Shown here piece by piece: positions 1-64,000 of a stretch of 64,000 bases of DNA. Numbering within the stretch: position 1 is the stretch's first letter; each line of letters opens with the position of its first letter. Origin of the DNA: Schizochytrium sp. TIO01 (Eukaryota; Protista; Bigyra: Labyrinthulomycetes); assembly GCA_004764695.1 (NCBI GenBank), contig SMSO01000007.1, positions 1,681,270-1,745,269 on the forward strand, in the 5' to 3' direction. Under the pieces are notes generated by a model. The model did no database searches. It had not been told where the DNA came from and was given only the letters and a program-made list of their open reading frames with translations. The position numbers and the translations under genes were made by a program.

Positions 1-2451
1 AATAACCTTACCGCGTGTTTCCTCTGGATTCATTTCAAGCATCTCTTGAACTTGCTCACGGGTAGCAAAAGCAAGCAAGTGCGCATGGCGCTCTAGAGCA
101 TCAAAGAATGCCCACGTTGACACAGGAAGATTGTGTGGACGATTCAGGCGTTCAGCTTGTTCGCTAAATTTATGATGCAGATAGCGCATGATGTCACGCG
201 AATTAGAGGTCCATTTGTTTTCAAAGAACACAGCAGGTGTTCGCGCAGACGGAACCGCATCTGTAAACCACGCAGGTTTGTTGTCCCAATCTATGTCAAT
301 GATTTGGTACGGGATACCTGCTTCCATGATGAACATGGTGACCACCCGAGAATATGGGCATAACCGAACTAAATAATTCTTTACTCGCACACAGCCATAA
401 CAAATGTAGACAACATTAGCAAGAGGCTCAGCTGGCAGAGAAGTTTGCACTAAGGCTCGTGATGTGTCATTGCGAAGCTCTTCCTTGCGTTTGCGCCGCC
501 GTCTCCTAGAGTGAGAGGCGACACCACTCCAAAGCTTATCTCGAGCTTGTTCTGAGTCACTTGCCTCGGACTCAGAGGGGATATCAGAATCCCCGCTTGC
601 ATCAGCAAGCGCCTCCATTAATTCTTCATGGGTAATACCTACAGCAGCCTGCACAGCGTCGAATTTGTCAAAGTTGGCGCGAATGCCTTTCCCGCCAGCC
701 CGCCTTTCCATCATATCGCCAAAAAGAATACCTCCAAGTTCTAGGTCTATTCCTTTATATTGTGTTGTACAAACAAGCATATCATTATAGACAGAGTCAT
801 GCCCCACAAAGCTGACACTTAAAACAATATTCGCCATTTCATCTGGATCAAGTAAAAATCTTCGCAATGGTGACTTTTGATCAATTTCATGAATAATAGT
901 AGCCACAGCCGTAATGGTTGGGGGGAAGCTTGCTTGTAAATTCTCGTAGCTCACAAAATGTTCTCCCTCCTCGGTGTCGTGAAATCGTAATAACGCTACT
1001 GCCACACGGGTCTCGTAAACAAGGTTGACACGTCGATTACCTACACGAATTAACAGTGTAGGCTTCCCATCACGGGTTGTAACGAGAGCCTTCTTGCTAA
1101 AAACGATGTCTGGTTTAGGAATCTGAAATTTTGATACAACAACAGACAAAACAATCACATTGAGCATAAGACCAGTAAACTGTTGAGCGCAGGCAAGTGT
1201 ATAACAGCCGTACGAACTCGGGAGACAAGGCCCATAGCCAAGTGTTAGTACATTGCTTGTTGCATAGACAGCAGCAATTCCCAGAGTGCCTTGTAGGAAC
1301 GTATCCATTCCTGATTGGCACTCAATACTATTTGCAATAGGCCAAGTGAGTAGTGACCAAAAAAAGCAAGTAATTACATACGAGAGCAAAGACAAGAAAA
1401 ATACAAAGGCCCAACTCCAGTCCAAGAGTACATAATACCAGTTTTTGGCCTCATACCACTTTGACGACCCTGTCCCATGCAGAGCAGATCGTTTCTTGCG
1501 TTTTCCTGATTCAATTTGATCTGGCGCATACCGGCGCTGGGTGTATGAATGTTTATTCTTACGTCGCAGGCGTTCGACACGAAATCGTCGCCATTCGCTC
1601 AAGGAGAGCCCCATGTGATGAGTCTGAAGTCTAGGCATGCGACACTCTTTGCATACATCTTCATCGTTGTGCCGGTGGAAGTGAGAACCAAACCTGGTCT
1701 TATTCCTGCGCCTTAAGCCGGTTTCCTCGTTATGAGTACTCATTTCACTTGCAGATCTAGGTAGGCTGCCCATGGAATTCCTTCGAGTGTTCGGTCCCAG
1801 TGGAAGTTCGCCACTCTCGACAATCATGGCATTCTCCTTGGGATTTTCCGGCTCCTCATCGCTTGATGGTGTGTTACCCATCTGTACTTCATCTGGCGTG
1901 TACACGCACGTTTGCAATGCCGAAATGGGTTCATTTGCGTGCTCACCCCCAGAAGTTGCATTTGACTTCGATCCTGGCATCGTTCCAGACTCAACATCGT
2001 GCTCTATATTCGCCTCGTTGGAAGAGTTTGCCAACGTTGATGTCGAACTCGATGTTCTGCGATTTCCTACACTAGCACTGTGCCTCGTTCGACAAGCATC
2101 GTCATGATTCCTGATGTCATGGATACTCATAACATCTAAATCCTCAACAGCCAGACTTCCATTGCTATTGTCATCGGTGACGTTGATATTATTATTGTCC
2201 TTGTTGTTGCTGCTGCTGATGTTCATGGCACGGTTCATGGTACTGGGGGTGAACCTGTTGGTCAAGCGGTGTGAAGGGAGCGCACTACTTTCACTAGATT
2301 GTCCGCTTGCAGCATCAGAGTGCGCGATGGAGCGAGCTCCCGACGCCTCCTGTGAGGAGCCCGTGCCCATGAGACGGCAGCTGCAGCGATGTTGGAGCAG
2401 ACCAAAGCGACACTGATGAGGGACTTTCTCGTTGCGATCTCCAAGTGACAT
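1..2451 (-). CDS. Inward-rectifier potassium channel (Kir family) fused to a C-terminal DHAR/CLIC-like glutathione-transferase domain; 3' end truncated by window edge
   Basis: Manual translation: stop-free frame from ATG 2451 (alternative ATG 2370; in-frame TAA upstream at ~2509-2511) to base 1. Disordered N-terminus, slide helix/TM1 WYYVLLDWSWAFVFFLSLLSYVITCFFWSLLTWPIA (~1440-1333), filter TLGYG (1245-1231), TM2 ACAQQFTGLMLNVIVLSVVVSKF, Kir cytoplasmic motifs FSKKALVTTRDGKPTLLIRVGNRR, TEEGE, TIIHEIDQKSPL (~900-865). Then YICYGCVRVKNYLVRLCPYSRVVTMFIMEAGIPYQIIDIDWDNKPAWFTDAVPSARTPAVFFENKWTSNSRDIMRYL (GST-N; CPYS at 360-349). Absent from the ORF track because it has no stop within the window. 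Confidence 0.93.
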   Translation of the reverse strand, partial: MSLGDRNEKVPHQCRFGLLQHRCSCRLMGTGSSQEASGARSIAHSDAASGQSSESSALPSHRLTNRFTPSTMNRAMNISSSNNKDNNNINVTDDNSNGSLAVEDLDVMSIHDIRNHDDACRTRHSASVGNRRTSSSTSTLANSSNEANIEHDVESGTMPGSKSNATSGGEHANEPISALQTCVYTPDEVQMGNTPSSDEEPENPKENAMIVESGELPLGPNTRRNSMGSLPRSASEMSTHNEETGLRRRNKTRFGSHFHRHNDEDVCKECRMPRLQTHHMGLSLSEWRRFRVERLRRKNKHSYTQRRYAPDQIESGKRKKRSALHGTGSSKWYEAKNWYYVLLDWSWAFVFFLSLLSYVITCFFWSLLTWPIANSIECQSGMDTFLQGTLGIAAVYATSNVLTLGYGPCLPSSYGCYTLACAQQFTGLMLNVIVLSVVVSKFQIPKPDIVFSKKALVTTRDGKPTLLIRVGNRRVNLVYETRVAVALLRFHDTEEGEHFVSYENLQASFPPTITAVATIIHEIDQKSPLRRFLLDPDEMANIVLSVSFVGHDSVYNDMLVCTTQYKGIDLELGGILFGDMMERRAGGKGIRANFDKFDAVQAAVGITHEELMEALADASGDSDIPSESEASDSEQARDKLWSGVASHSRRRRRKRKEELRNDTSRALVQTSLPAEPLANVVYICYGCVRVKNYLVRLCPYSRVVTMFIMEAGIPYQIIDIDWDNKPAWFTDAVPSARTPAVFFENKWTSNSRDIMRYLHHKFSEQAERLNRPHNLPVSTWAFFDALERHAHLLAFATREQVQEMLEMNPEETRGKVI

Positions 2452-2738
2452 TTGAGGACAAAGGTCACAGAACTCTGAGTATATACATAGTAGGTACCTA
2501 TGTACATATTACTAGGCCTACCAGAAGGCTGGTTGGTGAGGGCCTGGGTTTAGAACTCTGTGAGAATGAAGGGGGCAGAAGACCATTTGGAGACAGTCGT
2601 GATGACCTGTTCGTGATGACCTAATTGTAAAGCAAAACTCGAATGCAAGTTGAAGAAAAGAGCTAAATTTTGGAGGTAGGTAAAATCGAAGAAAGTGCGT
2701 ATGGTACGTTTGTTTATTCTCAGTTATGGGCAATTTTG

Positions 2739-5700
2739 TTATATCTTGTCCTCGAGCTCCTTGATGAGGCAAACCATAATGTTTTCGTTGTCGTATTTCC
2801 AGTACGGTAACTCAAGGTTCCTGCGAATGCAGATTGTTGCAAATGCTTCTGGCGTGATTTTATCATCGTCGTCGTCGTCCTCATGGTCGTTTACTTCGAT
2901 CCAGAGATCCATGACCTGCGCCTCGTTAAGGGGTGGCTGGGGCTGGGCTGTACTGAGAAGTTTTTGAAATTCTTCGAATGAAAGGACACCATCTCCATTG
3001 ACATCAAAGGTACGAAAAAGCTGCATGATCATTGTTCGGTCAAGTTCAATTTTGCTCAAGAAGACCTGTGTAACTTTACTAAGAAACAGATCTAGATTTA
3101 CAACCTTGATGTCACTTGTGGTAGCCTTGTTCACCTCAGATTCAGGTACGCTGTTTGCATCAATCCATTTCAATATCTTTTGTCGAAATGCACCAGGCAT
3201 CGCCCAATATCTCTGTGGAACACCCGAGCCATCATCAACTTCGTCTACAATATCCGAACTTGCTTTGAGGCCATCACCATCAACCAGTCGGAAAACCGTG
3301 CGAATCGCACGGATTGCACTTGTACTTTGAACCACAGTTTGGTTTGTTCCATACTCTAGAGCTTTTGCAATAAGATCCGAGCGGGGGAAGACGGATGCGA
3401 AAACACTCATTATGGCATCGCAGAGCGTGGGAGTATAATGTTCAGGATCAATAACGCCAACAAGCATGCCAAAGAGCTGAATTCGAAGTGAATGTTCGTA
3501 CTCATCTCGAATTGCTTGCACGATTCCGTAAAGGTATTCCTCGGCAAGCTTTTTAAGTCCATATTTTTGAGTGAAGTAATGCAAAATAGTTTTCGCGAGA
3601 GCATGTGACTTGCGCCCTGACTCCCGAAGAGTTTTATCACTTTGCACTTTCTTTTGGTAAACTTCACCAATAATAACATCTTCGAGCTGAGAGATCTCGA
3701 TTTTCCGTGCGCGACGGTGCTTTGGTGGTTTGTGAAGATACTTCTCCCAGGGTAGCGATTCGTTGAGCAAAGGGGTAATGAACTTTGCTTCAATGCGGCG
3801 CAATGTTACCATAACAGCTAGTTCGCCACCTTCTTTAAGAAGAGATTTGTTGCGAATACTTACTGTTGCAAATGTAGTATTCTCCAGCTTGGAGCGTTTT
3901 GATTTTTGTTTCTGTGGCTTTTGCATCGAAGTTTCCGACGTATTTGGCGATTTCAAATCCTTATCTTGGTCTTCACCATCCTTTTCAGCTTTCTTTGAGC
4001 TATCACCGTGTACTTCATTTGCATCAAGATCATCACAATTATCTCCTTCGGCAGCCTTCGTTTCGGCAGTTTCCGTTTCGAGCTCAGACTCTTTGCCTAA
4101 GGCCTTCCCATCTTTGGTTCGTTCGTCTTCATCGTCTTCATCGTCTTCGTCGTCTTCATCATCTTCGTCGTCTTCATCGTCTTCAAGGTTTTCGTCATCT
4201 TCATAGTTTTCGTCATCTACAGATTTCTTAATTGCCTTGATAATCAGTCGCCTAGCATTGTCACCCGGATGCTCATACATTGGTATTGAGAGATCGGTTT
4301 GCGAATATTTGTTTGCAGTACGATCTGATGATTCTGCCTCTTCCCATTCAATTGTTGGCGAGTGTCCTGGTTTGTTGGCAGTGCCTTGTACATCATTAAC
4401 GATTGTTAGCAAGCGTTTAGAAGACATGGTAGTTACAACATTTGGTGCAATCATATCAAGCTCATCCGCGTCAAGAAGTTGCATAAACTCTAAGACAAGA
4501 TCAACCCGATCTCGGCTTGACTTGGTTTGCCGAAGAACCTCTCGAATAAAGTTGGTTGCTCGACCATCAGCTGCACTTTCTAATAATGATGCAACAAGAC
4601 TACGCTGCCCAGCTTCATCAAGCTCCATAATCATGGCTTTAAGATGTGGCTCATTTGCTACTTTAGTGAGCCAATTTGCCATGACTTGAGACTGTTGAAT
4701 CCCATCTAATTTTTGTACGTGATTTTCAATTCGATCTTGCAGCGCAAGGGATGACCGTCTTTTATTCGATCCGCCAACAACAACAACCTTTCCATATTCA
4801 TTACGTTCCGGCTCCTGCTCATCAAATTCACTGACTTCATCGACTGCGTCAGGGTACACATCAGTTTCTTCATCTTCTACATCTTCCCCTTCACCAGAAC
4901 TCTTCGTGGCACGAACCCTCTCGAATAGGGTCTGACGATTGTCTCGGGGTCCACCAGCACTGCTTTCACTAGCATTGACATTTTCATGGGACTGCCATGA
5001 ATTGCGTCTACTGCCATCTTCCACAGAGTAGTCTGACCAAGATCGTTCAAGACGCTGCCTGCGTGCGAAAGCTACTTTGCGCATATGCTGAAGGAGGCGT
5101 TCCAATGCGTCTGTGACTCCAGAAGGCTTAAGACGGCTGATTTCAAGCCTCAGAAGTTGGAATTCCTGATCCTCCTCATCACACACTGCAAGCGCCTGCA
5201 GAATGTCATTACTATGGTCAAGTGCTTGCTGAAGCTCGACTATCTTGCTATCTCTTAATTGAACTTCACGATGAAGCATTTCATTTGCTTGTTCCAAAGC
5301 CGCGGATAAACTTGGGTCAGTATCACGCTGATACACTCTGCGTTCGTCCTCATAGCGCTCTAACAAAAAATACAGAACCCTATGTTCAGCTCTCCATAAT
5401 CGCAACAGTTTTGCACTGCGCTGCCAGCAAGCATCCGTTACCTTTTGTGGTACAAGATCTATGCTGCCAACCATTGACTGTACAGACACGTCTTGCACGT
5501 CTTTTGCGGGAATTATAAACTTTTGTAGAAAGTTTAAATCTTCCCGCAAGAACTGCAAGCAAGCATCAAATTCAGTACCGCATACTTCAATACATTCTTT
5601 GCCAATTTGCACCGGGTCAGTGTGTGCTTCCGACAATTCTCTTAGCCATTGATCCACACGTGGAGTTTGTATTGAAGATGAATATCTCGAGTTGCTTGGG

Positions 5701-6837
5701 TGTAAGCTGCTTCTTGTTTTCTCTTCAAGCTCGTCTAATAGCTCGTGAGTGTCGTTCTCATGTAAATACGTCCATTCATCACCTTTCGATTCTAGTGTAA
5801 CATTATGTTGATCCTCTTCATCGCGAGTTCCATTTGAGTGACGGGTTGCACCAACCACTGGGGATTGTGGCAATGGATCGAGGTGGTTTTGCTGTCGTCT
5901 CCTTCGGAGTTTAATTTTTTTGTGATACAATTTTTCAAGTCTACAATCAATGTGCGAAAGACGCTCGAGCTCATCGCTGGTAACAGGAGAGCTATAGCGG
6001 AGCATGTTTTCCGTACATAACTCACTCGCATCAACTGTTTGCAATACATGAGAAGTATAATGCCCAACCTTGCCTGTATTTGTTGTTGCAGACTTTGGCG
6101 ATCCTAGCTCCTCAAGCTCTTGGCGGGCAGATCTTCTCAACAGCTCAGCTTTACTAATCGGAAGATCAAGTGCTCGCTGCCCACTGCGTTTTATTGGGCT
6201 TAAGCTTCTTGATAAGCGTTGCTTTCCATGAGAATCTTCAGCTGTAGTAGTATTTATAGCGGGGCTTCGACTGCGTGTTTTCCATTGAGGTTGTGGTTTG
6301 AGCTGTACTTTATCTGTAGCTCCTCTATTTGGCGAATGTAAGATTGGATAAATGTCATCGTCATCGTCATCATCTATTCCATCATCTTTTCCGCCATCTC
6401 CTGCACCTTGAAGCTCGGTCAAATCATCACTTTCGTCAACATCGGATTTAGACGACTTCTTTAGCCTGTTCTGAGAGGGTGTCATATTGAAGGACATGCC
6501 TTCGAGCATAGTATGCTGCATGCTTCTAAATTGCCTCGATTCAACTGGAGTGGATGACGTCGCTCTGAGAGAGACGTGGCCAGAGGATACCCCCTGCCCT
6601 CCACGCCGGCTCCGTATGTCGTCAGGTGGGCAAGGTAATCTAACAACTTGTTTGCCTACTGACCTCCGTACTGACTGACTCCCTGAATATTGTACGCATG
6701 CACTTTTGTAGCAAAATGTAAATCAGATCGATAAAAGTAAAACTAATCCTCTTAAATGGTATTTAATGTCCAATAGTTCTGCCAGTTACATACACACCTC
6801 TGAAAGCAAACCCGTGATACTGAAGGCTTTCTAACAT
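2739..6837 (-). CDS. Large coiled-coil/acidic protein with C-terminal EF-hand(s); C-terminal third resembles TSNAXIP1-like/ciliary EF-hand proteins
   Basis: 1260-aa ORF 2739..6521 with canonical EF-hand FDVNGDGVLSFEEF, a degenerate second hand (DHEDDDDDDKITPEAF), an acidic DDEDDE tract and the motif YFTQKYGLKKLAEEYLYGIVQAI. The frame stays open to ~6720. A putative 40-nt first exon (ATG 6837..6798) and GT-AG intron 6797..6683 splice in frame (inferred). Confidence 0.8.
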
Positions 6838-7208
6838 GTTTCATTTTAAATACTCTTTGATATCTTCTCTATTTTTAAAGTTCTCGACTCTTGGTTTGCG
6901 GCGCACACTAATAAAAAAACAAATAAAAAAACAACAGCGAAGCAGCTGCATGCGTCAATTCCAAACATTCAACTACGAAACTTAAAATGCTTCGAACCAT
7001 TCCTGCATGGTATACCACATTCTAACTTCTATAAGTCAAGTGCCAGATATTTGCAGAAAAGATACTACAATCCATGAGTACTCATACTTTGTCTATTTTC
7101 CTACCTCGAACCTTTCACCTTGCAGGCGCTATCAAGCCTTAACGGATCCTGGGAGTACACACAGTGTGGTTATTAAAAGGGACTTATAGGATTAAAACAA
7201 GAGACTTT

Positions 7209-7465
7209 AAAAAAAGGCCGTGTCGAAGCTGACTCGACTACTACTACATCGGCCCGAGCGTCGGCAAGACCCTCTCGCGGGCTCTCGGAACTCCGCTTGG
7301 TCGGGGGAGGGGATTCGCAAGGTGTCTGGTCGCTTGAGGAGAGCTTTCGCCAGCCTCCTTCGGCTTCCCTCACCCAATCTGCGGCTCATACCTCGCCTGA
7401 TCGCGGGATTTGGGGTCTCCGAAGTCCTTCAGGGAGTGCACATCATCATCCCCATTAGAACCTAG
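7209..7465 (-). ncRNA. Candidate structured RNA polymerase III transcript, ~250 nt, family unassigned
   Basis: GC-rich island without a credible ORF. Upstream on the minus strand are TATAATATA (7496-7488) and tandem TGACGTGACGT (7540-7530). It ends in a bulged stem-loop (GGCCG..GTCGA-loop-TCGAC..CGGCC, 7254-7216) immediately followed by T7 (7215-7209). Internal hairpins include GC-GAAA-GC. Confidence 0.45.
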
Positions 7466-7722
7466 TACCTGCTTTGTTACAATACACTATATTATATCGC
7501 AGCTGCGCATTGCATCTGTGCGCTGCTACACGTCACGTCAAGTTCCAGTGGCTTGAGCCTTTGATACTGCTCGTATTGAAATCAAATATATACATGCAAA
7601 TTGATTGATTGATATTAGGTTCTTTCTGCATTGGTGCATTTGCCTTCAGCGAAAGCTCAACTTCGCTCGCATCTATTCGGGTACAAGTTTTTCAAAGTGG
7701 TTCCCAACAACCTGTTGTGATA

Positions 7723-10425
7723 ATGCTGCTAACTTTTTTCTACGTTGCTGCTCTGGCTTTGCTAGGGTGTGTCGAAGGTGCTGGGACCTTGGATGTGGAC
7801 ATGATGGTTGATCTCCGAAATCAGGCTGGCCGCATGCTGGACCACGCTTTTCAAAGCTACATGGACAACGCTTACCCGTGGGACGAACTCAAACCCCTAA
7901 GTTGCTCTGGCCGGCGCTGGGACCGACGGGAGAGGGGCACCATTGATGATACTCTCGGTGGCTTCTCCCTCACATTGATTGACTCTCTGGATTCTCTCGC
8001 TGTTATGGGTCGACACCGCCAATTTTACGAATCTGTGGATCTTATTCGCAACGAGATTTCTTTTGATCGTGATGTCACTATATCAGTCTTTGAGACTACT
8101 ATTCGTGTCCTTGGTGGCCTGCTCTCGGCGCACGTCTTACTTGCTGATAAAGTTGTGCCGGAGGCTCCGGAATCATGGGCTTATGATGACGAGCTACTGC
8201 ATCTTGCCGAAGACCTTGCCGAGAGACTCTTGCCAGCTTTTGAAACGGAGACAGGTATTCCATATCATCGCGTCAACTTACGGCATGGCGTGGAGCGCAG
8301 TGAGTCCCGCAAGACCTGTACCGCTGCTGCCGGGACTTTGCTCGTGGAGTTTGGCGTGCTATCTCGCCTCACTGGAAGGCGTGTGTTCGAAGATAAGGCC
8401 CGTACTGCTTTGTTCGCTTTGTGGGAGCGTCGTAACCCCTCTACAGGCCTTGTGGGCAATACCATCAATGTCCAAACTGGCCAGTGGCTTCTGTCCAAGA
8501 CCGGAAGCGGCCCTGGAGTAGATAGCTTCTTCGAGTACCTCCAAAAGGCGAGTGTTCTTTTGGACCATCCCGCAAGCCCCTTCTACCGTGAAAATGGTGA
8601 ATTCATAAAGGTTTCAGATGTCCCAGACAAGGCGACCCCGTCACACGACGGAGACATTACGGACAGAACACATGCCTCCTCTCACGGCGCCAGCTCAACG
8701 GGGCGCGCAGCCCATCACACGAACAATGAGAAGGCTGATAATTATAGGGCTGAAAGTACTAGCAGTAGCAGCAGTCGAAGCAGCAGCAGCAGCAGCAGCA
8801 GCAGAAGTAGTACTAGTAGTAGTAGCAGCAGCAGCAGCGGCGGCGGCGGCGAAGGAGCCTCCGCACCCCAAGCTCTAGGAAGCGCCTTTGAGGAGGCCGT
8901 GCGTAAGGTGGATGAGCACCTGTCTTTCGGCCCATGGCACATCGAGGTCGATATGAATGTTGGACGCGACCAGCCTTTGCAATACAGCGTGTCTGCTCTG
9001 CAAGCCTTCTGGCCTGGCCTTCTTGCCTCGACGGGGCGGCTCGAGGCTGCTTCGGAAAGCTTTGACGCCTTTTACAGCCTGTGGCGGAACAATCGAGCCA
9101 TGCCAGAGGAAGTGGACCTCTTGACTCGGTCCACCACCTACTACGGCAAAGGATATTATCTCCGCCCAGAGTTGGCGGAGAGCGCAATGGTTCTGTACCA
9201 CAAGACTAGGGAGGCAAAGTATGTACGTGCTGCAGCTCGGATCATGCGAGACATTGAGACGCGCTGTCGCGTCGCGTGTGGCTATGCCACCCTCCGCAGC
9301 GTGCATGCAAAGCAGGACGGCTTCAACCGCGAAGACCGAATGGATAGCTACTTCATCGCCGAAACCCTCAAGTACCTGTACTTGACATTCGACATGGCAG
9401 CCCGCAACTCCACACAAATTTCCACGCTCGGCGAATCGCCCATCTTCAGCACCGAAGGGCACCTGTTTTTCCTGAAAAACGCAAGCGTTTTCGACCACCT
9501 CTCCAGCAGCCTGTCCGCAAGCCCTCTGGACGACCCGCTCTCGCCCAAGCCTGCGCTCAATTCGAGTGTCCCGGGGGCAACTTGTCCGGCGCACCAAGGA
9601 GGTCCATCGACGACAACGACTACGCCATCTCGAGACTCGCAGCGCCCGGAGTTCATCACTGCCCGCGTAAACGTGGAAAGTGTGCTCACTCCTCATATTA
9701 GCGCGCCAGTCCAGGTGCCAGCCGGCCACAGCAATGCCAGGCGATCTGACTTCGTCTTAGCTCCGGCAGCCTTCGGCCGTGCCGTTGCCGGGGACTTGGA
9801 GGCACACGTAATCCTGGTCAAGGCCGAGCCTCTGGACTCCTGCGACACGATCAGGAACTCGGAGGAGATTCTTCGTGCTCAGAAGCTCGCGAGCGACCTT
9901 CGGCTGAGCGACGGACGCTCCCTGGCTGTGGCGGTTGTCGCCGCCCGTGGGGGGTGTAGCTTTGTGCACAAGGTTGCAAATATAGCCAACGCGACCTTGG
10001 GGAGAGTGGAGACGGTGATCATCGTGAACCGTCGCGCGGATGGCGATGAGCTGCACACGATGGTGGACGATGGCACTCTTCATCAAGAAGGGCCGCTGCT
10101 GGGCTACGTGCGGGGGCTCATGGCTCCGTACTCGTTCATGAGCTTCTTCAAGCAGATTGGCTTCCCCATTATGCCAGGGCTTCCTCACGCCCGGGCTTAT
10201 CACCAATCGCACTATGCCGTCGCGCACCTAGCCGGTGCACGGCGACACCTTGACTCCAAGCAATCGCCTCGTGGCGCAGCTTATTCGGACAGGTCCACGC
10301 CTGGTCAGCGCGCGCCTTCGCAAGCGCCCTTCGTGCAGGACTTTCTCATTGGCGAAGTTGCGAAGCTTTTCGAGCATCTTTTTGCGTCCAGTCCAGCGAC
10401 CGGTGCCGTGAAGGAGGACCTCTGA
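7723..10425 (+). CDS. EDEM3: ER degradation-enhancing alpha-1,2-mannosidase (GH47) with protease-associated (PA) domain, EDEM3-like
   Basis: Signal peptide MLLTFFYVAALALLGCVEG from ATG 7723. GH47 motifs DELKPLSC, RGTIDDTLGGFSLTLIDSLD, SVFETTIRVLGGLLSAH, DSFFEYLQK, LRPELAES, DRMDSYFIAETLKYLYL, FSTEGH. PA domain (AEPLDSC...ARGGCSFVHKV...VIIVN). C-terminal KEDL. Confidence 0.92.
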   Translation: MLLTFFYVAALALLGCVEGAGTLDVDMMVDLRNQAGRMLDHAFQSYMDNAYPWDELKPLSCSGRRWDRRERGTIDDTLGGFSLTLIDSLDSLAVMGRHRQFYESVDLIRNEISFDRDVTISVFETTIRVLGGLLSAHVLLADKVVPEAPESWAYDDELLHLAEDLAERLLPAFETETGIPYHRVNLRHGVERSESRKTCTAAAGTLLVEFGVLSRLTGRRVFEDKARTALFALWERRNPSTGLVGNTINVQTGQWLLSKTGSGPGVDSFFEYLQKASVLLDHPASPFYRENGEFIKVSDVPDKATPSHDGDITDRTHASSHGASSTGRAAHHTNNEKADNYRAESTSSSSSRSSSSSSSSRSSTSSSSSSSSGGGGEGASAPQALGSAFEEAVRKVDEHLSFGPWHIEVDMNVGRDQPLQYSVSALQAFWPGLLASTGRLEAASESFDAFYSLWRNNRAMPEEVDLLTRSTTYYGKGYYLRPELAESAMVLYHKTREAKYVRAAARIMRDIETRCRVACGYATLRSVHAKQDGFNREDRMDSYFIAETLKYLYLTFDMAARNSTQISTLGESPIFSTEGHLFFLKNASVFDHLSSSLSASPLDDPLSPKPALNSSVPGATCPAHQGGPSTTTTTPSRDSQRPEFITARVNVESVLTPHISAPVQVPAGHSNARRSDFVLAPAAFGRAVAGDLEAHVILVKAEPLDSCDTIRNSEEILRAQKLASDLRLSDGRSLAVAVVAARGGCSFVHKVANIANATLGRVETVIIVNRRADGDELHTMVDDGTLHQEGPLLGYVRGLMAPYSFMSFFKQIGFPIMPGLPHARAYHQSHYAVAHLAGARRHLDSKQSPRGAAYSDRSTPGQRAPSQAPFVQDFLIGEVAKLFEHLFASSPATGAVKEDL

Positions 10426-11538
10426 TAAGATTTCCCGCCCCTCTGAGTCCCTCGCTGCCTAGGTGCCGCCTGCGTGTTTACCTAGCTACAGAGTTCGTTG
10501 TCAAGCTTTCCTAGTTACCATGCCTTACTCCTCTGGCGCTTGGCCCGTGGGTTTGTTTGTTGGTAGGGAGTGCTGGAAACTACAGCTCGGATAGTATTGG
10601 GTGCTCGGTTAGTATTTCGCATTTGAGGGCACGCACATGTGCTTTTGACAGCGAGTCTGACGCGTGCTTTCTTTCTTTCATTCATTCATTGAGCGAGACT
10701 AGCAGGCGGCGGATACCTGCCGAGGTACCACGGTGAACTCACATTTACTCTGAAGTGGCGGAGAGACTTGAGGATCGGTTTGATCAGGGCTATCTCGACA
10801 TCGTTGTAGTCAATGAACTATTTGTGGTTTTCCCTCTAGTAGAGTAGTTCAAGAAGGTTTGAGCTGTTATTTTTTATTATTGTAAATGTCAAAAGTCCAA
10901 ACCTCAACGCTATGAAATATGAGTAATTCTGCGACGAGTGTGGCCGGAACCAGGTAGGTTTGTGCTGAGCCTGGTGTTTCTTTTGCACAAGCTTGCCATC
11001 CATATCTCGACGTTTCTTCTTTGTCTATGCGCTGCCGGTGTTTGCCATGAGTGGTCGGGCTTCTCCAGGGAATTGGTTAATTCAACTGTTGTGGCCTTCG
11101 ATTATGCAATGGAACTTGATGCTTTGGGATGTGAGATGATGGATGATTGATCTTAGGGATCTTTCCATGAGAAAAGGCAAATTGTAATCTCGTGTTACCT
11201 GAGAAATCAGTTCTATTGGGGACTGCTAGTAGACCAGATAGGACTCGTAAGCGCGTTTGTACAGATTGTCGTGATTTTCAAGTTGATGCTCTATGCACCC
11301 TAAGGGGATGTAAACCATTATAATGTACTTAGTTTCGAAAATGATACCGATCAAATTTTTTGGATGCAGAGACTGCGTAAGTGGTAGACCATAGGTTAGA
11401 CTTACCTACTCGGTGTTCTGGAGTTGGTTTTTCTCTGCCTTCTATTGTAAACACAATTCGTTGGATTGTATTGTATTGCATTGCACTTCATTGCTATCGT
11501 TAAAAATAAAATAAAAATGTCCTCCTGCCATGTGGCTG

Positions 11539-11600
11539 ATTGCTTTGATTGCTTTGATTGCTTTGATTGCTTTGATTGCTTTGATTGCTTTGATTGCTTT
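11539..11600. repeat. 9-bp tandem repeat (TTGCTTTGA)n
   Basis: About 6-7 consecutive units visible. Confidence 0.9.
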
Positions 11601-12934
11601 GTTTGGTACGTCAGCTCTTGTAGGAGAATTTGATCTGGAGTAGGACCAAACAGTCAAAATCCTACAAATGCAAACGGCCATGCTTTAATTTCATCAACAA
11701 GTCAAGTCCACTACAGTCATATGATATTCTAAAGAGAAGCGTGGCATCATTCGCGGCAGCAATAGAGCTTCTCGGCGGTCTTGGAGGCGGGTGTGCAGAC
11801 ATAGGAGGTACCACCGCGATCAGGAAGGCTTCAGAATTTTGAGTCAAGCAATACCTAACTTGGGATAGTTACGAGTGATGCTAGAAGGCTGAGTACAAGT
11901 GGGCTACTTTCTCGCCGTAATGTTGTTATGCATACGTAATTTTATAGACTTGAAATCCTCCGCATTTATATTGAAAATTCGGTTGCTAGTATGGAAATCA
12001 ATCATCCGTATAATAGAATTAGAAAGTAAAAACGAAAATCAGATTCATGAGAAGAGAGACATCGTTGTAAGTAAATACATTTATGCATACATTCATGAAC
12101 TCAAACCGCCTCGAAAGAAACAAGTGGCGATGAATTGCGGGCTATTGATTGATTAAATTCTACAAACGTAAGTACGTAGGTACTGCTGAACAGGAACTGG
12201 GCAGGCGGGGGCCTTCAAGGCATATTTCTTGATCATCCTATGGAAGTAAAAGAACCTACCTACCTACCTACCTACCTACCTACCTACCTACCTGTTACTG
12301 GGTGCCGATCTTTTGAAGTTAAGCAATTGAAAATACGTCGATATCATGCAGAACTAGCAGCATAACCTCAATCGTGCAGTCTGCGCGCCAGGTTGGTTCT
12401 TCTTTCCAACTACAAGCGTTCAAAAGAGAAATCCAGATAAACTGCAACAACGACAATCTGACTAACCTAGCTAGCTAGGTTTTCCAACTGATACTCGCAA
12501 TCCTATCACTGCGTTGGTCGAGTCAGTCATCAGCGGAATTACCTTCGGTACTCACTCACTTATTCACTCCTGGGTACGTGTCAGTAGAAAGTGCTTTTTT
12601 TCTTTGTCTTTTTTTTTACACGCACAGGAAAGGAGAGGAGTTCGTTTCCAATGACAAAGCTGCCACAAGTTACGCCAGCTACGAGTAGCAAGCCGCGAGT
12701 AAAGAACTAGCTAGATGACTTTTCATGCATGACCTTTTCGTTCTTTCCTTTCGACTTGTAAATTCAGCGTGGGGTTTGGACAACGAGTAATGATTGTGCT
12801 GGTTTGAGTTTTCGCCCAACCTTGAAGCTAAAAGGTTTCAACAACTACTACTAACTGCTGAGAGTGGAGTTCTCCCAGTTTTAATCTAGCGGTACTAGTC
12901 CGCGGTGCTAGCTAGCTACTAGCTACTCACAAGA

Positions 12935-12955
12935 AAGAAGAAGAAGAAGAAGAAG

Positions 12956-12985
<30 letters not shown>
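12935..12985. repeat. (AAG)n microsatellite
   Basis: Perfect AAG run. Confidence 0.95.
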
Positions 12986-12986
<1 letters not shown>

Positions 12987-13930
12987 CCTTTTCGCTATCA
13001 AATCTTGATTTCGTGACCTGGAACTGAGAGATGCCAGATGCCAGATTGCACTTTATGGCAAAGAAAGCAAAGATGCCAGACAAGTCAAAGTCTCCAATTG
13101 GATCGTGGGACACTCATTCACCTGCCAGCGAAGGCTCCGCACTCGCTCATGGCGGTCCTCGTGAAGTGCATTCCATCATACATTCCATGCGATGTGCGAT
13201 ATGCGATATGGATTGTCCCATTCTCACAAGTTTTTCGCTCACACGGGAAGTGCCGCGGCACTACAGCAGCTCGAGCCTCTGTAACGCGGCTCTGTAAGCA
13301 GCGGCAGCAGCAGAATCTAGATACAGGCAGGCAGGCAGGCAGGCAGGCAGTCTTCGTTCGCTCCACGCAATCAATCAATCAATCAATCAATCAATTCTTC
13401 TTCATTCCCTGGCGCTGCCTGGACTGAGACGCACAATCAAAAGCAAGCACCAAGTGCCAACCCCGCAAGCAAGCCAGTCTCTCTTCGCAAGCTCTCAAAT
13501 TGCAGGCCAGCAGGTTGGGCTTGGGCACACACCCACGCATCCAAACATCCAAACATCCAAACATCCACGCGTACATCCATGCGTACATACATTCATTCAT
13601 ACATTCATTCATTCATACATTCATACATTCATGCAGAAGGGGCCCAGTCGTCATCCAGGCCCGGCAAAGTATCAGAGCAAGAGCTTCTTTTTCTTGCCTA
13701 CCCTCGCACTGCTACAACCACACCAAGAAGCCAGACAGCCAGCCAGACAGCCAGCCAGCCACACAGCCATACCGCCATAACACACAGCCAGGTCTCTCTC
13801 CTTTTCCCCTTTTCCTTTCGCTTTCTGTTTTCTGCTTTCGTATTGCTGCTGCTGCTTCTGCTGCTGCGTAAGCCCGCTCTGAGTCGCTCTGCCGCCGCTG
13901 CGTTCCGCTTGCCGCTCGCCGCTCGCCGCG

Positions 13931-13966
<36 letters not shown>

Positions 13967-14531
13967 TGATCGTGCGTGCGTCCGGCGTCTCCACAGGGCG
14001 CTGCGCTGCGCTGCGCTCGATCGATTCCGCCACCGCCTCGATTTCGCTACCGCGGGTTTCCTTCCACAGCCCCCGCCGTCAAAGCTGAGCGAAGCTGCTG
14101 AGCGACTTATACAAAGCTAAGCGAAGCTGATTGCGCCGCTTTACCCCGACGCCTCCCTCCCTTTCTCCCTCCCTCCCTCTGCTGCTCCTGCTCCTGCTCC
14201 TGCTCCTCGAGTGGTTTCTGTTCTCTCTCAGGCTTCGCAGGCTTCGCTTCGCCTGCCACGTTCTGGGCAGGAGGAGGAGGAGGAGGAGGAGGAGAGAAGG
14301 CTTTGCTGAAGAACTGAAGGCACGCCGTCTCAGCGCCGGTTCTCCAGGCAGAGCGAGCGGGAGGCCTGGTCGCTGTCAGGCAGACTGGCAGGGCTTAAGC
14401 GGAAGCGGCGCCGCACTCACTCACTCGCTCGAGGAGAGTCGAGGAGACTCGAGGAGACTCGAAGAGGGGAGGTCGTGCGCGCTCCAATGCTCCAAACCCG
14501 TATCGCGCCGCGAGCTGCGAGCGGCCTTCAG

Positions 14532-14601
14532 CGCCGAGAGCGGCAATATTGACGGCGAGAACGGCAACGTCGACGGCGAGAGCGGCAATATCGACGGCGA
14601 G
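14532..14601. repeat. 21-bp minisatellite, ~3.3 copies (GACGGCGAGARCGGCAAYRTY)
   Basis: gccgagagcggcaatatt-gacggcgagaacggcaacgtc-gacggcgagagcggcaatatc-gacggcgaga. Confidence 0.85.
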
Positions 14602-16594
14602 AAGATCGGGCTCAGCCGTTTGTGGCGGAGTTACGCGGAGCCCTCGCGCTCTCGCGGAGACGAGGTCTCTTTGTCACCAAAGTTACTTTCTGAAGGTGGA
14701 TGCGCTGAAAGGAGCAGAATGGGAAATGGGAGTTAGAATAACAAAGTGACGAAGTGACACAGAAATGGGCAAGAAATGAAAAGAGAGAAAACAATCTCAA
14801 GAATTGAGTCTGAGAAAAAGAAAATGAAAGGATTGAGAGGGAGGAAAAGAAATGAGCACCACAATCATATGCATGAATGAGCTTGACACCATGGAATTGG
14901 CAAATGCAGAATGAGCGTGATATCAGCATTGCATTGACAAGTGCAGAATGAGCATGATACGGAATTGACAAATAAAATGATAATGGCAACGACAATGAAA
15001 ATGAAAATGAAAATGAAAGTGAAAATGAAAACGATAATGAAATTGAAATTGAAAATGAAAATGAAATGAATAGGAGGATTAAGGATATTTTAAAAAAAGA
15101 GTGGAAAAGAAGAAGAAGAAGAAAAAACCAGAAGAAGAATAAACGAAGAATCGAAGAGGCGCTAGCTAGCTCAAAGAACATGAACTTTGTGTCGTGAGGG
15201 TCAGTCAGTTGCGCTGGCGTGGTAGCGCTAGTCCAAGAAAAAGAAAGGCTCATTCCTGCTCGATCAATCGTCGACCAATCAATCGATGCGTGCGACTGAG
15301 CCCTTTTCTTTATTTTCTTTCTTTGTTTCTTTCCTTCTTCTTCTTCTTTGTTTTCTTTCTTCTTCTTCTTCTTCCTCTTCTTTTGACGTGTCTTTCTGTC
15401 TTTTTTCGTTTCTTTATTTTCCGCGGCAGGTACTATATAGATAGATAGATAGATAGATAGATACATAGGTACATAGGTACTATGTACTACCTAGCTACGA
15501 TGCCTTCTTCTCCTTCTTTGCTTTTTGCTCTTTTCTCTTCTTCTCGCAAGAAAAGAAAACAGCGACCAAGGCAAGGCGAAGAGGCGGCCACCGCGCGGAG
15601 CATCGCGAACAAGACCACGTTAAGGAACTGAAAGGCTTCGAGCTGGTTGGTTGTTGTTGTTGTTTGTTTGTTTGTTTGTTCGTCTCTCTCTGTGTTCAGG
15701 CAAGAACAGTCAGAATGGACATCTTTGCGCTGTCATCTCTTTCTTGCCTTTTCTCTCTCTCTCTCTCTTTCTCTCTTTTACTTTTCTTTCTTTTTGGTTG
15801 TGGTCCCCTCTTTTTTCCTTCAGTGCTTTCGTTTCCCTCTTTTTGTTGTTGTTGTTGTTGTTGTTGTTGATGTTACTTTCTTTCTTTCTTTCTTTCTTTC
15901 TACCTTTGTCTTTCTTCGTTTTGATGGATCTTCTGCCTTTTCCTGGCGACAACGCCTTTTGGGGACGAGGCCCTCGCTTTGTAGGGCGTCTTGGCGACGG
16001 AACAGAGACACATTTGACCACGTGGATTAACGCCAAAAAAAATGTTTTTGGTGTCACGTCTTGTGTGGAGAAATTGCAGGTGAGTACGAATGAGAGAGAG
16101 AGCACATACATACGTGTTTTGCAATGACAATAATGAATCTCAGAGCCAGGCAGTAGACCTTGTGCATGGCAAAACGAAGAAGAAGAAGAAGAAAGCGGCA
16201 GGAGTGAGAGGTCGGTAGAGGCCACAGCAACAGCAACAGCGGCAAGACGGGCAACAAAAGCGACGATCAAATTCACATTTGGTAAATACGTTGTTGCTGT
16301 TGTTCAAGTTCTGCGATTTGATGTTGACAGGGCGAGCGAGCAAATAAAATGCCGCGAATGGCAACGTAAGCAAGCAAGCAGGCACGCAAGCAAGCCAGCC
16401 AGCCAAAAAAGAAAGCGGCGCGGCAACAACTCCCTCCCACAGATCACTCGGACATCATCATGTCCTGTGTGTGCTCACTATCAGTACAACGCACGAGGGA
16501 GGAGTAAGTGAGTAAGCGAGTGAGTGAGTGAGTGAGTGAGCGCGTGTGAGAGTGGGTGGAGTAGTGGTGGTGGCGGCGTTGTTGACTTTCGATT

Positions 16595-19500
16595 CTACTT
16601 TCTGCGCACTGGCATGCCTTTCGGGGGCAAGGGCGCGTCGAGGTTCTTCACGAAGGAAGGCAGGATGTGCTCTGGCGAAGAGACAATCGTCCAATCTACC
16701 AAGCCAGGGCCGACCTCCTTCTTGAACTCCTCCAATGAAAGAACAGAGAGTCCATCCAACATTTGGAAGGTGTCAACAGCTCTCTTCTTGAGGTCAGTCA
16801 TCGTTGTTCCATTCGGGAAGGCTTCGTCGCAGACCACGCTTAACCAGCGCTTTCTTCCGTGCAGAGTCACATGCAGACTCATGGACGGCGGAAGCTCCGT
16901 CGTGATAAACTTGACCATGGTCTTGATGTGAACTTGGTCCGGTCTCAGCCGTTGCGGGGCCCCGAAGAACAGCGTGCGGTCTGCAGGCGGGTCGCTCGGG
17001 TCGCACACATTGCGCCCAACTCGGATCTGAGAAATGATCTCGTCCAGCCTGTGGATGCGGAACTTGGAGTAGCGCTCCTCGAACTCCAGGTAACACGCCG
17101 CGATGTCCGCATTCCAAGCCCAAAGCTCCACCGTAATGCCCATTTCTAGTGCCGCGCCAATGACATCAAGGAACTCCACCGACCCGGAGATGATGATGTA
17201 CGAGCGCGTCACAGTGCGCCCTCCCATGAGCCTCTGCGCGGTCATGGCTCCAAGGTCGCCGGCGATGATGCGGGCCATGCGGGCGGCGGTCGCAGCCACG
17301 GTGCGCGCGAGCTTGGCCTGCTCAATCAGAGCCTGCGTCGCCGCCGACACAGTCTGACCAGGTGGCGAGGAGGCCCCACGGTCTTTCGGTCCTCCGATTG
17401 AGCCAGGGTCGCCGCAATTGCTGGTGGCTTCCCGAGCGACCGCCCCATCGCCCTCGTGCGCATCCTTTCCGTCTTCGCCGTTCCCGTTCCCATTCGCATC
17501 AAAGTCAGCGTCGCCATCGCCGACGGCACCTGAAGAAGAAGAAGAAGAAGAAGAAGAAGGACGAGGCAACACTGGGCTCCACGCCGAGAAGGAGGAGGAA
17601 GAGGGAGAGGGCGAAGCACCACGCGCACCGCCACCACCAACAGCAGCAGCCGGTGTGGGAGCAAGATTTTGCACAAAATCTTGGGACTGCTGCCGTTTCT
17701 CTTCCACGGTCCCGTCGCCGCTGTGGACGTGAACGTTCTTGTCACTCTCAGCGTTCCCAGGGGACGCATGAGAAGCAGAGCAAGTGGATGGCTCTGCTGC
17801 AGGATATTCTGCGACAGAATTTCCAGGGAGGGGTGCCGGGAAGGAAGCAGCAGCAGCAGTTGAGGCGACATCAGAGTTACTCTGGGCACTAAGCGCAGAA
17901 GTCTTGAGAGAACCGTATGGAGTCCCTACTCCGCCGTTGCTGTCTACCTTAGTTGCCGGCTCCTGAGCGGCAGAAGAACCATTGATAGTCTCGCCAGGCA
18001 GACCCTGAGCATCGCGAGCGTTATGGGCATGGGAAGTAGTGCGAGAACTAGAGGCAAGATTAGTAGGACTAGTACCACTAGCACTCTTTGTAATCTTGTT
18101 AGCAGAGATAATAGCTGTGGCGGCGGCAGGCGGGGTAAGATGTAGGGACCTCTTGAAAATACGCACAAGCGTAGCCATGCGTGGCTTGCTTGTCTGCACG
18201 ACGGATCCTCGCACGGCTTTGATGAGGTCGTGGATATGCACCCGGTGTCCCTCTTCCGCGCTGAGCTCGTGCAGGTAATCATCGTCAATCAGCACAATGG
18301 CACCCTCTTTACGGAAAAGCTGGAAGTCCTCTTTAGACTGCGGGTTTGCAGGAGCTACATTTGTCGCGCTATTACTGCTGCCGCTGGAACTGCTGTTCGT
18401 CGCACTATTACTCCCAGCTGCTGCCATCGCAGCGGCCGCAGAAGCCGCTGGTCCACCGAGTCCGCCAACGCTAGACGCAGACGCAGACGCTTTGCTGCTG
18501 CTGCTGCTGCTGCTGGTGATGGTGGTTGTTGCGCCGTTGGCTCCGTTCTCGGAGGTGCTCGCGGTTGGGGAGTAGATGTCGCTCTCGGCGTCGCTCTCGC
18601 TCGCCAGGGCGGCGGCGTACGATGATGGCAGCGGCGAGGCGGCAGCGTCTTGGGATGTGAAGCCCGAAGGCTGCTCAGAGTCCGGCAGCAGACGGACGTG
18701 GACTGCGACAGGGTTTGGATTGGGGCGGCGACTAGACTTTGCGAAACTCACGCGCATGCCAACCTGAGCTCTGTCTGCGTCAGGAAAGTTGGCTCCGAAA
18801 GCACTCGTGAAGTAGAGATGCCGTGAGTGCGTGTTGGCGGACTGGTCATCGCCACGGATGAACCATTTTGCGTACCCTGTGCGCTGCACAATCTCGCCCT
18901 TGAGCCGCGGAGCAACGGCGCTGTTTGATGATTTGTCCTCGCTCCCAGCATCGGATTGGTCCGAGGGCAAAGGGAAACTAGGAATGTTTTCGACGCGGAT
19001 AGGGTTTCCGTGCTCATCACGAATTAGCTCAACATTGGTGACGACCGGGTTAGGCTTACGCGGGGCGTCTGCTGCAACAGTGAAGCAAGCACGCATACCG
19101 ACCTGCGCAAATCGGGACTCAGGAAAGTGGCGGCTGAATCCAGAGACAAAGTAAACCATGTCATTTGTAGGCTCCTGTAAAAACTGGTGTGAATACGTAG
19201 AAGAGAGAGAGGCTGCAGACGAGGAGGAGGACAGAGAGGTTGGTGTCGCAGAAGTAGGTGTCATTCCAAGAAATCCTGCGTTGAGTCTGTTGACGTCCTG
19301 CTCGCCGAGAATGAACCAATGGGCTGGTGATTGATGCTTGATAAGGATGCCAGTCATGCGAGTGCCTGAACCAGCATTTTTACCTCCACCGAGACCACCC
19401 TGTGCATCATCAATGGGGTAAATACCATAGTAATCAAAGTCATTTTTCATCTCTACCACATCTTCACGCATGCGGAAAAGATGACTCTGACTGCGGACAA

Positions 19501-20053
19501 TAGCGGCAACAGGTTTTGTTGTAAAACGATGCACAATCTCACGGCCAACTTGAGACGGAACCTCCTCAAGAACAGTAGCACCAAGGATACTTCCCTCATT
19601 GCGAATCAGGGCAAGAACAAGGCCTGCTACAATAGCTGCATCAGAGAGAGTCCCCGCAGGGACTCCCTCATCTTCCCAAAGGCCATAAAGGTACTCAAGC
19701 ACACCATTGCGTTCATGGATTTCAAAGACGCCAGGCGGAGAGAGTCCAATGAGTTGACGCACGGCTGGTGCACCGCCTCGTGCAACTAGAGCACGTCGAG
19801 CCCACGCCGGCAACTCACCAAGGACTGAATCGAGCATGAGGCTACCACCAGAGAGTTCTGCAGTTGCCGCAAGGGCAGCAATAAGGAGTTCATTTGGAAT
19901 CCGTTCTGGATCGTTGTGCTGGCTGCTGTTTGTGATGAAGTTACTCTTCATGGTATCTTCTGCATGAGTTGAGCTACTAGTCGTATCTCTCGAGTATAGT
20001 CGTCTGGAGTTCGATGATGAAGATGATGAGGGCATGTAGAACGATGAAGACAT
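16595..20053 (-). CDS. Multidomain RNA-binding protein: two winged-helix (LOTUS/OST-HTH-like) repeats, two cold-shock/OB-like repeats, split degenerate NYN (PIN-like) domain, possible C-terminal RRM-like region
   Basis: Long ORF with first ATG at 20053 (MSSSFY). Duplicated units G.(I/L)...WFI.G...YF.S.F...FP...AQVGMR..F....PNPV..V.L (~19360-19020, ~18907-18685) fit the cold-shock fold pattern. GAIVLIDDDYL (~18305-18273) and YIIISGSVEFLDVIGAALEMGITVELWAW (~17200-17113) fit NYN strands. Confidence 0.75.
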   Translation of the reverse strand: MSSSFYMPSSSSSSNSRRLYSRDTTSSSTHAEDTMKSNFITNSSQHNDPERIPNELLIAALAATAELSGGSLMLDSVLGELPAWARRALVARGGAPAVRQLIGLSPPGVFEIHERNGVLEYLYGLWEDEGVPAGTLSDAAIVAGLVLALIRNEGSILGATVLEEVPSQVGREIVHRFTTKPVAAIVRSQSHLFRMREDVVEMKNDFDYYGIYPIDDAQGGLGGGKNAGSGTRMTGILIKHQSPAHWFILGEQDVNRLNAGFLGMTPTSATPTSLSSSSSAASLSSTYSHQFLQEPTNDMVYFVSGFSRHFPESRFAQVGMRACFTVAADAPRKPNPVVTNVELIRDEHGNPIRVENIPSFPLPSDQSDAGSEDKSSNSAVAPRLKGEIVQRTGYAKWFIRGDDQSANTHSRHLYFTSAFGANFPDADRAQVGMRVSFAKSSRRPNPNPVAVHVRLLPDSEQPSGFTSQDAAASPLPSSYAAALASESDAESDIYSPTASTSENGANGATTTITSSSSSSSKASASASSVGGLGGPAASAAAAMAAAGSNSATNSSSSGSSNSATNVAPANPQSKEDFQLFRKEGAIVLIDDDYLHELSAEEGHRVHIHDLIKAVRGSVVQTSKPRMATLVRIFKRSLHLTPPAAATAIISANKITKSASGTSPTNLASSSRTTSHAHNARDAQGLPGETINGSSAAQEPATKVDSNGGVGTPYGSLKTSALSAQSNSDVASTAAAASFPAPLPGNSVAEYPAAEPSTCSASHASPGNAESDKNVHVHSGDGTVEEKRQQSQDFVQNLAPTPAAAVGGGGARGASPSPSSSSFSAWSPVLPRPSSSSSSSSSGAVGDGDADFDANGNGNGEDGKDAHEGDGAVAREATSNCGDPGSIGGPKDRGASSPPGQTVSAATQALIEQAKLARTVAATAARMARIIAGDLGAMTAQRLMGGRTVTRSYIIISGSVEFLDVIGAALEMGITVELWAWNADIAACYLEFEERYSKFRIHRLDEIISQIRVGRNVCDPSDPPADRTLFFGAPQRLRPDQVHIKTMVKFITTELPPSMSLHVTLHGRKRWLSVVCDEAFPNGTTMTDLKKRAVDTFQMLDGLSVLSLEEFKKEVGPGLVDWTIVSSPEHILPSFVKNLDAPLPPKGMPVRRK

Positions 20054-23000
20054 CTTTTGTCCTTTTCTCTCTTGACTGGCTGGCTGGCTGGCGAGTGCGT
20101 GTGCGTGTCTAGTCTGGTCAACTAAGACTGAACAACTACCGAAACGAGCTGAGCAGTGGTTCGCAAATTGTAAATTGTACACGACTAGGACAAGGTAACT
20201 TTGTAGCTAACTGGCCAGCTAACTAAAAGAGAACCTGACAGAGTTTACGTGCAAGCGTTGGCGATGCAAAAGATCGGGTTCACAGAAGCAAATACGTGGG
20301 ATCAGGCAGGCAGTCACTCTATCCACCCAGGAAGGTTACTGCTCAACCAAGATCCAATTTTTATTGCCCAAAGAGTAAACCGCGACTTCAATAAGTCACG
20401 CCAAACAAACAAAACAAAAAGGGTATAGGTCCTCTCACCTACCACGAGGACTTATGCCAGAGGAGGAGAGGTTCTGTTACCCAGCAAAGCAACCCAGCCA
20501 GGCTTGGTAGCAACACCGACCAAAGGCAGAAGGTAGGTAGTTGCTCTCTTTTGTTGTAGCAAAAGAGGTGCGAATGTATAATAGAAGGAACACGTGTGTG
20601 TGAGAGAGAGAGAGAGAGAGAGAGGAAGCAGGAGAGCTCGAGCTCAAATATACGATGGAGACACTTGCCGTTGCTCGCTCTGCGTCCACCGCAGGCAGGT
20701 CGGCTTGTCGAGAGGTATTTGGTTCTCGTTCGGGTTCGGGTTTTGACTGGGTACGCGGGATTCTAGTACGTTCACCGTTTCTAAGACTCGCAGCCAAATG
20801 CAATATTCTTCACTTGAAGTTCTGTAGTGTAGAGGACTTCGGGAAGCCTTCACACGAGAGCCCAAGTCTACAGAGAAGTAGCTTGATACAGACGTTGAAC
20901 GAAGGCAGTCAATCAAGGGAAGGGAGAGCTTAGGTTTGCTAGCTTAAAAATAAGCTAGCTGATTCGTTCAAGGAGACCGGAGGAGTTGACCGGCTGCGCG
21001 TACACCTCGACTTGGGCGTCAGCAACTTCAACAGATGCAAGAGCGCCAAAGAATGAAACAGGCAATGCCAAGCGAATGCCAGTGACCGGGTCTGGTGCAG
21101 TCAATGTCCACCGCGGAGCCAGCCGAGGACTCGTGCGTGCTGCTCACGCGCTCGCGCACGAGAAAGGCGCCGTCGAGTTTTAAAAATTGATGAACGACCG
21201 CGCTCGCCGCCGGTCGCGTGGGCGGGCGTGCTTCTCCGCGCTGGGCCGAGACAACCTTCGCCGTCGCCCGCCAAGCGAGAGAGCAGACCTGTCCCGCCGC
21301 GCCGCCGACACCCGCCCGCGACCAGCTAGCGACCGAGCCAGCGAGCTAGCTAGCTAGCTGCTGCCGCCAACCGGGTCTGCGAGGCTGCCGCAGGCGGTCT
21401 GCGCCGGCGGTTTGTTCTACTGTGGCTCTTCCTATACTCTACTGTGGCCCTCCCTATAACCTACTTCTGCCAGCCTATAACCTACTTCTGCCAAGTGCTT
21501 GCTTCTGCCACACACAGACAGACGGCGGCTTACAGCTTTCTTTAGCTTAGATTGGAGTGGATTGATTATTGTTTTCTTTCCTTCTTTCTTCTTCTCTCTT
21601 TGTGCCCACGTACCTCAATAATAACAGCGAGGGAGAGAAAGAGACTAAGAAAGAAGAAAGAGAGCGATCGGTGGGTCGAGTTACCAGACACGGGGTCGGG
21701 CGCGCTCTTCTTCTGCGCCTTTTTCTGGCTCTGGTAATAGAGGGAGCGCGGAGAGAGGGAGGTATTTTCGAAAAAGAAAAATAGGCGGCAAAGCAAAGGC
21801 CTTTTCAAGAGAAGGAGAAAGAAAGAAAAACACCTCGAGACAAAGAGCGGAGCGCAGAAACACAGGAGCGGGTAGAACTGGAAAAGGAAAGCTAGCCAGC
21901 TAGCTAGCTAGCTAGCAGGCTTCACACGTGCACTGACGTGCAGCTGGGCTGATGGCTGGCTGACTGGCGTAGCTGTCGGCCTGCCTGGGCGCGAGGTTTG
22001 CAGTTTCACGGCGAATGGAGAGGCGGAAAGGGATCACAATGGAGGCCGGGACGCTTGGGATATGTCAGAGGGCACCCGCGTGTTCGTTGTTTCTCTTTAT
22101 TTCCTATTTTCTTTTTATTCTTATTCTTCTTTCTTTCTTTTTATATGTTTATTAGTAGTAGTATTATACAAAAAGAAAGAAAGGAAGAAGGGCAAGGAAA
22201 GAAAGAAAGAGAAAAATCTTTTGGGAGACGGGCGCGTGAAACAAAGAAGAGATTGAAAGAAGAAGGAGATAAAAGAAATATGCACGGGCGGGCAAACGAT
22301 GAGGGCTTCGAGAGAACTCGGAGAACCCCAAATCGTGGGAGACTTTCTTTTCGATTGAATGGCAGAAGCAATGCGAGCGACTGCCACTCACTTATTCGCT
22401 TGCGGAGGCGAATAAGGGGCGCCTGGTTAAAGGAGAGGTTTGGCCGATTTTATTCGATTCAGGCGGGGATCTGATGAAGAATATAACTAATAGCGCAAAA
22501 TCTCCAGAACGTGCCTCGACAGAGTTAATCGAGACTTGCAAACAAGAGCTAATGCAGTTGCAACCCGATCCGTGTATAGAAATGAATGCTTCACTGTAGT
22601 GTATGGTCAACTCGTATGATGCAGAGTCCGATTTCGTTCTTCGATTTGCAAATTTGTTGCAAGACGATTTAGAGTTCAAGCAAGAACAACGCACACAAAG
22701 CTAGCACGTCACAACAAGTGTTGAAAGCTGCTGCGTTTGCTGCTTCTACTCTCTCCCAAAGGCTTTGCTTCAGATCCAGCTGACTGGCAAAAACAACCAA
22801 TAGCGAGCAAGTTGCAACTGTGAATTTAGATCTATATGTCCAGCTTTTCTAGTTTGCTTGGACCAGACTATTTTTCTGTGTCTCCTGGGCACTTGGCGCG
22901 CTCGGCTCTAGCTTTTGCAATACGGGGAACACTGCTGGAGGCCTGAGTTCTAGGCGCTCACCTTCACGAGTGCGTACGCGCCACCGAGTTGGCGGCGAGT

Positions 23001-23279
23001 CCAAGTCCGAGGCGGAGCAGCCGCAAGGAACCTATGACGAAGATGACGGCGATGAAGAAGACGAGGCTCCCTCAATAATTCCACGGCTGATTAGCGAAGA
23101 GGCGCCAGCCACTCGCGCGTGCGAATGGCCTGCCAGGCAGCGAACGAACAAAGCAACGAAAGCACAGGCAGTCAGTCGTGCGAGCCAGCGCTGGCACGCT
23201 CGCTCGCTCGCCTGGTGGACGCGCGAAGGCTGCGGCTTTCCGCAGCTGCTTCTCTGTCTTTGTTTGCTTGTTTGTTTGT

Positions 23280-23317
<38 letters not shown>

Positions 23318-25307
23318 TTGCTTTGCTTGTTTGTTTGTATGTTTGTTTCTTTGTTTCTTTGTTTGTTTATTCGTTCTTTCTCCTCTTTTTGGTTTTCGTC
23401 GATCAGTTCTTTCTATCTGTTTTATTTTCATTAATGAAAATACTAACTACTCATCTTTTTCTCTTCCACCTTGTTTATTTTTAAGTTCTTAGCCAGGAAA
23501 GTGAAAAATGAATAAATAATAATAAATGAAGAAACGGGAATGGACCAAGCAACCAGACGAGGATAAAATACTTCAGGCCACCAACACAAGGCAATCAACG
23601 ACATGTCTAGACAGGCAGGTACTTCGTCTACTCAGACACAGAGGCCGTCCATGTGTCAAAGAGCTGGTCAGAATTGGCGAAGGTGCCTTTCTGCTTGAAC
23701 CAAATCTTACGGACGAGTCAAGCTGATTAACTTAAAAAAACAACATTTTTTTTTTTTTAAATTAAATGACTGACTTTAAAAAATAAAATAAATATCGCAA
23801 TAGGTCTATGTACGTAATAAAACATGTATGTATAGGTACGACCTAATTTCACACTTTTTTTGTTTTTAAAATATGTAAATATAGGGCATATTTATATAGT
23901 TTTTAAAAAGTTTTTTTTTTTTTTTTAAATAAAAAAAAGAGTGAGAGAAGAGAGAGTCCATCCGGAAAATGAAGCCCTGTTTAGAAATGTAATCTCATCA
24001 GCGGAGTTCTGAAGGTAAGTTTGTGGCACTTGAACGAGGCCTGAGTAACATGCTCCTCGGCAATGACTTTGTGAATGCTGGGCACACAATCAAGCAAGCT
24101 TCGTCTAGTTTCGGCAATTTGTGATTGGCTACAGGGAGCTACGGGACGGGGCACCCGATCAAAGTTACAGGCAGCGGCCTTCAACTTGAGGTCCTTTGCA
24201 TGCGTTGTTTCAGGTATCTTTCCCATCAACATTACCAACGACGACGACAATAACAGCAACGACGACAACGATAATAAGAGTCACTCACCACGATGATAGT
24301 AATTAAACAGTTAAACACAAAAGGAGCGCTCTGAAAGGAGGCGAAAAGGAGGAAAGCTCAGCTAAGCTCAGCTAGGCTCAGCTAGGCTAAGCTAAGACAA
24401 GGAAGTCAGATTTTTTAGAGATGGCGCACAATAATTGTAGCAGGTGCCCAAAATAGAATTGGCGATACCACGCAGGCGCAGTGCACCCTCGCCTCCTTTG
24501 TTTCTTGAAAGCCAAATGCCCGTGCGCCACCTGCAAGTGCCGGGGCTGCCGGCGCGCTTGTCGGCCGGCGCTGGTGCTTGGCCCGTGGGCCGCTGCTCTT
24601 CGGCTCGGTGCGTGAGCATGGGCGGCGGCGCCTTTGGAGGCGATCAAATGAATGCCTCTCTCTTCGACTTATTGTATTCTGTTGGCCCCATTAATGCTCC
24701 TAGTGCGTACCTACATAGTACTAGACTCTCCTTGAATAAAAATAAAAATAAATAAAAATGTTTTTATTTATTTGTTACTCATATAACTATCTATCTTCTC
24801 AAGCTGCTAATTAATAACTTATTTCTTTTTTTCTTCAAAGTAAAATGGAATATTATGCATGTGTATGTATGTGCGGCATTCCATAAAACAGACAAGAGAC
24901 CTTTCTATTGCATTGCAACCAACATAAAGCGCCTTAACTTATCCATCTCAAGCAGATGCAACGGTGAAGCGGCCAACTGACAGATAGGCTGTTAAGAGTT
25001 CTGAGATGGATGGGCTCCACATGTGCAGAGACATGAAAGCCATTGCTCTTCTCCTCCTTCACATTCACGTCACTCACTCACTCACTCACTCACTCACTCA
25101 CTCATTTGCAGAGAACGAAAGCTCTAGATCGATCGATCGTGAGTGAGTGGCGCAGAGGTATTCGCTCCTTCGTATTCCAACCTACCATTCTCCAAACCAA
25201 ACAAAGCGCAGTAGTTGTAGCAGGCAGTTTTTCAGGAACCTATATGTCTACGTATCAGTTGCAATGAAATTGCAGCGATAGATCGAACAATCACATAGGG
25301 TGGTGCT

Positions 25308-25354
25308 TTCTTCTTCTTCTTCTTCTTCTTCTTCTTCTTCTTCTTCTTCTTCTT
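25308..25354. repeat. (TTC)n microsatellite
   Basis: Perfect TTC run. Confidence 0.9.
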
Positions 25355-25585
25355 TTATAACGGAAAAGGAAAGAAGATCGAAGCTATCGTGGCTTCTGGC
25401 GAGTCCTTGGAGGCGCTTGCCTACTCGCCGGTGCCACGGTGTCAGGAAGGCGGCCCCTAGCTAGCTCAGAGCAGGCTCAGAGCAGGCTCAGAGCAGAGAA
25501 GACCAAATCAAATCAAACCAGAACGGATCAGGATGTATGAATGTTCTTGCAATAAATGCATGAAAGGGTACGATGGTCTCCCTTT

Positions 25586-25704
<119 letters not shown>

Positions 25705-28700
25705 TTCTTCTTTTTATACCTGCCAACAGGAAACTTTTCATTTCCCAGAAAACATTCTTCTCCTCGCATTTGCTATTCTTTTCAGATTCTGCTTAGTTTT
25801 GTCTCTAAAGAATATATATATATATATTACTTTTTTTATTTATTTATTAAAATAGAAATCTTACAAAAGAAAGGAGAAAGAAGTTGAACAAGTAACAGTT
25901 TATTAAGCGGCTGATAGCAGTGGTGGGCACTTTTTTCTTTTTCTTTTTAAAAGTTTCAACCGAAAGGGAAAGGAGAAACACTTGCCTGCCTGCGTGCCTG
26001 CCTGGGAAAGAAGGATGTTCGGGAGGCACGAATGGGAAGAAGGCAAAAGGGCAGGTGAGTGGCCAGAAGGCGACGGCTTGGCGTCGGCCTCCCGATTAAA
26101 TCTGGAAGCGGGGAGGGAGAGGCCTGGGCGTCCTCGCCTCCTGCCTGCTGCATTCCCGCCTGCCCGAGCTCTGAAGGCTGGTGTCACGGAGGGTGCAAAG
26201 AAAGAAAGAAAGAAAGAAAGAAAGACTCAGCTCGCGTTTCAAAATTATGGCAAGAACGGCTGAGGCCTGAGCTGCGGGAATATCTGGCCCACAGTAGCAG
26301 CTTTTCAGAGAGGTAGTGTGAGGACCGGGGAGACCGGCGTAGGGGGAGCCGTGAAACCACAGGCTGAGCTAGCAAAGGGGAAAGTAAGCGGGGCGTAATT
26401 TCGTATGCAGCGGAGAGTCCACAACACGTGCGTCTTGCTTGGTCCTGGTGGTTTTGGGGGGTCGAGAGAGAGAGCATGCAAAGCGCCGACACGGAAATAG
26501 CGCTCGCCGAAAGAAATTTAGTCACGAAAGTTCGCTGCTAGGACGGCCTATTTTGCCGCAGAGGGCCAAGTCTTGTCTTTATGTTTTTCTGTTCCTTTTC
26601 TTTCCTTCTTCTTTTTCTTCGTTCTCCTTTTTGTTTTCCTTTTCCTTTTCCTTTTCTGTTCTTTCTTGTTTGTTTGTTTGTTTGTTTGTTTTTTTATCCT
26701 CTCTTTTACAATTAAAAGAAACGCTTCATCATCAGTAAACAGACAGATTAAAGTCATGGAGTAAGAGGGAGAGCGCAGTTTTTGGGGTTTTAACTTATAA
26801 GATATATATATATATATCGGATATATCGTTTGATCTATGATACCGTATTGTATAGTGCTGTTAGCATATACTGTATTGGGGAAACCACTGTCAGCGATGC
26901 GAGATGTGACAACAAGGCACGGCCATTACGCCGTCCTGCGAGCAAAGACAACAAGCTGGGCGAATGTCGCACGCATGCATGCATACATACATACGCTCAT
27001 CGCACATCATGCAAGCACGACGCAGGACCAATGGCTTCATCATGTCAGCTGTTCTGGGTTTTAATCGAATACCAATACAAAAAGAGCGCAGCGCGTAGCT
27101 TTGCCAGCTGGACCAACCAACTGATTATGTGCAAAGGTAGTTTCCCCTAAATCCTTCAAAATCTGGTGGTAAACTACTTTGAACGACCAAGTGGTCAAAG
27201 AACACCGTGCGTGAAATAAGAAGGAGCGCAATATATTTAGTAGGGAGTATGTCTCCGCTGGAATCCTGATTCTTAGACTGAGATGATTAAAAAGTTATCA
27301 GGATCTTCTAAGCCAGTCAGAATAGATTGAAAAGATGACTACATCAATCGAGTTTAGCTTATTGTTATTTAGGTAAGACTGTCATTGATTTTATCTTTTT
27401 TAACTCTTCAAGTTTCGCATGTTTTCTTATGAATAGTTCAAGCAGGAAAATAACAGCGCGAGAGTGCCAAGCCCTCGGTAGACATAATGCCTATCATTAA
27501 ATACTGCAAGCAGAGAGCCAAGAAATCCAGAATGTAGAGTAAGTAGCTGGATTATCGAGATGCGCATTGCAACTTGACTACGAAACAAGCAACAAAGAAA
27601 GAGAATGATAGACACAAGGATTTACAAATGGAACTTTTATTATGTAGCCTTATACATTAAAAAAGAAAAAGAATAAAGTTTGAAAAAAAAAAGTTTCTTT
27701 TTTACAATAATGTTTAAAAATGGAAATATGCTATTTCTTTTAATCATATATATTTACCAATATATGCCCTAAGAAAACTTGTAGTAGATGGTGTGTTTGA
27801 TCCACTTTTTTTATTCATGTTTTAATTTAATGTTAAAAAATAAAACAATAAAAAGGCTAATGAGCATAGAGAAGGAATTGGCTTGGCAAATTTACGTTGG
27901 TGCTCTGCACGTGGCGAGCTACTCCTGAATAGCTCCAACTGCTGCAACCGAAGTCTATCACAGGCCCAAGCTAGTACTCACTTTGCCATCTCTTCCGTGT
28001 CCAGAGCGCGGTTGCAAACCAATTTCTGTCACGAGATTTCCAGCAGCCAAATGCTATACAGAAATCTGCACAATAAATTAGCTTGTTTAATATTCCGTCA
28101 AAAGGCTTTTCGCCCCACACCTCCCTCACAAGCCGACATGTTTGAGGATGTATCAAAGCTTTAAGCACTCACCTACTCCACTAGCTAGCTCGAGAGAGAC
28201 AATAGAAAGGAAGAAAGTAAGAAAGTAAAGTAAGGAAGTAAGAAGGTAAGAAGGTAAGAAGGTAAGAAGGTAAGAAGGTAAGAAGGTAAGAGGAGAGGGT
28301 GGATTGCATATACCGGAAATGGTGCTCGGACGCCCGAGGGCTGTTTTTGACTATGCTAGATAAGGGAGCGAGCTTCTCTCGTCCTGAGTCCGGTTTCTGA
28401 GGTGCCGCGAGGCCTAGGCGCATGTTTGATGAGGGTCTCAAACGGAACAACCGCGGCAGTTCGGTCTGAAGCGAGTCCACGAGAAATTTCAAGTCAAACT
28501 CACCGTCTTCACAAGAAAAGGTTGCTTTGAAATCAAAAGCTGATAGTCAAGAGCGCTCGGGCTACGGCCTACCTAATTTAAACGCAAAAGTTAGTTCAAC
28601 TCGGCGATTTCAAGACTTGAACGAAAGCTCGACCCCCTTTAAGAGGAAGCCGGCCAGCACTTTGTAAACACTAGTAGGAGTAAGCGGAACAGAAAGTTTA

Positions 28701-29106
28701 GAACAGAACGCGTAATTTTGGAGTGCCTTGGTTTTCCACACGTGTTCCAATGGAATCGGCGGAAAGAGGGGGGCTATAGCGGCCAGGTGCTGAAAATAGT
28801 AGGATGTTGCCTTATCACGTCTGTCCACACTGCCTGCCGGCCCGGTATTCACATATCTATTTATTCAAAAACTAATGTTTAATTTTTAATAAAATAATAT
28901 TTAATTTTATTTAAAAAGGGTTTTTAAGTTTTCTGTTTTTGTTTCATCCAAAATGACGAAGCATGATGATCATCGCAATAAAGAAACAAGTTTCTGTTTG
29001 TATTTCGAATTTCAACTCTAAAGAGGCCTACCTGCATCGAGAATGGAATTAGAAGAGTCGGCGTCAGTACTAGCTAGAGGTATACTTGCTTCTCAAACTC
29101 TCTTTC

Positions 29107-29194
29107 TTTGTTTCTTTGTTTCTTTGTTTCTTTGTTTCTTTGTTTCTTTGTTTCTTTGTTTCTTTGTTTCTTTGTTTCTTTGTTTCTTTGTTTC
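29107..29194. repeat. (TTTGTTTC)n 8-bp tandem repeat
   Basis: ~11 consecutive units. Confidence 0.9.
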
Positions 29195-30981
29195 TTTCTC
29201 TTTTCTTTCTCTTTTCTTTTTCCTTCTGTGGCAATAATGCTGAAGGAGAGGATGGTCTGATCGAGACCACAATCGACGATGATAACGATAGATAGATGCG
29301 ACAAGGACGGTGATACCTGCTGCCTTTCTCTGCGCCAGCTTGGGAACTGAGCTCGTGCGCGAGCAGCAAGCTGGCTGCAGTCGGCCCAGAGTTGGACTCG
29401 GCGAGCACGACCAAAGTTGGCCACAGTAGCAGCAGCAGCAGCAGCGCTTCCTATCCCTGTCCAGACCAGCACTCGCTCAACATGAGTTCGCGAGAGTGAG
29501 AGAGTGAGAGAGTGAGCGAGTGCGTGGGTGAGTGAGTGAATGGAATGAATGAAAGTGAACGAATGAATAAAAGAATGAATGAATGAAAGAATGAATGAGC
29601 GAATGGAATGAATGAGCGAATGGAATGAATGAAAGCGAATGAATGAAAGAATGAATGTCCAGCGACAAGTCTTTCGCGAAAGAGCAGCTGGAGAAGACTT
29701 TCAAGGAATGAAGGCAGTTTCTCTAATAAGCTGGCCCAACTCGACGCAAACTTATCGCTGGCCTTCTTTGCATTGCATTGCATTGCATTGCTTTGCTTTG
29801 CATTGCATTGCTTTGCATTGCATTGCATTGCTTTGCTTTGCTTTGCTCTCTATTGCATTGCAATGCAATCATAGTTGTGGTGGCCGGTACCTCAAAGTCT
29901 CTCAAGAAGCTAGATCTCATTTACTGTGTAGCTGTAGCAAGCAAGCAAGAAGCTGCTACATAGCTTTGTGGTCTCGCTGGCTGGCAGGAGACACCCACCA
30001 CACAAGTGCTCAAGCGCTGAGGAGGGCGAGCGAAGTCGTACGAGTTCCCAAGCTTCTCGCCTCTGGAGGCGCCCTCAATGCAGATAGCTTTTGGCTGGCT
30101 CCTGTACCAGAGTTCTTTTTCCGCACAGGTTTGGATCAATCACAGGTGGTGGTGCTTGGCTGTTGTTGCCTGCTTCGTAGAGTGATGGCAGTTCTCTTGC
30201 TCAAAAGACGAAGAAGCTTTCTTCGCCTCCGAGTTGAACTCGAGCACGGGGGGGGAGGAGTTCTTGCTGTTGCTGGTTTTACTAAAGTCTTGCGCAGGAA
30301 CCGCTGTTCTTGTTTTCGTTGAGGCGGCAAGGCAAGTAAGTCTTCAGCTGAATGGTTTTTTGTTTTTGATGGTGGTTTTGTTGCCATTATAAACCTAAAG
30401 ATCTGCATATTCGCAACTGTGTATATGTGCGACAAATCCGTATGCAGACCAAAGGCTTCCACGGCCAGTAATTCGCAAGGGGCGGCGAGCTCTGTAATTT
30501 CCGGAAACTATCGTGTCGGTCTGCTCATGAATCGTCCATCACGGGCTACGCCGGTTTCAACTGTGTAATTTTAACTTTACTCAAAGCATGCATGGCGAGC
30601 ACGCCGCGGAATTGATGAGCCAAGTCTTCGTTTCTAGCCATCTCGCGCTTGCTCTGTTTGTTTCAAAGTTCGACTAGTTTGCTTGCTCTTTGCTCTTTAT
30701 TATAAAATTGCTTACAGAGTTATAAGTTTCCGTGTTTACTTTAATGCGCTAATTCTTTCCAACTTATTTTTCTAATTAATTAAAATATATTACTTTTAAA
30801 AAGAAAGAAAGAACGAAAGAAAAGTTTTCGATTACACTCAGCAAAGAGCAGCGACTGACTTTGCTATATATAATGAGTCCGTCCAGATCTCAAAATAGCA
30901 AAGGCCCTCCCTGGCTGGCGGCTTCTCGAAATGGCAAACCGGCGCGACGGCTCGTCTGATATGCTCTCCCAGGTAGGTAGG

Positions 30982-31035
<54 letters not shown>

Positions 31036-32675
31036 CGCTTGCTGTTTGTGCGCTTGTGCGTTTCTGGCAGGAAGCAAGTGCGAACTCGCTGCGAATCCAC
31101 TTGGCTTCGTGCCCGATTGTGCCGTGCTTTCGGCGCCATACCACGGTGGGGTCAAGTCATGGCCAAATAAACTGAAAACTGAGAGATCATCATGATGATA
31201 AGAAAGGTGTGCTTGCGAGAGGCCTTCTTCTTCTCCTCCTTCTCCTCCTTCTTCGTGTCGTAATATAAATTGAAAAGTAAAAATTCCAGGGAGGAGGGTT
31301 TATTATAATCTTTTTAATGCTTTTTCAATTTCCAAGCATTTTTTTAAAGGTTAAAAAACGAATGATCATTCATTCATTCATTGATTCATTACCTGAGAGT
31401 GGAAAAGTACGTGTAATTTTTAGTAGTTCCATCCTCTTTCTTTTCCCATACAGCCACACTAGGAACACGTGAAGCGATGAAATTTTGTGATTTTTAGAAA
31501 ACGTACGCATGCCAAAACATCATTTCAGGGGGCGTGCCCGCTTATTTTGCTGCATACGCGATTGACCAGCCATGTCAGGTTGTTCATGGACTTTTTGCCG
31601 CCTTGCGAACGGAGCAAATCAAATCTCCACCAGGCCTGAAATAGCTGGGATAAAGCCCTTGTTAGCAACAACCGGGTCAGACTGCTGCTCGCTCCCTAGT
31701 ACATGATGATTATCGTTTGAATGAATTAAAACCTTTTTCAATCCACATCACATTACATCGCACTATATAGCAAACAGTATTCTAGATGAATAGAAATAAA
31801 AGGTCTACTACTGCACTCAACAACAGGCGCAAACAGGGAGCGCTACAAATGCTCGAAACCAAAGAAGTTGACTGCTTCGCACCTGCACGTGATGATAGAA
31901 TGAAATGAATGGGTCTGCGCAGTCGAGCCTCGCCTGCGCATGTTCCAATGGTTATTCTGTCGCAGAGTTAGTTAGCTCGAGGCAAGGGACGTCTCTCGCG
32001 CAAGCTCGTGCGAAGAGGCGCGGCGAGGTGCAGATGAGACCAGGTCAGCACACAAAGACCCGGAACGTCGACACGAAGCAAGGCAAAGCTAGACAAAGCA
32101 AGAAGTCAAAGCAAGACAAGCTCTCTGATGCGCATGTCAGCCAGGCTTACCCACAGACAGGCAAGTCGTAACCCCTCGGGACAAGCTTAGCCAAAGCTCC
32201 TCGAAGCTGAGACGTCGTGAAACATTATTTTTCATCAGCACGTTCGTCTGAAAGAGCTTGCGCCCCTCTGCACAGAGCCCAACCAAAGAGAAGCAAGCAG
32301 CATTGCTCTGCAGTTCCAAAGGTGTTTCCGTTTACATCCCCACGAACGCTTGGGAGGACGCAACTCCGATTTCGATCAGCTTTCTCTTCAACAACGCCAT
32401 TACAGCATTACATCGCACCGTCAAAGTCCTTGTAAGTTGTTTTTGGTTTTGTTTGCTACCTAGATGGATAGCTAAATGGCTAGCTACCTACTACCTAGTG
32501 GAGAAATAAAACGAAAGCCAAAACAAAAGCTTTGACTGTGTTCAAGTTAATATGTAATTGTTCCTTTTTCTTTTTCTTTTCCTTTTTTCTTTTTTCTTTT
32601 TTTAAATAAATAAAGTGTGATCTTACCTTCCTACATAGCTACAAAGAATACAAAGAACCTCCTACTGCTTGTATT

Positions 32676-33081
<406 letters not shown>

Positions 33082-35661
33082 TGATTGATTGATGTAAATA
33101 AAATAACAAACCTTTCAAAAAAGGTACCATAGACTTTAACTTGAACTTGTCTGCTTTGTTTTTGAAAAAACAAAAACCAACGAGTGAATATCTGAGGAGC
33201 GCGCAGATGGTGACAATAGCTACTGGGAACCATGATTCAACAATAGAATTCAGATCGACTTGTGATAGTTAGTTCACAGATTACGAAATTTTATTATGGC
33301 AATTGGAATTGGCAATTGGTATTGGCAAAATTACTTAGTTTGTCTATAACGTAAAATTGCATAGAATATTGCAGCTGTAGGAGTAGAACCTGTCAAAATA
33401 TACCCTGCCGTGTTACCTATTGGCATCACTCTTTGACATTTATTTGAATTTAGCATCAATATTTTGTATGTTTGCGTAGAGATGCATCAAGGATCATTGC
33501 CTCGTCACTTTCACCTTTCAATCAATCAAATTGCTCACTTACTCATACCTTAGATGACAGCACTTTCCAAATACACAGTTTCTACTCGTCAAAGAAACAC
33601 GATCTTTAGGCATAAGAACTTACCCTCAAGCGAGCAACCTCGGCGAAGCGCTCAATAGATTGTACTACGATTTCAATATTAGCGAAGGGACTCGAAAGAC
33701 ACTACCCAATCGTAGATTTATAACGTATCGGAGGCAAACGGGCTAAGAAAATATCAGAAGAGGTATATCGTGTTTGATCAAATTTATTAGCAGGAAATGA
33801 ACACGAAAAAATTGGAGAGAAGGGTATACCAAATTAACGGGAAACTCATTATGTTTTATTAACATAAATGGGCTACATTAATTTGTTATCCAAGCAGCAC
33901 TGTGCAAAGTTTTGTACTATTTGGAGGTTCCTAATTGCTTTCTTTCTCTCTCAGATTTCCTGCAGCTAGAGGCAATATAGTTTATGCACCAGAGTAATTA
34001 ACTTACCCCTTTGCATTACGTCAGTATAGTATAATGCCCTTCATTTCATCAGTCTAGGTTCTGCAAAAACCCACTGCTCTTATTCTATGTGGATGAGCTC
34101 ATTCTGAGTAACGTCGAGAGGCTCAAAGTTCAGTCTCAGCGCGGTGGCCGCGGAGTTTAGAAGCACGAGCGAGCCATGTAGGAGTGGGGAGATAAACGGT
34201 AGTGATACACACGCGGGAGGAAGGTTTTCTCTGTGTGGTCCCAGTCCAAGCCAGCAGTGCTCCAGACTATGATTTGACCTCGGAAATAGAAGAGTTTTCA
34301 GGTAGGGTAGTCATTCGGCGAAGAAACGAACTACTCTGCCTGGACCTACAAAGCCAGGGCTGCATTTGGTTTATGCTCAACAAAAAAAGATCTGCGCTTC
34401 ACTATGGCTGAGAGAACATTCTTCAGCTCCGCCTTCACGCTTCATCGGCTCGATTCTTGTTTGTTGGACCAGTGCAAGCTGTACGCAAGGCAAGGCTTCA
34501 CTTCCAATCGACTTGCGACAGCCTGTGCGAAGAGCAAGGTTAGCATCCGATGCATGTATTGTTGTCAACGCCAAAGCTTTCTGTTCGTGCCCGCACTACT
34601 CATAGAAAGCAGGCATATGTCTTCGAAGTTGCGTTTGTTCATCTCAGATGCACCAATTCCAAAAAGGTAGTATACCATACTTTTCAGCAAGTCTCAAAGT
34701 AATCCTTTCAAAGATTTGAATCTGAAGTTTTTAAATGTGAGTTATTATCCCGCTCGAAGAAAGTCTCCTCTGCTTGGCACAAGTAGCAGAGTTCACTACT
34801 AAAGCACATTCTCCGAGTAACCCCAAAAAGTTAATCTATGCACGTGAGCAAATCTGATAAAAGATTCAATGTTAAGAGCTAAAAAATAGCTGAATAAAAG
34901 GAGATTTTATGTTTTGACATAAAAGAAACGCCGAGACTATTTACTATCTGGAGCTCCTCGTCAATGCCTCGCGTCATTAAATTCAAATGGGCAAAGCTAG
35001 AGAGCAGTCGAAATGAGAGTGATGGGAGATAAAAGCCAGGTCTTGCGGAACTAATCGGCGATCTTGACCAATTTCAATTGAACATGTAAAAAAGAAAAGA
35101 AAAAAGAATTGATATTTGTTTTGTATTCGACATCAAACAAGCGTGGAAATCCGCTGCACGAACTTGGTCCGATCGATTCAACTTTTTCCGGTGCTAAATT
35201 CACCAGTTAGTTTGCAACCATAACGTGGAAAAACAGATAAATTTCTCTCAGAGTAAACCCAACGTTCTGATTTAGGCTTTAATAGTTTCCTTTTCAAGCA
35301 TTGATGTGCGAGTGTATGCCAAATATTCCAATCATCCATGAAGTGTTTAAACTTTCATTTACATACAGGGCTCAAATTTCTGAACAACTAACTCGCGAGA
35401 GGCACCATACTGAAGTATGAGTTGAGCATCACAATGCCTACAACATAAGGAAAGCCAAAAAAATAAGATGATTTTTGTTAAAAAGAAGCAAGCCAGAAGA
35501 TTTTGCTGACGGTCATTATGTGTATACTAGAGGTTATTTTATATTGTAGGATGAAGGCAAAGCCGCACATAGGTAGTGTGGGATACGAGAAACATAGGAG
35601 GCTTATGTTTCTGAAAGCTCCTAGAAAAACATATTGTGCCACATGACCTCTGGGAAACGAA

Positions 35662-36885
35662 TTAAGCCAGGAAAACGACAAAAAAGGTCATAAAAAACAT
35701 GATGACAAAAAGAATCTTAGCCGCGAGCCAGCGGTTGTTACTAACACCCATCCATGTGCGCACAAGCTGCTCATATCCCTGTTGAATGTTCTCCTGCGCT
35801 GCCGCAACATTGTCATCTATCCTCTCAATGGAGATTCGTGAGTCTGCTACCATATGTGCCAGCTGGTGAAAGACCTCGCCGAGTTCCGAAATATGTGTCT
35901 CAATTGAATTCATAGCCTGAACTCTGCTTGATAGGTATGCATTATCCTGGACAGTTGCGGTCTGCTGAATAAGTGGTGCCTCGTCGAAGCCAACCTCCTC
36001 GTCGTCATTTCCTTGAGTTCCTGGAGATCTCTCTCCGAACGGAGTAGGTGAGTACGGTGATGGTCTCTGCTCTACCACCGATACACCCTGCGGCCTTGGA
36101 AGCGCCGCCGCGCCGTCCATGGGCGCGGGACCTCCGCTCTCGGTTTTGCCACTGCTGCTGTACCCCGCGCCATTTGCGCCTACATTGCCGCTGCTACTAG
36201 GACTATTGGGTCCATGTGCGCCTGCACCACTACCGCCCCCAATGTTGTTCCGTGCCGCTTGAGAACCTCTGTGTTGCAGGCCTGCCTTTGGAACTGTGGG
36301 TGCTGCAAGTGGGGCCCTCTTGGTGCCAAAGAGGCCTCTACGATCTGCTTTCTTGCGCATATTTGCTTGGCGTTGCTCCAAAACATTCTTAAAGTCTGCC
36401 GCAGTCGAACTAAGTTGCATTTTCATTGTCTGCACAATAGCGCTCGAGTGCTCAACCGCATTGCCGCTGCCGCCTCCGACTTGCTGCCTGTTTCCATCGA
36501 GAAAAGCCTGGAGCTGGTCCAATTCGTACTTGATAAGCTTTGTGTCCTCCTTCAACCTTGCCGAGAGCACGTTAATTTCGTCCATCGGGTCATCGAAGGT
36601 TCCTTGTCGCCGGGTGAGCTGCGCCAGATGTTGTAGCTTTTTGGATGTTAGGCTAATCTTGCCAGAAAGCTCTGCAGCGCGACGACCGAATGCGCGGGCC
36701 TCTTCGGTTGGCGTCAAGCGCCCTCCATGGCCACCACCTGCAGAGGGTCCGCCAGGGGGGGCTGAAGAGCCACTCAGACCTGCCAGAGGGCGCACACCAG
36801 CCTGAACCTGAGCAGAAACAGCCCCGAAGAACTCTGAAGTGCGGTCCACCACGGCACCCTCAACGCCGCCCTTCCACTGTGCCAT
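35662..36885 (-). CDS. STX5: Syntaxin-5 / Sed5 / SYP3-type Golgi Qa-SNARE
   Basis: N-peptide DRTSEFF (Sly1-binding type), Habc motifs KLQHLAQL..FDDPMDEINVLS and EHSSAIVQTM, SNARE motif YLSSRVQAMNSIETHISELGEVFHQLAHMV..IERIDDNV, and VSNNRWL followed by a C-terminal TM. Confidence 0.93.
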   Translation of the reverse strand: MAQWKGGVEGAVVDRTSEFFGAVSAQVQAGVRPLAGLSGSSAPPGGPSAGGGHGGRLTPTEEARAFGRRAAELSGKISLTSKKLQHLAQLTRRQGTFDDPMDEINVLSARLKEDTKLIKYELDQLQAFLDGNRQQVGGGSGNAVEHSSAIVQTMKMQLSSTAADFKNVLEQRQANMRKKADRRGLFGTKRAPLAAPTVPKAGLQHRGSQAARNNIGGGSGAGAHGPNSPSSSGNVGANGAGYSSSGKTESGGPAPMDGAAALPRPQGVSVVEQRPSPYSPTPFGERSPGTQGNDDEEVGFDEAPLIQQTATVQDNAYLSSRVQAMNSIETHISELGEVFHQLAHMVADSRISIERIDDNVAAAQENIQQGYEQLVRTWMGVSNNRWLAAKILFVIMFFMTFFVVFLA

Positions 36886-38099
36886 GGTCGTGGAGTTTGC
36901 TACAGGAACAGACAGTAGAGCAGGAGAAAGTGCAGAAGGAGCTACAATTTAGAAACGGGAAAGGCAGAGTGATTCTAAAGTGAAGAGACTAAACGAAGAA
37001 CTTTGATGAAGAGCTTTTTTGGTTCAACTTGAAGATGAAGATGACCGTGGCAAAGGACAGCGAAGTTAAGACTGGAGGCACGCAGCGAGCGTGTGAGATA
37101 GGAGGAGATAGGAAGTTTGGATCAGAAGGAGGCGCAAGAGGACGGCGCCTCCGCGAGAACCCTTCTCGCGGCAGCAGCACGCGATGCTTCTTTGCCAGCA
37201 GCGTCGACGTGGAGCACGAAATGATCTATAATCAATGCGTTGCTGTTTTGCAAGGTATCTTACTCATCAAGTTATCATATATCGCATCTTTAATGAAGTG
37301 AGAGCCTCTGCCTACTTGTATCAGACTATAAAACTCAAGGTTATAAACGTGCACTTACTCTACATTTTGAATGTATAACCCATAGTATAAAATATATAAT
37401 TCATAGTATTTATTTTATAATTCACATTAGTGAGTAAAGTTCACTGCAGTATACTACAAGTCACACCTCTATCGAAAATTAAGATTGCGGATTTGAGTGC
37501 TGATTATAGAATAGGAACTGCTGAGAAGTATCACGAATGATAATCTGAGAGAGCTTAATCCAGATAGTTGGTGACTTTGCTTGGTTAAAGCATCAAGATT
37601 ATAAAACTCTGGACCCTCTGTGCTAGATTGGCATTTTTGATAGAAGGAAGAAGAGGAACCGCAGATAGTCGATCGAGATCAGCGCAGCACTACTAAATAT
37701 AGTAGGACTTTGCTAAGAATCATAAAGAAACACCTTGGAAGAAGCTTGGCAAGTGGCGAATGACTCTGGGTCTACACGGGTTCCGACAATACGTCTGATC
37801 TGATTCGACAATCTAAATGAGCATAACCATTCGAATATAGAATAGTTGCTAAGCGGTGCTTGCAGAAAAGGCCAATTAATTTGTACGAGTGATTTGCGGG
37901 TGTGGTAAGTCCCAAGTTTCTAAACTTTATATTTTAACTGCTTATAGTGTAAAATCATTCTACGGTCAATGTTTCCTTTAATCACACGAGATCAAAAGAA
38001 GAAAAATCATCACTATCCCAAGTTTACAACTTCCTTCAATTCTGAGACTCATTCACGAGCTTTCTATAAAAACCCAATGATCTCTTGCAGTTGCAAACA

Positions 38100-39420
38100 A
38101 TATTTACGAAGATCGAGCCACTCGAACGAAAAAAAAAACAAGCTCACATAGATGTCACTGCAGTTTTCATCCACAGAAAAATCGTCGGCACCAATCCCAA
38201 TCATTACTGCTTCCTGTACGATGAGCAGTGGAAGAATCTACAATGTCTTCTAAGACAATGTTTTGTACTTTTCGCATGCTTTACCACGTTTTAAAAGTCT
38301 GTTTAGTTTACCAAAAATCAAACGATGGCAGCAAAAAGAGTGTCTGTTTTTTTATCCAAACTGGTTTACAACGGAATTCAGAGTTAATTGCCAAAATATT
38401 ACCTCTGACTTGTCGGTGCTGATGCACCAAAGCTTTCAGGATATCCAAGAGATTCAAAGATCGTTCACCACCATGCGTCAGCACAAATAAGTTATAGCCA
38501 GGGCTTCAGTTATAAGTGGTAGTCACTGCAAATTTTCTGACACACAAGGATGAAGTTCAACACAAATTTCGGCAATATAAAAACTATAATGGCGAGTAGT
38601 AAAATCTAAGCAAAACACAATGTCTCTGAAGGCAATCCTGTGTTAAGATGAAGTAGAGTTCTCTTCAAATTTATTCAAGGGATCCTTCTGAAAGTTTCTG
38701 TGGAAAAGAGATCAACCCATCATAGTTGGTCCAAGCTCTTCTATTAGCCAGCATTAAAATTTTATCGAACGTAGTTGTCGGAAGAACAGCTAAAAGGTCA
38801 AGACAAATACGCACTTCGAATTTGAATAACTAGAGCACGAATATACCAATCCTTATCAACTGGACAAAATAAACCTTGTATAATACACAAAGTATGTGAC
38901 ATGTATCCTCACCCCGCCGCAAGGTAGGTCCGATAAAAGCTCTTTATATTGTGAATTTGCATAAGAATAACAATGAACTCGGATAAGACGTCCCAAATTT
39001 GTTCGATAGTCGTGTCAACGACATTAGGGATACATTTGAAAAATCAACACCATTTCTGGTGATGCATATTATTCACCAGGAGCCCCTAACCTGCATTTTT
39101 TGTGTGGATGTATAATCTATAGAAGAATAGCAACACATTCGCTCTCAAAAAGTCTTCATGACCTGCTGCCACATAGAAACGTAGTACAGTTACTGGGTCC
39201 CAACGTTACCATACAGGTAGAGTTGATTCTTATCACCTTCACTTCCTCCGTCAGGCGAGGGCCCGACATCCATAAACTCCTTTTTTTCGCAATTCTGTAA
39301 ATCTCATGATACATAGGACCTCTTCAGAGTTGATATGCATCATGGAAGCTTGGCGTCCGCTACTTTAAATCAGTCCGGCGACTATAAGATCATTTCCAAG
39401 GTGGAGAAGCTCCTCAATGA
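38100..39420 (+). mobile_element. Heavily decayed Ty1/copia-like RT-RNase H remnant
   Basis: Frameshifted fragments in copia order and roughly copia spacing: HIDVTAVFIH (~38145), FKSLFSLPK..RW (~38290), YQSL (~38842), ISGDA (~39052), FLCGCIIY (~39097), LGVRYFK (~39349). These echo D..TAFL, KSLYGLKQ..W, YRSL, YSDAD, FL.GG.ISW and KHIDIRY. Many stops; no LTRs seen. Confidence 0.4.
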
Positions 39421-41054
39421 CATGATCTTTTATCCGGTGAAAGTTTTCACATCTAAGTGACACCTTGTAAGAATCTGCTACTGCAAATTTCGTATGCAAA
39501 GAAAACCTAAATGTGACTTACACCAAGCCAAACCCTCCCGCCAAGTAGCCTCTAACCTTATACCCCAAGCGTTAAAACCAGCACGAGACTGATTGTTATC
39601 ACACTCCTCTATCTACCTCCCACGTAGGTCAAAAGCATAAATCAGCAGATACCTCAAACTTACTTCTTTCCAAAGCTACCTTGGTTACTTGCTTCAAAGC
39701 AACGTGACATACATCGCCCTGCGCAAACCACGCACTGACAAAGTTCGTGCCTCGTTTCCTGCACCCTCGCAACCAGTATTTACGCACCTGCTCATGCATT
39801 TTGCAAACTCCACAGCAGTCAACAGCATCTCAGACCTAACGTGGCGCGTGTCAACAAAGTAACCAGTGCTCACTCGCAGGTGTGTATCGGGGACCCTCGG
39901 GGACCCCTCTTCGAAAGCGATGACGCGCGAGTGGAGACAGTTTCACAGCCAAAGCGAAGGCTCTGCCCTCCAGACGAAGGCCAGGAGCCAAGGAAACCCT
40001 GACGAACGGGCGGCGGTGATAGATAGCTGGTCAGGCTTGAAGGACCACGCGTGGAAGTCCTCTTCACTGGCAGCTTCGTGGAATAATGGGACGAAGCGCT
40101 TGGCCACCCAAAAGGAAGGAGTGGCGCGAACGAGCGCATCGAAAGGGGACTGACTGTAAAAAATGCGCATCTCGTCGCAATATTAACGATTGGAAATTAA
40201 AAATGTAATATTGTCTATATTTAAGATAAATACATACATATTAAACTAAACGCGTTGCTCTCCTTTTCAAGTAGGTAGGCCTAGAAGGGCTTACCTTATC
40301 CAATGAAAGTATGAGGCGGCAGAAGGAGTACCATATACCTACCTACCTACCTTTAGTAGGAGGCTGAGTTATGGATGTCTGAAGTAAGTAGCACTATAGT
40401 TCTGGGTAGAGGTCCGGTAGAAAGTAGCGAAGAAAGAAAGGCTTTTCGAAAATTTCAGGGCGTACGAGGTACGGTTTACGGTAGAAGTCTGAAGAGAAAG
40501 GAAAGTGAAAGTGGAAGAAGAGGCGACTCAAATCTATTAAAGTTTCGCCAATTCAAATCCGACTTGGAAAAAGCTCATTTTTGAAAATCGAAAGTCAAAT
40601 TCGAGTTCAAATTCGAATTTGAATTTGAATTTGAGTTTGAGTTTGAATTTGAATTCGAATCGAATTAGAATTGAAACGCGCCTCTTCAAGCTGGACGCGG
40701 GGCCCTGCGTGGAGGGCGCCTCTCGGATTGGCCGCGGCGAAGGCGCGAAGCAAGCCGGCGTGAGGGCTGCTTGCTGCACAGCTCCAGTGCTGCAAGCGGA
40801 CCGGAGTGTGGAGAAACATCCCGCCAGCGGGAGGTCCATCCATCCCGTCCATTGCTCGATCTGTTCTGACCTGATCGATTCCGTGGCCTGGAGTCTTCTG
40901 GACCCCACGGCTGACCTGACGCAGGTTTCTCACGCTTTGATCTCACCGCGTGCACTCCGCTCAGCGCGAAAAGAGTTTGCGAAACAGCTCGCAAGCGAAA
41001 GGCCGCTTCCGTAGAAATTGTTCGTCGGTTCGTTTGAGCCGGCGTCTTGGGAAG

Positions 41055-42254
41055 ATGGCTGAAGCGCGTGTTGTCGCAGCCATGCGCATGGCAAAGACCT
41101 CTCGGGACCAGGAACTCCAGTGGCGCTCTGGAACCCAGATCACGAACATAGCCGCTGGGAAGTTAGACACAGCTCGCATGCCTCGAGAAGCTCGCGCTGC
41201 TAGCCACACCGTCGACGACGACGACGCCAGAGACTTTGAACGGCGCAAGAATGGGCAGTTGTTATTGTTGGAGAATTCGAGGATGAAAGCTCATGCGGCA
41301 AAGGTTGGAGCTCTGGAGCGAGGACCAGAGGCGGCCTCCCCAATGGATTTGCTCGTGGAGAACTCGGCTCGGCTTAGCAGCGAGGACCACTGTGAAGGAA
41401 AAGGGGAAGCTTGGTCCAGGAGAGTGGCTCATCACGTTTTGCCGAGGAAAGTGGGCCTTCGACGAACAAGGGCACTGAGTCACCAAAGCGTAACCAGCAC
41501 GAGCACCGTCAGCACTGCAGCATCCTCTGAGTTTTCTGGAGAGTTTTCACCGGCGAGGGACGACAGAGACCTTGGCGGTTTGCAGGAACGAATCGAGCCG
41601 CGCTCTCGGGAAGAGCAATCTGAAGCGCAACCAGCACTGGAGGTGGCTATTAATACAAAGGACAAACGCAAGAGCGTCTTGGAGGATGAGGCAGCTCTAA
41701 TTTCGGTGCTAGGCCAGAGTCTCGATGCCATGGCCGCGATTGCCTCTATGACACCTGTAAAGACTTCTTGTAAAGATGCAAAAGCAATGAACTGGAGTCT
41801 CGGATGGGGATCCAAGCTCGTGCCAGAGCATGAGACCGTCGCGTCTTGCTTTGTTGGTAAAAAGGTCCCCTCAATCACAGTTGTGGCATACTTGAGACGC
41901 CTGGTCGGATATGTAAATGAATGGCAGCCGAAGCTGGTCGGTGAAACTTCTGTGGGTGTACGTTCACTGATTATGAGCATGATCTACGTTGACCGTCTGT
42001 GCTCTCGGCACCCGACCTTTGCCATCACGCAAGCTAATGTACACCGTGTTTGCATGACGGCTTTCCTAATCTCAATAAAGTTCCTCGAGGATGTTCCGTT
42101 TCCCAATTCTTTTTGGTGCCGTGTTGCAGGCGTCTGCTTGCACGAACTTAACATCTTAGAAGAGAAAATGATTCGCCTTCTCGACTGGGATCTTGCAGTT
42201 TCGCAAGAACAATTTGACCACACACTCCAACTTCTAGGCATGCAATCATGCTAA
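41055..42254 (+). CDS. PHO80-like / cyclin P(U) family cyclin
   Basis: ATG 41055 (MAEARV). Cyclin box FVGKKVPSITVVAYLRRL...SMIYVDRL...ITQANVHRVCMTAFLISIKFLEDVPFPNSFWCRVAGVCLHELNILEEKMIRLLDWDL. Confidence 0.92.
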   Translation: MAEARVVAAMRMAKTSRDQELQWRSGTQITNIAAGKLDTARMPREARAASHTVDDDDARDFERRKNGQLLLLENSRMKAHAAKVGALERGPEAASPMDLLVENSARLSSEDHCEGKGEAWSRRVAHHVLPRKVGLRRTRALSHQSVTSTSTVSTAASSEFSGEFSPARDDRDLGGLQERIEPRSREEQSEAQPALEVAINTKDKRKSVLEDEAALISVLGQSLDAMAAIASMTPVKTSCKDAKAMNWSLGWGSKLVPEHETVASCFVGKKVPSITVVAYLRRLVGYVNEWQPKLVGETSVGVRSLIMSMIYVDRLCSRHPTFAITQANVHRVCMTAFLISIKFLEDVPFPNSFWCRVAGVCLHELNILEEKMIRLLDWDLAVSQEQFDHTLQLLGMQSC

Positions 42255-43097
42255 TAGAATGTATATGCCAACAAATGAGCAAATGTGAGGCTAAAGTCTC
42301 GGCATTTACTCCTGTCTCGTGTTGGGTTTCCCAGCCAATTTCTATATTGTCAGCCTTTTCTTCTGGAAACGTTGTCTGAACTTTGTATACATTAGCTCCT
42401 GCAGTTGGAGCTGTCTATTTCTGCTACATTACATTTTTCCAGGCGTCTGGTTCTTTGTTATTCTGCCAACATCGCACTTGTGCGCGCAATGATGAGCGAA
42501 TGATAGATAAAGGCAGACCGTCTGACTGTACTACAAACTCTCGGAAAGGGCGTATGTTAGTTATAACTTGAACTTATGCCTACATGTAATACATCTGCGC
42601 TTCAAAAACATTTGACTTTTAATCTATATGAAAACTCGTGTCTCTTTTTAGTGATTCTTGTTCTTTCCTTTCTTCCACCTTCTCTTATCATGCGCCAAGT
42701 TGAGTAAACCTCAAGTGAAGGTGAGCAAAACAGAAAACAAGACACTAAAAATTGGAACAAACATGATTCATGAATATTTTGCATCAATCTAAAATAAATC
42801 CTAAGGCTATCTTTGTAGAACACATGGTTCACACATTTTTCTATTAGAAGCCTCAGAGCAACTTTGCTTAAAAGTGCTGTGAAGCTGGCATATCCCTAGG
42901 CAAAAACACTGATTCACAACCTCCCGCTAGCATAGTATACAGGAATATCGATGAGCTCGTTTGTCTTCATCTTGTTCATTTCATTCGGAAGGTTGTTTCT
43001 ACAATAGGTATACAATTTGTGTTCAGGAGTCAAATAACTCCTCTATAATTCTTGTGCGATTGCACGTGACGAAGCTTCGTCAGCACACGTGCGCGAG

Positions 43098-44093
43098 TCA
43101 CCCATCATTGCTGATGCTATGGCGGCTGCTTGTGATACTAAGACTACCACTACTACTTGAAACACTATTATTACTACTATTGTCAGCAGGCATCAGACAA
43201 CTGACCAGAGTAAAGCAGCTCTCATATTCATCAGGATGAACGAATAAATCGAACTTGAGCAGCGCACAAAACTGGAACTCGAGCTGGTTGAGCTCTGCCA
43301 ACTCAATACCGCCGACCTGGGACCAAAACCTATTGCTTACCCGACTATCTTCAGTAAACTTGGTTGCAACCAACATACCGGTCAAGATGATGCGGTGCAT
43401 GTTAAAGGTAGAGACACGTGCACGTGGATGCATTTGGTGAATACGATCAGCATAAATGATTGCAATCAGTAAGGAGCGTAAGCCCACATCGCATGCGTGC
43501 CCAGTCTGCTCTCGACGCCAGGCAGACAAGTAATGCACCAGGCGCGCTAGGTAATCTCGAAAAAGAAAGCTCGGTCGTTGCGAGGAGCGAAAGACAAGGA
43601 GATTATCATCTTCGGTTGTCAACTTGCAAGGGTCGCTACAAAAGCAATCGTTCAAACTCGCTACATTTTCTAAGGCGTCACCAATGAGACCAATGAGCTG
43701 ACGCTGTGAACCTTTTGCAGCTGCCATGACTTCGGTCGCATCAGCACCGCGGCGTTCGATATCTGGACTACCGACGCCATCATACAAAGAGAGACCTCCG
43801 CATGGTGAAGCGGCAGTAGTGGACGCAGAACCCGTGGATGCCTGATCGCTACCTTGGGCACTCAGCCGCCGTTTACGAGCTTTCCCGGAATCCTCTTCAA
43901 AGCGCAGTGCTGTTGAAGCTTCCATACATTTTCGTTTGCCTAGACAGGAAGAACTCTCGTCAGCGTTGCTAATTCTATCCTCAGATCCCAGTGCATGCGA
44001 CCCCAAAGCAACTTGTGCCCATCCTTTGACCTTAGCCGACACGTCTACTGCACCCTGATGCTTGACCGCTGCTGCCAGCGCAGCACGCAGCAT
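43098..44093 (-). CDS. PHO80-like / cyclin P(U) family cyclin (paralog)
   Basis: FRSSQRPSFLFRDYLARL...IIYADRI...VSTFNMHRIILTGMLVATKFTEDSRVSNRFWSQVGGIELAELNQLEFQFCALLKFDLFV. Confidence 0.93.
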   Translation of the reverse strand: MLRAALAAAVKHQGAVDVSAKVKGWAQVALGSHALGSEDRISNADESSSCLGKRKCMEASTALRFEEDSGKARKRRLSAQGSDQASTGSASTTAASPCGGLSLYDGVGSPDIERRGADATEVMAAAKGSQRQLIGLIGDALENVASLNDCFCSDPCKLTTEDDNLLVFRSSQRPSFLFRDYLARLVHYLSAWRREQTGHACDVGLRSLLIAIIYADRIHQMHPRARVSTFNMHRIILTGMLVATKFTEDSRVSNRFWSQVGGIELAELNQLEFQFCALLKFDLFVHPDEYESCFTLVSCLMPADNSSNNSVSSSSGSLSITSSRHSISNDG

Positions 44094-44159
44094 GTCTTTG
44101 CACTAAGCTTCCGCGCTTATCTACTAGCCAGCAAGTTTCCAGGTCTGTCAGTCAGTCAG

Positions 44160-44247
<88 letters not shown>
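44160..44247. repeat. (CAAT)n microsatellite upstream of the cyclin gene
   Basis: ~22 units. Confidence 0.95.
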
Positions 44248-44248
<1 letters not shown>

Positions 44249-44661
44249 GTGTGTCAAATCTATTGCAAAGGAGGTACGTAAGTACGTTGGCGCCTTTCTT
44301 CAATATGTACGCCCCGACTAACTCCCAAGAGTTTCTGGGCCAACCTCAGTTCCGTGTCTGCTGGTCCAAACTAGAGCTGCTGCGCAAACCCTCTCAGCGC
44401 GCACCTAAGTGTAAGCTCCTTACAATCCCAGAAGAAAGCTTCGAAATTTGGGATTTGCCGTCCGTTCAGAGCAGCCAGCCACTGCAGCAGCCTGGCCAGG
44501 AAGCCTTGGGATTTGACCAAGCCAACCTGCTGACGCACAACGCTATATTGCAATGATTATCACTCCCTTACGTACCTACTTACCTCCTTACTCGCTTAGG
44601 TACTTACTTCCTTCCTTACCTCTCCGCCAAGTACTTCCTCCTCTTTTCCCAAGCCCTCGGG

Positions 44662-44677
44662 CTGCTGCCGCTGCTGC

Positions 44678-44726
<49 letters not shown>
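44662..44726. repeat. (GCT/GCC)n triplet repeat
   Basis: ~21 triplets, mainly GCT. Confidence 0.9.
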
Positions 44727-44728
<2 letters not shown>

Positions 44729-47700
44729 GAATTACCGTTGTCAATGCTGCAGTTGTCTCGCCAATCGCAAAGCTGTTGATTTGGTGTGTTGCAAAGTACT
44801 AGTCCGAGGCAGTGTAATGCCTCAGGAGGATGTGTAATGCCCTCGGTGTGATGTAATTAATTAATCAATTAACGGGGCCTATTATGCGCCGGTAATGAAA
44901 GAAGCCGTGAAATGAGGTACCCAGGCGGAAATTCCCGTCACGCCAGCAGCCGGCCAGGCTCTACGAGGCAACAGCCGCCTGGCTGAACCCGCGTCGTGAT
45001 GAGAGCTCGTGTCGAGCGACAGCGGCGTATTTGCCTGGCAGGGTTCTTTCTGCTCGCCCAGGACTCGCGATGGCAAATAGCGCTCGCTCGCTCGCTCGAC
45101 TATTTCTACTTCTATCTAATGTGTTTCTTCTTGCCGCAAAGTGTTTACAGCGCGAGCGAAGAAGCAAGTAAACTCTGGGCGGGCAGGACGAGACGAGGCA
45201 AACCGAAGCGGTCTTTGCGAAATGTTTCGTGTGCCGCTTCAGGCTTCGTCGCAACCTTGGACGAGTGGCAGCAAGGTTCCTGCGCGCCGACGATCCGATC
45301 CGGTTCGATTCGATTCGATCTGATTTGAGAAACCTTCTTCTACCTACCTCCAGAGCAGAGTCAAACAATCAGTTGATCAGTGGATCGATTCGCGCTCGAT
45401 CGCACGCCGGTTCCGTCGCTTTGGTTGCGGGTCTGGCTGCGACGGGGTGTCTGCCCGGACGACCGGCTGTCTGATTCCGCCTGCAGCTTGCTTTGCAATG
45501 TTCTTTGCAGCTCTGTAGCAGTGTCGTCTTTGCTTTTGCTCAACTTCGTTCAAGCTAGATTGGTGAACTGTCCAACAAAACTACAATTTTGTAGTACCCA
45601 ATTTTCATTACTTTCAACCAAAATTAAAATACATACCCTATCTATCTATCTATTACCTACGCTAGCACTACCCACATCCTGCCTATCGAGGAATGTAATT
45701 AAAAACTCTTTCTTTCCAAAGCCATTTCATCGCTCTTTTCTGTTCTTTTCTGTTCTTTTCTTTTCTTTTCTTTTCCTTTTCTTCCTTCTTCGAAGTGCGA
45801 CTTTCTTTGCTTTCCAAGATTACGCAATAACGAGGTTTCTATATTTGTATGTATGTGCGTATGTATGTATGTATGTATTATATATCTATGCTCCATTACC
45901 TCTCAATACGATACATTACAGTACAAAGAAACCCCTTTGACCCTCCACGATGCTTCACTTCTTTCTATCCGCAGCGTTCAGGTTTGTCTCTGCCATTGCT
46001 CCGCCTCGCTCAACGAACGCAGACAACGGCTGAAAGAAAGGAGTTCTCAGGCGGCCTCCGCGATGCCAATGCGGACTGCTGTGTACCCGTCTTTCTATCT
46101 ATGCAATTATTCATTCATTCCTTCATTCCTTCATTCCTTCATTCATTCATTCATTCATTTGATGATGATGGATGGTAACTTATCATAGCAATTGCGCTGA
46201 TTCATTCCTCCATTTACGATGCGAGATCTGAGGAGGTGAATGAAACTCGGACAGACTGATGTCGCTTTCTTTGGCTTTGGTCTGCGACATTGGTTTGGTT
46301 AGTTGTCGGGTTACTTCGAAGCAGAGTTGATTTGGCCTCTTCGACGAACGCAGAGATCTGTCTATGGGTGCTTTTAGTTCTCGCTTGGACCAAGAAATGA
46401 ATGAATGTAATGTAATGTAATGTAATGAAATGGAATCTAATGTGATATGATGTGATGTGATGGGATGTAATTAATGTAATGCAGCACCAGATCACAGGGC
46501 AGTGCTTTCCGTTCTCCTGCAGCCTGGATCTGGCCCACCGAAAGGAGGAATATCGATGCCGCCGGAGGCCTCACTTGAAGTCCGATTGGATTGGCCTCGA
46601 ACGAATTGAGCCGTATCGGAATCGATCTATCTGTCAATCGTCCTTTCTCTTTTTCTCTTTTTTCTCTTTTTTCTCTTTCTTTTCTTGTTATGTTTCGCTT
46701 TTAGAGGTCCGCGAGCCCTCGCGGTTCTGCGGCAAGCGCCCTATTAATCCTGTATCCAACGGTTTGGCGCAATCTTTCGGGCGTGCGGGTTATAGTATGA
46801 GGAACCGCGCGAGGTAAAGACTTTCACGGGGCCTGGGCAAAGGGGAGAAAGGAGGGCGCCAGCACTCGGTGGAAAAGGAGGCTCCCAGCGCCGCAAGGTG
46901 GGGCAAGAAAGAGAGGGCTTGAGATGTGAAATGACAAGAGACGGCGGAATATCGTTACCGAGAGATAACAATCGCGGTCGATGAAAGCGATGCGGCGAAA
47001 GCGGTAAATTGAGATTTCAACCAAACTTTCTTCGATTGTCAGGCACATCTAAGAAAGAAAGAAAGAAAGAAAGAACTTGAGACTGGAAAGAAAGGAGGGA
47101 CTTTCACGGACTCAGACGGACGAGGATGATGAGCACGAAGGGAAGAGGAACAATTGGCATTGCTATTATACCACAGCGCGACCAGTTTGCAGATATTGAA
47201 TGACGAAGATGAATTACGGTGTTTGTTTCCTTGTGTTTTTTAAGTTGGGTTTTCTTGTTTGCTTTTCAAGACGCTAGATTCGTTTGGACGAAGGTGCGTA
47301 CCACTTTGCTTTTCTTTGGGGAACTTGTAGAGTAGAAGGTAGGAGGACTCTTCGCGATCAGAGGAACGCTGGCGAGTATTTTCTTTTATACTTTTCTTTT
47401 CAAATTGTCTTCATAACAACTTCTTTCAAGTTTTTAATTAATTAATATAATTTGTGTATCTCTAGAGTATTATAAATCGTCAGGAAAAAGAATGTATGCC
47501 ATAAAATTCAGTTTTGCTTATTTTACTTCATAAGGAAAATCATAGCTTACTGGCAAATCGTCCTTTGCATTGTATATATTGGATAAAGTGGAAACTAAAA
47601 TAGCCAAAATAATGACAACAACAATAATAACAATAACAATATCTTATACTTAAGCCTAATAATACCAACTAATCCATTTGATCGCGCAATAGCGGGAAAA

Positions 47701-50700
47701 GGATTTCGTGTGAAGGAAATCTTCTCATCGCATTCTGTTATCATTGCATATCAATAGAAGTGCTAGAGAACCAATGGGACAATGAGACAAAATACATAAA
47801 GTTATGAAATGGTAACAGTGAAGGTGCTCCTAGCTCCGTGCTTGCTTCTCTCTGGTTCTATCCATGTCCATCGAGATCCTGGCGATGGAGACGAATGAAT
47901 TGCGAGGTACGGATAGCACTCCTGACAAAGATGGCATACGTGAGTTGAAGAAGGACGCTGAGCAGGCTATCAGGGACGCTGAGGAGGGTCTGGGCAGGTA
48001 GGACAGGAACAGGTCGAGCGGAGCTGCGCAGGAATTGCGCAGAAGAAGACGGTTGAGGCGGAAGGTTGTCTCACTTGGCATTCGTTGTTACTCACGTCAC
48101 CTCGTTCACTCTTCTTAAATTTTCAAAAGCCTTGCTTGTTTGTTTATTCTACACATACGTAGTGCCAGATTATGAAAGTTGATGGATAAATTAAGACACC
48201 CAAATAAAATAGAATAGTACCTCGGTGCCATGGAGACGACCAGATGAGGATTGGTCTATGGCTCAGAGGTCTACGAAGAGGTGCTCAGAGATGGTTGGGT
48301 CTGAATTGATCAAGAAGATGCATTGATTTTCATGCGACCTTTTTCTTTTGGGTGAAGGTGGTTTTAAGCACGTTTCCTCTTTCAATGCCTTTGCTACCAC
48401 GAGATCTTACCGCCGCACATTTGAGGCAGGGAATCGCCCACCTTTTGCATAAAATGCACCACATTGTTTTTTAATAAAGGTAACAGCAGAAGTAAATGTA
48501 GGTATCAGCAGAAGTTCTCGTTTTCGTGTTTTGCTGAAAACAAAGTAGCGAAACGGTAATTCCTTATAAAACGAAGAAAAGGAAAACGAAAATAAATTTT
48601 AAAACACTTATGGATCAACTTGTAGATTGGGTTAACTATTCTGCAAGGTTTCTGTATTTACGTTTTTAGCGAACCTTGAAACGTACAAAAAACTTGAATT
48701 TAGAATCTCTACTATCCAACAAAGGAAATGAAAAAAAAAAAAAGTGAACCGCTAATACTTCCCCAAGACGTGCTCTCGGATCTGTGTTTTTTTAACTCTT
48801 ACCCTTCATAACTTTACCACCCAACAGTATAATTTGGCTCCAAAAGCTTTTGCAATGCCAATTCTTACATTGTCAGGAGGCATACGTTATGCAGATTCAA
48901 CCTGCTGCATTTCTCGGTGCACCTCAACTGGTATGTATAGATAAAGTGGGGTGTTACTAGTACACTCCTTATCAGACAACCGGGAACTATGCTGAGTTAA
49001 CGGTGGCTTGGAATTCAGCAAGAAACCAACCTTTATAAACACACCAATGGCAACTTAGTTAGACGATCTCCTCTCCTATGTTCAAGGTTCTGTTTTTATT
49101 CATATTATTGTAAAAACAATATTTCTTTTTAAGTTAAAAACAAATGTCTTGGCGTCTTCCCGCGGATCCCTCTTTGTTTTGGCATTTTCTCACTCTTTAT
49201 ATTCCTGTTACATACACGGGTTGTGGGAAACTTACAGAAGCACGACACCAAAGTTGGCAAGAGTCTTTCTTCTTATTCCTCTTCTTCTTACATAGTGATG
49301 CTTTACTTTAAAGAGATTCTTTTCTCCTTTTTCATTCAAAGTGCTCTTGAAGATTGCAAGGTGCAGAGCCATTTTTGCATGCACACGCGTGGCATTCGAT
49401 TTGTGCAGCTCCGGGATGTGACGAAGGATCATGTATATTTCCCCGTGTAACAGATGAGCATTGTGCTCAATTCTTGATGAAGATAACGCTTTTTTTTATG
49501 CGAACTATCTGACCAGGTCGAGATGGCCTTCGAATATCATAAACACTCTTTGAAGAGACCTTTGCCGCTGCTTCTGTGCTCCAAAAAGAATGTTCACTAT
49601 TTTCTTTCCCTCCTAAAGTTGTGCGTAGGTACCCTCGAAAAGAAGCCCTCCTCTCCTGATACTTTTTGTCTGTCTAAATTGCATGCGAGATTGATTTTGC
49701 ACATTGATACTTTACTCTTACTTCTACTACTAATGTTACTACTTCTGTAGTTCAATATTTCCGCCTCACCTGTGCAAAAAATCCCGCCTTCTCCGTTCGT
49801 GCTTTTCCACACGCAATCAGAATCGTTCACGCAGGTTTACGTAATTGACTTTCATCTTATTTTAGGGGAGCAGAGCAGGCCGAGGCGTGTCCAGATGAGT
49901 CCTTGATTCAATCCCTGGTTCAAGGCAGGCGAGCGAGAGATGAAGCCAAGACTATCGATGCATCGATCGAACAGTTCGCTCGAACTCAGTTGTTGTTTTC
50001 CTCTTAAAGTCCGGCCTCCTCATCAGACTCACAGCCATGATGATGGATCCTTTTTCGTAGGAACTGCTGAGTAGTTTTCAGAAGCCGGCAAAAACCCATT
50101 CGCTCAGCACCAAGCCGAGTCACCGCCTGTTATCCTGCAACAAACGCCGCTTCGCCCTGCGCTGGACGTGGCGTGGCCACACCTCGCTGCTCAGAGCACG
50201 CCAGCACCGCATCGCATCGCATTCCTTTCAAGACCAACAAACTCCTTCAATTCCAATTAATTGATTGTCCAACGAGAGGCGCCAGAATCCTGGTACCTAT
50301 GTACTGCTATGTCCACTTCAGGATTGGTTGTACACATATTACCTCCTAATTGGCGAACTTTGAAGAACCAGATCAATGGCTTACAGTTCATGGTACTGGT
50401 ACGTATCTATGGGACAGAGAGGGTCATTTTCATTTATAAGGAAACAAGCAGAGCCATACTTTTTCCGTCCCACTCTGCGGGTCTTTAGATTTAAGAGCGG
50501 TCCACGCCGTTTGAAAGTACTAGCTAGGCGTTCTCTAGTTGAGAGCGAGGAGGTGGACAAGCGCGAGGAGGTGGACAAGCGCGAGGAGGAGTTGCAAACG
50601 GCGTGGGATTGCGGGATGGCGATACAGACACGCAAAGAAGTTGCAAGGACCGCCGCAGCAGTGGAGGATGGAGGCTTTCAGCAAGGTTGCTACTGGCGTT

Positions 50701-50736
50701 AGAGTTGCGGCGAGGGACGAGGCGTGTTTGTGCGGC

Positions 50737-52126
50737 ATGGAGTCTCCGCCGCGAGCCGGCAGCTCGAGCTATGAAGCGTGGACGGACGAGGATGACAAGG
50801 AGAAGAAGCCTCGCCAGATTTTGTTGAAGAGTCGAAAGACTTGGTTCCTCGCAGCGCTGCTCGTCGTGGGCCACGGTTATCATCGTCTGGTTCATGGGCC
50901 CATTTACTTCGAGGGACAGCATCACCCCGAGCACCCGAGGCTACCTCTCTTCCGTGAAGATCGTGACGGAGAGCGACGAAAACACTGGATACACCGAAGT
51001 CGCCGAGGAGGCAGGCACCGCCACGAACATCAAGTCCGAATTACTGACGCTCCAAAAACTCAGCAGCGCGCGAGACGGCATCAAGAACCGATGCCCAAAG
51101 GGATCCATCATCCACTTTCTCTTTCCTCATGTCAACAAGGCTGGCGGTCGCTCCATGGAAGCCACCTTTGGGTCAGACGCCCGGTCTAGAGTTTTTTCTC
51201 GAGAAAGATATCTCTACCACGGCCCTCGCTCGCGCACACACAAGTTCAGGTTAACTGACTCGCATCGATCGTACACGCAGCTTGCTGTCAAGTTTGGCTG
51301 GAACAACAGTGTCAAGGAGCTAGACGCCAACAGCTTGGAGTTCACCTCGCATAAAAACTGTCTCCGATGGATGTTTGGCATGCGTGACCCGGTCTCAAGG
51401 ATGGTCTCGGCATTCTACGCCATGACAGGTCGAACGATTTCAAATCCAAAGTATGGCAAGAAGAATTCCCATGGTCTTTTTCAGCACTTCTCTTGCTATG
51501 ATAAGTCGGTGGGAAGCAAACGTATGTTGGACCCAGACTTCACCATCGAAGAGTGGGCACGCCTTCCTCTCGAGGAGCGCGAGCGCTGCAGTCCATCCTT
51601 TAACCTCCATGTAAGGTATCTCGCTCCTGAGTATCCTGACAACACACCGGAGCAACTCGAGGTTGCCAAGGTCCGTTTGGCGAGCATCAGCTGGTTCTAC
51701 ATCATTGAGCAAATGCAAGAGTCCTGGCAGCTCTTCTCATACGTGTACGGAACCGATTTCGTTACGTACACGCCGACCTTTAACTTAAACGAATACTCCA
51801 AGGATCTCAGCGACACTGCGCGTCGCGTCTTGGAGGAGCACAACAAGTACGACATTGAGCTCTACCAGTACGCTGTACAACTCTTCGAGGAGCGTATTCA
51901 GATCATGAATAAAGACCCAACGGATCCGTTCTTCAAGCCGTATTCTTTCGAGTGTGACCCGGAGCAGATTTGCTGGTCAAAGAACGATGCACGCACGTTT
52001 TGGCCCGTTTCCGAGGCTTCATGGGAGAAACACTATGCAACGCCTGGTGCCGCCAAAATTTTCCAAATTTGTACGGCTACCCGTGGCTGCTGGCGCAACG
52101 ATGCGAAAGACAAACCATTTCCCTGA
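50737..52126 (+). CDS. Type II Golgi membrane sulfotransferase (HS6ST/Sulfotransfer_2-like), interrupted by a 1-nt frameshift in the signal anchor
   Basis: 5'-PSB-like FPHVNKAGGRS, 3'-PB MRDPVSRMVSAFY, LEVAKVRLASISWFYIIEQ, NKYDIELYQYAVQLF. ATG 50737 (MESPPR...KTWFLAALLVV) joins the catalytic frame (ATVIIVWFMGPF) if one G of GGG 50868-50870 is removed. Confidence 0.85.
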
Positions 52127-53049
52127 TGCCGTTGCCGTTTTCGAGGCGTGAAAGACTTTGATTGACAGATGCTCATGCTGAAATTTTCCTGCAAACAAAC
52201 GACCCCAAACAAACAAACAAACAAACAAGTAATCCCTTACGATCCATGTAGTCAGCTTGCAATGTATGTACTAGTCTCGCAAGACGGATCCAAAAACTTA
52301 GTATTCTTAAACAGAGAACTAGTTGCAAATGTTCATTTTCTCTACTCTCTCTTTTGCTGCTACATTTCGATGAATGATGACGACGATGATGCTTAAAGTT
52401 TCCACTTTTTAGGGTCTCTTCGTCATCTTTTGGCCATTTCGTTGTTCTCACTACTCTCACTGTGTCTCTCTCTTAATTATATATATATTTTTTTTAATGT
52501 TTTTATCTTTTCTTTTTGTTTAACATTTTTGTTTAATTGATTTGTTTAATTTATTTATTTATCAAAGAAAAAATGGTTTTATTTTTAGATACTATGCACG
52601 ATAAAAAGGTGCCTCCTCTCGAACCGCTGGCTCGAAGCAGACATCAATTAGGTTGTTTATTTCATGAGAATAATGCGCGAAAGGCGTTGCTGTTGCTCGC
52701 GACGTTACGCCTCCCCTCTAATAAGGACCCCTGCGTCTGACTACCTGCCTAGTGATAGTGATAATGTACAACGATATCAGCCTTCTTGCTATAATGGTCA
52801 CGGTATTAGCTGATACGAGACTATCATCAACAATTTGCAAACCTTTTCGAAGCTGGGCTCAACACAATATGTGAAGCTTTTTCACTCCTACGTACTGTAG
52901 TTTTAATTCGGGGGGTGTTATGAAAAGGCTCTAGTCGTACAAATCCCAACCAATCAATTCGCAAGGCAGCACCCATTGCGCACGACGAGTATGATTTGAC
53001 CTGCCTAAGGAAAAACATTCCAAGGATTATATTTTAACCAGCGAGTTGA

Positions 53050-53950
53050 AGCAGCGCTCGTTTTTCTATGTAAACTCAGAACCTCGATGAGTCAATCTTC
53101 TCTCGCGACGTCAACATGAGCAGATAGGACCGAGATGAAGCTTCTAGCAAACTCTGGTCAAACTGATAAGCCCAAAACAACGTGAACACGCATTTGTCGC
53201 GCACAGCCTTTGTGTAGAGTAGAGAGAATGAAAAGGTAGCGGAGTAAATTTGGAAACAGGCTAGTAGGAATTTCCAGGTCCTCAAGTCCTGATTCATGGT
53301 CCGTCTCTAAGTTTCTTTGGGAACGAGGTAATCTCTTCTTCGTCCCCGCATTTTAGTTTTGGCACACCATGCATAGACGATGTCTTCATGAAAGTTTTGA
53401 GTTAAACAACTTTCCACGAAACGACAAGCTCAGCTCTGAGGTAGTCCTCTGTTTCCTTTTGTCATGGGCAAGATAGTGGAGAGAACGAACAATCTGCTCC
53501 TTTAAGTTTTGGAGCTATCTCTCTAGAAAGCGGGGAGTATCTTGTACCTAGGTACTACTTGTTTCTTGTGTCGTTTGGATCAACACATTACTCAACAATG
53601 TTTTCCAAAACTCGCGCCCTTTCTCGCTTTTATCGAGGGCAGTTTCCAGATGACACAGGTGTCTTTTAAACTTGTCTTTTAGTTTATTACTTCGAACTGG
53701 GTCATCATCTTTACAAGGTTTTTCTTCTATCACATATCCAAAGGTAAAGGTCGAAAATTCTCCGTTAATTTTGTTTTTGATAAACAATATGGGCGTAAGT
53801 TGCCACTGGGAGACAGCTGATGGTTTTTGTTCCGCTTCCGAGCTTAATCAAACAAGTTACGAATGCCGTGCTCCAAACCGTCCTTTTCAAGGAAATCAGA
53901 CCCTTCATCATAGATGGTGGTTTTTTCGTTTGAAGTAATCATAATTCATC
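53050..53950 (-). pseudogene. Possible degraded coding remnant, family unknown
   Basis: Consecutive protein-like fragments (TIYDEGSDFLEKDGLEHGIRNLFD*, KLKDKFKRHLCHLETALDKSEKGREFWKTLL, LKEQIVRSLHYLAHDK) separated by stops and frameshifts. Confidence 0.25.
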
Positions 53951-55549
53951 ATTTCAAATCAGTCAAAGTCTGAAAACAAAAGGCCAGCTAGGTGAAAGGC
54001 GACCACAGATTGAAAAGGCGGAGCAATACTTTTTTCTTTCTTTTTTGAACATATACATTTACATTTTTTTTAATTTTAAAAATTAATAATGATAATGTAT
54101 TGGTCTACTAGGCCTAGTACAGGCATGTAAAATCTAACAATACAAAAAACAATGATTGTAACTTATTTCCTCAACTCAGCAATGCAAGCTAAGACATTAC
54201 ACCTAAAATCCACGATACCTAGTACCATAGCGAGGAGCCAACGGCACTGTGCGAAACTTTGGGTGAAATCGGAAAAGGATACTCCACAGCCACTCGAAGT
54301 GAGTAAAACCAGATGAAACGCCAGCCTGTGCCGTGAACCCGCCGAAAGTGCACCGCGAGATACGGATGTAATGGATTTTCTTTTCTTTCTCAAGGCAACT
54401 GTCTCAGGCTCTTTCAAGGTTCTCTCATTGCGCGGAGTCGTAGCTACTGGAACTCGAGACACCGCATGATAGGAGAGAACTGTGAAGGAAAGAACGAGAA
54501 CGGATGGAAAAGTTGATACAATCTTACCAAAGATGAATGAATCTAGCTGCCCAGAGAACAAACTCTCCTAATGCATTAGGATTGAGTTTGTTACTTGGTA
54601 GTCTAAATTTAAGGCGTTGCTTACCGTAGTCTGTTTGAGCTTAGCGGACAACGACACCTACCATCTCAGTGCTCTCCAGGTAAACAGAATCAACTTTTGA
54701 AGTCAGAGTAAATATAGAGGAGAATGTGTGCAGCAGCCTCATACGCGAAGTCCGAAAAGGTGTCAAATATGCATATTCGCCAATAGCTCTACCTTTAACA
54801 CCAACTTTCAACATTAATAACATCAAGTAAGATCTTTCTCGCGCAATGCCCATTGTTGTTGACAGACAAAACTGAGATAGGTATGACTAATAAGTGCGAG
54901 GAATTGAGATGGATTATGTATAGTTAAGCAAAAATACTTTTATGTATCCCACCATGCTTTAAAAAAACACTAAGATACACTACCAAGAGGAAAAGTTGAT
55001 TATTCAATGTAAAATGGCAAAACCGATGGATAAATTAATATTGTACTATCTGAATTAGTACGGGAGATCCCTTTCTTTAGATCACATACAACGCTTCAGA
55101 ATAACCTCAACGAAGAATGAAGAATCCACATGAGCAGTCTAACTTGCAATGATGATAGTAGAGACTAGGTTTCGGAATCTAACATCCAACTACAGATGTT
55201 TGATACATTGAAGATGTCTTTCACCTAGGAATAGTACATAGAGCTAAATGTATAGAGTTGCAATTCAAATAATAAGAGCTTGGAAAAAGACCAGGTGAAC
55301 TAGTAAAAATCGAAAATAACATCCAGGCTCTTTTTTTTTTTGGCTTTGTTAATGAGCAACGAGGGAAAGATCAAAACGAATGACATACATGTCTGAGATC
55401 TTGACGTTTAATGGTTATTTGTAGTAGTTCTTTTGATTATCTATAAAGGGGGCACGCATATGTCTTGTGCCTTTTGAGCAAGTCTTGACATCTAATTTTG
55501 TTACGACATCTAATTTTGTTATCACAGGAATAAAAAACTCAAAGGCTCA

Positions 55550-58495
55550 TTACACGAGGCGATACTGGCGGGCGCCAATACCAACCATTTCACCCCAAGT
55601 CATGTGTTTTTTGAGGAAGGAAATAATAACTTCATCAACCACAATGGCCAGCTCGAAACGTTCCTGCTGAGAAACGATACCATCAATCATTTTTGCCACA
55701 CTAAAGGCGCCTGCGGGTACATTAATGCCACGATTTTCTGCGGCGCGTAAGAGCAGCATATAAGCTGTCCTCTTGTCGGGCAATTCGCCCTCCTCATTTG
55801 GTGCAATGGCTTCTGCGAAGGCATCCTCCAGACGCATCTGCAGCTCCTTTCGTTCGTCCTTCTCGGATACAGACGGGTCGCGCAGTGATGAAGTGTTAGA
55901 GAGATGAGCCACAGCCACATCCCGAAGAAGCCCACGGTTCTCTGGCGTTGAAAGTGCTGCTAAAGTCCACAAAAGTGCTTTGGTATCAGGCAAACCAATG
56001 CGGTCATATTGACCAACATCAAAAAGAATAAACTCCTCCTTGTCTGTCTCCAAATCATGGTAGAAGTTAGCATTACCAAGATGAATATCTGAGTGGATAA
56101 CACCATCCTTCACAAAAGCTTGCATAACTGTGCGATGATATTCCTCGAGCATCTTGGCGGCACGAATTTTACGCTCATCATCCTCCGCGCAGGTTGATGG
56201 GCGCTCCAAAACATTTGCAACCGAGGTTCCTCGCGCAACCTCCTCAATGATACACTTTGGAGAGTGATGCCGGACCCGCACAACATGGAACATGGGGTGT
56301 TGGCCAATCATTGTCCGTGCGAATTCACTGAGAACCTCTCCTTCGTTGAACAAGTTAAATTCTCCATAAACTAGTCGGCCCAAACGGGTGGCAACGGAAC
56401 CAAGTTCCTCAGAAGTTTCCAAAGCTCCAATCGAAGAAAGAGCTTCATCCTCAACCTGGGCACGTAAAACTACAACAGCGTACTTCGATCCATCCTCAAA
56501 CAAGGCGGAATTTGCTTGCTTTACAGAGCCTGTACCCAGACAAGGACCAACATGGGAGATTGTGGCGCGGACAGAGCTAGGGATTTGCCACCAATACTCG
56601 GTTGCTGGCATCGGTTCGTTCTTATCACGCAGGTCACCGAGCATTTTCACAAAGTCGGCCGGCATGCGCGGGTGCTCAGCAAGCATTTGCGCTAGCTTGA
56701 CAGCAACCACACCACCACTACTGAGCAGGTCACGCACGAGCTCAGCTTGGGCTTCAGGAGATGCCTCATCAAGCGGAACCCGCGCGAGCGGGTGGCGCAG
56801 AGCAGTCAGTAAGACACGGGTCTGAAGGTCACATGGCATAGCTAAGAAGATAGATTTGACCTCCTTCAAAATGTCCTCGGTGATGCGAGCGTCGCGACGC
56901 AGGGGTCCAATAAGATCATTTTCGATTGCTCTTACATATAGATCATAAGGAGACACACCACCAACTCGCGGCATGTTGCGAAGGTTACTGATAGTGGTAT
57001 TGAGTGCCTCCTTGAGCACGAATTCCTTCATGTCGGGAGAGAGGTCGTCAAAAAGCATTTTCATTTTCATAAGTGTCTTTTCAAGTGCTGTCTGGAGGAT
57101 ACCAGCGCTTTCCAGGATACGGCGTCCCGTAGGGCGCCTCCTGAGCGCCGCGGCCGCCTTGACCTTGGCGGCCACCTCATTGTTGCCTTCTGCAACACTC
57201 TCTGCATCTTGCTGCTGAGCAGTAATACTGAGGTCGTCTACAATATCTTTGACAACCAGCAAGCGCTCCCGCTCCGAAGATGGCTCAGGTTGATCGAGGA
57301 AGTGAATCAATTTGTTCACAGGTCCTGGGAAAAAAGCAATAGCTCCGATAAGTATCGATGTGAGCACGTTCGAGCTGGATTCCGGATGTTGAGGTCTTAG
57401 TCTCTCCATCATGGACCCCGGAACATATGATCCTGACGCTAGGTAGCTATCGATCTGCTCCGACAGCGCCTTGTTGCGTTCCACGGACGGGGGGTAGATC
57501 TCCCGGATAGCTTCCACGCGCTCCTCCAAAGTCTCTAGCTCCTCAACCTCTTCCACAAGTCTCTCCCGCATCAGCTTTTTTGCCGCGAGGAAAACAGTTG
57601 ACTCCGCCTTGGAGATTGCGCTTTCCACTTCATCCGCCCACCCGTGCAAGATGCTCTCCGCAGAGACCGCCATGGCTCCCGAGGCATCGCTCTTTTCAGA
57701 AGCGTCTTTGGAAACGCCATCTTCAACGTTCTTAACCTGCTTCTGTTTGGGAGCATTCTGAAGGGCTTCCTCTATCGCCCTTTGGAAAAGCACCTCGAAG
57801 TCTGGCAAATTGGGTTCAGGCAGACCTTGGTAGACGCGCATTTTAGCACGGAATGACAGTGATCCGTCGAAGGCGCGCACAGCCTTTTCAACAACAAAGG
57901 CCTCGATAGCGCTTGGGTAGCGGTCAAGAAAGATGTAAAGGGCAGTGCCGAAAATGCCGGCACCGATGAGGATTCCAGAGCTAATGAGAAAGACAGTGTG
58001 CTCGTGACGCCAGGAGTTAAAGGCATCACGGGCGGTCTTCTGGGTGTGCTGAAGCTCCTGTATGATGCTACGGGTGTCCGTTGGGTTTTCAGCAATCTTT
58101 GCAGCGAGACGCTCAAGCTCTGCGCTGCGAGAGTTCCCTGAAGAACCCTTACTACTTCCCTCGGCACCGGAGCGAGCCTTACCGAAGAGTGATCGACGCG
58201 AGCGCCATGCATGCCCAGGATTTCGCAAGACGTAGGAAGTACCGCGAGGTTGCGGGATGCAAGCAAAATGCGAGCTCCGGGAGGCCACAGAGGAACATTT
58301 CGACGGCAGCGCAAAAACTGAAACATGCGAGGACTGAGCCAGACGCGAACACGGAGAGCTCATGGCGCGCGTTTGGACTGCATTGCGAAGTTTAGGAAGA
58401 CCACCGCCCTGGCCAACTACTCGCGAGCTGGAGAGAAGAAGCTGTCCGCACGGAAGAGAGGCCAATCGTGGAGAGGAAGCAATCGTGAATCGCAT
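55550..58495 (-). CDS. ABC1/ADCK/UbiB-family atypical protein kinase, probably mitochondrial, with one TM
   Basis: ATG 58495 (MRFTIASS; upstream extension is microsatellite). R/S-rich presequence, TM VFLISSGILIGAGIFGTALYIFL, GVVAVKLAQML (KxGQ-like), LRDKNEPM, LGTGSVKQ, GEFNLFNEG, IIEEVARG, DGVIHSDIHLGN, LFDVG. Confidence 0.88.
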   Translation of the reverse strand: MRFTIASSPRLASLPCGQLLLSSSRVVGQGGGLPKLRNAVQTRAMSSPCSRLAQSSHVSVFALPSKCSSVASRSSHFACIPQPRGTSYVLRNPGHAWRSRRSLFGKARSGAEGSSKGSSGNSRSAELERLAAKIAENPTDTRSIIQELQHTQKTARDAFNSWRHEHTVFLISSGILIGAGIFGTALYIFLDRYPSAIEAFVVEKAVRAFDGSLSFRAKMRVYQGLPEPNLPDFEVLFQRAIEEALQNAPKQKQVKNVEDGVSKDASEKSDASGAMAVSAESILHGWADEVESAISKAESTVFLAAKKLMRERLVEEVEELETLEERVEAIREIYPPSVERNKALSEQIDSYLASGSYVPGSMMERLRPQHPESSSNVLTSILIGAIAFFPGPVNKLIHFLDQPEPSSERERLLVVKDIVDDLSITAQQQDAESVAEGNNEVAAKVKAAAALRRRPTGRRILESAGILQTALEKTLMKMKMLFDDLSPDMKEFVLKEALNTTISNLRNMPRVGGVSPYDLYVRAIENDLIGPLRRDARITEDILKEVKSIFLAMPCDLQTRVLLTALRHPLARVPLDEASPEAQAELVRDLLSSGGVVAVKLAQMLAEHPRMPADFVKMLGDLRDKNEPMPATEYWWQIPSSVRATISHVGPCLGTGSVKQANSALFEDGSKYAVVVLRAQVEDEALSSIGALETSEELGSVATRLGRLVYGEFNLFNEGEVLSEFARTMIGQHPMFHVVRVRHHSPKCIIEEVARGTSVANVLERPSTCAEDDERKIRAAKMLEEYHRTVMQAFVKDGVIHSDIHLGNANFYHDLETDKEEFILFDVGQYDRIGLPDTKALLWTLAALSTPENRGLLRDVAVAHLSNTSSLRDPSVSEKDERKELQMRLEDAFAEAIAPNEEGELPDKRTAYMLLLRAAENRGINVPAGAFSVAKMIDGIVSQQERFELAIVVDEVIISFLKKHMTWGEMVGIGARQYRLV

Positions 58496-58602
58496 CGCGA
58501 AGAAGCGCTCAGCCCGGCAGCGCCCGAGCCTGCCTTCCGCTGAGACTCGCCGAGGCTTTCTCGCTTTGCTTTGTCTTATTTTCTTCGCTTTGCTTTGCTT
58601 TG

Positions 58603-58653
<51 letters not shown>

Positions 58654-59669
58654 TGCTCCGCTTTGCTTTTTTCCTCCTTCTTTCTTTAACTAAAATATAC
58701 CTATTCTTTTCTCCTTTTATTTTTACTTTCAATTTTCAATGTCTAATCTTAAACAAAGAAAAGAAAATGAAAATAGAAAATCACAACGATAGATAGAAAC
58801 AATGCGAATAAAAAGGACATATCTGCCCTTACAAAAGCACGAATACTTTACGAATGGGCCTTCAAGGATCAATCACATTATTATTCTTTGAGGAGAATAG
58901 GAGAAAGAAAATTATTTTATTTTACTTTACTTTACTCCTCCTCAGAAAGAGCTACACAAGATGCGGCCAGTGAGACCATCGATGACCATAACGGCGTGGC
59001 TCTTGTGCGTTCTCAGACTTCGCAAGACGGCCTTCGCCTCTGCGCCAAGCCCGACGCACAGCTTCTTCTTTGCACGGCTGCGGAGGATGCCCGGCCTGCC
59101 GCTCTTGATTTCTCCCAGCAAAACCAACACGAAAGATGACGATGCTTTCTTTACTTCGTCTTTCTTTCTCGCGAGGCTCTGGGCGAATTTAATACGCGGC
59201 GGGAGGCGTATTTTATTCGACCCTATCCTACCAGATCCGCTAGCCAACCCCTAGCTGACCGCCCGCAGATAGATTAAGAGTCTGGAGTCGAGGCGCAGTA
59301 CGTTTGTGGCATTCGTCGCGGCGCTCGGAATTGCTATTGCAAAATGAGGCGCAGTGCTCTTTGCAGAAATACAAGTGGGCTGGCTGGATGGATGGCTAGC
59401 TGCCTGCATGAATGCATGAATGCATGACTGCCTGCGTTTGAGGGAGCAAGGAGGTGAAGATGGCGTTTTCGGGGCGCCTGGAAGTCCATGAATGAAGGAA
59501 TGAAGGAATGAAAAACTGTGCGGTCCAGAGCCGTAGCGGAGGCTAGAGAGTACTAGCTAGGCGCTGCTAGATGGCCATGCTCGCACAACCAATGAAGATG
59601 GCTAAAAGTTCCAAACGATGGGAAGAAGCGATGAGATAAATCACTGCTATTGGTACCTAGATATAGAAG

Positions 59670-60390
59670 AAGTTGCAAGCAAGCACTTTAAGCTTGGAGA
59701 ACCCTTCATGACCCTTTGTACAGTGCATAGTTTGGTGATTGCAAAAATGGCAAGCACGTGGGCTGCACTGCAATGCACTGCGTAAACTTTGATGATGATG
59801 ATGCACCACCGGAATGAGGCTAATATCATGGCGGAGCTGAAAAGAAATGAAACACCGAAACACCTTGGTACTGCAATAACTTTGAAGGGTCTGCGAGGTA
59901 ACAGGTAGGTGAAATATTTTGTCTAGAACCACGTTGGCTTGATCAAACTAGTCGATGATTGGCTAGGTGCTTGCACATTGGTGCTCTAGAGAATACAATA
60001 CCGGGTTAAGTTGTACCAGGTAACTATTATGTTGAAGGTAGTGTGGGTTCCTCGGCGCGACCTCGGAATGGGACAGTGGTATATGAAGGAAGTTCTTGCA
60101 AGATAAGGTTCATGATCTGCGAAAATCAAAGCAATGGTAACTCTCTTCACCAGGCACGCGCCCAGACCGTGTGCAGAAGCTGACGATATGTTTACTAACC
60201 TATCTTTTGGCACTTGAAGCACCACATTCTGGTACTACTGCTCCCTTAAAATTCTGCGTTGAAGCCTGGCAAACCTGACCTTGAAAGCTTCAAAGATTGC
60301 TGGCAACAGCTGTAGTAAGCTAAAGGGATTTAAGTTTTCAAGGTCCAGCAGGCAAGCTCTTGCCCAAGCGATCGCCTCATTTCGTGGAGA
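59670..60390 (-). mobile_element. Possible decayed non-LTR retrotransposon 3' region (post-RT / zinc-knuckle)
   Basis: Fragments RLVNISSASAHGLGACL, FHLPVTSQTLQSYCSTKVFRCFISFQLR and CSPRACHFCNHQTMHCTKG loosely match the RL.S.sA..aGAWL / LP...FR..L..RLG / C..C...H...C signature of restriction-like-endonuclease non-LTR elements; in-frame stops present. Confidence 0.25.
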
Positions 60391-61335
60391 GTTCTTTTTA
60401 CTTTTTCTGGAGTGCCCCTCTGCATGACATGCTTTACAATTTTATCTTTTCCACTGATGAATCTTAGTCGCCGATTGTTCGCAGAGATCAGACATCAAAT
60501 CAGCCTCGACATAGTTTTCTTCTGTAAGTTTTGCTTGCTCATCGAAACTCAGCGCAGAACAAAACAACTCGAAAGGTCGAAAACTGTATTTTCAACACCT
60601 GCATTAGAAGCAGCAGCAAAATCAAACCAAAAACCTGCGTTGCGATCGCGATGCTCCTTCTATCTGCAATGAAAATTATCCTTGAATAGCAACCTCACTA
60701 GATGGTCTTCAAACAGACCTATCACGAAATACACTCCCAGCAAGCACAACAACATGAGCTCAATTGTGGAGACTTTTATGAATAGGTAAATGATCTTTTT
60801 TCCTGTACATAAATGAGTTATTTATTTCATTTTCTTCTCTTTTATTATCGATGCAACAGAAGGATCACTCACTCTATCGTCAAAGCGCCATCCTCTGCGG
60901 CCTTGACCCGCGCCAGGACGCTCTTGTGGGCCTGAGAGGCCCTCAACGGCACCTTAAAGACAGTCCTGTACGCGCCAACTATCTCATAAAGGTCCTGGGT
61001 TGTGACTTTGAAAAGGCCCGCGCGAAGCTGGTGCCTCATTGCGCAGGCCGTGGCGGGAGCTTACTTTGGAGGCGCGCCTTCACATATCTTTATAGCCTGC
61101 TCACGGTTCGTGCGATCACCCCTACTCTTCAGATTATTGAGGCTGCGTTTGTGCCAAGCTTCCCGCTCAGGTGAGGTCGCCTGGAGGCTGGGGCATAAAA
61201 GTTTCATTAGTGTTGAGACTGATATTTAATCTTGACCTCGTGATTTCGAGATTGCTTTCTCCTCGAAATTAACATCAAAAGTCTGAGTCAAAGTAAATCA
61301 CAGGGAGATTTCCCAATTTCTATCGACACAAAACC

Positions 61336-62271
61336 ATGGCATCGATGCCTGGAACAGGACCTGCTGCGGGATCTGGAGATGCCACGCTGGCGATGATGCG
61401 CGAGATTAATGAGAGCGGCAAGCGTCTGCTCGGAAGCTGCATGCGATTGGCTACATCCCTCCCAGTGACGCCATTGCAATCTAAAGCGGAATGGCCTGAA
61501 TTACTAGGACACTTTAAGAATGTGGGGCAGCAGCTTGCTGAGGTAAGCAGCAGAACTGAGCGGCATCTTGAGCATGCAGTTCCTGTACCGACTGCTCCAG
61601 CAGCCTCGCAAGACGGTTCTCCCACGATGTTCATTCCAGAGCTACTTCGTACGAAGAAACCCCCAGAGCAGGAGGCTGATGAAGAGGATGTGCGAGATGC
61701 TATTGCGGGATTTCTTCCAGATAATGACCGCGAGGAAGCTCGCGAAGAGGAGGCAAGCTTGCGACTTGCCCAATTCAACTCTGCTATCTTTAAGTACAAC
61801 CGTGACCTCGATGACCTTGTGGCAAGATTCCGCGACGGTGAGCACAGGACTTCACTTAAGCGCAAGTGTGGAGAGACTGTGACGAAGTTCTCGGCAAAAC
61901 GTCGCGTGGAGCGATCACCGGTAGCGATTGACATGATCAACTTCATGTACACTGGCCAAAACAAAGTCAAGATGATTACTATGAAAAGCGATACTGGGAC
62001 CTCACCTCCTGCAACAACAACAATGTCTTCTCCTGCAAACACAACTATGCCTTCTGTACCTGCAAGTGGGGTGTCGCCAAGCGCACCCGCAGCTCAGGCC
62101 TCACAAGCTGCGGCCCCTGCGCAGGTGCGAACGCCTATACCAGCGAAACCGCAGCAGCCTATGAGACACCCTTCAAACCCTGCCGCAAATACTCAAGGCC
62201 GCCCTGGCCCTTACAATGTACCCCCTCCATCGAAACAACTGCCGCACCAACACATGCCTCCCCGACCTTGA
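61336..62271 (+). CDS. MED8: Mediator complex subunit 8
   Basis: WPELLGHFKNVGQQL (cf. WPSVLDSFALLSGQL), IPELLRTKKPPEQE (cf. VPDHLRTKPDPEVE), MINFMYTG, and a Pro/Gln-rich tail. Confidence 0.82.
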   Translation: MASMPGTGPAAGSGDATLAMMREINESGKRLLGSCMRLATSLPVTPLQSKAEWPELLGHFKNVGQQLAEVSSRTERHLEHAVPVPTAPAASQDGSPTMFIPELLRTKKPPEQEADEEDVRDAIAGFLPDNDREEAREEEASLRLAQFNSAIFKYNRDLDDLVARFRDGEHRTSLKRKCGETVTKFSAKRRVERSPVAIDMINFMYTGQNKVKMITMKSDTGTSPPATTTMSSPANTTMPSVPASGVSPSAPAAQASQAAAPAQVRTPIPAKPQQPMRHPSNPAANTQGRPGPYNVPPPSKQLPHQHMPPRP

Positions 62272-63704
62272 GTGCTTGCATTTACATAACCCCCAAACCG
62301 TTCGATAGTATACCCTCTAATAGTTGTTTAAGCATACAGACTCTCTTCAATTGTAACCTTCTTGTTTCGGACAATGATCACAAAAGTATTCACCATAAGA
62401 TTTCAGGGTTTGCAGCTGGTGCCTCTTATTCCGCTTCTTCAAAGGAGCTCAGAATGGACCACCGTGCTCGCGTATTTTTATGTTCCTCGGTGCTATAAAC
62501 TCCTTGGATCGCCTCTTGCCCTCGCATCTGACACATCTTTCAATCACAGACGAATATCACTCCAAGACTTCACATAACTGACAAACACGTGATAACTTGG
62601 ACAGATTAACTTCTTCACTGCATGGCAGCACATTGCACAGATCAACCTTTACAATCAAACCCTCTGGATACTACTAGTTACTTATAGCTAGTTAGCTACT
62701 TAGCAATTTGCCCGCAACAGTTTATCTTGGCTTCAATCTGCCTCTTCATGCAGGACCGACCACCACTGCCACGTACGTAAGTTGCCACGACGTTGCAAAT
62801 TCACATTCGTGAACAAGCGAGCATCGACCCAACCAACCTTGCCTGCATCCCTGCCTGCCGTTGTCATCGCAACCATGATCGCTCTCGTCGTGTCCCAAGG
62901 AAAGCACTTGCAATATCCGAGCACGCACGTTTTATTCTATTGCTTCCTCTCACTTGCACGTGTCGGGCAGCGTCCGGCCATCGAACAGTCAAGGTTTACA
63001 CATACTACCTCTGCCTACTACTACCTACAGCACCCAAACGAATGATCTTCGCTACCTTAGATCACAAATATCTCGACTCCCTGTAGGTATACCCCATCGT
63101 GACTGCTCTGCTCAGTCAGCTCTATGGGCACCGAATGAACGGAAACGATGCACCTCCAAAGAATTCGCGACGACTTGAAAGGATAGACAGTTCTTGGCTT
63201 TTCCTCTGTGTCCATAATTACTCAGAATAAAATGCGCAATTACAGGAACTGGCGCAATCGATGCCCATAAAGTGCTATTAGAGTACGAGCCATTAGCGAC
63301 GACTAAGCGGCCAGGCAGTCATTCAGGAAAGGTGCCATAACTCAATCGATCGCTCAACGCCTCGGCGGTGGAGCGAGCGAGCGAGCGAGCGAGCAGTCAC
63401 GACGGCTTGCCGAGATCCGGGCCCTCAACTTCTCCGTGTGGCGGGAAGCAGCGCCCGCTCAGAGCCTTTGGTCCGCTAGGAAACACAAACAAACGACGCC
63501 CAGCTCCGCCTCTTGTCTTGTCTTGTCTTGTCTTGTCCTGTCTTGTCCTGTCCTGTTGTGGAGCCCGTCTCCATACGCAAAGAAATCAGAGGGGAAACAA
63601 ACAAGAGGAATAGCGCAAGTCTAGAACATACTTGGGCGTACGAACCGAGCTTAGGCTGGCGCTAAAATAGGTATATATTTTACGAACGTTTGTGCGTAAA
63701 CAGC

Positions 63705-64000
63705 ATGTGCTGTGGTATTTTTAGCCGACACATTACTTTGGTGCTGCTGGAGGTGGTCTTTGCGACGCCGTTCATCTTCTTATGGAAAGATCGTGCAGTC
63801 TATGGCCCCTCTGGCTTGGGATGGTTCCTTTTTGTCTGCGCTGTTTCGGTGGTAGGCTTGATTTTTACGGGTGTGCGAGGTTGCTGCAGCGGCCTTTTTG
63901 CAATTCGTTGGGCTGCAAATGTCATCTTAGTATTCTATATGATATGTCAAATTGGAATCGCAGGTGTCGCCGGATACTATTCTTACGTGTTTTGGTACCC
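63705..64000 (+). CDS. Tetraspanin-like multi-pass membrane protein, truncated by window edge
   Basis: Manual translation, open to the edge: MCCGIFSRHITLVLLEVVFATPFIFLWKDRAVYGPSGLGWFLFVCAVSVVGLIFTGVRGCCSGLFAIRWAANVILVFYMICQIGIAGVAGYYSYVFWY. Three hydrophobic helices, GCC after TM2, polar Q in TM3. Not in the ORF track. Confidence 0.6.
   Translation, partial: MCCGIFSRHITLVLLEVVFATPFIFLWKDRAVYGPSGLGWFLFVCAVSVVGLIFTGVRGCCSGLFAIRWAANVILVFYMICQIGIAGVAGYYSYVFWY

Follow-up and report, generated by a model that had tools for sequence, protein, structure and literature searches.

Kir potassium channels belong to the most thoroughly studied ion channels, and to our knowledge their known regulators (PIP2, G proteins, ATP/SUR and polyamines) are all separate molecules. 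In the bacterial KefB and KefC efflux systems, glutathione and its adducts govern how K+ moves. Kir6.1 is inhibited by S-glutathionylation, which glutaredoxin reverses, indicating that Kir gating can respond to such chemistry, and Kv-beta has been proposed as a redox-to-gating link for K+ channels (PMC11631806). Among glutathione transferases (GSTs), the catalytic Cys20 of dehydroascorbate reductase (DHAR) cycles between a thiol, a sulfenic acid and a mixed disulfide with glutathione (GSH), with a hinged motion of helix alpha2 (PMC5307357). The G-site for GSH comprises Lys47, Lys59, cis-Pro61 and Asp72-Ser73 in AtDHAR numbering, and the H-site of OsDHAR1, which holds dehydroascorbate, is formed by Lys8, Asp19 and Lys210 (PMC5307357).

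A Kir-GST fusion gene in Schizochytrium

The window analysed here is a 64,000-nucleotide stretch of the Schizochytrium sp. TIO01 genome, and its left edge cuts an intron-less, minus-strand open reading frame (ORF) of 1609 codons (L003:891-5720, corresponding to window 2451 to -2378). A preliminary description had noted a stop-free minus-strand frame, and this frame is present at window 1-2451 as a continuous reading frame for residues 1-817. It extends 2.4 kb beyond the edge without a stop, the remainder (L003:891-3269, or G000:C6:1678891-1681269) being equally continuous and closing at a stop codon at L003 891-893. Leftward extension of the contig thus supplied the end of the gene, and with it a second and a third Cys-GST module and a domain of GST_C type only. 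Translation may start instead at M28 (ATG at window 2368-2370), which would give a product of about 1580 rather than 1609 amino acids. The fusion ORF had been missing from the ORF list because ORFs running off the window end were not listed.

Sequencing runs from four studies, whose RNA nature is a program's guess, bear on the integrity of this frame. For each of the four runs, one contig covers L003 450 to ~5664 free of joints, and this includes window 420-660, where a misassembly had been considered possible. These spanning contigs terminate at window 2388-2397. They also enter the convergent neighbouring gene. Contigs do not prove a single mRNA, and this, along with the guessed nature of the runs, is what speaks for an artefact that would make one ORF out of two neighbouring genes, through an assembly error, an overlooked stop or an intron separating Kir from GST. 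We regard such an artefact as extremely unlikely. The ORF shows neither stop nor joint, strain variants across it comprise 27 synonymous versus 7 non-synonymous changes, and the linker and all modules are under purifying selection. Full-length, collinear orthologs are found in four other labyrinthulomycete genera at 40-59% identity: P0002 (Hondaea fermentalgiana), P0003, P0004 (Thraustochytrium LLF1b) and P0005 (Mucochytrium quahogii). Two of them derive from transcriptomes, the same ORF appears in independent transcriptome assemblies, and MMETSP transcript ORFs carry Kir and GST together. Dozens of unrelated protists share the fusion. The Kir-GST fusion gene is almost certainly real.

Architecture and pore of the Kir domain

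From N- to C-terminus, the protein consists of a weakly conserved N-terminus, the Kir core, a disordered linker, three Cys-GST modules, a GST_C-only domain and the terminal sequence DIEDLLFCI; all coordinates below refer to the minus strand. Residues 1-283 (window 1603-2451) form a low-complexity region with 6-16% identity to the orthologs, in which strain variants are still mostly synonymous. The basic segment that precedes the membrane domain (residues 284-340, window 1432-1602) contains an invariant SGKRKK.SALHGTG, and 54% of its columns are invariant when counted over the query and three orthologs (P0002-P0004). It sits where the N-terminal/slide-helix region of a Kir channel would, and adopts helices in the AF2 model.

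The transmembrane pore (window 1120-1431) comprises TM1, a turret with Cys378, the pore helix, the filter, Cys409 and TM2. TM1, pore and TM2 line up with KirBac3.1 residues 35-131, and the pore helices are modelled at pLDDT >90 (AF2). The K+ selectivity filter TLGYG (residues 403-407, window 1231-1245) is conserved in three of the four close orthologs, with TLGFG in P0005; the filter of P0003 is odd. Downstream lies the cytoplasmic beta-sandwich (IRK_C, residues 445-600, window 652-1119), which matches PF17655 (E 1.7e-15; 57.5 bits, cut-off 22.5), has 59% invariant columns and ends with IRANFDKF at window ~661. The Kir core as a whole aligns with KirBac3.1 residues 35-269 in a search of PDB sequences (E 3.6e-18), and Foldseek matches its predicted fold to KirBac3.1, Kir2.2, GIRK2 and Kir6 (E 1e-17 to 1e-20). 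The complete Kir channel of the preliminary description was accordingly recovered. Judged by sequence and model, it is a Kir channel with a canonical pore and a Kir cytoplasmic domain, and by analogy with Kir topology both termini should be cytoplasmic and the channel tetrameric.

The Pfam transmembrane model IRK (PF01007) gives no match to this protein at E <= 1, and Ion_trans_2 alone is found, at E 0.23. As three Kir paralogs without GST in this genome do match PF01007, as do some relatives discussed below, the transmembrane region is a divergent Kir pore. In an alignment made by eye, Asn431 in TM2 falls at the position of Asp172, the rectification controller of Kir2.1, where weak rectifiers likewise have an Asn.

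A protein search of the genome with the Kir core recovered the gene itself alone. The Pfam-profile search retrieved the three further paralogs, all divergent and GST-less, which rules out that this is the only Kir gene of the genome. A stand-alone Cys-GST is also encoded. Two neighbouring genes match glyoxalase/VOC models, below Pfam cut-offs only, and by sequence neither has a counterpart among solved structures, the best match being an unrelated chlorophyll-binding protein at E 0.28. The neighbourhood also includes an ABCB gene.

Three Cys-GST modules follow the pore

The Kir core and the GST part are joined by an acidic, then basic linker of ~80 amino acids (residues 601-679, window 415-651), close to the ~85 first described. 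It has 10% invariant columns and is predicted to be disordered (pLDDT <50 at model residues 302-336). Cys-GST module 1 follows at residues 680-812 (window 16-414), and within it CPYS, NKPAWF, the cis-Pro motif TP and KWTSNS are located as originally reported. Its active-site CPYS (Cys698, window 349-360) is invariant in the orthologs. Left of the window are module 2 (CPSS, C879; L003 2325-3137), module 3 (CPYS, C1179; L003 1551-2243), the fourth, GST_C-only helical domain (L003 1041-1511) and the C-terminal DIEDLLFCI (L003 894-920), likewise invariant in orthologs. The preliminary description had envisaged four GST domains per tetramer; each subunit instead carries three Cys-GST modules and one GST_C domain, and a tetramer would hold 12 Cys-GST modules.

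Pfam profiles returned GST_N and GST_C domains in addition to IRK_C. Module 1 matches GST_N_2 (E 1.8e-16), GST_N_3 (E 3e-13) and CLIC-like_N (E 8e-6); it has a thioredoxin-fold N-domain followed by just 2-3 C-terminal helices, a truncated C-domain modelled at low confidence. By AF2, Foldseek and Pfam (GST_N and GST_C), modules 2 and 3 have the full thioredoxin-like N-domain and an all-helical C-domain, and module 3 aligns with AtDHAR1 across both GST domains (E 6.7e-14, PDB sequence search). The AF2 models reach pLDDT 80-82. In Foldseek, the GST model resembles DHARs (TM 0.86-0.88, rmsd 2.5 A) and CLIC1 (1k0n, TM ~0.8), with Leishmania TDR1 (4ags) as its top match (E 3e-11). Sequence and models alike assign the GST part to the Cys-type DHAR/CLIC/Omega kind.

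The catalytic Cys stands at the N-terminus of alpha1 in all three modules (C698, C879 and C1179) and is invariant in orthologs. G-site residues in module 1 are K725, R737, cis-Pro739 and N750-S751, and in module 3 C1179, K1206, M1217 (K in orthologs), cis-Pro1219 and E1230-S1231. The G-site of module 2 is mostly degenerate, with Cys and Pro kept, the K changed to C, and D/E-S absent. At the H-site, DHAR Asp19 is replaced by V1178 in module 3 (HMMER alignment) and L697 in module 1, and the Lys8 counterpart appears, by eye only, to be Gly. The close likeness to DHAR proposed at the outset therefore holds for sequence and predicted fold and fails at Asp19, which makes the modules DHAR-like in fold rather than demonstrable DHARs.

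These residues bear directly on whether the GSTs could be enzymes for which the channel is merely an anchor, leaving gating uncontrolled. As thiol transferases, deglutathionylases or dehydroascorbate reductases, they might recycle ascorbate locally or reduce cysteines of the channel itself or of its neighbours. The complete DHAR-like fold and full G-site of module 3, together with a catalytic Cys conserved family-wide, are compatible with this, as is the glutaredoxin-like activity of CLICs and DHARs, glutaredoxin being what reverses Kir6.1 glutathionylation (PMC5307357, PMC11631806). We nevertheless consider tethered catalysis unlikely: besides the loss of Asp19, no conserved Cys occupies the position equivalent to Kir6.1 Cys176 in an alignment made by eye, the genome already has its stand-alone Cys-GST, and mere anchoring leaves unexplained why the modules, 1-5 per protein, are restricted to a single Kir clade.

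The fold likeness to CLIC1 raises a further possibility, in which oxidised GST modules would insert in the membrane, a behaviour claimed for CLIC1 and AtDHAR1, and provide a conductance, for anions or otherwise, beside the K+ pore. AtDHAR1 has been reported to give ion conductance (PMC5307357), and one relative is named 'chloride intracellular channel protein 1' by JGI, the database names of these proteins being automatic. A second conductance of this type is nonetheless very unlikely, as nothing in the sequence specifically favours insertion and the channel function of CLICs is itself debated (PMC10920813).

A protist clade of GST-fused Kir channels

The GST-fused Kirs all group in a single, well-supported Kir clade (SH-aLRT 100), which besides the thraustochytrids includes sequences from Amoebophrya, Pycnococcus, Chloropicon, Picozoa and marine metagenomes. 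GST modules were labelled in 30 of its 41 rows by Pfam and an iterated profile (18 of 41 by phmmer alone), and in 0 of the 55 Kir rows outside it. Every one of the 11 clade rows without GST is <=502 aa long. Sequence comparison thus delineates a conserved and widely distributed protist Kir clade, nearly always with GST modules. Several members have non-canonical filters (TLSSS, GSG, GAG, GWG), and going by these motifs they may be not K+-selective or non-conducting. Three metagenome contigs of 3-6 kb are related to the locus. Look-alikes in the ESM Atlas score <=0.77 and belong to ordinary Kir clusters of oomycetes and diatoms; they serve as leads only.

In the literature available to us, which leaves out most subscription journals so that absence is unproven, we found no description of a Kir-GST fusion or of this family. 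The preliminary description had presented the fusion as uncharacterised, and in this sense it stands; the architecture is, however, not one-off, given that a whole protist Kir clade exists in databases.

Within the clade, GST modules lie N- or C-terminal to the pore in 1-5 copies, a variability of position and number that argues for functional rather than positional constraint. Of the 75 aligned modules of the family, 74 have Cys at the catalytic column, and beyond the thraustochytrids 53 of 54 do; since the collecting profile was seeded from this protein, the count is biased toward look-alikes. The residue next to the Cys varies. The cis-Pro is found in 65/65 modules, and of the DKPxW motif the K is kept in 58/75 and the W in 71/75.

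GST-like domains serve as scaffolds in eEF1B-gamma and in aminoacyl-tRNA synthetase complexes, and the folds here could likewise be non-catalytic parts that help in assembly, in attachment to cytoskeleton or membrane, or in trafficking, with no redox role. Such a role would fit the degeneration of module 2 and the GST_C-only domain, the wide variation in module number and position, and the invariant DIEDLLFCI, which resembles a sorting or PDZ-type signal; CLIC5A is reported to bind ezrin (PMC12494564). A pure scaffold, on the other hand, would not need the Cys, cis-Pro and DKPxW elements of the G-site, which are near-invariant even in very divergent members, and we judge this explanation improbable.

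A candidate redox sensor on a potassium channel

The reading that we favour is that the GST modules are built-in glutathione/thiol-redox sensors. About 12 Cys-GST modules would hang beneath the pore of the tetramer, and GSH/GSSG, oxidants or GS-conjugates would determine the state of their catalytic Cys. A change in this state would alter how the modules seat against the Kir cytoplasmic domain, and the new seating would shift open probability, so that K+ conductance and membrane potential would be tied to the cytosolic redox state. From sequence and analogy, we put the chances that the modules control Kir gating in this manner at about even. Structure prediction gave no confident Kir-GST packing in the AF2 monomer (pTM 0.48, with a 35-residue disordered linker), and a complex prediction with four Kir cytoplasmic domains and module 1 returned no answer (score 0.00), which speaks neither for nor against contact. 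The largely lost G-site of module 2 and the truncated C-domain of module 1 count against a sensor. We propose more tentatively, and with somewhat less than even confidence, that the clade represents a large and as yet unstudied group of marine protist cation channels gated by glutathione or by thiol redox state, with the Cys-GST as ligand or redox sensor. The clade has members in Labyrinthulomycetes, Syndiniales, prasinophyte-grade green algae and Picozoa.

If this is true, the fusion would add a new class of Kir regulation beside PIP2, G-beta-gamma and ATP/SUR, and would constitute a natural single-chain transducer from redox state to membrane potential. Covalent attachment of as many as five Cys-GSTs to the channels of one Kir clade, conserved across several eukaryotic supergroups, would embody a new regulatory principle. 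It would directly parallel the long-debated Kv-beta oxidoreductase idea in an easily testable form, with sensor and pore on one polypeptide, and it bears on why the DHAR/CLIC fold is repeatedly associated with ion conductance. Such a protein could find use as a genetically encoded tool that couples membrane potential to glutathione redox state. Thraustochytrids are cultivated industrially, and genetic tools have been reported for them.

Comparison with known systems

The protein shares its 2-TM pore, TxGYG filter and IRK_C beta-sandwich with Kir and KirBac channels (KirBac3.1, Kir2.2, GIRK2, Kir6.x), but is extended by ~320 aa at its N-terminus and by a GST array of 1000 aa at its C-terminus. 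Its protist clade is separate from the three GST-less paralogs of its own genome. In Kir6.1 (KATP), it is a Cys of the channel that is modified, and the glutaredoxin comes as a separate protein, whereas the equivalent TM2 Cys is absent here.

On the GST side, the modules keep the equivalents of the CPxS Cys, Lys47, cis-Pro61 and Asp72-Ser73 of plant DHARs (AtDHAR1, 5el8; OsDHAR, 5d9t), but occur in triplicate and fused to a channel. CLIC1 (1k0n) resembles them in its monomeric Cys-GST fold and CPFS-type active site; CLICs, however, are free soluble proteins with a debated channel role, while here the fold is covalently joined to a K+ pore. Leishmania TDR1, a tandem Omega-class Cys-GST, is likewise a protist protein with tandem GSTs on one chain, yet this reductase is soluble and trimeric, carries two modules and lacks a membrane domain.

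Kef is of the CPA2 antiporter type with a GSH-binding KTN/RCK domain, and its likeness to Kir-GST, which is made of unrelated parts, is one of functional analogy only; neither CPA2 antiporter nor KTN/RCK domains were found by Pfam in the 1609 aa. Also conceptually alike is Kv-beta, an aldo-keto reductase (AKR) that places an oxidoreductase-fold module on the cytoplasmic face of the Kv1 and Kv4 K+ channels (PMC11631806). There the AKR fold uses NADPH and acts as a separate subunit on a voltage-gated pore, whereas in the protein described here the modules and a Kir pore are parts of one chain.

A single reading frame joins a Kir channel to GST modules

The preliminary description had noted a stop-free minus-strand frame, missing from the ORF list, in which a Kir potassium channel precedes a glutathione transferase (GST) domain. 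This frame is open from window position 2508 to the left window edge and runs 2.4 kb further into the flanking DNA (pieces L001-L003), where leftward extension gave more GST sequence and reached a stop codon at L003 891-893. The result is a single ORF of 1609 codons with its first ATG at window 2451 (L003 5720), in an assembly of 64 Mb and 37 contigs where the window occupies G000:C6:1681270-1745269; the ORF was unlisted solely because ORFs leaving the window are omitted. The motifs reported earlier were all in place, namely the TLGYG selectivity filter (window 1231-1245, minus strand), CPYS of module 1 (window 349-360, minus strand), NKPAWF, the cis-Pro TP and KWTSNS. The contigs of four sequencing studies share an end at window 2388-2397 (L003 5657-5666), 3' of the first in-frame ATG, so that translation may in fact begin at Met28 (ATG at window 2368-2370).

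Pfam searches with the whole protein and its pieces placed the cytoplasmic domain IRK_C at residues 449-602 (E 1.7e-15) and detected three GST N-domains together with GST_C domains, the strongest of these at residues 1430-1517. Among solved structures, KirBac3.1 aligned with the Kir part from TM1 through the complete cytoplasmic domain (E 3.6e-18), with further matches to Kir2.2, Kir4.1/5.1, GIRK2, Kir6 and Kir7.1. For the C-terminal part, the best match was Arabidopsis dehydroascorbate reductase DHAR1, aligned across both GST domains (E 6.7e-14); further DHARs and GSTs of the Omega and Lambda classes ranked next.

Two AlphaFold monomer models, built from ortholog alignments, covered residues 320-840 (mean pLDDT 79.6) and 676-1560 (mean pLDDT 82.2, pTM 0.62). 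The Kir core was modelled with confidence and is followed by a disordered linker (residues 621-655). Module 1 (residues 680-812) is predicted as a thioredoxin fold with just 2-3 helices added, and is separated by a disordered spacer from module 2 (residues 862-1132), which, like module 3 (residues 1163-1390), forms a complete GST fold in the model; the fourth domain (residues 1404-1560) is all-helical and GST_C-like. No confident Kir-GST packing was found in the monomer model. Foldseek matched the Kir-containing model to KirBac3.1, Kir2.2, GIRK2 and Kir6 (E 1e-17 to 1e-20), and the GST-array model to the tandem Cys-GST TDR1 of Leishmania, plant DHARs (TM 0.86-0.88, rmsd about 2.5 A) and CLIC1 (TM about 0.8). 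The last match would suit a CLIC-like second conductance formed by the modules, a reading that we regard as very unlikely.

The fusion is conserved and defines a family

Four lines of evidence show that the Kir-GST fusion is real. Collinear full-length orthologs are found in Hondaea fermentalgiana (P0002; 1524 aa, 59% identity), a JGI genome (P0003; 46%), Thraustochytrium sp. LLF1b (P0004; 42%) and Mucochytrium quahogii (P0005; 40%), which identifies the host of this gene as a thraustochytrid. Compared with P0002-P0004, the Kir cytoplasmic domain is 67-85% identical, modules 1 and 3 are 40-65%, module 2 is 30-48%, the linker 20-44% and the N-terminus 6-16%; judged from these alignments, this is the pattern expected for domains and linkers. 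Kir and GST parts also share the same MMETSP transcriptome ORFs in Thraustochytrium, Mucochytrium ('type:complete') and Amoebophrya.

Each of four public sequencing runs, drawn from four studies, yielded a single contig that spanned L003 450 to about 5664 with no joint, insertion or deletion; none showed the misassembly between domains considered earlier. That these runs are RNA is a guess only, and it fits both the common contig end and the depth, which was 20-60 for the Kir-GST contig and 1-5 for the short pieces covering the upstream gene. Strain differences in the contigs, spread across all ORF parts, were 27 synonymous and 7 non-synonymous. The contigs also extend into the convergent downstream gene and therefore do not by themselves prove a single mRNA. 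This could speak for an artefact; set against the collinear orthologs, such an explanation is extremely improbable.

A HMMER search with residues 320-1519, exhaustive over 1.84 billion cluster representatives, returned 1532 matches. When the best 150 were mapped for domains, 27 proteins combined Kir with GST, in either domain order, and Pfam then detected GST in 9/10 long proteins missed by this mapping. In a maximum-likelihood tree of the Kir core (quick search, LG+G4, 96 rows; midpoint root for drawing only), all fusions lie on one side of a single branch (SH-aLRT 100). GST is present in 30/41 rows on that side, the 11 others all being <=502 aa, and in 0/55 on the opposite side (median length 305 aa). 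Named clade members are Amoebophrya spp., Pycnococcus provasolii, Pseudoscourfieldia marina, Chloropicon primus and a Picozoa assembly, and marine metagenome contigs supply many more. By these sequence comparisons the architecture is a family, not unique to this gene.

The preliminary description knew of no characterised Kir-GST fusion, and our literature search, with most subscription journals outside its scope, found none described; the sequences are already public under automatic names such as 'Inward rectifier potassium channel 2', 'GST N-terminal domain-containing protein' or 'chloride intracellular channel protein 1'. As far as could be found, the architecture is thus visible in databases yet uncharacterised. 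The relative P0006/P0226 (1035-1036 aa; one copy lies on an ENA contig of 283 kb) shares the series of GST modules and the C-terminal motif but lacks the Kir part; it represents a GST-only paralog or else a gene model that was cut short.

Pore and GST modules

The filter is canonical here and varies across the clade (GYG, GFG, GSG, GAG, GWG and SLS in alignment A3), P0003 having TLSSSV in place of TLGYGP. Since filters are degenerate in P0003 and several other members, not all need be K+-selective, and some may be non-selective or non-conducting. Aligned by eye, Asn431 occupies what we take to be the position of the Kir2.1 rectification controller Asp172, presumably as in weak rectifiers; nearly all clade members in A3 have Asn there. 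Cys378 and Cys409 appear, also by eye, to lie on either side of the pore loop, in the manner of the cysteines that form the extracellular disulfide in eukaryotic Kirs.

An iterated profile seeded from modules 1 and 3, and therefore biased toward look-alikes, aligned 77 modules from the best 150 of the 1532 proteins. In this alignment the catalytic Cys is kept in 74/75 filled rows (53/54 outside thraustochytrids), the cis-Pro in 65/65, the Trp and Lys of DKPxW in 71/75 and 58/75, and the Pro directly after the Cys in 36/75. The full DHAR G-site is present in module 3 (C1179, K1206, P1219, E1230-S1231) and, with Asn replacing Asp, in module 1; module 2 retains only Cys and Pro. The H-site Asp19, which helps hold dehydroascorbate in DHAR (PMC5307357), is instead Val or Leu, and the modules are therefore filed as DHAR/CLIC-like Cys-GSTs, not DHARs. 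The close DHAR likeness claimed earlier thus holds for the best structural match and the G-site motifs, but stops at the H-site. A tethered enzyme would be favoured by the retained G-sites and disfavoured by the lost Asp19; we consider it unlikely.

C-terminal motif, neighbours and related genes

The protein ends in DIEDLLFCI (L003:894-920, minus strand, left of the window), which in the ortholog alignment is identical in 3/4 thraustochytrid sequences, P0003 having DVEDLLFCI (8/9 positions invariant in all four). The DLLFCI end is nearly invariant in a 10-row alignment that includes P0006. The nonapeptide matches the acidic dileucine pattern [DE]xxxL[LI], combined with a hydrophobic-x-hydrophobic end, and might serve as a signal of the sorting or PDZ type. 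Such a signal, like the reduced G-site of module 2, would suit a non-catalytic scaffold or trafficking array, and the near-universal catalytic Cys would not; this reading seems to us improbable.

Convergent with the 3' end are two tandem plus-strand paralogs of 253 and 273 aa (L002:5298-6059 and L002:6677-7498; G000:C6:1676567-1678767), 39% identical to each other, with only sub-threshold Glyoxalase/VOC matches in Pfam and no sequence match in the PDB. The nearer ends 124 bp from the Kir-GST stop, and the run contigs join it to the Kir-GST gene, which suggests overlapping 3' ends. Further downstream, a minus-strand ORF (L002:460-2853, 797 aa) encodes an ABCB-type half-transporter with Walker motifs in its translation. 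Upstream, a minus-strand 1260-aa ORF (window 2739-6521) ends 288 bp from the first ATG of the Kir-GST gene; it contains long acidic stretches of D/E and, C-terminally, a pair of EF-hands (Pfam EF-hand_7, E 5e-8).

The genome also carries three Kir genes without GST, of 571, 1202 and 866 aa (G000:C30:7414046-7415761, C35:2540835-2544443 and C34:569809-572409), and one stand-alone 490-aa protein with a Cys-GST/CLIC-like N-domain and GST_C (C31:4757382-4758854; GST_N_2 E 2e-19). In the 1202- and 866-aa genes, a large insertion within a single ORF interrupts the IRK_C match; the insertion of the 866-aa gene contains a weak C2H2 zinc-finger match.

A putative redox-sensing channel

Kir channels are tetramers with both termini cytoplasmic, so about 12 Cys-GST modules would lie below the pore; the placement proposed earlier agrees with this topology, and its count of four does not. 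The most economical reading, to which we give about an even chance, is that the modules are putative built-in glutathione/thiol-redox sensors that would modulate gating. The catalytic Cys of DHAR alternates between states that include sulfenic acid and a GSH mixed disulfide, and a hinged alpha2 region moves concurrently (PMC5307357). Among channels, S-glutathionylation closes Kir6.1 and glutaredoxin reopens it, and the Kv-beta aldo-keto reductases are thought to couple Kv gating to redox state (PMC11631806).
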